Both the position numbers and the translations under genes were made by a program. Shown here piece after piece: positions 1 through 32,000 of a stretch of DNA of 32,000 nt. The notes beneath the pieces are model-generated. The model was not told the DNA's origin and did no database searches. It worked only from the letters and a program-made list of their open reading frames with translations. Source of the stretch: Acaryochloris marina MBIC11017 (GTDB lineage Bacteria > Cyanobacteriota > Cyanobacteriia > Thermosynechococcales > Thermosynechococcaceae); NCBI RefSeq assembly GCF_000018105.1, contig NC_009925.1:2010001-2042000 (forward strand). The letters are read 5' to 3'. How positions within the stretch are numbered: the stretch's first letter is position 1; every line of letters starts with the position of its first letter.

Positions 1-890
1 GCCGTCTCTAAAACAGATTTATCAATTCGCAGATTGAAAAATTCAAAATCTTCAGGACACTGCTCTAATACCGATTTAAAAACATGTTTGAGAAAGGCTT
101 CTGCCAGATCCATATCCCCCTGTAAATCACAGAATGCAACCTCTGGTTCCACCATCCAAAATTCTGCTAGGTGCCTTGAAGTATTGGAATTTTCTGCTCT
201 AAAGGTCGGACCAAAAGTATAAACATTACAGAAGGCAGAGGCCATAATCTCTCCTTCTAACTGTCCGCTCACCGTCAAATAGGTCGGTTTGCCAAAAAAG
301 TCTTGACTGTAGTCAACCGTTTGATCTTCCGATAGGGGAACATCCTGAAGATTTAAGCTGGTGACCGCTAATTGCTCTCCTGCCCCCTCACAGTCACTAG
401 CCGTGATGATAGGTGTGTGAATCCACATAAAGTCCCGGTCTTGGAAAAATTGATGAATGGCCTGGGAACAGGCATTACGGATTCTGAAAACTGAACCCAA
501 GGTATTGGTGCGCGATCTCAAATGGGCAATCGTCCGTAAAAACTCAAAAGAATGTCGCTTTTTCTGGAGTGGATAGGTCTCTAAATCCGCTGTTCCCCAC
601 ACTTGCACCGCCTTGGCGACTAGCTCAACACGCTGATTTTTTCCTTGAGATGCCACCAACTCGCCCTCAATAGATACAGAGGATCCAGTATTTAATAATT
701 TGAGGGTTTGCTCATACTCTGGCAGGTTTTGGTTGACAACCACTTGCAGTCCCTGTAGCGATGACCCATCGTTCACATCTAGGAATGCAAACTCTTTTAG
801 CTCTCGTTTTGTACGAACCCAACCTTGCACTTTAATGCTTTCGCCCGGTGTCCCATGACGAAGTAACTCAATAATCCGTCTAATTTCCAT
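1..890 (-). CDS. asnS: Asparaginyl-tRNA synthetase, N-terminal ~296 codons. The gene continues beyond the left edge of the window.
   Basis: Absent from the ORF track because it runs off the window. My reverse-complement translation from the ATG at 890-888 reads MEIRRIIELLRHGTPGESIKVQGWVRTKRELKEFAFLDVNDGSS...FGPTFRAENSNTSRHLAEFWMVEPE. This is an OB-fold N-terminus plus the class IIb motif 2 typical of AsnRS. The frame stays open to position 1. Confidence 0.85.
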   Translation of the reverse strand, partial: MEIRRIIELLRHGTPGESIKVQGWVRTKRELKEFAFLDVNDGSSLQGLQVVVNQNLPEYEQTLKLLNTGSSVSIEGELVASQGKNQRVELVAKAVQVWGTADLETYPLQKKRHSFEFLRTIAHLRSRTNTLGSVFRIRNACSQAIHQFFQDRDFMWIHTPIITASDCEGAGEQLAVTSLNLQDVPLSEDQTVDYSQDFFGKPTYLTVSGQLEGEIMASAFCNVYTFGPTFRAENSNTSRHLAEFWMVEPEVAFCDLQGDMDLAEAFLKHVFKSVLEQCPEDFEFFNLRIDKSVLET

Positions 891-998
891 GCAGAAATGC
901 CACTTTTTTTATTACCAACACTGTCATCAGTCTAATCTGCGAATACTGTGGTCGGTATACTGGCACAAACTTCAATCAATCTATATTTCTAGGGATTA

Positions 999-1013
999 TT
1001 GTCAACTTGACAA
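999..1013. promoter_or_regulatory. Perfect palindrome TTGTCAA-C-TTGACAA in the AT-rich divergent intergenic region between asnS and the polysaccharide-export gene. Candidate dimeric regulator site.
   Basis: Read directly: 7-bp arms with a 1-nt spacer, about 110 nt upstream of the asnS start and about 150 nt upstream of the 1161 start. It does not match the NtcA (GTA-N8-TAC) or CRP (TGTGA-N6-TCACA) consensus. Confidence 0.25.
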
Positions 1014-1160
1014 ATCAATAAAATTGCCAGAACAACTGTCTCTATGTCACATTAGTGACTACTAGAAACATACCGACCTGCACAACGTCTCCAGATAAAC
1101 AATCGTTTATAATAATTGTTTTCTTCTAGGTATATAAATTAACTAGGGTTTTAACTAACT

Positions 1161-2615
1161 ATGATTAGGCCTCTTCACTCTGCAGCTCTGATTGCTATTG
1201 CAGCCTCGATAACCCCCATGTCTGCCGTAGCTCAAGTATCAACCTCAGAAGCCAACCAAACTTCTGAAGTTTTAACCGTTGCTCAAAATGCTGTAACCCC
1301 TAACCGTAATGCCCTAGCTAATCAGCAAGCTTATGTATTAGGACCTGGAGATGAAATCCAGCTCACAATGTTTGGGCAGCCTGAACTGTTTACCACTAAC
1401 TACCGGGTGTTAGTAGATGGGACGGTCAGCCTACCCTTAATCGGTCGGGTTCCGGTCGTCGGTCGCTCGATTGGCCAGGCTGAACGAGAAATATCTTTGC
1501 GCTACACACGCTTGTATCGACGCCCTTACGTCACCATGGTTTTGGTGAGAGCAAGAACAGTCACCCTAGCCGTAACAGGTGAAGTTAGACGGCCTGGGAC
1601 TTACCCAGTGGAATCGCCTAATCAAATCCCTACTGTGACCCAGCTGATTCAGTTAGCAGGTGGTGCATCACAATCTGCCGATTTAAGTAACGTCATTGTT
1701 AGACGCCCTCAATTGAATGGATCCGTACAGAACATCCCAGTAGATTTACTCAGGCTACTCCAGGAAGGTGACTTAAGCCAGAATCTAGAGTTACGTGATA
1801 AAGATACCGTTGTCATCAATGCCACTACAGAAATAGATAGACGGAACTCCTTACTGGTCAGTAATGCCAGCTTTTCCGCAGATCGGTCTGAGCCGATCAA
1901 TATAGCCATAGTGGGTGAGGTGTATCGTCCCGGTCCTCATACCATACGACCAGGTAGTGCTGACGTTAGAGATGCAGGAACCCTTGGAAATTCCAGGGCA
2001 GCATCCACGGAATTACCCACCGTCACCCAAGCCATTCAAACAGCTGGTGGTATCAAACCAGAGGCCAATATTCGTGAAGTTCGAGTCATTCGACGTCCCC
2101 ACAACGGAGACCCACAAACTATTGGTGTTGATCTCTGGAAGCTTTTGAAAGAAGGCGATTTATCTCAAGATATTGCCTTACAAGCAGGGGATACGATTGA
2201 AGTTCCCAAGGCCGTTGGCCTAACTGCTGCAGAAATGACAGAACTAGCGACGGTTAGCTTTGCCCCTGCCACGATCGACGTTAATGTAGTCGGAGAAGTT
2301 AAAAGCCCTGGAGTTGTCAAGATTCAACCCAATACCCCACTCAACACTGCCGTGCTAGCAGCTGGGGGATTTGATGATAGACGAGCGAATAAAAGCAAAG
2401 TTAAGTTAATCCGCCTCAATCCAGATGGTACCGTTGCTCAAAGGGATATCAAGGTCAATTTTAGCGAACCTGTTAATGAAGACACGAACCCTGCCCTTCG
2501 CAACAATGATGTCATCGTCGTCGGCCGCTCTGGATTGACGAAGTTTGGGGATGGTTTGCGCAATGTGCTCTCCCCCATTACCAGCGGTTTTGGCCTCTTT
2601 AACATTTTGTTCTAA
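1161..2615 (+). CDS. Periplasmic/outer-membrane polysaccharide export protein (Wza/KpsD-like): a Poly_export domain followed by three SLBB-type repeats.
   Basis: Signal peptide MIRPLHSAALIAIAASITPMSAVAQ. YVLGPGDEIQLTMFG...LVDGTVSLPLIGRVPVVG matches the Poly_export signature. Internal repeats are visible: GEVRRPGTY.../GEVYRPGPH.../GEVKSPGVV, and DLLRLLQEGDLSQN / DLWKLLKEGDLSQD. Confidence 0.8.
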   Translation: MIRPLHSAALIAIAASITPMSAVAQVSTSEANQTSEVLTVAQNAVTPNRNALANQQAYVLGPGDEIQLTMFGQPELFTTNYRVLVDGTVSLPLIGRVPVVGRSIGQAEREISLRYTRLYRRPYVTMVLVRARTVTLAVTGEVRRPGTYPVESPNQIPTVTQLIQLAGGASQSADLSNVIVRRPQLNGSVQNIPVDLLRLLQEGDLSQNLELRDKDTVVINATTEIDRRNSLLVSNASFSADRSEPINIAIVGEVYRPGPHTIRPGSADVRDAGTLGNSRAASTELPTVTQAIQTAGGIKPEANIREVRVIRRPHNGDPQTIGVDLWKLLKEGDLSQDIALQAGDTIEVPKAVGLTAAEMTELATVSFAPATIDVNVVGEVKSPGVVKIQPNTPLNTAVLAAGGFDDRRANKSKVKLIRLNPDGTVAQRDIKVNFSEPVNEDTNPALRNNDVIVVGRSGLTKFGDGLRNVLSPITSGFGLFNILF

Positions 2616-2660
2616 GAGACTGACAACTCGATTACAGACCATCCATCATCACATACTGTC

Positions 2661-2702
2661 CAACAACAGCACATGAGTTTTATGTGCTGTTGTTGCGTTT
2701 TG
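2661..2702 (+). terminator. Rho-independent terminator downstream of the export gene.
   Basis: A 14-bp perfect stem, caacaacagcacat (2661-2674) pairing with atgtgctgttgttg (2682-2695). The loop is 7 nt and the stem is followed by cgttttg. Confidence 0.7.
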
Positions 2703-2770
2703 CCCCAATGAACAGCAAAGCGGGCAGTTGCCCGATATGATAATTGGCAAGATTCACAGGATAGGACAAT

Positions 2771-4162
2771 ATGCGCATCCTTTTCGTTTCAGCAGAAGTT
2801 GCTCCATTTGCCAAAGTTGGTGGCATGGCAGATGTAGTTGGAGCACTTCCTGCCGTCCTTAGGAGTATGGGGCACGATGTGCGCATATTTATGCCTTACT
2901 ACGGTTTTCTTCCAGACAAAATCACAATTCCTAAAGAACCGGTTTGGTCAGGGTCGGCTATGTTCGAAGATTTCACCGTTTTCGAAACAGTATTACCTCA
3001 AGCAGACGTTCCCCTCTATTTATTCAAACATTCAACTTTTTCTCCTCGCCATATCTACGGTGGAGAGAACGAAGACTGGCGCTTTACTTTCTTTGCTAAT
3101 GGCGCTGCAGAATTTTGTTGGAACTATTGGAAACCTGACATTGTTCACTGCCATGACTGGCATACAGGGATGATACCGGTTTGGATGCATCAATCTCCGG
3201 ATATATCGACCGTATTCACCATTCACAACCTAGGGTATCAAGGCCCTTGGCGATGGCGATTGGAGCAAATGACTTGGTGCCCATGGTATATGCAAGGACA
3301 TAACACCTTGGCGGCAGCCGTCCAATATGCAGATCAAGTGAATACCGTCTCTCCAACCTATGCTCAACAGATTCAGACCACTGCTTATGGCGAAACCCTA
3401 GAAGGATTGATGTCCTTCATTAGCGGTAAACTCGTGGGTATTTTAAACGGAATCGATGTTGAGTCTTTTGACCCCAGTACTGACAAGTACATTCCCCAAA
3501 ATTACTCTGCTACCTCCTTAGACAAACGACGAGCCAATAAGATTGCATTGCAAGAAGAGTTGGGCTTAGAGGTTAATTCTGGTGCATTCGTAGTAGGGAT
3601 GATTGCCCGTCTCGTCGAACAAAAAGGCTTAGATCTAGTCATTCAGGTTCTTGACCGGTTTATGGCGTATACAGATGCACAATTTGTACTGTTGGGCACC
3701 GGCGATCGCTACTATGAAACTCAGCTATGGCAAATTGCCTCAAGGTTTAACGGTCGGATGTCTACGCAGCTTCTGTACAATCCAGGATTATCCAGGCGAG
3801 TATATGCTGGAGCTGATGCATTTCTAATGCCCAGTCGGTATGAACCCTGTGGCATCAGCCAAATGCTCGCCCTGCGGTATGGATGTGTTCCAATCGTTCG
3901 TCGAACAGGTGGATTAGTAGACACCGTTAGCCATCATGACCCCAATGAGCAAACAGGGACAGGCTATTGTTTTGATCGATACGAACCACTTGATTTATAT
4001 ACCTGTATGATTCGGGCTTGGGAAGGATTTCATTATCATGATGCCTGGCAATCACTACAGAAACGAGGCATGCAAGTGGATTTTAGCTGGGCTAAATCTG
4101 CAAAGGAATACAATAAGATGTATCACAAAATATTAGGACTGCCCTCTACAGCCATCTCTTAA
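2771..4162 (+). CDS. glgA: Glycogen (starch) synthase.
   Basis: The N-terminus [27 protein letters not shown] is the canonical GlgA KxGG ADP-glucose motif region. The C-terminal [11 protein letters not shown] and [11 protein letters not shown] motifs are also present. Confidence 0.95.
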
Positions 4163-4473
4163 TAACATTTTGAACCTCTATAAGCTGCTGTTGTTACTCA
4201 CTAATGTGGCATCAAAGACAGGTCGACCGTCTGCTCTTATGAGACAATGCAAGAGTAATAAAATACATATGTCGAGTGAAGAGCTTAGGGCTTGCCATCT
4301 TAAACACCAGATGCCAATTTAGTTATTAACGGCTAGCGAATACTATTACTAACAAAAAGCATTGCTGAATGTTATCGATTTGCTGTGTCCACTGAAATAA
4401 CTGCTGCTTAGGTGTATTGTTGTCTGTCCTCAAGCATTCGTTTACCGTTCAATTCTAATCTCTGAGTTTTACC

Positions 4474-4722
4474 ATGACCATTTATATTGGCAATCTGTCT
4501 TACCAAGCCACTGAAAACGATGTCCGAGAAGTTTTTAATGAGTATGGCACTGTTAAGCGAGTTGTTCTCCCAGTAGATCGTGAAACAGGCCGGATGCGGG
4601 GTTTTGCCTTCGTGGAAATGACAGAAGATAATGATGAAGAAACAGCGATTGCTGATTTAGATGGTGCTGAGTGGATGGGACGACAGCTAAAAGTCAATAA
4701 AGCTAAGCCTCGCGAACGATAA
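4474..4722 (+). CDS. rbp: Single-RRM RNA-binding protein, short cyanobacterial Rbp type without a Gly-rich tail.
   Basis: RNP2 IYIGNL and RNP1 RGFAFVEM motifs in 82 aa. It is preceded by a 311-nt untranslated gap, as is typical for rbp genes. Confidence 0.9.
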   Translation: MTIYIGNLSYQATENDVREVFNEYGTVKRVVLPVDRETGRMRGFAFVEMTEDNDEETAIADLDGAEWMGRQLKVNKAKPRER

Positions 4723-4856
4723 ACGATCATTCCAAAATTCTCAGTTGTCTTTAGCTATTCACCTATAGCCTTTCAGTATTAAATCTGTGTCGGGAGCCTC
4801 AACGGCTCATAGGGCAGATACGAAAATTCAATATCATGAGCCCTATATTTGAGATT

Positions 4857-4916
4857 TTTCTCTAAAAAGAAACCGCTTCATCTGTTGGATAACGAAGCGG
4901 TTTCTTTTTAGAGAAA
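4857..4916. terminator. Long perfect hairpin, probable bidirectional terminator, 135 nt downstream of rbp.
   Basis: TCTCTAAAAAGAAACCGCTTC (4859-4879) is the exact reverse complement of GAAGCGGTTTCTTTTTAGAGA (4894-4914). The stem extends by 2 further A-T pairs, and a T-run lies in the 3' arm on either strand. Confidence 0.65.
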
Positions 4917-5155
4917 TTTTATTAAAGGCTGTTGGTACAAACCTCACAAACGCCTTGTCTATATCCAAGTAAGCTGAGAACACAAGTTTGGATGAGTGAC
5001 CAATGGACACTTAACCCTCAAAACTAAGGGCGACTTAAAGAGTATTTACTAATCAGTTCGACATGCTGGCTTTGAGTACTCAAGCCAACAAATGACCAAA
5101 GACAAACTACTTTTGAGAACGAACTATCGTCTTAGTTATGAACGAGAAACCCGCA

Positions 5156-5187
5156 CAAAAGTACCTAGTTAACGATAACTAGGTACT
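5156..5187 (-). terminator. Rho-independent terminator of psbM.
   Basis: A 12-bp perfect stem, agtacctagtta (5160-5171) pairing with taactaggtact (5176-5187), with a 4-nt loop. On the minus strand it is followed by TTTT (complement of 5156-5159). Confidence 0.7.
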
Positions 5188-5225
5188 CTCAATCATCCTT
5201 TCAAATATCGTGCAAGGATTCTTGA

Positions 5226-5330
5226 CTAGCTTCCCCGGCTAGCGGTTTGAGCATAGAGAAGAATCAGAAACACACAAGGTATGAAGACGAATAAAGCGGT
5301 AGCAATTGCACCTAAATCATTAACTGGCAT
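5226..5330 (-). CDS. psbM: Photosystem II reaction-centre protein M (34 aa).
   Basis: Below the ORF-track cutoff. My translation is [34 protein letters not shown], which matches the PsbM pattern (M.VN.LG.IATALFV..P..FLI.LY.QT) with a single TM helix. Confidence 0.85.
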
Positions 5331-5489
5331 AGGAATTAATCTCTATCTCATCTGGGCATTTATAAACTTTACAATACCATTTTTGCTAAACCTCTTTGGA
5401 AAGATTTATCAATACCTACTTGAACAACACGGATGGTCATGCCTCTCTACGCTCCCTTATACAGGTCACAATTGGAATGACGATGACAG

Positions 5490-5789
5490 CTATGAAGGCT
5501 TGGTTTTAATGGAAGCAGACCCAAGCACCAAAGTTTGACAAGCGAGGCGATACGTCTCGGGTTTTCTCTTAAGCTTGGCATCTTCTACAGGCGTTCGAGG
5601 AGAAAGGTTCTCCATTCCCTCAACAACCTCAATAAGGCATGTTCCACATTGGCCATAGCCTCCGCAGTTCATTAACTTACCCTTAAACGTGTAGAGGTCA
5701 ATCTTGTTATCCAGCGCAACCGAGCGTAGATCATCTTCTTCTGAAATATCTATCTCTTGGCTTTCATTAACAAACAGAATGCTGGACAT
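5490..5789 (-). CDS. Small [2Fe-2S] ferredoxin-fold protein.
   Basis: Cys pattern C-x5-C-x2-C-x32-C ([15 protein letters not shown]...RLACQT) in 99 aa. No hairpin separates it from psbM downstream, so the two may be co-transcribed. Confidence 0.75.
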
Positions 5790-6326
5790 AGTTGGCGATA
5801 TACCTTGGATCTGAGATTTATTTAGTAAATGTTTACAGGTAAAGGGTTCAGCACAGAGAGTTTAGCAATAAGTTCATCAGCAGACAGGCCGACCAATTGC
5901 CAGTACGCCCGAATTTCAAATCGTTAAGTTCTCTTGCATTGAGTCCCTACTCTAGTTACACTTCGTTATACACTTTATTGTTTCGTATAGTACATTAGGT
6001 TGCCCTCAATCATTCAAACTCCAGAATCATTTACCACTGTTTCCAAAAGTTTGAGTGTGTCTTGCTTGTTTTAATAATAATCAGCATATTAGCCTACACC
6101 GTTGAGTTCTAGTGACTTCAATGTCAACTTAGGTCTGCCATGTAAGCACTAAGTATGATTCAATGAATCACAGTGACGACAGCAGTTGGCTTAAATTACT
6201 GAATTACTGCAATTGATACAAGAAGGGCTTCATAAACCAATTGTTTGTGAGGTCTTATTAGGATCGGCCCATTAAAAAAATGCTGCAAGTTAAAGTATTG
6301 ACGTTTTAAGAGGAGGAGCGTAGTCG

Positions 6327-7847
6327 ATGGGACTACCCTGGTACCGAGTACACACAGTCGTCCTGAATGATCCAGGACGACTGCTATCTGTGCATTTGAT
6401 GCACACTGCCCTGGTAAGCGGCTGGGCAGGCTCCATGGCACTCTACGAGTTGGCCAAGTACGATCCAAGCGATCCAGTATTAAACCCCATGTGGCGTCAA
6501 GGCACATTCGTTATGCCTGTGATGACTCGCATTGGTGTCACTCACTCTTGGAGTGGCTGGACAGTTACTGGTGAGCCTTGGGTTACACAGCCAGGAATTT
6601 TAGGCGCACACCTAAACTTCTTTAGTTATGAGGGTGTCATCCTCATGCATATCCTGGCTGCAGGTTTGTTTTTCTTAGCTGCCGTTTGGCACTGGATTAA
6701 CTGGGATTTAGACATCTACTATCCCGATGGTTCTTCTGAGCCCGCAAGTGATTGGCCCAAAATTTTCGGTCTTCACCTACTGACATTAGGAATTGTTTGT
6801 TTCGGCTTTGGATCTCTCCACTTAACTGGAATCTTAGGCCCAGGCATGTGGGTTTCGGATCCTTACGGACTCACAGGTCATGTGCAAGGGGTTAGCCCAG
6901 ATTGGAGACCATTTGCCTTTGACCCCTACAATCCCACAGGTTTGGTTACTCACCATATCTCTGCAGGGATTGCCCTCATCATTGGCGGCATTTTCCACAC
7001 TGTTTCTCGTCCTTCTGAGCGCCTTTATAACGCTCTCAGCATGGGTAACGTTGAAACCGTACTATCCAGTTCTGTTGCCTTTGTAGCTGCGGCTGCATTC
7101 GTAATGGTTGGAACCATGTGGTATGGAAGTGCAACTACTCCAATCGAATTGTTTGGTCCTACTCGTTATCAGTGGGATAGCGGTTACTTCCAAACTGAAA
7201 TCCAGCGCCGTGTGCAGTCTGGTCAAACATGGGATCAAATCCCTGAGAAGCTTGTTTTCTACGATTACATCGGTAATAGCCCTGCTAAAGGTGGTTTATT
7301 CCGCACAGGTGCTATGAACAGTGGTGACGGTATTGCTAGAGCATGGGAAGGTCATCCTACATTTACGGATTCTGAAGGTCGTGAGTTGTTCGTGCGACGC
7401 ATGCCCAACTTCTTCGAAACTTTCCCAGTTGTTCTAACTGACAAAGATGGTGTTGTCCGCGCTGACATTCCTTTCCGACGAGCTGAATCTCGATACAGCT
7501 TTGAGCAGAAAGGTGTTTCAGTCTCCTTTGAAGGTGGTACTCTAAACGGTCAAACCTTCACCGATGCTCCTTCTGTTAAGAAGTATGCTCGTAAAGCTCA
7601 GCTTGGTGAACCTTTTGAGTTCGATCGTGAAACGCTTGGTTCTGATGGTGTTTTCCGAACCAGCACTCGTGGTTGGTTTGCATTCAGCCACTCTTGCTAT
7701 GCACTACTCTTCTTCTTCGGTCACTGGTGGCATGGCGCTCGTACCATCTTCAAGGATGTGTTCGAGGGTGTTGATCCTAACCTACCTGAAGAGCAAGTGG
7801 AATGGGGTGTCTTCCAGAAAGTTGGTGACACAACCACCCGTGCTTAG
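6327..7847 (+). CDS. psbB: Photosystem II CP47 chlorophyll apoprotein.
   Basis: [42 protein letters not shown]... A His is present at each position I recall as chlorophyll-ligating (HTVV, VHLMH, LMHIL, WHW, LHLL, LHLTG, THHIS, FHTV, FSHS, GHWWHG). AGGAGG (6311-6316) lies 10 nt upstream of the ATG, and psbT follows. Confidence 0.97.
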
Positions 7848-8008
7848 TCAGTCCTAAAAGGATGTTGAATTCTAAGGAAGTGCTGATTAGCACTCACTAG
7901 GTTCAAAAAGAAGGCTACTGAACGCTTCTAAGTCCGACAATGATTAGAATGTGTATAGGTAGCCTTCTTAGTTATTTGAATTAGCATTTATTGAGGGGTT
8001 TTAATCCT

Positions 8009-8101
8009 ATGGACGTTATTGCTTACGTATTTATTCTTGCCTGTCTAATCGGGTTGTTTTTCTTTGCAGTGTTTTTCCGCGAGAAGCCTACTCGAATCTA
8101 G
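8009..8101 (+). CDS. psbT: Photosystem II protein T (30 aa).
   Basis: Below the ORF-track cutoff. The translation MDVIAYVFILACLIGLFFFAVFFREKPTRI* matches the PsbT pattern (..YVFIFAC....FFFA.FFRE.P) and sits in the canonical position after psbB. Confidence 0.9.
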   Translation: MDVIAYVFILACLIGLFFFAVFFREKPTRI

Positions 8102-8160
8102 ATTGATCGAGCTTCTAGAGTACTAGCTGCATTTAGGCTAGTTCAATAAGTTCAATGATA

Positions 8161-8190
8161 AAAACCGCTTTCTTGTGAAGGCGGTTTTTT
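8161..8190. terminator. Bidirectional terminator shared by psbT (+) and rimM (-).
   Basis: Stem aaaaccgcttt pairing with aaggcggtttt, with one G-U pair. The loop is cttgtg, and A/T runs flank the stem on both sides. Confidence 0.7.
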
Positions 8191-8203
8191 GCATCAACTG
8201 ACT

Positions 8204-8782
8204 TTATTCAGGAATCAATCCTTTAGGAGGAGTGATTTCTATGCGTTTAGTCGCTATATCTACAATAGGGACTAGAGCTGAGACAAATGGTAGCAGAATC
8301 GTTTTTGTAGTGTTGTCAAGTTGGATTTCCAGCAGATCATTGCCTGCACTGGCAAGGCTAACGACTGAACCTACGACTGCTTGGGTTTGGTGATCAACAA
8401 CTGTTACTCCGATCAAATCAGACAGATAATATTCGCCCTCTGCCAAGGTGGGGCGATCATTGCTGCGAACGAGAAGTTTGGTTCCTTTTAGAGCTTCGGA
8501 TTGATCTCTAAAGTTGACGTTGGCCAATTTAACAACATAAATCCCTTTACGTTCAACAAAGCGACCTCTGATAAGTTGAATCTCTTCTGGAGTCGATGCT
8601 TCGGTAGGGGATACTAGCCAGCGGAGGCCCGGCTGGGTAAAGCGCTCAGGAAAGTCTGAATCTGGATAAACTTTAACCTCCCCATTTAATCCATGGGCAC
8701 CTACGATGGTGCCAACTTCTAACCATTCTTCTGAAGTGTCATCATTGGGTAAATCTGGGGAAAGGGAGTCACTCACCGGCAT
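8204..8782 (-). CDS. rimM: 16S rRNA processing protein RimM.
   Basis: EWLEVGTIVGAHGLNGEVKVYPDSDFPERF is the RimM N-terminal signature, and a PRC-barrel-like C-terminus follows. I prefer the ATG at 8782 (MPVSDS...) over the ORF-track TTG at 8860, which would overlap avtA by 44 nt. Confidence 0.85.
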   Translation of the reverse strand: MPVSDSLSPDLPNDDTSEEWLEVGTIVGAHGLNGEVKVYPDSDFPERFTQPGLRWLVSPTEASTPEEIQLIRGRFVERKGIYVVKLANVNFRDQSEALKGTKLLVRSNDRPTLAEGEYYLSDLIGVTVVDHQTQAVVGSVVSLASAGNDLLEIQLDNTTKTILLPFVSALVPIVDIATKRIEITPPKGLIPE

Positions 8783-8816
8783 ATCCTTTAAGTTGAAATG
8801 AGCTGGAGGGGCCTCA

Positions 8817-10094
8817 TTATGCGTTGTTGCTTCGGTACACTTCTTCAATGACTGGAACAAGTCGCTGCATGGCGATGGTGATTTCTTCGTCAGTGGCTGT
8901 TAAGCTAATGCGCAAACATTGATGTTTGTGGGGCCAGTCTTGGGATAAACCGGGAAAGAAGGAGTGGCCTGGGACAACGATAACCCCGACTCGTTTGAGC
9001 TGTTGATAGAGTTGCCAGTCTGAGATGGGCAATTCCTTAAGCCATAGCCAGGCAAAAATTGCACCTTCACCCAAATGTAAAAACCAGGGCAGAGTGGAGG
9101 GCATATGTTGGTCGAGGGTGGATTGAAGGAGAGCGAGCTTGGCCTGATAGTAAGGTCGGATCACCTGAACTGATATTTCTGCCAAGGCACCAGATTGGAT
9201 GGCTTGGGCTGCGATCGCTTGTCCGTATCGCCCAGAATGAATACAGACATTGGTTTGGAAGGCCTCTAGGATTTGAATGATACGTTCATCGCCAATGGCA
9301 ATACCAACCCGTTCTCCAGGCAAGCCAGCTTTAGACAAGCTCATGCAATGGACGATGTTATTCCCTAAGATGGGCGCGATGTCGGTGTAATTTAGGCTGG
9401 GATAGGGTGGCCCATAGGCGGAATCAATCAGGACTGGAATATTAAAGGGAGCCGCCAAATCGGCAATCTGTTTGACTTCGGCCTTACTGAGGACGTTCCC
9501 CGTGGGATTGCAGGGGCGCGAAAAAATAATGCAGCCTGTAGTTTCATCGAAGTGCAGCTGTTCAAAGTCTGGTCTGTATTTGAACCGATGGGCCGTTTCG
9601 TCAATCTCTAAAGTAGGTTGATAGGCTTTTAAGGCTTCTGGGGTTAGGCAAATGCCACCATATCCGGTATAGTCCGGCGAGAGGGGCAAGACAATCTTTT
9701 TAAGCCGCCCCGTTTCAGTTGCCCCGCCAAAGGCATTTGCGGCCAGGAAATAGAGGGCTTGGCTGCCTGGTGTAATCAGAATTTGGCGATCCGTTAGGTT
9801 TAGGCCATAGCGCTGATTAAAATCTTTTTGAATGGCATCGACAAGGGGCTGATAGCCCTGGCTGGTGCCGTAGCGGCAAACCACTTCACCGTAATCAGGA
9901 CTTGCTAACAGTTGGGTGGTGCAGTCCCGCCATAGCTGTTCGACCTCAGGTAGGATAACCGGGTTGCCTGCACTGAGATTGATAAAAGATTCATCGGGAT
10001 TGGCTCTCAAGGTTTCGATAATGTCCTTCATGATGGCGCGAACACCGGTCAATGCAGACATCTGATTGCCAATTTGCGAAAGCGTTGGAGGCAT
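8817..10094 (-). CDS. avtA: Valine-pyruvate (alanine-valine) aminotransferase, class I PLP enzyme.
   Basis: The PLP-lysine motif is CMSLSKAGLPGERVG. The C-terminal GAIFAWLWLKELPISDWQLYQQLKRVGVIVVPGHSFFPGLSQDWPHKHQCLRIS is close to E. coli AvtA as I remember it. Confidence 0.8.
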   Translation of the reverse strand: MPPTLSQIGNQMSALTGVRAIMKDIIETLRANPDESFINLSAGNPVILPEVEQLWRDCTTQLLASPDYGEVVCRYGTSQGYQPLVDAIQKDFNQRYGLNLTDRQILITPGSQALYFLAANAFGGATETGRLKKIVLPLSPDYTGYGGICLTPEALKAYQPTLEIDETAHRFKYRPDFEQLHFDETTGCIIFSRPCNPTGNVLSKAEVKQIADLAAPFNIPVLIDSAYGPPYPSLNYTDIAPILGNNIVHCMSLSKAGLPGERVGIAIGDERIIQILEAFQTNVCIHSGRYGQAIAAQAIQSGALAEISVQVIRPYYQAKLALLQSTLDQHMPSTLPWFLHLGEGAIFAWLWLKELPISDWQLYQQLKRVGVIVVPGHSFFPGLSQDWPHKHQCLRISLTATDEEITIAMQRLVPVIEEVYRSNNA

Positions 10095-10227
10095 TGATTA
10101 TGAGCCAATCAAGAGTTTATCGTTTTGCACTTGGGACCTTGCCCAACCAGGTAGGGCAGATCCCAATATCTTAGGGGGTGTGGGCTGAACTCGCAATCCC
10201 TTGAGGCTAGTCCTCAGCCATCAAGTT

Positions 10228-10992
10228 TCACGAATCAAATAATAGATCTAGCAATCTCTGGAAGTTTTCTGTGGTGGGTTGATGTTTATAGTGTCGCAGT
10301 CGCTCAATACAGTGTTGTTGATCAGGATGAAACCAATGGGGAACGAGTAAAGATGCAATGGTGGTGCCCCAAAATAAACCCTGAGTCAGACTCGTTACAT
10401 TCGCCGGTCGCCGCGTTGTACTGGCACTGCTGAAATCTAGTAAGACAGGGCCTTGAGTGGTCACAATACTATGGGCCGTTACACACCGAAGGTTGCCATG
10501 ATCGAGACCTGCTTGATCGAGCTGAAAGGCTTGCCAAAGCAGTTGATTTAACTGAGCTTTTAGGGTTGTGCGAGTCAATGTAGGAGTCGATTGCAGCCAA
10601 GCCAACAATGGTTGCCCCACTACATAGTCCATCAGGAGAAAATTGGGGCTGTTGCCTAGGAGTTGAGGGCCAACTTGGTGAGTATTGGCAAGGGTCAACA
10701 TCGAGGCTTCTTGGGCAAATGATGGGCGAGAGGCATCTATGCGTCGCCCCTTCAAGGCGACCTGCTGCCCTTGGTGCTGGGCTAATAGAACTAACCCGCA
10801 ATAGCCTAACCCCAAACAATGCCAGCCCTGAATCTGCTTGGGACCCCAATCATAAATGGCAGTGATGCCTAGATCTGACAATTCGGAGATGCGATCGCAA
10901 CTCACTTGCTGATCAGGATAAGCCAGCAGCCTCTGTTGAGGGGATTGCAGAATTTCAGCTAAAGGAACAGCCGTTAATCCAGTTAAGTCCAC
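10228..10992 (-). CDS. Small stand-alone protein-kinase-fold protein (RIO/Bud32-like size) with a degenerate catalytic loop.
   Basis: GLGYCG (Gly-loop-like), VALK81, hinge LLMDYVVG, LDHGNL165-168 where kinases have HGDL/HRDL, and LLDFS186-188 (DFG-like). GTG start 18 nt after the GNAT stop. Confidence 0.45.
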   Translation of the reverse strand: MDLTGLTAVPLAEILQSPQQRLLAYPDQQVSCDRISELSDLGITAIYDWGPKQIQGWHCLGLGYCGLVLLAQHQGQQVALKGRRIDASRPSFAQEASMLTLANTHQVGPQLLGNSPNFLLMDYVVGQPLLAWLQSTPTLTRTTLKAQLNQLLWQAFQLDQAGLDHGNLRCVTAHSIVTTQGPVLLDFSSASTTRRPANVTSLTQGLFWGTTIASLLVPHWFHPDQQHCIERLRHYKHQPTTENFQRLLDLLFDS

Positions 10993-11010
10993 TTTGATGG
11001 TTCAAGAGCC

Positions 11011-11475
11011 CTAATTCGACGCCACCTTGAAAGTCATTAAATGATACCGGTCTCTAGCCAAGAATCCTGCTTGTGAGTAGAGTCGTTTTGCTCTGTTGTT
11101 GGCACGGGACACTTCTAAATGCAAAGCCGCAACATCCAAGCTGGCAGCCTGTCGAATTACAAATTCTAAGACTTGTTTACCAATGTCTTGCCCCCGTGCA
11201 CTTTCGACGAGAAACAGCTCATCAATAAATGCGTCTCGGCCACTTAGCTCAATGCTATAGCCAAAACATAAGGCAACATACCCCACCACTTGTTGGGAGA
11301 TGAAAATCAACCACACTCGTCCGACTTGAGAATCAGGACTGAGCAAAGGTAATACAGCATCACACCGTTGCTGTTCCGATAGACCAATCTGTTCAAATTC
11401 ATGATAGGCACGCACTAACGGCAATAAAGCTGCGACGTGAGAGTCATTTGCAACTTGGAAGTGAGGACTATCCAT
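11011..11475 (-). CDS. GNAT-family N-acetyltransferase.
   Basis: The acetyl-CoA motif A region reads LFLVESARGQDIGKQVLEFVIRQA (Q/RxxGxG/A-like). The 154-aa size and the beta-strand pattern VGYVALCFGYS also fit the family. Confidence 0.8.
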   Translation of the reverse strand: MDSPHFQVANDSHVAALLPLVRAYHEFEQIGLSEQQRCDAVLPLLSPDSQVGRVWLIFISQQVVGYVALCFGYSIELSGRDAFIDELFLVESARGQDIGKQVLEFVIRQAASLDVAALHLEVSRANNRAKRLYSQAGFLARDRYHLMTFKVASN

Positions 11476-11520
11476 CTTTGGAGCTGAGGGCAGTATTCAT
11501 CTAGAAGGGGGAACCAAAAG

Positions 11521-12036
11521 TTAAGACGAATGGACTGTGCGTAAGGCTGCTCCTGCTCTGCCGTCATGAGAAGATTGCGGCGGAATATGAATCTTAAACT
11601 CATGGCGTAAATCGCAGAGGCGTTGATCCAAATAAGCAGCATAGTTTTCGGCAGGCCAACGACGCTTCATTCGAAATGCCCGAAGCACGGTCATCAAGAT
11701 CTGAGGAATACTCTTCAGCCAAGTCTTAAGCAAATGCCAATGTCCAATCTCTGCCAATACACTCCGGTGGTCTTGATGGCGGTTAACACGATGCATGGCC
11801 TGCAGCGATACCGTTGTTCCCAAAGCAGTCCAGACATGAGCCAAGATCTCGCCATCTAAATGAGTGGGACAACCAAACAAAACATGAATGGCATCATGCA
11901 TATCGATATCCGCTAGCAATTCCGGTGCAACTGTGTCTGAGGCATCATTTTCAATTACTTCAGCCTGGTGAAATTCATAAATCCCCTGTCGAAGCGTTTG
12001 GGTGGATTGGAGGTTGAGATATTGAAGCGTAGCCAT
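11521..12036 (-). CDS. Coq4-family-like protein carrying the HDxxH-x11-E metal-binding motif.
   Basis: HDAIHVLFGCPTHLDGE (11848-11898) matches the Coq4 signature HDxxHxLxGxPTxxxGE. I use the ATG at 12036, which has GAGG about 10 nt upstream. The ORF track extends to a TTG at 12078. Confidence 0.6.
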   Translation of the reverse strand: MATLQYLNLQSTQTLRQGIYEFHQAEVIENDASDTVAPELLADIDMHDAIHVLFGCPTHLDGEILAHVWTALGTTVSLQAMHRVNRHQDHRSVLAEIGHWHLLKTWLKSIPQILMTVLRAFRMKRRWPAENYAAYLDQRLCDLRHEFKIHIPPQSSHDGRAGAALRTVHSS

Positions 12037-12125
12037 ACAGGATACCTCGAAGAACTTGGCGGAATAGTTAAGTGCCAAAGGGAATCTTGACGTTGCTTCC
12101 AGCGTAGTGGATATTAAGGCTGTCT

Positions 12126-13499
12126 CTAGGCATGGGCAATCTTGGCTTCTGTAATCCCTTGTGATTCAAGGGTCACAGCCGCTTTAAAAATCGTGTTCTC
12201 GTCATAGGGGCGAGCGATCAGCTGGATGCCAACGGGCAGTTCTCCTGGTAGGAAGATGGGCACTGAGAGCACGGGTAAGCCAATAAAGGAGAGAGGTTGG
12301 GTGTAAAAGCCTAGATGGGGACGAATGGGCACCGTTTGTCCATCTAGCTCCATCGTCGTCTGATCAATTAATGGGGCTGGACAAGGCGTTGTGGGGGCAA
12401 TTATCAGATCGACGGTCTTGAAAATTTCGCGGACCTGATCGCGATACCAACGGCGAAAGCGCTGGGCTTGAAGGTACCAGCTATTCGGCATCATTGCTCC
12501 TGCCACAAATCGATCGCGGGTGGCTGGGTCAAAGTCCTGTAGACGCGTTTGTAAACGCTGTAAGTGGAGCTGACTACCTTCACTGGCGGTAATCAGATAA
12601 GCGGCAGCTCTAGATCGTGCCGATTCAGGTAAGGTCACGGTTTGGGTGACCTGTAATGCCGACGAGACTTTGTCTAGGGCCTGGGCTACGGTAGAGGTCA
12701 TGCCTCGGGCGAAATGATCAGTTGCTATCGCAACCCGTATTCCCGTCATATCCCCTGATTTATCAGGGGCAACAGGCGGACGGTCTGTACAAACGGGGTC
12801 GCGAGGGTCCGATCCTTGAAGCACCTCAAAAGCCAGGGCAATATCTTCCACAGAGCGGGCAAAGGGACCAATATGATCCAAACTGCTGGAAAACAGGTAG
12901 ACTCCCGCTCGCGACAGACGGCCATAGGTGGGCTTGAAACCATAAACGCCGCACAACGAGGCTGGCACCCGAATGGAACCATTGGTATCCGAGCCTAGGG
13001 TCAGGGGTACGAGGCCAACCGCCACTGCTGCCGCCGATCCACCCGAGGAGCCACCGGACATTCGAGTTGGATCATGGGGATTGGGGGTAACGCCATAGTG
13101 ATGATTGATGGTGACAAAGCCATAGGCATATTCATCCATATTCAGCGCTCCCACCAAAATTGCCCCTGCAGCTTTGAGGCGGGCTACCGCAGTTGCATCT
13201 TGAGTTGCAGGGGGCTGGCTTTGATTAATTTTGGATCCGGCTAAGGTTACGGTTCCAGCAATATCAAACAGGTTTTTAACCGCAAATGGGACTCCTGCTA
13301 AAGGACCTGTAGTTTCTCCCGCAGCCAGTTTGCGATCCAGGGTTTCGGCATTGGCTAAGGCAGAAGACTCTAGAAGTGTCGTAAAGCAGTTGTGATCCTC
13401 TCGACTAGAGATATGCGTCAATGCTGCTTCAACGATGGATGTGGCTGAACGCTCTCCAGTTTTAACCTGGTGAGTAATTTGAGCTGCCGTCAAACTCAT
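12126..13499 (-). CDS. Amidase-signature enzyme, AtzE/GatA-like.
   Basis: The Ser-cisSer-Lys triad context is visible: AVKNLFD (Lys), GGSSGGSAAAVA (cis-Ser) and GSDTNGSIRVPA (nucleophile Ser). The start overlaps the upstream small ORF in an ATGA junction. Confidence 0.85.
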   Translation of the reverse strand: MSLTAAQITHQVKTGERSATSIVEAALTHISSREDHNCFTTLLESSALANAETLDRKLAAGETTGPLAGVPFAVKNLFDIAGTVTLAGSKINQSQPPATQDATAVARLKAAGAILVGALNMDEYAYGFVTINHHYGVTPNPHDPTRMSGGSSGGSAAAVAVGLVPLTLGSDTNGSIRVPASLCGVYGFKPTYGRLSRAGVYLFSSSLDHIGPFARSVEDIALAFEVLQGSDPRDPVCTDRPPVAPDKSGDMTGIRVAIATDHFARGMTSTVAQALDKVSSALQVTQTVTLPESARSRAAAYLITASEGSQLHLQRLQTRLQDFDPATRDRFVAGAMMPNSWYLQAQRFRRWYRDQVREIFKTVDLIIAPTTPCPAPLIDQTTMELDGQTVPIRPHLGFYTQPLSFIGLPVLSVPIFLPGELPVGIQLIARPYDENTIFKAAVTLESQGITEAKIAHA

Positions 13500-13708
13500 G
13501 GTTCAAACTGAGGCGCAGCCTCTAAGGTATCCGGCAAAGGAAAGTCTAAAACGGGCTGAGCAATCCTGTGGATCTGCTCAAAGCTCTCGACCACGCCTGG
13601 GAGCTGCTCTGGGGGTATCGATAGTCCAAGTAGCTTAGCCATCTCAGTCACATACGCTGAGGTACAAGCATCCAAATCATTAGATGGTGAAGCTGAAGAC
13701 TTTGACAT
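13496..13708 (-). CDS. Small AtzG/DUF4089-like (GatC-like) partner protein of the amidase.
   Basis: A 70-aa product from the ATG at 13708 (the track starts at a TTG at 13729). YVTEMAKLLGLSIPPEQLPGVVESFEQIHRIAQPVLDFPLPDTLEAAPQFEP fits my recollection of the DUF4089 pattern (LGL.I..E..PGV...F......A..L.FPLPD..E.AP.F). The stop overlaps the amidase ATG. Confidence 0.5.
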   Translation of the reverse strand: MSKSSASPSNDLDACTSAYVTEMAKLLGLSIPPEQLPGVVESFEQIHRIAQPVLDFPLPDTLEAAPQFEP

Positions 13709-13867
13709 GCGGCAGGTATAAAGGGGCAACAGGTCTAGAATAGCGGACCCATCAGCGAATCAGAGCACCAGTTTCCTCGCTGTTGAAAAAAATAGCACCC
13801 CAGGGATGTTCTCAATTCCGCCCATAATATAAATAGTGCATAACGACTATCGCCCCCAAAGGAATCC

Positions 13868-15379
13868 ATGGCTAGAGACCTGAGAAAATTTATCCAACGC
13901 CTCGAAGAGCGAGGCCAACTCAAACGCATCCAAGCCTTGGTAGATCCCAAACTAGAAATTGCTGAAATTTCAGATCGGATGTTACAGCAGGGCGGGCCAG
14001 GACTGCTATTTGAAAACGTGAAAGGCTCGGACTATCCCGTGGCGGTGAATTTATTGGGCACCGTGGAGCGCACTTGCTGGGCGATGAATATGGAGTCCCA
14101 GTCCGAGCTGGAGGATCTGGGTAAGAAGCTAGCAATGCTGCAGCAGCCCAAGCCCCCCAAGAAACTGAACCAATTTATCGACTTTGGCAAAGTTCTGTTT
14201 GATGTAGTCAAGGCCAAACCCCAGCGAGATTTGCTGCCCCCATGCCATCAGGTAGTGCTCAAGGATGAGCAGGTGGATTTGAATAAAATCCCGATGATTC
14301 AGCCCTATATCGGGGATGGCGGCAAGGTGGTGACCTTTGGCTTGGTGATTACCAAAGACTGTGAAACGGGGACGCCCAATGTCGGGGTATATCGCCTGCA
14401 GTTGCAGTCGAAGAACACCATGACGGTGCAGTGGCTATCGGTGCGGGGCGGAGCACGGCATTTACGCAAGGCGGCAGAGCAAGGGAAAAAACTGGAAATT
14501 GCGATCGCAGTCGGTATTGACCCCCTGATTATTATGGCCGCAGCCACGCCGATCCCCGTCGATCTTTCAGAATGGCTGTTTGCCGGACTCTATGGCGGCA
14601 GTGGCGTTCACCTGGCCAAGTGCAAAACCGTCGATTTAGAAGTACCTGCCCAAAGTGAGTTTGTTCTAGAAGGTACGATTACCCCCGGTGAAACAGGCGT
14701 AGATGGTCCCTTTGGCGATCATATGGGCTACTACGGCGGCATCAATGAAGCCGCGCCGCTAATTCGGTTTCACTGCATGACCCATCGTAAAAATCCCATC
14801 TATCTCACTACCTTTAGCGGACGTCCCCCCAAAGAAGAAGCAATGATGGCCATTGCTCTCAATCGGATTTACACACCGATTTTGCGGCAGCAGGTCTCAG
14901 AAATTGTGGACTTCTTTTTACCCATGGAAGCCCTGAGCTATAAAGCAGCGGTTATTTCCATTGATAAAGCCTATCCAGGGCAGGCTCGTCGGGCAGCTTT
15001 AGCATTTTGGAGCGCCCTGCCCCAATTTACCTATACCAAGTTTGTAATTGTCGTCGATAAGGATGTGAATATCCGCGATCCGCGCCAGGTAGTATGGGCA
15101 GTTTCTTCTAAGGTCGATCCGGTCCGAGATGTGTTTATCTTGCCGGAAACCCCCTTTGATACCCTCGATTTTGCCAGCGCTAAGATTGGCCTAGGGGGTC
15201 GCATGGGCATTGATGCGACTACAAAGATTCCCCCGGAAACGGATCATCCTTGGGGAGAACCCCTGAAAGCAGATCCAGATGTGGCAGCGATGGTAGATCG
15301 ACGTTGGGCTGAATATGGTCTAGCAGATCTGAATCTAGGTGAGGTAGACCCGAATTTATTTGGTTATGAGATGCCCTAG
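13868..15379 (+). CDS. ubiD: UbiD-family 4-hydroxy-3-polyprenylbenzoate decarboxylase (plastoquinone pathway in cyanobacteria).
   Basis: The N-terminus MARDLRKFIQRLEERGQLKRIQALVDPKLEIAEISDRML..GGPGLLFENVKGS is the classical UbiD start. The 503-aa length also fits, and the GDHMGYY region is present. Confidence 0.9.
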   Translation: MARDLRKFIQRLEERGQLKRIQALVDPKLEIAEISDRMLQQGGPGLLFENVKGSDYPVAVNLLGTVERTCWAMNMESQSELEDLGKKLAMLQQPKPPKKLNQFIDFGKVLFDVVKAKPQRDLLPPCHQVVLKDEQVDLNKIPMIQPYIGDGGKVVTFGLVITKDCETGTPNVGVYRLQLQSKNTMTVQWLSVRGGARHLRKAAEQGKKLEIAIAVGIDPLIIMAAATPIPVDLSEWLFAGLYGGSGVHLAKCKTVDLEVPAQSEFVLEGTITPGETGVDGPFGDHMGYYGGINEAAPLIRFHCMTHRKNPIYLTTFSGRPPKEEAMMAIALNRIYTPILRQQVSEIVDFFLPMEALSYKAAVISIDKAYPGQARRAALAFWSALPQFTYTKFVIVVDKDVNIRDPRQVVWAVSSKVDPVRDVFILPETPFDTLDFASAKIGLGGRMGIDATTKIPPETDHPWGEPLKADPDVAAMVDRRWAEYGLADLNLGEVDPNLFGYEMP

Positions 15380-15630
15380 GTCTAGATTTTTAGCTAGCGC
15401 CATACTATTGCCCTGTTGGTCCGACTTGCCACAAAAACAGCAGGTTATCTCCAAATCTAGCCCAAGCCATTGATTAGCCTGAAACTGCTGCCAGTACAAT
15501 CATGAATTTGCAACCGTTGATCAAAACATCATACGAGCAGTGAAACATCTAGCGGGTTGCTCTCACACTATGCCGTAACTAGCGATCAGACGATTAAGTA
15601 TGCAGGAACTAATGTAGGCATCCCCATGTC

Positions 15631-16161
15631 CTAATTACAACCGTCGTGACTCCAATTCCTGACTCCAAACGGATAGGTGATATGGATCGACACGAAGAAC
15701 AGTGGGTCTGGACGACACACTTTTTTGACTGCGTTCTGAGCAAAGAATCCATAATTAATATCCGCGACAAATCGTGCATCGCTAAAGCCCACCATACTCA
15801 CATCCGAGCAGTTGTCCATGATGTTCTGGCTAATCTTGGACATAAATTGAGGCGAGCTAAATACGTTTCTTATCCCTGATGTTTTCTCTAGAATATATTG
15901 ATACTTCTGAGGCCGACCCGCAGGTGGGTCGTACATAAAGCCAACCTTGTCCCAATACCCTTTCTGCAGTTTGACTTGGGGAAGTTGATTGATTTGTTCT
16001 TCGCCTTGCAAGATTGCTTGACGGCATGAGGGATCCGTCGACGAAGACTCAGTCAGGGGCAAGAAACGCTGCAATCGCCATAGACCCACAGCGCCAAAAT
16101 AGACAAAAATCAGCCACCGAAGAATCGAAATACAGATAGATAATTTAGTTCTTTCCTGCAT
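15631..16161 (-). CDS. Hypothetical membrane-anchored protein with no recognisable domain.
   Basis: A 176-aa ORF with an N-terminal hydrophobic helix (ISILRWLIFVYFGAVGLW) and several Cys in the predicted extracytoplasmic part. It is divergent from the LRR gene. Confidence 0.5.
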   Translation of the reverse strand: MQERTKLSICISILRWLIFVYFGAVGLWRLQRFLPLTESSSTDPSCRQAILQGEEQINQLPQVKLQKGYWDKVGFMYDPPAGRPQKYQYILEKTSGIRNVFSSPQFMSKISQNIMDNCSDVSMVGFSDARFVADINYGFFAQNAVKKVCRPDPLFFVSIHITYPFGVRNWSHDGCN

Positions 16162-16509
16162 AAATCAGTCATCACAGGCTCAGCAGTTCTGAACCCACAA
16201 GACTTAGACATCTCACCCAGTAGATTTCCTACAACAGGTTATTTGTTCTAGATGTCTGAACTGGAGATAAAGTCGATCTTGTAGATTGATAGGTTCATTA
16301 TTCATCACACCTTTTGAGAACGGGGTGACCTCCATCATCTACAGCGAAAGTTTACTTGCCTAGCATGATTCCAGTGTTCGGATACAACGGAAACACTGGA
16401 CAACACGCCAAGATCGCTCCAGCTGTAGCTACTGATTTTCAAAGTCAACGATAGCCACTCGATCTTGATGCCAGCAGAGCACTGTCTTACTCGGAGGAGA
16501 TTGCAGACG

Positions 16510-18585
16510 ATGCCACAGATGCGGAGATTTTCTCCAGGATTGTTAGGGTTTGTGATTATTGTGATGGGGCTTTGCAATATAGGGCATCAAAACCCTCAGA
16601 CTGTATTGGCAAATCCTGCCCGTGAAAACGCAACAGGACTGCCACCAACAGAGAAAAATCCCCAAGTTACGCCTGGATATGTAGAGGCCCAGCACCGCAT
16701 TCAACAGGCATTAGCAACACAAGCATCACAGTTAGATTTACAAGGGCTCTCTCTAACCCAACTCCCCCTTGAAATTGGACAACTCAAACATCTGGAAGTT
16801 CTGAATCTTCGGGACAACCAATTGAGTCGTCTGCCCCCTGAAATTGGACAGCTCATCCATCTAACCACCCTAGACCTCTGTTCCAATCGACTCAATCGCC
16901 TGCCAGCAGAAGTCACACAACTCACTACCCTGTCCAAGCTAGCCCTCTGCTTCAATCAGCTGAGTCATTTACCCATGGAAATGGCTCAGCTCAAGCATCT
17001 ACAATCTCTGGACCTCACGGCAAATCAGCTGACTAACCTGCCATCAAGTGTTACACAACTGAAAGAGTTGCAAACGCTAGATCTCAGCAATAACTGGCTG
17101 AAAAGCCTGCCGCCTGAAATCGCACAACTCAATAAGCTGAGACGGCTAGACTTGTTTAGAAATCAACTGAGTGGTCTGCCGCCAGAGATCATAAAGCTCA
17201 ATAATCTACAAACCTTAGGATTAGGCCATAACACACTGAGCAGTCTACCTGCGACTATTGCTAAGCTTACAAACCTCAAAAAACTAGACCTCCGTGCAAC
17301 TTCACTGAAGCGCCTACCACCAGAAATTCTTCAGCTCACTAAGCTGCAAGAGCTGGACCTCAGTGACAATAAACTCAGTAGCCTACCACCCGAAATCGCA
17401 CAACTCGTCAATCTGCAATCTTTACGACTCAAATTTACTCAGCTCAGTCACCCGCCAGCAGAATTGTCTCAACTCACCCATCTGCAAGAGTTGGATTTAA
17501 GTGGCAATTCCCTCAGCAGTCTGCCTAGAGAAATGGCAAAGCTCAAGAAGCTGCAAAAGCTAGATCTGAGTTACAACTCATTGAGAAACCTGCCAACAGT
17601 CATCACCCAACTGACCACTCTGCGATCGCTAGACCTGAGAAGCACTCAGCTTAACAGCCTGCCACCCGAAATCGCACAGCTCATCAACCTGCAATCCCTT
17701 GATCTCTATGACAATCCACTAACGCACTTACCCCAAGAAATTGGAACGCTCACCCATCTCAAAAAGCTCAATCTGAGTAAAACACAACTGACGAACCTCC
17801 CCCCTGCAATCATGAAACTCAAAAGGTTGCAGTCCCTAGATTTCAGTGGAAATCAACTCAGTAGCCTACCGATAGAAATCACGCAGATTATTAGTCTTAA
17901 AGAGCTAAACCTTAGTTTTAATCAACTCAGTAAACTGCCCGCAGATATTGGACAACTCAACAATCTCCAAGAGCTAGACCTGAGAGAGAATAAACTAGAT
18001 AGCCTACCGAAAGAAATTGGACAACTCAACAATCTGAAATCGCTAGTTCTCAGATTCAATCAACTCAACACCCTTCCCCCTGATATCGGACAGCTTAAAA
18101 ATCTAAAATCCCTGTCTATCCATGGCAATACCCTCAGTAGCCTGCCACCCGAAATCGGAAAGCTCAGCAGTCTGAAATCGCTCATTCTTAGAAGTAATCG
18201 ATTGAGTAGCCTACCACCCGAAATCGGAAAGCTCCATAATCTGAACTCGCTCAATCTGGTTGAGAATCAACTGAGTAGCCTACCAATCGAAATGAGAAAA
18301 CTCCAGAATTTAAGGGAGTTAGATCTTAGAAATAATCGACTGAGAAACCTACCGCTAGAAATGGGGCAGCTCAAGAGTTTGGGATTGGTGGACTTGAGTG
18401 ACAATCAACTGAGCAACCTGCCCAAAGAGATGGGGCAACTCTACAATCTCACAGTGTTATCCCTTGATCGCAATCAACTCAGTAACCTACCCATCGAGAT
18501 AGAACAGCTCTGGCCATCAACCAAGATAACGGTGGAGGGAAATCCACTGCCCTCCCATATCTTGAAGCGATACCGTCAGCCTTAG
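16510..18585 (+). CDS. Leucine-rich-repeat protein with an N-terminal signal/anchor, 26 consecutive 23-residue LRRs and a capping half repeat.
   Basis: The consensus LxLxxNxLxxLPxEIxQLxxLxx repeats without any indel. I chose the ATG at 16510 because GGAGGA (16493-16498) precedes it and it gives MPQMRRFSPGLLGFVIIVMGLC. The ORF track starts at a TTG at 16465. Confidence 0.85.
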   Translation: MPQMRRFSPGLLGFVIIVMGLCNIGHQNPQTVLANPARENATGLPPTEKNPQVTPGYVEAQHRIQQALATQASQLDLQGLSLTQLPLEIGQLKHLEVLNLRDNQLSRLPPEIGQLIHLTTLDLCSNRLNRLPAEVTQLTTLSKLALCFNQLSHLPMEMAQLKHLQSLDLTANQLTNLPSSVTQLKELQTLDLSNNWLKSLPPEIAQLNKLRRLDLFRNQLSGLPPEIIKLNNLQTLGLGHNTLSSLPATIAKLTNLKKLDLRATSLKRLPPEILQLTKLQELDLSDNKLSSLPPEIAQLVNLQSLRLKFTQLSHPPAELSQLTHLQELDLSGNSLSSLPREMAKLKKLQKLDLSYNSLRNLPTVITQLTTLRSLDLRSTQLNSLPPEIAQLINLQSLDLYDNPLTHLPQEIGTLTHLKKLNLSKTQLTNLPPAIMKLKRLQSLDFSGNQLSSLPIEITQIISLKELNLSFNQLSKLPADIGQLNNLQELDLRENKLDSLPKEIGQLNNLKSLVLRFNQLNTLPPDIGQLKNLKSLSIHGNTLSSLPPEIGKLSSLKSLILRSNRLSSLPPEIGKLHNLNSLNLVENQLSSLPIEMRKLQNLRELDLRNNRLRNLPLEMGQLKSLGLVDLSDNQLSNLPKEMGQLYNLTVLSLDRNQLSNLPIEIEQLWPSTKITVEGNPLPSHILKRYRQP
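16729..18552 (+). repeat. In-frame tandem array with a 69-nt period (26.4 units), encoding the LRRs.
   Basis: Near-identical 27-mers recur in phase. One pair is agcctaccacccgaaatcgcacaactc (~17381) and agcctgccacccgaaatcgcacagctc (~17656). A second pair is agcctgccacccgaaatcggaaagctc (~18139) and agcctaccacccgaaatcggaaagctc (~18208). Confidence 0.9.
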
Positions 18586-18642
18586 GGTGAAGTTACGTCA
18601 AACAGTCAGCGATTGCATATTACGAGCAGGTAGAAATCATAA

Positions 18643-19752
18643 TTATGGCTGCGATCGCTCCCACAATCGCCCTACCTCTTTCAAGACTGGCACAGTCGGC
18701 GAGTCCATAACCTGAGCCTTAGGCTTCAATGCTATTCCCGTATCCTGTTTCCACAAGGCTGTTGCGTTCTCTTCCAGTTTCACATCAGGATGAACTGGGC
18801 GAAAACCATATTCAATCAATATTTTTTGCTGAGCGGGCTGTGACAGATAGTCAATAAAGTCTTGGGCTTTTTGGGCCGTTGGCTCATCCACTTGGCGGCG
18901 AACAATTGCTGCTGTGGGTTTGTTTTCCACCGTCGGGTTGATTTCATAAATTTGATAGGGTTGGCCTTGAGTCACCTTGGACTCCTCCCACCGGTTCAGG
19001 GCCACACTTTCGTAATTAGTGATGATATCGGCATCATTCGCTCCCCGGACTACAAACTCCTGCATCAAAATATCGCTAGAGCGGGCAGGCTGGTAAATCG
19101 AACGCTTCAGAGTAGACACCGCCGATTGGGCGATCGGACTATTCAAGTCAGCTGCCTGCAAGGAAGACGTTTGCAGCTTATGGGACAGCCAGAGACTCAA
19201 GGTCATTTGCCCACTATTAGAGCGAGTGGGGTCCGTCATTACAAAGTCAAAACTGCCCCAGTTAGCAGAGCCACCGAACGAACCCCACTGCTGAGCCTTC
19301 ATTGCCGTTTCGAGTCGATTCCAACTAAATTTTCCGTCTGGGAATAGAGCCTTGCCCCGTGCCGGCCAGGTAATGGCAACGAGGCGAGTTTTCGCCACCG
19401 GGGTCGGGTCACCATAAAAGGCAGGCCCTGAGGATTGAGCCGTCCATCGCTGCTCTAGGCGTTTAAGGGTGTCCTGATTGGCAGGAATTAATACCGTAGG
19501 TTGAAAATCATTGCGGTCATCAATAAAGCGATTCACCATATCCAAGGACCCCTGAACCTTGAGGTCAATGCGGATCTTAGATTGTTGTTGATGGAAAGTC
19601 TCAATCAGCTTTTTTAGGGGTGGCTCTAATTCCGAGCCACTGACTACTACCAGGGTTTGGACCTGATCATCGGGCAAGGGATAAAAGGTCAATCCTAGAG
19701 ATGCAGCGATAATCGCCAGAGAAATATATAGGGACCGCTGAGACTTCACCAT
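18643..19752 (-). CDS. Orphan periplasmic solute-binding-domain protein, paralogous to the N-terminal domain of the vWA lipoprotein.
   Basis: Signal/anchor SLYISLAIIAASLGL. It shares the PTRSNSG motif (19210-19230) and collinear motifs with the 20523-22244 product. The ATG lies 8 nt after the upstream stop, with GGAGA in the spacer. Confidence 0.75.
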   Translation of the reverse strand: MVKSQRSLYISLAIIAASLGLTFYPLPDDQVQTLVVVSGSELEPPLKKLIETFHQQQSKIRIDLKVQGSLDMVNRFIDDRNDFQPTVLIPANQDTLKRLEQRWTAQSSGPAFYGDPTPVAKTRLVAITWPARGKALFPDGKFSWNRLETAMKAQQWGSFGGSANWGSFDFVMTDPTRSNSGQMTLSLWLSHKLQTSSLQAADLNSPIAQSAVSTLKRSIYQPARSSDILMQEFVVRGANDADIITNYESVALNRWEESKVTQGQPYQIYEINPTVENKPTAAIVRRQVDEPTAQKAQDFIDYLSQPAQQKILIEYGFRPVHPDVKLEENATALWKQDTGIALKPKAQVMDSPTVPVLKEVGRLWERSQP

Positions 19753-19760
19753 GTTTCTCC

Positions 19761-20492
19761 CTAGGTCAATACCAACACATCCAGGTTTTCTTGAAAATCT
19801 CGCAGCTCATCACTGAGACTCTTAAGTTCTGCAGATTGACTCGCCTCAGCTAAGTTCGCACTCCGCAACTGATTCTGCATGGCCTGCAATACGCCAGCCG
19901 ACTCAGCAATCAGTTGGGACAGACTCAAAAGCTGGGCCTGACGGGCATCTTGGCCCTGCTGAGCTAGGCTGATATTGCGCTGGAGGCTTTGGTCAAGCTG
20001 TTGGAGTTGTTGTTGAGTGGCTCCAGAGCTTTGGGCTAACTTCTTTTGGACGGTAACCCGCTGCTGCTGCAACTCCTGCACGGACAAAATTGAATCATCA
20101 CCATGGAGACGTTCGGCCATTGCTTCGATTTTTTGGGGCAATTCGGTGGTGCGATCGCACGCATACTGCAACGTCCCCAACAACTCCATTTGCGAAGATT
20201 GGGTCAGCAAGTTTTGAGCTTCTGTCTTCAGAACCTGGGCCTTGTGAGCTAGCTTGTTTGCTTGGGTGCGCAAATTACCCAGTTCCTTTGCCACAGAAGG
20301 ACTTCGAGGTTTGGGCTTTGCCCCTAGCGAGGACTCAGATGCAATCACACCTGCGCCAATCGTAGCCACTCCCGCCGCTAAGGGCAGCATCACAAAATGA
20401 TTAAGCTTGGCAATCCGCACGCCGCCCACTAAAACAATTCCACCGGCTAATACCGCGAGGGGATGATACAAGGGATTAACAAGTTTCACCAC
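19761..20492 (-). CDS. Membrane-anchored coiled-coil protein with two N-terminal hydrophobic helices and a ~170-aa Q/L/A-rich helical region.
   Basis: The hydrophobic segments are HPLAVLAGGIVLVGGVRIA and FVMLPLAAGVATIGAGVIA. A heptad-like sequence follows (QQQLQQLDQSLQRNISLAQQGQDARQAQLLSL...). GTG start with GAGGA 4-5 nt upstream, 30 nt after the vWA gene stop. Confidence 0.65.
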   Translation of the reverse strand: MVKLVNPLYHPLAVLAGGIVLVGGVRIAKLNHFVMLPLAAGVATIGAGVIASESSLGAKPKPRSPSVAKELGNLRTQANKLAHKAQVLKTEAQNLLTQSSQMELLGTLQYACDRTTELPQKIEAMAERLHGDDSILSVQELQQQRVTVQKKLAQSSGATQQQLQQLDQSLQRNISLAQQGQDARQAQLLSLSQLIAESAGVLQAMQNQLRSANLAEASQSAELKSLSDELRDFQENLDVLVLT

Positions 20493-20522
20493 AGCATCCT
20501 CATGACTGGCACATGAACTTCT

Positions 20523-22244
20523 CTAAAACTCCACTTGTAAGTCTGCCATCAACTGGGCGATGGAGGCGGGATCTCCTTGACGATAATATCCGCCATTGGC
20601 TTCCGCAATCTGCTTCAGTACATCCGGAGCGAAATCCCCAGCATTGCCATAGCCAACTGTAAAAATAGCAATCCGCTGTTCCCCTTCAAAACCACTCTTT
20701 TTCAGAGCTGATAACAATTGAGGTAATTGCTGGCCAGACCCTGAATCTTCACCATCGGTCAGCACGATGACTGCATTAATGGCATTGGGTCGTAAATTCT
20801 GGGTGAGCCAAGTCTGCGCCGCCAGAATGGAATCGTACAACTTGGTATTACCATCCGCCTTTAAGGCCACGACAAATTCCAAACCTTTTGACTGACCTTC
20901 TGGCGAACCATCTACGGATACAGGCTTACGAACGACTGAGTCAAAGTCGATGAGTGTAACTTTCTCTTTGGGGCCAAGACCTTTCAAGTAAGTCTGGAGT
21001 GTAGACTGCACAGCGGCTAGCTTGGTCCCCGTCATGGAGCCCGACGAATCCACCACAATCACGACCTGTGAAGGTTTCTTGGCTGCGGTTTGCCAGGACT
21101 GCAGCATCGCTTCCACCACTTCCGGTTTGGGAACCCGAAAAGAATCATACTTGGGCTGGGCTTCGACCCCCCAGGTTTGAGTAAACTTATTCCCCAAGGC
21201 GACTCCAGGCGTTCCGGGTCGTAATCCCAGCGTCGTCCCAATCTGTTGGGTCTCTGGCTGGCGTATATATCGAATAATTTGCTCAGCGGCCTCTTTTTCA
21301 GCCGGACTTACCCAAGGACCAGTCGATAGTACTCCCCGCATATTCGAGGTATAGGTAATCCCAGGGTAAACGGCTTGATAGCGAGGTTGTCCTGCAGGAA
21401 CCTGAGCATTGGCCGCAATCACGGAAGATTCATACACCGACCCCACCGACGCCCAAAAAGGCCCATTAGCCACCATCGCCTTAGCGAGGGAGGTCGTGGA
21501 GGTCCCATAACGTGTAATTTTTTGCTGGATTTCGCCGACTTTACCTTGGTGAGCACCCACATCAGCGACCGTCAGCTGATCCGGTCGTTTGCCTGAGACT
21601 GACGCAAACTGAGCGACTAGGGTTTGTAATCCTGAGTTAGAACGAGTGGGGGCCGTATGCACATATCGCAGGGGCAACGGCTGGCTACCCGCATCTAAGT
21701 CTTTATGGCTTTTGGCCGTGAGCAATGCTTGAAATGGATCTTTAGTCTTACGAAGACTTTGGGCTAAATCCTCCCGCACCATAAACACCATCGGACTATT
21801 GGCCAGCAAAGGCGCATCCGCTACGGTCGGCAAATAATTTTGTCCTGGAAAAAGCTGGCTGAATTGATAGGCTAGCTGGTCAACGTAAATGTCACCATCC
21901 AAGGAAACCAAGGTCGGCCAACTCGGATCTTCCGCCGAAACACTGCCATTTTTCAGAGCATTCGCCTGGGTCAACAACTCGGAAACAATATCTCCACTGC
22001 CTTTGGCCACACACTTCACCGTAAAGGAGCTGCCGTCCTTCAGCTTAGGTCCCGTTTGATTGAAACGCTCCATACTTTGTTGGCAAAAATCTCCCATGGC
22101 ACTCCCCACCAAAAAGGTGACCTCCATGCCTGGACTGCTCGAAGAGCTACCAGTGGGTCCACCGCCACTACAAGCAGCACTCAGGGAGACCAAGACTGCC
22201 GCCTGACAGCGCAGTAGGATTTTACGGGTCGTTTGTTTCGCCAT
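20523..22244 (-). CDS. Probable lipoprotein fusing a solute-binding domain to a C-terminal von Willebrand factor A domain.
   Basis: The signal ends in LSAAC followed by a Gly/Ser linker. The SBP-like domain carries PTRSNSG (21630-21650). The C-terminal 180 aa (about 20526-21065) have a complete MIDAS: VVIVVDSSGSMTG ... DGNT ... LTDGED. Confidence 0.8.
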   Translation of the reverse strand: MAKQTTRKILLRCQAAVLVSLSAACSGGGPTGSSSSSPGMEVTFLVGSAMGDFCQQSMERFNQTGPKLKDGSSFTVKCVAKGSGDIVSELLTQANALKNGSVSAEDPSWPTLVSLDGDIYVDQLAYQFSQLFPGQNYLPTVADAPLLANSPMVFMVREDLAQSLRKTKDPFQALLTAKSHKDLDAGSQPLPLRYVHTAPTRSNSGLQTLVAQFASVSGKRPDQLTVADVGAHQGKVGEIQQKITRYGTSTTSLAKAMVANGPFWASVGSVYESSVIAANAQVPAGQPRYQAVYPGITYTSNMRGVLSTGPWVSPAEKEAAEQIIRYIRQPETQQIGTTLGLRPGTPGVALGNKFTQTWGVEAQPKYDSFRVPKPEVVEAMLQSWQTAAKKPSQVVIVVDSSGSMTGTKLAAVQSTLQTYLKGLGPKEKVTLIDFDSVVRKPVSVDGSPEGQSKGLEFVVALKADGNTKLYDSILAAQTWLTQNLRPNAINAVIVLTDGEDSGSGQQLPQLLSALKKSGFEGEQRIAIFTVGYGNAGDFAPDVLKQIAEANGGYYRQGDPASIAQLMADLQVEF

Positions 22245-22357
22245 TCCGAAATATCCAATGAATCAGCAGAAGAGGGGGGCCGCTCTCGGCTTTAGCATAC
22301 CCGCTCGGTGGTCAACACACGACCTGGGCCTAGGCGAGGGGAACAGTCCCCGGGAGA

Positions 22358-23695
22358 TTATTTCCACAACCGTTTCCACCAAGGCTCGGGTTTAGGATTT
22401 TGAAAGTCCATCTTCTGGCGAATATCCTGAATATTCCACCCTGTGAGCTTAGCCAGGGTTTGGGCTTCCTTCTCAAACCGAGCGGGGAGGGATTGCTTGT
22501 AGCGACGACCGGCAGGACAATCCGCCTTCTGCTTGTAAGGGTGGCGCATCACATAGCGTCCTTGGAACAACTGACGGTTGCTAGTTTCTTGGAATACCAA
22601 ATCTTCAGGAAATTTATCGCGACTATAGCGAACATGCAGACGGGTGATAAATACGCCTGTTGAACGAGGGGGGACTACAAAATCACCTTGAGGTCGCTCA
22701 GGCAGCCAGAACACCCCTGCTTTACGCAACTCTTCTGGGTTCAATGGCGTTGCCGAACAGGGATCGCAATTGCTCATATCCCAAGCATATTCTCGAAAGG
22801 CAACCCGCTTACCCGCTTTAGCATGAGCCGTCTCAAACATAGCGGTATAGAACTCACCAAACTCATCCTTCACAAACTCAGGGATCTCCGCATCCGTGGG
22901 AATATTGGCAGTGCGATAGTTGACCAGCTCCGCTTGTCCCTTAGGAGAGAGCAAATACACAATCAAATCTTGCTCTGTATTGGCATTGATCATGCCTAAC
23001 CGAATCGGTAGCATAAACTTGGGCGAATCAAAGGCCATCTGCAAAGGCCGTAGCTTCTGAAATTCAGATTTCTCAAATTCTTCTAGGTTGACTTTGGCCA
23101 CGAAGAATTTCATATTCTGGCGAATATAGGGCTTCAGTAGTGACCGTGCCCCTCGGGGGATTTTATAGCCATTACGATTCAGCCAGGTCTGGAGCCCATT
23201 GGATTCCTTTGCACTGAGAATGACAATGTCATACTCCCCAACAGTGAACTGGGCTTCGACGGTGACACCTAAATCGGCCTCAGTTCGAGACTCTTGCAGC
23301 GGAGCCGAACTGGGGGCAGCCGATAACTCCCTGTCGAGAGATTTACGAAAAACTTGGCAGGGATTTTCGTCAAAATATTCCACTAATCGGGGGGCAGAAA
23401 AATCATCCAGCCGTTGCAAGATCGTGGGATCGCCGACATGCACTTGGTCTTCCTGCAGGAGGACTGGGACGGGCACCACCATGGCGAAATCTTTCACGTC
23501 TCCTTTGAAGTCGTTGGCCATGGTGAGTACGGTGCGGCTGCCATCTTTTGCGATCGCAACTTGAGACGCCTCGTTATACAAAGCCGTATCGGCTTTAGCG
23601 ACATAAAACCCACAAAAGGCCAAAGCATTGGGTGACAGGCTAGTCCACATCAACACAGCCACCAGACAAGCACTAAGGAAACGTTTCATTTTCAT
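22358..23695 (-). CDS. Secreted protein of unknown function, DUF2330-like.
   Basis: Signal peptide MKMKRFLSACLVAVLMWTSLSPNALA, then FCGFYVAKAD. The 445-aa size and the N-terminal CG(F/G)F motif match my recollection of DUF2330. It is on the same strand, 113 nt upstream of the vWA gene. Confidence 0.6.
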   Translation of the reverse strand: MKMKRFLSACLVAVLMWTSLSPNALAFCGFYVAKADTALYNEASQVAIAKDGSRTVLTMANDFKGDVKDFAMVVPVPVLLQEDQVHVGDPTILQRLDDFSAPRLVEYFDENPCQVFRKSLDRELSAAPSSAPLQESRTEADLGVTVEAQFTVGEYDIVILSAKESNGLQTWLNRNGYKIPRGARSLLKPYIRQNMKFFVAKVNLEEFEKSEFQKLRPLQMAFDSPKFMLPIRLGMINANTEQDLIVYLLSPKGQAELVNYRTANIPTDAEIPEFVKDEFGEFYTAMFETAHAKAGKRVAFREYAWDMSNCDPCSATPLNPEELRKAGVFWLPERPQGDFVVPPRSTGVFITRLHVRYSRDKFPEDLVFQETSNRQLFQGRYVMRHPYKQKADCPAGRRYKQSLPARFEKEAQTLAKLTGWNIQDIRQKMDFQNPKPEPWWKRLWK

Positions 23696-23874
23696 GATCC
23701 CAAGAAACCGTCACTGAATTTCGGTCTATGCTAGCTCAACTTTTTCAGTAGACTATCTATCGTTACAAGAATTGCAACAACCAGAATACGGTTCCAGGTT
23801 AAGCTCCCACCCGTGCTAAGCGGTATGCATCTACACGAGAACTATGGCCACTTGTGGTCACTTAGAACTGATGA

Positions 23875-26553
23875 CTAGGACTTGGTCGTTTTCTTCGCAG
23901 TGGTCTTTTTCGCTGCTGTCTTTTTAGTCGTCGTTTTCTTAGCGGTAGTCTTCTTAGTGGTTTTCTTCTTCGTGGTTGATTTAGCGCGACTCGTCTTTTT
24001 CTTCCCCTTCGTCGAGGCTTTCTCCGCCAATAACGGCAGAGCCATCTCCAAAGTCACGTCTTCAACTTTTTTCCCTTCAGGCAAGGAGACATTCGTCTTA
24101 TTGTGCTTAATATATGGGCCATAGGGACCGTCATACACATTGACGGGTGCTTCATCTTCCGGGTGACTGCCCAGTTCTTTCAAGGCTTTTTTCGTACCCC
24201 GTCGTCCCCGAGTGCCTTTGGGCATTGCCAATAATTCCAAAGCTCGCTCAAACGAGATAGTGAATAGATTATCTTCTTTCTTGAGTGACCGATAATCTTT
24301 TCCTTCTTTGCCTTGGTCATGGACTACATAGGGACCAAACCGCCCCAAACCGACCTGAACCTTGCAGCCCGTATCCGGATGCTGGCCCAGCAACCGAGGC
24401 AAGGACAAGAGCTCGACCGCCATATCTAAGGTCACCGACTCCATCGCCACTCCCTTGGGCAGAGAGGCTCGTTTAGGCTTTTTATTTTCCTCGGTGACAT
24501 CCCCTAACTGGACATAAGGCCCATAGGCACCGAGCAGAATATAAATAGGCTCTCCTTTCTCGGGGTGGAAGCCTAATTTCTCAGGACCTTCCAGCTTTTG
24601 TTTAAGGAGTTGCTCAATTTGTTCTGGTGTCAAATCCGCTGGCGTCATATCTTTGGGCAAAGACGCCTTAACGGGTTTTTCCTCATGCTCCGTCTCGATA
24701 TAGGGACCAAAACGACCAATTCTCACTTTGGCTTCCAGATTATCCAGATCAATGGTCCGAGCTTCACCTGGATCAATCTGATCCTGCCGAGTTTTGACTA
24801 GAGTTTCCAGACCTTCATCTCCCAGATAAAAGTCGCTTAGATATGGCAGCCACTCCACCTCACCAGTGGAGATGCCATCCAATCTGCGCTCCATGCGCGC
24901 CGTAAAGCTGAGATCCACTAAATCTGGAAAATGTTGCTCCAACAAAGCGGTGACAGCAAAGGCGGTAAAGGTGGGCACCAAAGCATTGGCCTGGCGCTGA
25001 GCATAGCCCCGGTCAATAATCGTGCCGATCACACTGGCATAGGTACTAGGACGACCAATCCCCTCTTTCTCCAGCATTTTCACCAGAGATGCTTCCGTAA
25101 ACCGGGCAGGTGGCTGGGTCTCATGGCCAATGGGGGAAAGCTCTGTGCACTCCGGCGTATCCCCTTGCTTCAGGGAAGGCAGCAACACCTCTTGATCATC
25201 CAAAGCGGCATCGGGATCATCGGACCCTTCTACATAAGCCCGGAAAAATCCAGGAAAATCAATGCGCTTACCCGTCGATCGGAACCCAGCATCTTCAACT
25301 TCTAGATGAACCGTAATGTGGGTTTGACGTGCCTCAGCCATTTGGGTAGCGACGGTGCGCTTCCAGATTAGGTCATAGAGTTTACTTTCTGCGCCTTGTA
25401 AGTCCGTCTCTTTAGGGGTACGGAAGGTTTGTCCAGCCGGACGAATCGCTTCATGAGCTTCTTGAGCCCCCTTGCTTTTCGTCTTATACTGCCTCGGCTC
25501 AGGACTCAGGTAGTTTTTCCCGTAGAGGTCTTCCACGCAGCTCCGAGCAGCCGCAATGGCCTGCTGCGACAGATTCACCGAATCTGTTCGCATATAGGTA
25601 ATAAATCCCTTCTCATACAGACTCTGGGCCACCCGCATGGTTTCTCGCGCCGACAGTCTTAGTTTGCGGTTGGCTTCTTGCTGCAGTGTAGAGGTAATAA
25701 AGGGAGGCGCAGGCTTACGAGTAGACGGGCGCTCATCCACCCCCGCAACGGACCAGGTTTTATCGGTCAGACGAGCTTGTAAAGCCAGGGTCTCCTCTTC
25801 ATTCAGCAGAACCACATCTCGCCCTGCAATGATTTGCCCGGTATTCTCGTCAAAATCATTGCCTGTGGCTAATCGCTTGTCAGCTAGGGTCACCAAGCGC
25901 GATTCAAACGACGATTTATCTTTGCTAAGGGCTGCTTTTAAGTCCCAATAGCTGCCTTGGCGGAAGGCACGTCGCTCTCGCTCCCGCTTAACGAGCAGCC
26001 GCACTGCGACAGACTGTACCCGTCCCGCAGACAAGCTAGGGGCAATCTTTTTCCACAGCAGGGGAGATAGGGTGTATCCCACCAAACGGTCTAAAATACG
26101 GCGAGTTTCTTGAGCCCGAACCAACCGCTGATCCACCTCACGGCAGTTGGTTAAGGCAGCTTTAATTGCTTCATCCGTGATCTCATGAAAGACCATCCGC
26201 TTCGTCGGCACCTTAGGCTTCAGAAGCTGCAGCAGATGCCAGCTAATACTTTCCCCCTCTCTGTCTTCGTCAGTCGCTAGCACTAACTCATCGGAATTTT
26301 TAAGGGCTTCTTTCAGCTCTTTGACAATTTTTTTCTTATCTTTGGGGACAACATATAAAGGTTCAAAATCGGACTGAACATTGACCCCTAAGCTGGACCA
26401 TTTCTCACCTTTAACCGCTGCGGGGATTTCTGATGCAGTCCGGGGTAGATCACGAACATGCCCCATCGATGCTTCAACCCGGTATCCCGAAGGCAGATAA
26501 TTGCGGATTGTTTTCGCCTTCGTAGGAGATTCAACAATAACCAGTGTGGACAT
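23875..26553 (-). CDS. topA: DNA topoisomerase I (type IA).
   Basis: Toprim [15 protein letters not shown] and the active-site Tyr context [10 protein letters not shown]. There are four Cys-less C-terminal repeats ([32 protein letters not shown]) and a Lys/Thr-rich tail. Confidence 0.95.
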
Positions 26554-26952
26554 AGTCTCAATGGGGAATGTGTGATGGACAAAAGATAAGCCGCCTTTGC
26601 CAATCCCAACCTAATTCATGCGGACAGACAAAGGAAGCACTAAATTCTTGCTTAGAAGTTCTGAGTTGCGATATGACCCTACCCTAACCTTAATCAGACG
26701 ATTGAGTGGGTAGCTAAATGAACCCCTTCAAATTTTTTATAGCAAATGTTGCGAGTGTACCCTAAGTTTTTTGTCACTTGATCAACGGGTAGCTCCTCAA
26801 GTCTAGCCCGCTTCTCCCGGCAGAACGTCCCTTAACTTGGTATCTTGGTTGTTGGCGCTTGCGCGTTAAAATTCTCAACATAATCCTTGCCATTGAACTT
26901 TATTGTTAGATGACTGGGCTTATGTCGCCAAAGACATTACCACTCTTGACTA

Positions 26953-28518
26953 ATGGACGTTGCCAATCTCGCTAGCCAGCTAAATGCCACCACCATCTTG
27001 CCTGAAGGTGTTTTGGTGATCTCGTTAATTCTTGTTCTCCTTGGAGATATTACCTTTGGTCGTTCATCGGCAAAATGGACCCCATACCTTGCGATCGCAA
27101 GTTTGGCAGCCTGCCTCTATCTGCTCTATACCCAGTGGGATCAAGCGAATCCCATCGGTTTTCTGGGGAGCTTCAATGCCGATAACCTCAGCATTGTTTT
27201 TAGAGCCATTATTGCCCTGTCGACTCTAGTCACCATCCTGATGTCGGTGCGCTATATCGAACAGTCGGGCAGTTCCATCGGCGAATTTATGACGGTGCTG
27301 TTAACAGCCACTGTTGGAGCGATGTTCCTCTGCGGTGCCGAAGAGCTCGTCATGATCTTTATCTCTTTGGAAACGTTGAGTATCGCCTCTTACCTAATGA
27401 CGGGTTACATGAAGCGCGATTCTCGCTCTAATGAAGCCGCTCTGAAATATTTGCTGATTGGTGCAGCCAGTTCTGCCGTTTTTCTCTACGGTCTGTCTTT
27501 GCTCTATGGCCTTTCCGGTGGCAAAACCCATTTAGATGACATTGCCCTGGCCTTAACCGATACTTCCAAGTCCCTGGCTCTCGTTATTTCCCTAGTATTT
27601 GTGATTGCTAGCGTCAGCTTCAAGATTGCGGCAGTCCCCTTCCACCAATGGACCCCCGACGTCTACGAAGGCTCTCCCACACCGGTCGTTGCTTTTCTCT
27701 CTGTCGGGTCCAAAGCAGCCGGATTTGCCCTCGCGATTCGCCTGTTAACCCAAGCCTTCCCCAACCTAGTGGAGCAGTGGCAATTCATCTTCACGGCCTT
27801 AGCCATTCTGAGTATGGTGCTTGGTAACGTGGTTGCCATTGCCCAAACCAGCATGAAGCGGATGCTCGCTTACTCTTCCATTGGTCAGGCAGGCTTTGTC
27901 ATGATTGGCCTCGTCATTGGAACAGAAGCAGGTTATGCCAGCATGGTTTTCTACCTGCTGATTTACCTGTTTATGAACCTGGGCGCATTTACTTGCGTGA
28001 TCCTGTTCTCTCTCCGGACTGGCACCGATGAAATTGGCGATTATGCTGGCCTCTATCTTAAAGATCCGCTCTTAACCCTAGCCTTGAGCCTCTGTTTGCT
28101 CTCCCTAGGAGGGATACCGCCGCTTGCAGGCTTCTTCGGCAAGCTATACCTCTTCTGGGCCGGTTGGCAAGCCGGAGCCTATGGTTTGGTTCTTCTGGGC
28201 TTAATCACTAGTGTGGTCTCCATCTACTACTACATTCGAGTGATTAAGATGATGGTGGTCAAAGAGCCTCAAGATATGTCTGAGGTGATCAAAAACTATC
28301 CCAGCATTGTTTGGAAGCCCTTAGGAATGCGTCCCTTACAAGTGGGCTTAGTCCTTACGTTAATTGCGACCTCTTTGGCTGGAGTCCTTTCCAATCCCTT
28401 GCTCACGATTGTAAATAGCTCGGTTGCGGATGTCCCTCGCTTTAAGCAAGCAACCATCCCGACGTCCATCGATGTTGCGATTCAGCCCGATACACCAACG
28501 ATTGCACCTGAGCTATAA
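26953..28518 (+). CDS. ndhB: NAD(P)H-quinone oxidoreductase (NDH-1) subunit 2.
   Basis: A 521-aa polytopic membrane protein. [32 protein letters not shown] and [36 protein letters not shown] are typical of NdhB/NuoN. Confidence 0.95.
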
Positions 28519-28640
28519 GCGTTATGCTAATCGGGTGGGGCCAGATACCAAGCCATAGATTTATTAGCAACGCCTAGAAGCAAGCAGATTATCTCTTCTA
28601 GAAACAGCTGCATTAGCTAATTTTCTCTAACTCTAACAAC

Positions 28641-28676
28641 CAAAAAGGAGCCTCCCATATGGGAGGCTCCTTTTTG
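28641..28676. terminator. Bidirectional terminator between the convergent ndhB and petH.
   Basis: Perfect palindrome caaaaaggagcctccca-ta-tgggaggctcctttttg, with a ~16-bp stem and A/T runs on both sides. Confidence 0.8.
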
Positions 28677-28698
28677 ATGGCTGACTGAAGTTGTTGAT

Positions 28699-29769
<1,071 letters not shown>

Positions 29770-30113
29770 CTAACCTGTCGTAATATTTTGCAATAGAATG
29801 TCTATGATTTCAAAGGAGTGTATCTTACACTTCTTAGGGTTTCGGTTTCAATTTGGTCAATCGTTCTACATCCTAGGGAACAGCGCAATTGTATAACGGT
29901 CATAGACCATAGGCTACAGCTTTAGACAAATCGAATTGATGGCAAAAAGCCGATAAAACCATGTCTAAAATTGATGACTTAAATCATTTCGGTCTGTAAC
30001 GAAAAAGTTAAGGTGTGTTGCAAGTTGCCCTTGTGAACGGCTGTAGATGGCATTTGGTCAGGATCCCCGTGATACGATTCGCTACGTAGCCGTTAAAAGT
30101 TTGGAGGATCGCC

Positions 30114-31334
30114 TTGGCACTTCGGGTAGCAGTTGTTGGGTCAGGGCCAGCCGGTTCATCAGCAGCAGAAACGCTGGTAAAGGCTGGTATTGAGACCTAT
30201 TTATTTGAGCGTAAATTAGATAACGCTAAACCTTGTGGTGGTGCGATTCCGCTGTGCATGGTGGACGAATTTGATCTCCCCCTTGAGATTATTGATCGTC
30301 AAGTTAGAAAGATGAGAATGATCTCTCCTTCTAATGTTGAGGTGGATATCAACATTAAAAATGAGGGTGAATATATCGGCATGTGTCGTCGGGAAGTCCT
30401 TGACGGCTTTATGCGCGATCGCGCCGCTAAATTAGGGGCGAAGTTGATCAATGGCACCGTTAATAAGCTGGATTTCCCCACTGGAGCCAACCAGCCTTAT
30501 ACAATTCACTATGCTGATTTAACCGGCGGTCGAGCTGAAGGGGTGATGAAAACCCTCCAAGTCGACTTGGTGATCGGTGCGGATGGCGCAAACTCCAGAA
30601 TTGCAAAAGAGATAAAAGCAGGCGACTACAACTATGCGATCGCATTTCAGGAGCGAATTCGCCTTCCTGATGAGTACATGGCGTATTACCAAGATCGCGC
30701 CGAGATGTATGTCGGTGATGATGTCTCCACTGACTTCTATGCTTGGGTATTCCCCAAATACGATCACGTTGCTGTCGGCACCGGCACCATGAAGGTCAAC
30801 CAAGCCGACATCAAGAAGCTGCAGGCCGGTATTCGTGCTCGTGCGGCCCATCGTCTCGTTGGCGGTGAAATCATCAAAGTGGAAGCTCACCCCATTCCTG
30901 AGCATCCTCGTCCTCGCCGGGTTGTCGGTCGGGTTGCCCTCGTCGGTGACGCTGCCGGTACGGTCACCAAATCTTCTGGCGAAGGGATCTACTTTGCAGC
31001 CAAGTCTGCCCGGATGTGTGCCGAAGCCATCGTTGAATTTTCCAACAATGGTCAGCGGATTCCCACGGAAGATGAACTCAAAATTTATCTCAAGCGTTGG
31101 GATAAGGCCTACGGCATGACCTATAAGGTCCTCGATATTTTGCAGCGGGTCTTCTACCGTTCCGACGCCACTCGGGAAGCCTTTGTGGAAATGTGTGCCG
31201 ATGAAGATGTCCAACAAATGACGTTTGATAGTTATTTGTATAAGACGGTGGTTCCCATGAATCCCCTGAAGCAAATCAAGATTACCGCTAAAACCATCGG
31301 CAGTTTGATTCGCGGCAACGCTCTTGCACCCTAA
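30114..31334 (+). CDS. chlP: Geranylgeranyl diphosphate/bacteriochlorophyllide reductase (chlorophyll phytol-tail synthesis).
   Basis: LRVAVVGSGPAGSSAAETL (FAD GxGxxG) and AKPCGGAIPLCMVDEFDLP are typical of ChlP. TTG start at 30114, with GGAGGA (30103-30108) 5 nt upstream. Confidence 0.92.
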   Translation: MALRVAVVGSGPAGSSAAETLVKAGIETYLFERKLDNAKPCGGAIPLCMVDEFDLPLEIIDRQVRKMRMISPSNVEVDINIKNEGEYIGMCRREVLDGFMRDRAAKLGAKLINGTVNKLDFPTGANQPYTIHYADLTGGRAEGVMKTLQVDLVIGADGANSRIAKEIKAGDYNYAIAFQERIRLPDEYMAYYQDRAEMYVGDDVSTDFYAWVFPKYDHVAVGTGTMKVNQADIKKLQAGIRARAAHRLVGGEIIKVEAHPIPEHPRPRRVVGRVALVGDAAGTVTKSSGEGIYFAAKSARMCAEAIVEFSNNGQRIPTEDELKIYLKRWDKAYGMTYKVLDILQRVFYRSDATREAFVEMCADEDVQQMTFDSYLYKTVVPMNPLKQIKITAKTIGSLIRGNALAP

Positions 31335-31360
31335 GGTCATGATTTGAGCATTTTGCATAT

Positions 31361-31407
31361 AAAAGCCAAAGCCCTTTAGATTCAAAACCTAAAGGGCTTT
31401 GGCTTTT
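31361..31407. terminator. Bidirectional terminator between chlP and the convergent 31460-31774 ORF.
   Basis: A 19-bp perfect stem, aaaagccaaagccctttag (31361-31379) pairing with ctaaagggctttggctttt (31389-31407), with a 9-nt loop. Confidence 0.8.
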
Positions 31408-31459
31408 GATACAAGCATCCTAAAAAACGCTTCCCAAACTTTTGATCACAAGGAAGGGT

Positions 31460-31774
31460 TTAAGGATTCAAAACTTTCACTTGGATCCCCCGATGATCTT
31501 CCTGTTCGGGGACCTCACCAGGTTTATCGGGGCCCGGTGTAAGCTCTACCTGCGGCGGTAGACCAATACTAATTTCTTGGGGTTCAGGGAGCTGCTTGGG
31601 TTGAGGCTGCCAAGAACGAATTCCCACTTCTTGGACCCCCAAGGTTTTAGCATCACCGGTCCTTGAGGAAGCTGATTGCCGATTTTGTCCTCGTCGTTGG
31701 GCCCTGGCATCTTCGCCCCCCATGCTCAGCACCACCATCAATAGGGTTGTACAAACGAACGTTAATCTCAACAT
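31460..31774 (-). CDS. Hypothetical small secreted Pro/Gln-rich protein.
   Basis: A 104-aa ORF with a signal-like N-terminus (MLRLTFVCTTLLMVVLSMGGEDARA), ending just before the shared terminator. No recognisable domain. Confidence 0.4.
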   Translation of the reverse strand: MLRLTFVCTTLLMVVLSMGGEDARAQRRGQNRQSASSRTGDAKTLGVQEVGIRSWQPQPKQLPEPQEISIGLPPQVELTPGPDKPGEVPEQEDHRGIQVKVLNP

Positions 31775-32000
31775 CGTTTTAGCTCTCTTTATGATTAATA
31801 ACCTAGATAAACGGGGATAGTATCAACTTTAAACGGTTGAGTGAGATGATTTACCCGTCTAAAGTCACAAATGAATCAGATTTTCCTCAGATATTCTTAT
31901 TTTAGTGAATATATTTTTGACTTTTTGGTCTAACGCAACCAAATTCAAGACTTAAAATTTTCTTTAGATCTTTACTTCAGACCAGCGCAAGTCAGGATAC

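Follow-up and report, generated by a model that had tools for sequence, protein, structure and literature searches.

A cyanobacterial gene module uniting a substrate-binding/vWA lipoprotein, a hairpin membrane protein and a second substrate-binding protein without transporter linkage

Three minus-strand genes in a 32,000-nucleotide stretch of Acaryochloris marina MBIC11017 (contig NC_009925.1; hereafter the window) form a module that is conserved across cyanobacteria without linkage to a transporter. Gene 1 encodes a lipoprotein in which a substrate-binding protein (SBP) domain is fused to a vWA domain, gene 2 a hairpin membrane protein, and gene 3 a second SBP. At the cell membrane, the module most likely serves to sense or capture a small anion. 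The reading that we prefer, with a probability of roughly 0.4, is that of a self-contained, transporter-independent, receptor-like system that would span the cytoplasmic membrane.

The arrangement proposed by an earlier, sequence-only reading was found exactly at the coordinates of Table 1, with a spacer of 30 nt between genes 1 and 2, 8 nt between the gene 2 stop and the gene 3 start, and GAGGA or GGAGA before each downstream start. Gene 2 opens with two GTG codons in tandem. Because GAGGA lies 7 nt from the second (at 20489) as against 4 nt from the first, and because the homologues begin with MKLVNPLY, the second GTG appears to be the better start, and the spacer would then be 33 nt. No known regulator box was enriched upstream of gene 1.

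Table 1. Features of the three-gene module, in window coordinates.
Feature	Position	Strand	Remarks
Gene 1 ORF	20523..22244	minus	573 aa; lipoprotein, SBP domain fused to vWA domain
Gene 1 predicted signal peptide to lipobox Cys25 (LSAAC)	22170..22244	minus	read from sequence
Gene 1 type II SBP domain, ~residues 40-375	21120..22127	minus	Foldseek and clade profile
Gene 1 PTRSNSG loop, residues 199-205	21630..21650	minus	AF2 model, sequence
Gene 1 vWA domain, residues 392-573	20526..21071	minus	Pfam, PDB, Foldseek
Gene 1 MIDAS motif DSSGS, residues 399-403	21036..21050	minus	site completed by T467 and D497
GAGGA ribosome-binding-like site upstream of gene 2	20497..20501	minus	read from sequence
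Gene 2 ORF	19761..20492	minus	243 aa (or 242 aa), GTG start; membrane protein
Gene 2 Gly-rich two-helix hydrophobic hairpin, residues 11-54	20331..20462	minus	AF2 helices 11-27 and 32-54
GGAGA ribosome-binding-like site upstream of gene 3	19756..19760	minus	read from sequence
Gene 3 ORF	18643..19752	minus	369 aa; membrane-anchored orphan SBP
Gene 3 predicted N-terminal signal-anchor helix, residues 7-27	19672..19734	minus	no Cys, no AXA site
Gene 3 PTRSNSG loop	19210..19230	minus	sequence; aligns with gene 1 loop

When a single genome of each species was scanned, 473 matches were confirmed. Gene 2 followed gene 1 in all 78 loci (median gap ~33 nt) and gene 3 lay downstream within 5 kb in 57 of 59, in agreement with the proposal that the genes are one unit. 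Identity among gene 1 orthologues was 53-60% from Acaryochloris to Nostoc to a divergent, probably picocyanobacterial genome, and other gene families in the flanks of 83 related loci each occurred in at most 14. The proposed absence of transporter genes also held. Walker A, LSGGQ and EAA-loop motifs were absent from every ORF of at least 80 aa in the window, Pfam scans of the genes neighbouring the module returned no ABC family, and ABC-ATPase-like ORFs were present at 4 of the 83 loci, each at least 2.5 kb from the module.

Pfam assigned gene 1 an SBP_bac_8 domain (E 1.6e-33) and a VWA domain (E 5e-14), the latter region also matching VWA_2 and VWA_3. The predicted lipobox L-S-A-A-C of Acaryochloris is slightly atypical, but all 14 orthologues compared retain its Cys25, with a Gly/Ser-rich linker behind it. 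The C-terminal vWA domain carries a complete MIDAS, as had been claimed: D399, S401, S403, T467 and D497 did not vary in 14 diverse orthologues and were retained in relatives from Thiodictyon, Miltoncostaea, Streptomyces and Variovorax. A search of the PDB matched this domain to ITIH4, at E 7.9e-12 when the single sequence was used and 2e-16 when the family profile was, and Foldseek matched it to ITIH, CMG2 and alpha2delta. In the AF2 model (pLDDT 79.6), the PTRSNSG loop lies between a strand (193-196) and the N-terminus of a helix (205-217). Sbp and PstS bind anions through loops of this strand-loop-helix N-terminus geometry.

Gene 3, identical (100%) to A. marina ABW27054.1 / WP_012162546.1, matched SBP_bac_11 (E 7.7e-22). 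It had been described as a stand-alone copy of the gene 1 binding fold, and the two aligned with 28% identity over 200 aa (E 3e-11), sharing the identical PTRSNSG and, in the same alignment columns, the motifs GS..D.V, PT.L, YES, QP..Q and G.RP. Across phyla, the S and G of PTRSNSG are invariant in this SBP clade, and conservation in the clade is highest at the invariant S, S-x-x-G, Y-E and R-P. Its GS(G), Y-E and (G/F)(F/Y)RP motifs align with those of Sbp, and the invariant Glu of Y-E-S is found also in Sbp.

Among solved folds and in sequence alike, these domains came closest to sulfate-binding proteins and next to ModA. Foldseek placed 5um2, 1sbp and 6ddn, all sulfate-binding, as the best SBP matches of gene 1, and the clade profile matched the same structures at E 2e-6 to 1e-5. 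Scores remained far under the curated cut-offs for the sulfate (18.2 vs 155.5), molybdate (15.2 vs 62.5) and phosphate (16.6 vs 206.6) subfamilies. The clade is a distant sister of the sulfate- and molybdate-binding proteins inside no characterised subfamily, and fold and relatives suggest that the gene 1 cleft probably takes a small oxyanion-type ligand. No characterised family member was found in the literature searched, in keeping with the earlier reading, which knew of no characterised function for this combination.

This affinity could also mean that both SBPs deliver a substrate such as sulfate, thiosulfate or molybdate to an ABC importer encoded elsewhere, with the vWA domain and gene 2 serving as a tether. 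Gene 3 is automatically annotated as an 'ABC-type molybdate transport system substrate-binding protein', and picocyanobacteria are known to have orphan SBP genes whose transporters are encoded at a distance (review PMC8786288). We nevertheless regard delivery to such an importer as quite unlikely: the scores fall far short of every characterised subfamily, an obligatory hairpin-helical partner and a fused MIDAS are atypical of delivery SBPs, and ABC genes were not positionally linked at the 83 cyanobacterial, four annotated non-cyanobacterial or metagenomic loci. The pstSB genes at the Thiodictyon locus lie ~5 kb off, with five unrelated genes between.

The SBP folds might instead no longer bind small molecules and now bind protein or glycan in a structural tether or assembly factor of the envelope, the MIDAS linking the plasma membrane to another envelope component and the cytoplasmic domain of gene 2 connecting to a cytoplasmic scaffold. 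The identity of gene 1 across the phylum is unusually high for an SBP, which hints at a macromolecular partner that is itself conserved. In addition, vWA MIDAS domains such as those of the top matches typically mediate protein-protein adhesion, and the module is present in the divergent, probably picocyanobacterial genome. However, the cleft-lining loops of the related SBPs are the very parts most conserved across phyla, which argues for a retained small-ligand site. We consider such a tether unlikely, while ranking it first among the alternatives.

Gene 2 matched no Pfam family, nor was a Pfam domain present in any of its 301 homologues. An exhaustive profile search of 1.84 billion proteins recovered only 102 representatives of this small family, of which every named member is cyanobacterial; conserved motifs include NPLYYPL, YACDR..ELP.KI, RNI.LAQQGQDARQAQ and AGVLQ.LQN.LR. 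The modelled hairpin agrees with the two-helix membrane anchor proposed earlier. Of the 'long Q/L-rich coiled coil' attributed to the remainder, the richness stood (16.8% Q and 16.8% L), whereas a single long coiled coil was not supported, since the low-confidence model (pLDDT 64) has seven shorter helices of ~13-31 residues each. In the predicted cytoplasmic domain no output domain could be recognised, and no structural match reached significance.

Natural gene 2-gene 3 fusions were found in three protein clusters from three sources, one of them encoded right after a homologue of gene 1. In all three, the linker VDLLVG[DE]PG...QDRRSF[LI] leads into a hydrophobic helix, behind which comes the SBP, so that the gene 3 membrane anchor is kept with RR just before the helix. 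Such an order places the helical domain of gene 2 probably in the cytoplasm and, therefore, the module would span the membrane, contrary to its earlier description as extracytoplasmic. The positive-inside rule is ambiguous for the cyanobacterial protein: the hairpin loop always carried 1-2 K/R and no D/E in 19 homologues, a charge that would favour the opposite topology. In the non-cyanobacterial hairpin proteins of soil-type loci, the post-hairpin segment has 4.3 K/R versus 2.3 D/E, in line with a helical domain located in the cytoplasm. With only a short hairpin turn in the periplasm, gene 2 would offer no carboxylate to the MIDAS.

Outside the cyanobacteria, a hairpin-plus-helical protein was encoded by the gene after the SBP-vWA gene in each of Miltoncostaea, Streptomyces and Variovorax; partner genes in the annotated loci are labelled hypothetical. 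At soil-type metagenomic loci, a same-strand ORF lay immediately 3' of the SBP-vWA gene in 63 of 64 cases, and 47 of these 63 ORFs had an N-terminus with [DEN]P[WF] and a Gly-rich hairpin. Comparison of these partners with cyanobacterial gene 2 gave an hhalign probability of at most 23%, which does not demonstrate homology. The pair of gene 1 and the hairpin protein, with no adjacent gene 3, is all that remains both on actinobacterial-type soil contigs and in the divergent cyanobacterium. For this reason the pair appears to be the core, and gene 3 to lie outside it.

Four consecutive genes at the Variovorax locus encode an orphan SBP, a true TelA (PF05816, E 1e-35), the SBP-vWA protein and the hairpin-helical protein, and flotillin- and NfeD-like genes lie close by. 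Together with the resemblance of the SBP to anion binders, this locus would suit a Ter/TelA-type resistance to toxic anions or envelope stress, in which gene 2 would stand in functionally for TelA and gene 1 would be the secreted equivalent of TerY-type vWA proteins. Gene 2 itself was rejected as a TelA relative, showing no similarity by Pfam, exhaustive profile search or hhalign. TelA adjoined the module at this single non-cyanobacterial locus, at none of the 83 cyanobacterial loci and at 0 of 80 metagenomic loci (by single-sequence phmmer, of limited sensitivity), and Pfam scans detected no Ter genes in the window. The echo of TelA/XpaC modules perceived earlier thus fades, and we find a Ter/TelA-type role more doubtful still than delivery to a distant importer. 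A Wadjet system ~3 kb from the Variovorax locus, and the occurrence of vWA and coiled-coil proteins in some defence systems, might point to anti-phage defence. This is very improbable, as PADLOC gave no hit for genes 1 and 3 and only coiled-coil noise for gene 2, and as the locus is single-copy, chromosomal and vertically conserved phylum-wide among housekeeping genes, unlike patchy defence islands.

In the receptor-like reading that we prefer, gene 1 would be a periplasmic lipoprotein whose sulfate/molybdate-binding-protein-like cleft probably takes a small oxyanion-type ligand and whose MIDAS metal site may clamp a carboxylate of a protein partner. Its paralogue, gene 3, would be anchored in the membrane through an N-terminal helix that is not cleaved off, and gene 2 would place its Gly-rich helical hairpin in the membrane and its conserved ~190-aa helical domain in the cytoplasm. 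Genes 2 and 3 may work as one unit, since they form a single polypeptide in some cyanobacteria. Capture of the periplasmic ligand would alter MIDAS-mediated docking at the membrane, a change that the cytoplasmic helical domain could report or exploit. The outcome would be anion sensing, sequestration or envelope-stress signalling rather than ABC import. The sequence-only interpretation survives here in its conserved unit, SBP-vWA protein, paralogous SBP and lack of a transporter, but not in its extracytoplasmic location, long coiled coil, TelA/XpaC echo or inclusion of gene 3 in the core.

Among known systems, Sbp, CysP, SubI and ModA (Pfam SBP_bac_11) share with the module SBPs a type II fold, the GS(G) loop, (W/Y)-E and (F/Y)-R-P, and are their best Foldseek and profile matches; the modelled position of PTRSNSG at a helix N-terminus would reproduce the anion-loop geometry of this group. 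Identity to these proteins is only 16-17% and scores lie far below the subfamily cut-offs. Unlike them, the module SBPs have no ABC partner genes, both come with an obligately linked membrane protein of the hairpin-helical kind, and one of the two is fused to a vWA domain. In Ter/TelA stress modules, which reportedly combine the vWA protein TerY with TelA, a vWA protein is likewise paired with a helical, membrane-associated protein, and the Variovorax locus joins TelA to the SBP-vWA and hairpin pair. In contrast to those modules, gene 2 is not a TelA homologue, the vWA domain is secreted and SBP-fused, and linkage to Ter genes, a kinase or a phosphatase is absent. The two-domain architecture of gene 1 is named 'substrate-binding and VWA domain-containing protein' by NCBI, as in Variovorax and Streptomyces; the name is descriptive only, and no paper using it was found in the literature searched. 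In LuxP-LuxQ, TorT-TorS and ChvE-VirA, a transporter-free periplasmic SBP docks on a membrane protein with a cytoplasmic domain, and the gene 2-gene 3 fusion recreates this arrangement of SBP, transmembrane segment and cytoplasmic domain. The module differs in having an uncharacterised helical cytoplasmic domain in place of a kinase, HAMP, GGDEF or methyl-accepting output domain (by Pfam) and in involving a MIDAS. Alpha2delta, the ITIH heavy chains and CMG2 are the closest structural matches of the gene 1 vWA domain with its perfect MIDAS. Alpha2delta of voltage-gated Ca2+ channels is a lipid-anchored extracellular protein with a vWA and a small-molecule-binding domain, and its MIDAS docks onto a membrane protein. 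The ligand-binding domain is an SBP in gene 1 but a Cache domain in such a co-receptor, and the membrane partner a two-helix hairpin protein rather than a channel; the likeness is a functional analogy that implies shared ancestry for the vWA domain only.

The three packed minus-strand genes described in the sequence-only reading were recovered as ORFs: gene 1, encoding a substrate-binding-protein (SBP) domain fused to a vWA domain; gene 2, encoding a hairpin-helical membrane protein; and gene 3, encoding an SBP paralogue. As had been described, spacers of 30 nt and 8 nt separate them, GAGGA and GGAGA precede the starts of genes 2 and 3, respectively, and a copy of the PTRSNSG heptad is present in both gene 1 and gene 3. 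Two consecutive GTG codons (20487-20492) open gene 2, and the second (20489) is the better candidate start, as judged by its spacing from GAGGA and by the N-terminus of homologues; its use would give a 242-aa product. The gene 3 protein was 100% identical to Acaryochloris marina ABW27054.1, so the window derives from A. marina MBIC11017 or from a strain very close to it. Neighboring genes in the window were chromosomal housekeeping genes (Wza-like exporter, GlgA, PsbB, RimM, amidase, UbiD, TopA and NdhB), and the reported absence of ABC genes was confirmed, with no ORF bearing ABC motifs among the window ORFs. Scans of the window for tRNA and Rfam families gave zero matches, and a search of the window region for promoters and terminators stayed at background level.

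Coordinates of the three genes and of other features of the window
Feature	Position	Strand	Description
Gene 1	20523-22244	-	ORF, 573 aa
Gene 2	19761-20492	-	ORF, 243 aa, GTG start
Gene 3	18643-19752	-	ORF, 369 aa
DUF2330 protein	22358-23695	-	445 aa, signal peptide
Leucine-rich-repeat protein	16465-18585	+	706 aa, TTG start
TopA	23875-26553	-	
TopA C-terminal tail	23875-24010	-	Lys/Thr/Ala-rich
Interval upstream of psbB	4163-6326		~2.1 kb, no ORF >=100 aa

The DUF2330 gene lies directly upstream of gene 1 and was rejected as a fourth member of the module because it neighbors gene 1 in Acaryochloris genomes only. Just downstream of gene 3, in convergent orientation, is the gene for a near-pure leucine-rich-repeat protein with an N-terminal hydrophobic segment; this spot is strain-variable, since a close A. 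marina relative (locus L002) carries a different 355-aa gene there. The interval upstream of psbB had the lowest G+C of the window (0.40-0.41) and was negative in Rfam and tRNA scans. The long C-terminal tail of TopA is reminiscent of histone-H1-like DNA-binding tails.

A one-genome-per-species scan with gene 1 yielded 473 confirmed matches, the best 80 of which were essentially all cyanobacterial, and gene 1 identity was approximately 60% from Acaryochloris to Nostoc. Where a cyanobacterial locus included sufficient flanking sequence, gene 1 was followed on the same strand by a gene 2 homologue in all 78 cases, at a median gap of approximately 33 nt, and a gene 3 homologue came within 5 kb in 57 of 59, occasionally with one or two genes inserted. 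Clustering of flanking ORFs revealed no other family in more than 14 of 83 loci, and the families that reached up to this number reflect lineage-specific synteny. ABC genes were not routine neighbors: ABC-ATPase-like ORFs were found in the flanks of 4 of 83 loci, none of them closer than 2.5 kb and at no consistent position. The module is conserved and self-contained, without linkage to a transporter. In CP035632.1 (2.98 Mb), a divergent genome of high G+C content that is probably picocyanobacterial, gene 1 was 53% identical and retained PTRSNSG and an intact metal site in the vWA domain (MIDAS); a divergent gene 2 came after it, with no adjoining gene 3.

In nine loci (L001:12500-13054, L028, L034, L037, L082 and others), carried by Nostocales and some other filamentous cyanobacteria, an extra 184-aa gene was found between genes 2 and 3. 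Its product, which has hydrophobic segments at both termini and matches nothing in Pfam, may be a fourth component confined to certain lineages. A contig labelled 'Candidatus Sericytochromatia' (L046) carried all three genes of the module, and its gene 1 was 61% identical to the query; either the module also occurs in this sister lineage, which is non-photosynthetic, or cyanobacterial DNA has been mis-binned under that name.

The two SBP domains proved to be paralogous, as first proposed (28% identity, E 3e-11), and both are Sbp-like with conserved cleft loops. Pfam assigned gene 3 to SBP_bac_11 and gene 1 to SBP_bac_8/11 and VWA. Foldseek comparison of the gene 1 SBP domain ranked sulfate-binding proteins best (5um2, 1sbp and SubI), followed by PotD and FutA. 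The same sulfate-binding proteins were retrieved at E 2e-6 to 1e-5, with ModA next, by a profile of the SBP clade, which was aligned from gene 3, the SBP domain of gene 1 and the relatives from Thiodictyon, Miltoncostaea, Streptomyces and Variovorax. Invariant across phyla in this clade were the Ser of the GS loop, the Glu of Y-E, the Arg of F-R-P, and the Ser and Gly within a P-x-x-S-N/T-S/T-G loop. The GS(G), (W/Y)-E and (F/Y)-R-P motifs aligned with the sulfate-binding proteins in sequence and profile alignments, and the AF2 model of gene 1 located PTRSNSG in a loop between a strand and the N-terminus of a helix, which is the geometry of anion-binding loops in Sbp and PstS. When compared with the sulfate contacts of Sbp (the Ser45 loop, the Ser130-Gly-Gly loop and Trp192), the GS(G) loop and the Y/W-E position aligned by sequence, and a correspondence of the S-N-S-G loop is suggested by secondary structure in the model only.

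Membership of a known phosphate or sulfate SBP family, the outcome that would have overturned the earlier description, was not found, with all curated cut-offs missed by a wide margin. NCBIfam searches with the three genes returned nothing above threshold: gene 3 scored 18.2 bits against the sulfate model TIGR00971 (cut-off 155.5) and 18.0 bits against NF008022 (cut-off 288), gene 1 had zero matches to either of these models, and the scores for molybdate ModA (TIGR01256) and phosphate PstS (TIGR02136) were 15.2 bits (cut-off 62.5) and 16.6 bits (cut-off 206.6), respectively. The 'molybdate' product names at JGI are automatic annotation. Because it falls far below all curated cut-offs, the clade lies outside every characterised subfamily; it is distantly related, as a sister group, to the oxyanion binders, and a ligand of the oxyanion type is a plausible assumption. 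In the regions preceding gene 1 at 81 loci, no enrichment was seen for NtcA, Pho or Fur boxes or by dyad discovery, and the sole enriched element was HIP1, a genome-wide feature; no Pho boxes there hinted at a phosphate-binding PstS. The resemblance to sulfate-binding proteins would suit SBPs that deliver substrate to a distant ABC importer, but cysTWA-type partner genes expected of a sulfate importer were absent, and ABC motifs numbered zero in the window and ABC-like ORFs occurred in 4 of 83 related loci. Such delivery is unlikely, and would be of modest interest.

The gene 1 product is a predicted lipoprotein whose signal peptide is followed by a lipobox. The lipobox cysteine, Cys25, was invariant among orthologues, most of which share the lipobox L-[SVT]-[AGS]-C, with S at -3 in Acaryochloris. 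The AF2 model of gene 1 was usable (pLDDT 79.6, pTM 0.71), and Foldseek comparison of its vWA domain gave ITIH, CMG2 and alpha2delta as best matches. The domain passed the PF00092 (VWA) cut-off of 23.8 with 53.3 bits, and passed VWA_2 and VWA_3 as well. The MIDAS is complete, as originally noted: D399, S401, S403, T467 and D497 were all present, invariant across 14 orthologues and retained in SBP-vWA relatives that represent four further phyla or classes. This site may mediate docking within the module. The likeness drawn earlier to TerY-type vWA proteins was not borne out; that type calls for a cytoplasmic vWA domain with linked Ter genes and/or PP2C and kinase genes, whereas gene 1 carries an export signal and lipobox, and no Ter, PP2C or kinase genes were found in the window or recurred in the flanks.

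An exhaustive profile search of 1.84 billion proteins recovered just 102 representatives of the gene 2 family, which is small and closed. None of 301 gene 2 homologues contained a Pfam domain, and gene 2 itself had no Pfam match at E <= 0.1. Because the family has specific invariant motifs (NPLYYPL, YACDR..ELP.KI, RNI.LAQQGQDARQAQ and AGVLQ.LQN.LR), gene 2 is not simply a coiled coil of low complexity. It had been described as a two-helix anchor with a long Q/L-rich coiled coil; the hairpin and the Q/L richness (16.8% Q and 16.8% L over the C-terminal 184 residues) stood, but the AF2 model, of low confidence (pLDDT 64), placed seven helices after hairpin helices 11-27 and 32-54. Foldseek with this weak model returned generic helical bundles only, at E >= 0.1. 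The suggested echo of TelA/XpaC was negative by Pfam, NCBIfam, PDB sequence search, profile search and hhalign, the last giving a probability of 0.85% against a confirmed TelA (PF05816). A phage defence system is very unlikely: PADLOC returned no matches for genes 1 and 3, and for gene 2 only weak coiled-coil matches, with E 0.002 or worse.

Natural in-frame fusions of genes 2 and 3 were found in NCBI, JGI and Logan assemblies as three protein clusters (P0247, P0424 and P0431; 602-605 aa) from one cyanobacterial clade. All three share the linker VDLLVG[DE]PG...QDRRSF[LI], followed by the hydrophobic helix of gene 3 and then the SBP domain; a twin-arginine-like RRSF[LI] directly precedes the retained anchor helix. 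For one fusion (L085:1821-3629), the gene immediately upstream is a gene 1 homologue, and no hidden stop interrupts the junction. Thus, genes 2 and 3 are physically and functionally linked. The module has a dedicated membrane partner. The N-terminus of unfused gene 3 is K/R-rich, and the protein contains a single hydrophobic helix and neither a Cys nor an AXA cleavage site; it is therefore predicted to be a signal anchor with the SBP domain outside. In the fusions, the helical domain of gene 2 is separated from the SBP domain by an odd number of membrane helices and is therefore probably cytoplasmic. The positive-inside count of cyanobacterial gene 2 was ambiguous, and the clearly K/R-rich post-hairpin segment of actinobacterial-type partners points to the same topology. 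Should this topology hold, the module would be membrane-spanning and only partly extracytoplasmic, in contrast to the extracytoplasmic module first described. The module could also be a purely structural tether, a reading that we regard as rather unlikely.

Full-length SBP-vWA relatives beyond cyanobacteria were detected by tblastn against annotated plasmids in four lineages: Thiodictyon, Miltoncostaea, Streptomyces and Variovorax. The SBP-vWA gene is followed by genes for hairpin-helical proteins (a two-helix hairpin at the N-terminus, with a helical domain at the C-terminus) of 264 aa in Miltoncostaea and 271 aa in Streptomyces. In the gammaproteobacterial Thiodictyon (L090; plasmid pTs417, NZ_CP020371.1 396329-411960), the place of the hairpin protein after it is taken by an SBP paralogue of 490 aa and a secreted protein of 224 aa; pstB-pstS and a gene with a CHAD domain are found within approximately 7 kb, possibly a phosphate or polyphosphate context. 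The Variovorax plasmid locus (L092; NZ_LR594667.1 512180-527322) has the order orphan SBP, TelA, small ORF, SBP-vWA and 208-aa hairpin-helical protein. It is bounded by genes resembling flotillin and NfeD and by a Wadjet (JetA) system.

A metagenome scan with the non-cyanobacterial SBP-vWA proteins added 80 loci, mainly from soil. Where there was room downstream, a same-strand ORF directly followed the SBP-vWA gene in 63 of 64 loci, and 47 of these 63 ORFs, of approximately 230-270 aa, began with a Gly-rich hairpin (...EL.DPWG.LVAGVSGG...). These ORFs resemble gene 2 in position, size and build. Homology with gene 2 is unproven: hhalign on single sequences gave a probability below 10% against the non-cyanobacterial partners, and profile-profile comparison with the metagenomic partners gave 23%, over the hairpin only. 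Collectively, the downstream partner data across phyla indicate that the recurrent unit is an SBP-vWA protein with a hairpin-helical partner. On some actinobacterial-type metagenomic contigs (L158, L167 and L170), a pair of SBP-vWA genes lay near each other in the same orientation. The Variovorax neighbor is a true TelA (PF05816, E 1e-35), which would favor a Ter/TelA-like stress module; it was the only adjacent TelA among the loci examined, and none was detected in the 80 metagenomic loci by single-sequence phmmer, with TelA and ABC counts in these high-GC loci approximate under a first-pass ORF filter. The association with TelA is sporadic, and a stress module of this kind is distinctly unlikely.

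The SBP-vWA architecture is already annotated as 'substrate-binding and VWA domain-containing protein', and the co-occurrence of SBP_bac_11 and VWA domains is tabulated in a 2026 survey. Genes for the hairpin-helical partners are annotated as hypothetical, and no functional study, partner name or module description was found in the literature searched, one likely comparative-genomics paper falling outside its scope. The module is a set of familiar parts in an uncharacterised arrangement, with a two-gene core that recurs in Actinomycetota and Proteobacteria and a highly conserved sequence in cyanobacteria.

We tentatively propose, with a probability of roughly 0.3, that the SBP-vWA protein and its hairpin-helical partner, joined in most cyanobacteria by an anchored SBP, form an unrecognised cross-phylum class of transporter-independent periplasmic receptors with a core function, in which domain closure, the MIDAS and a signal are coupled. 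The module would sense or capture a ligand; ligand binding would close the Sbp-like domain, and a MIDAS-mediated contact would relay this closure to the membrane-spanning partner, which would signal to, or organise, something in the cytoplasm. A core physiological function, for example anion homeostasis or envelope-state sensing, is suggested because the module is so widespread in cyanobacteria. A receptor of this kind would represent a new, transporter-free mode of action for substrate-binding proteins, give secreted bacterial MIDAS domains a defined role and assign a function to a gene set widely conserved in cyanobacteria. The module is directly testable in model strains, since Anabaena PCC 7120 has a gene 3 orthologue (BAB76100.1); its locus number is presumably near 4401, and those tags gave no matches. 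The nearest functional analogies to the module are the LuxP-LuxQ-type SBP-dependent sensors and the alpha2delta-like lipid-anchored MIDAS co-receptors.
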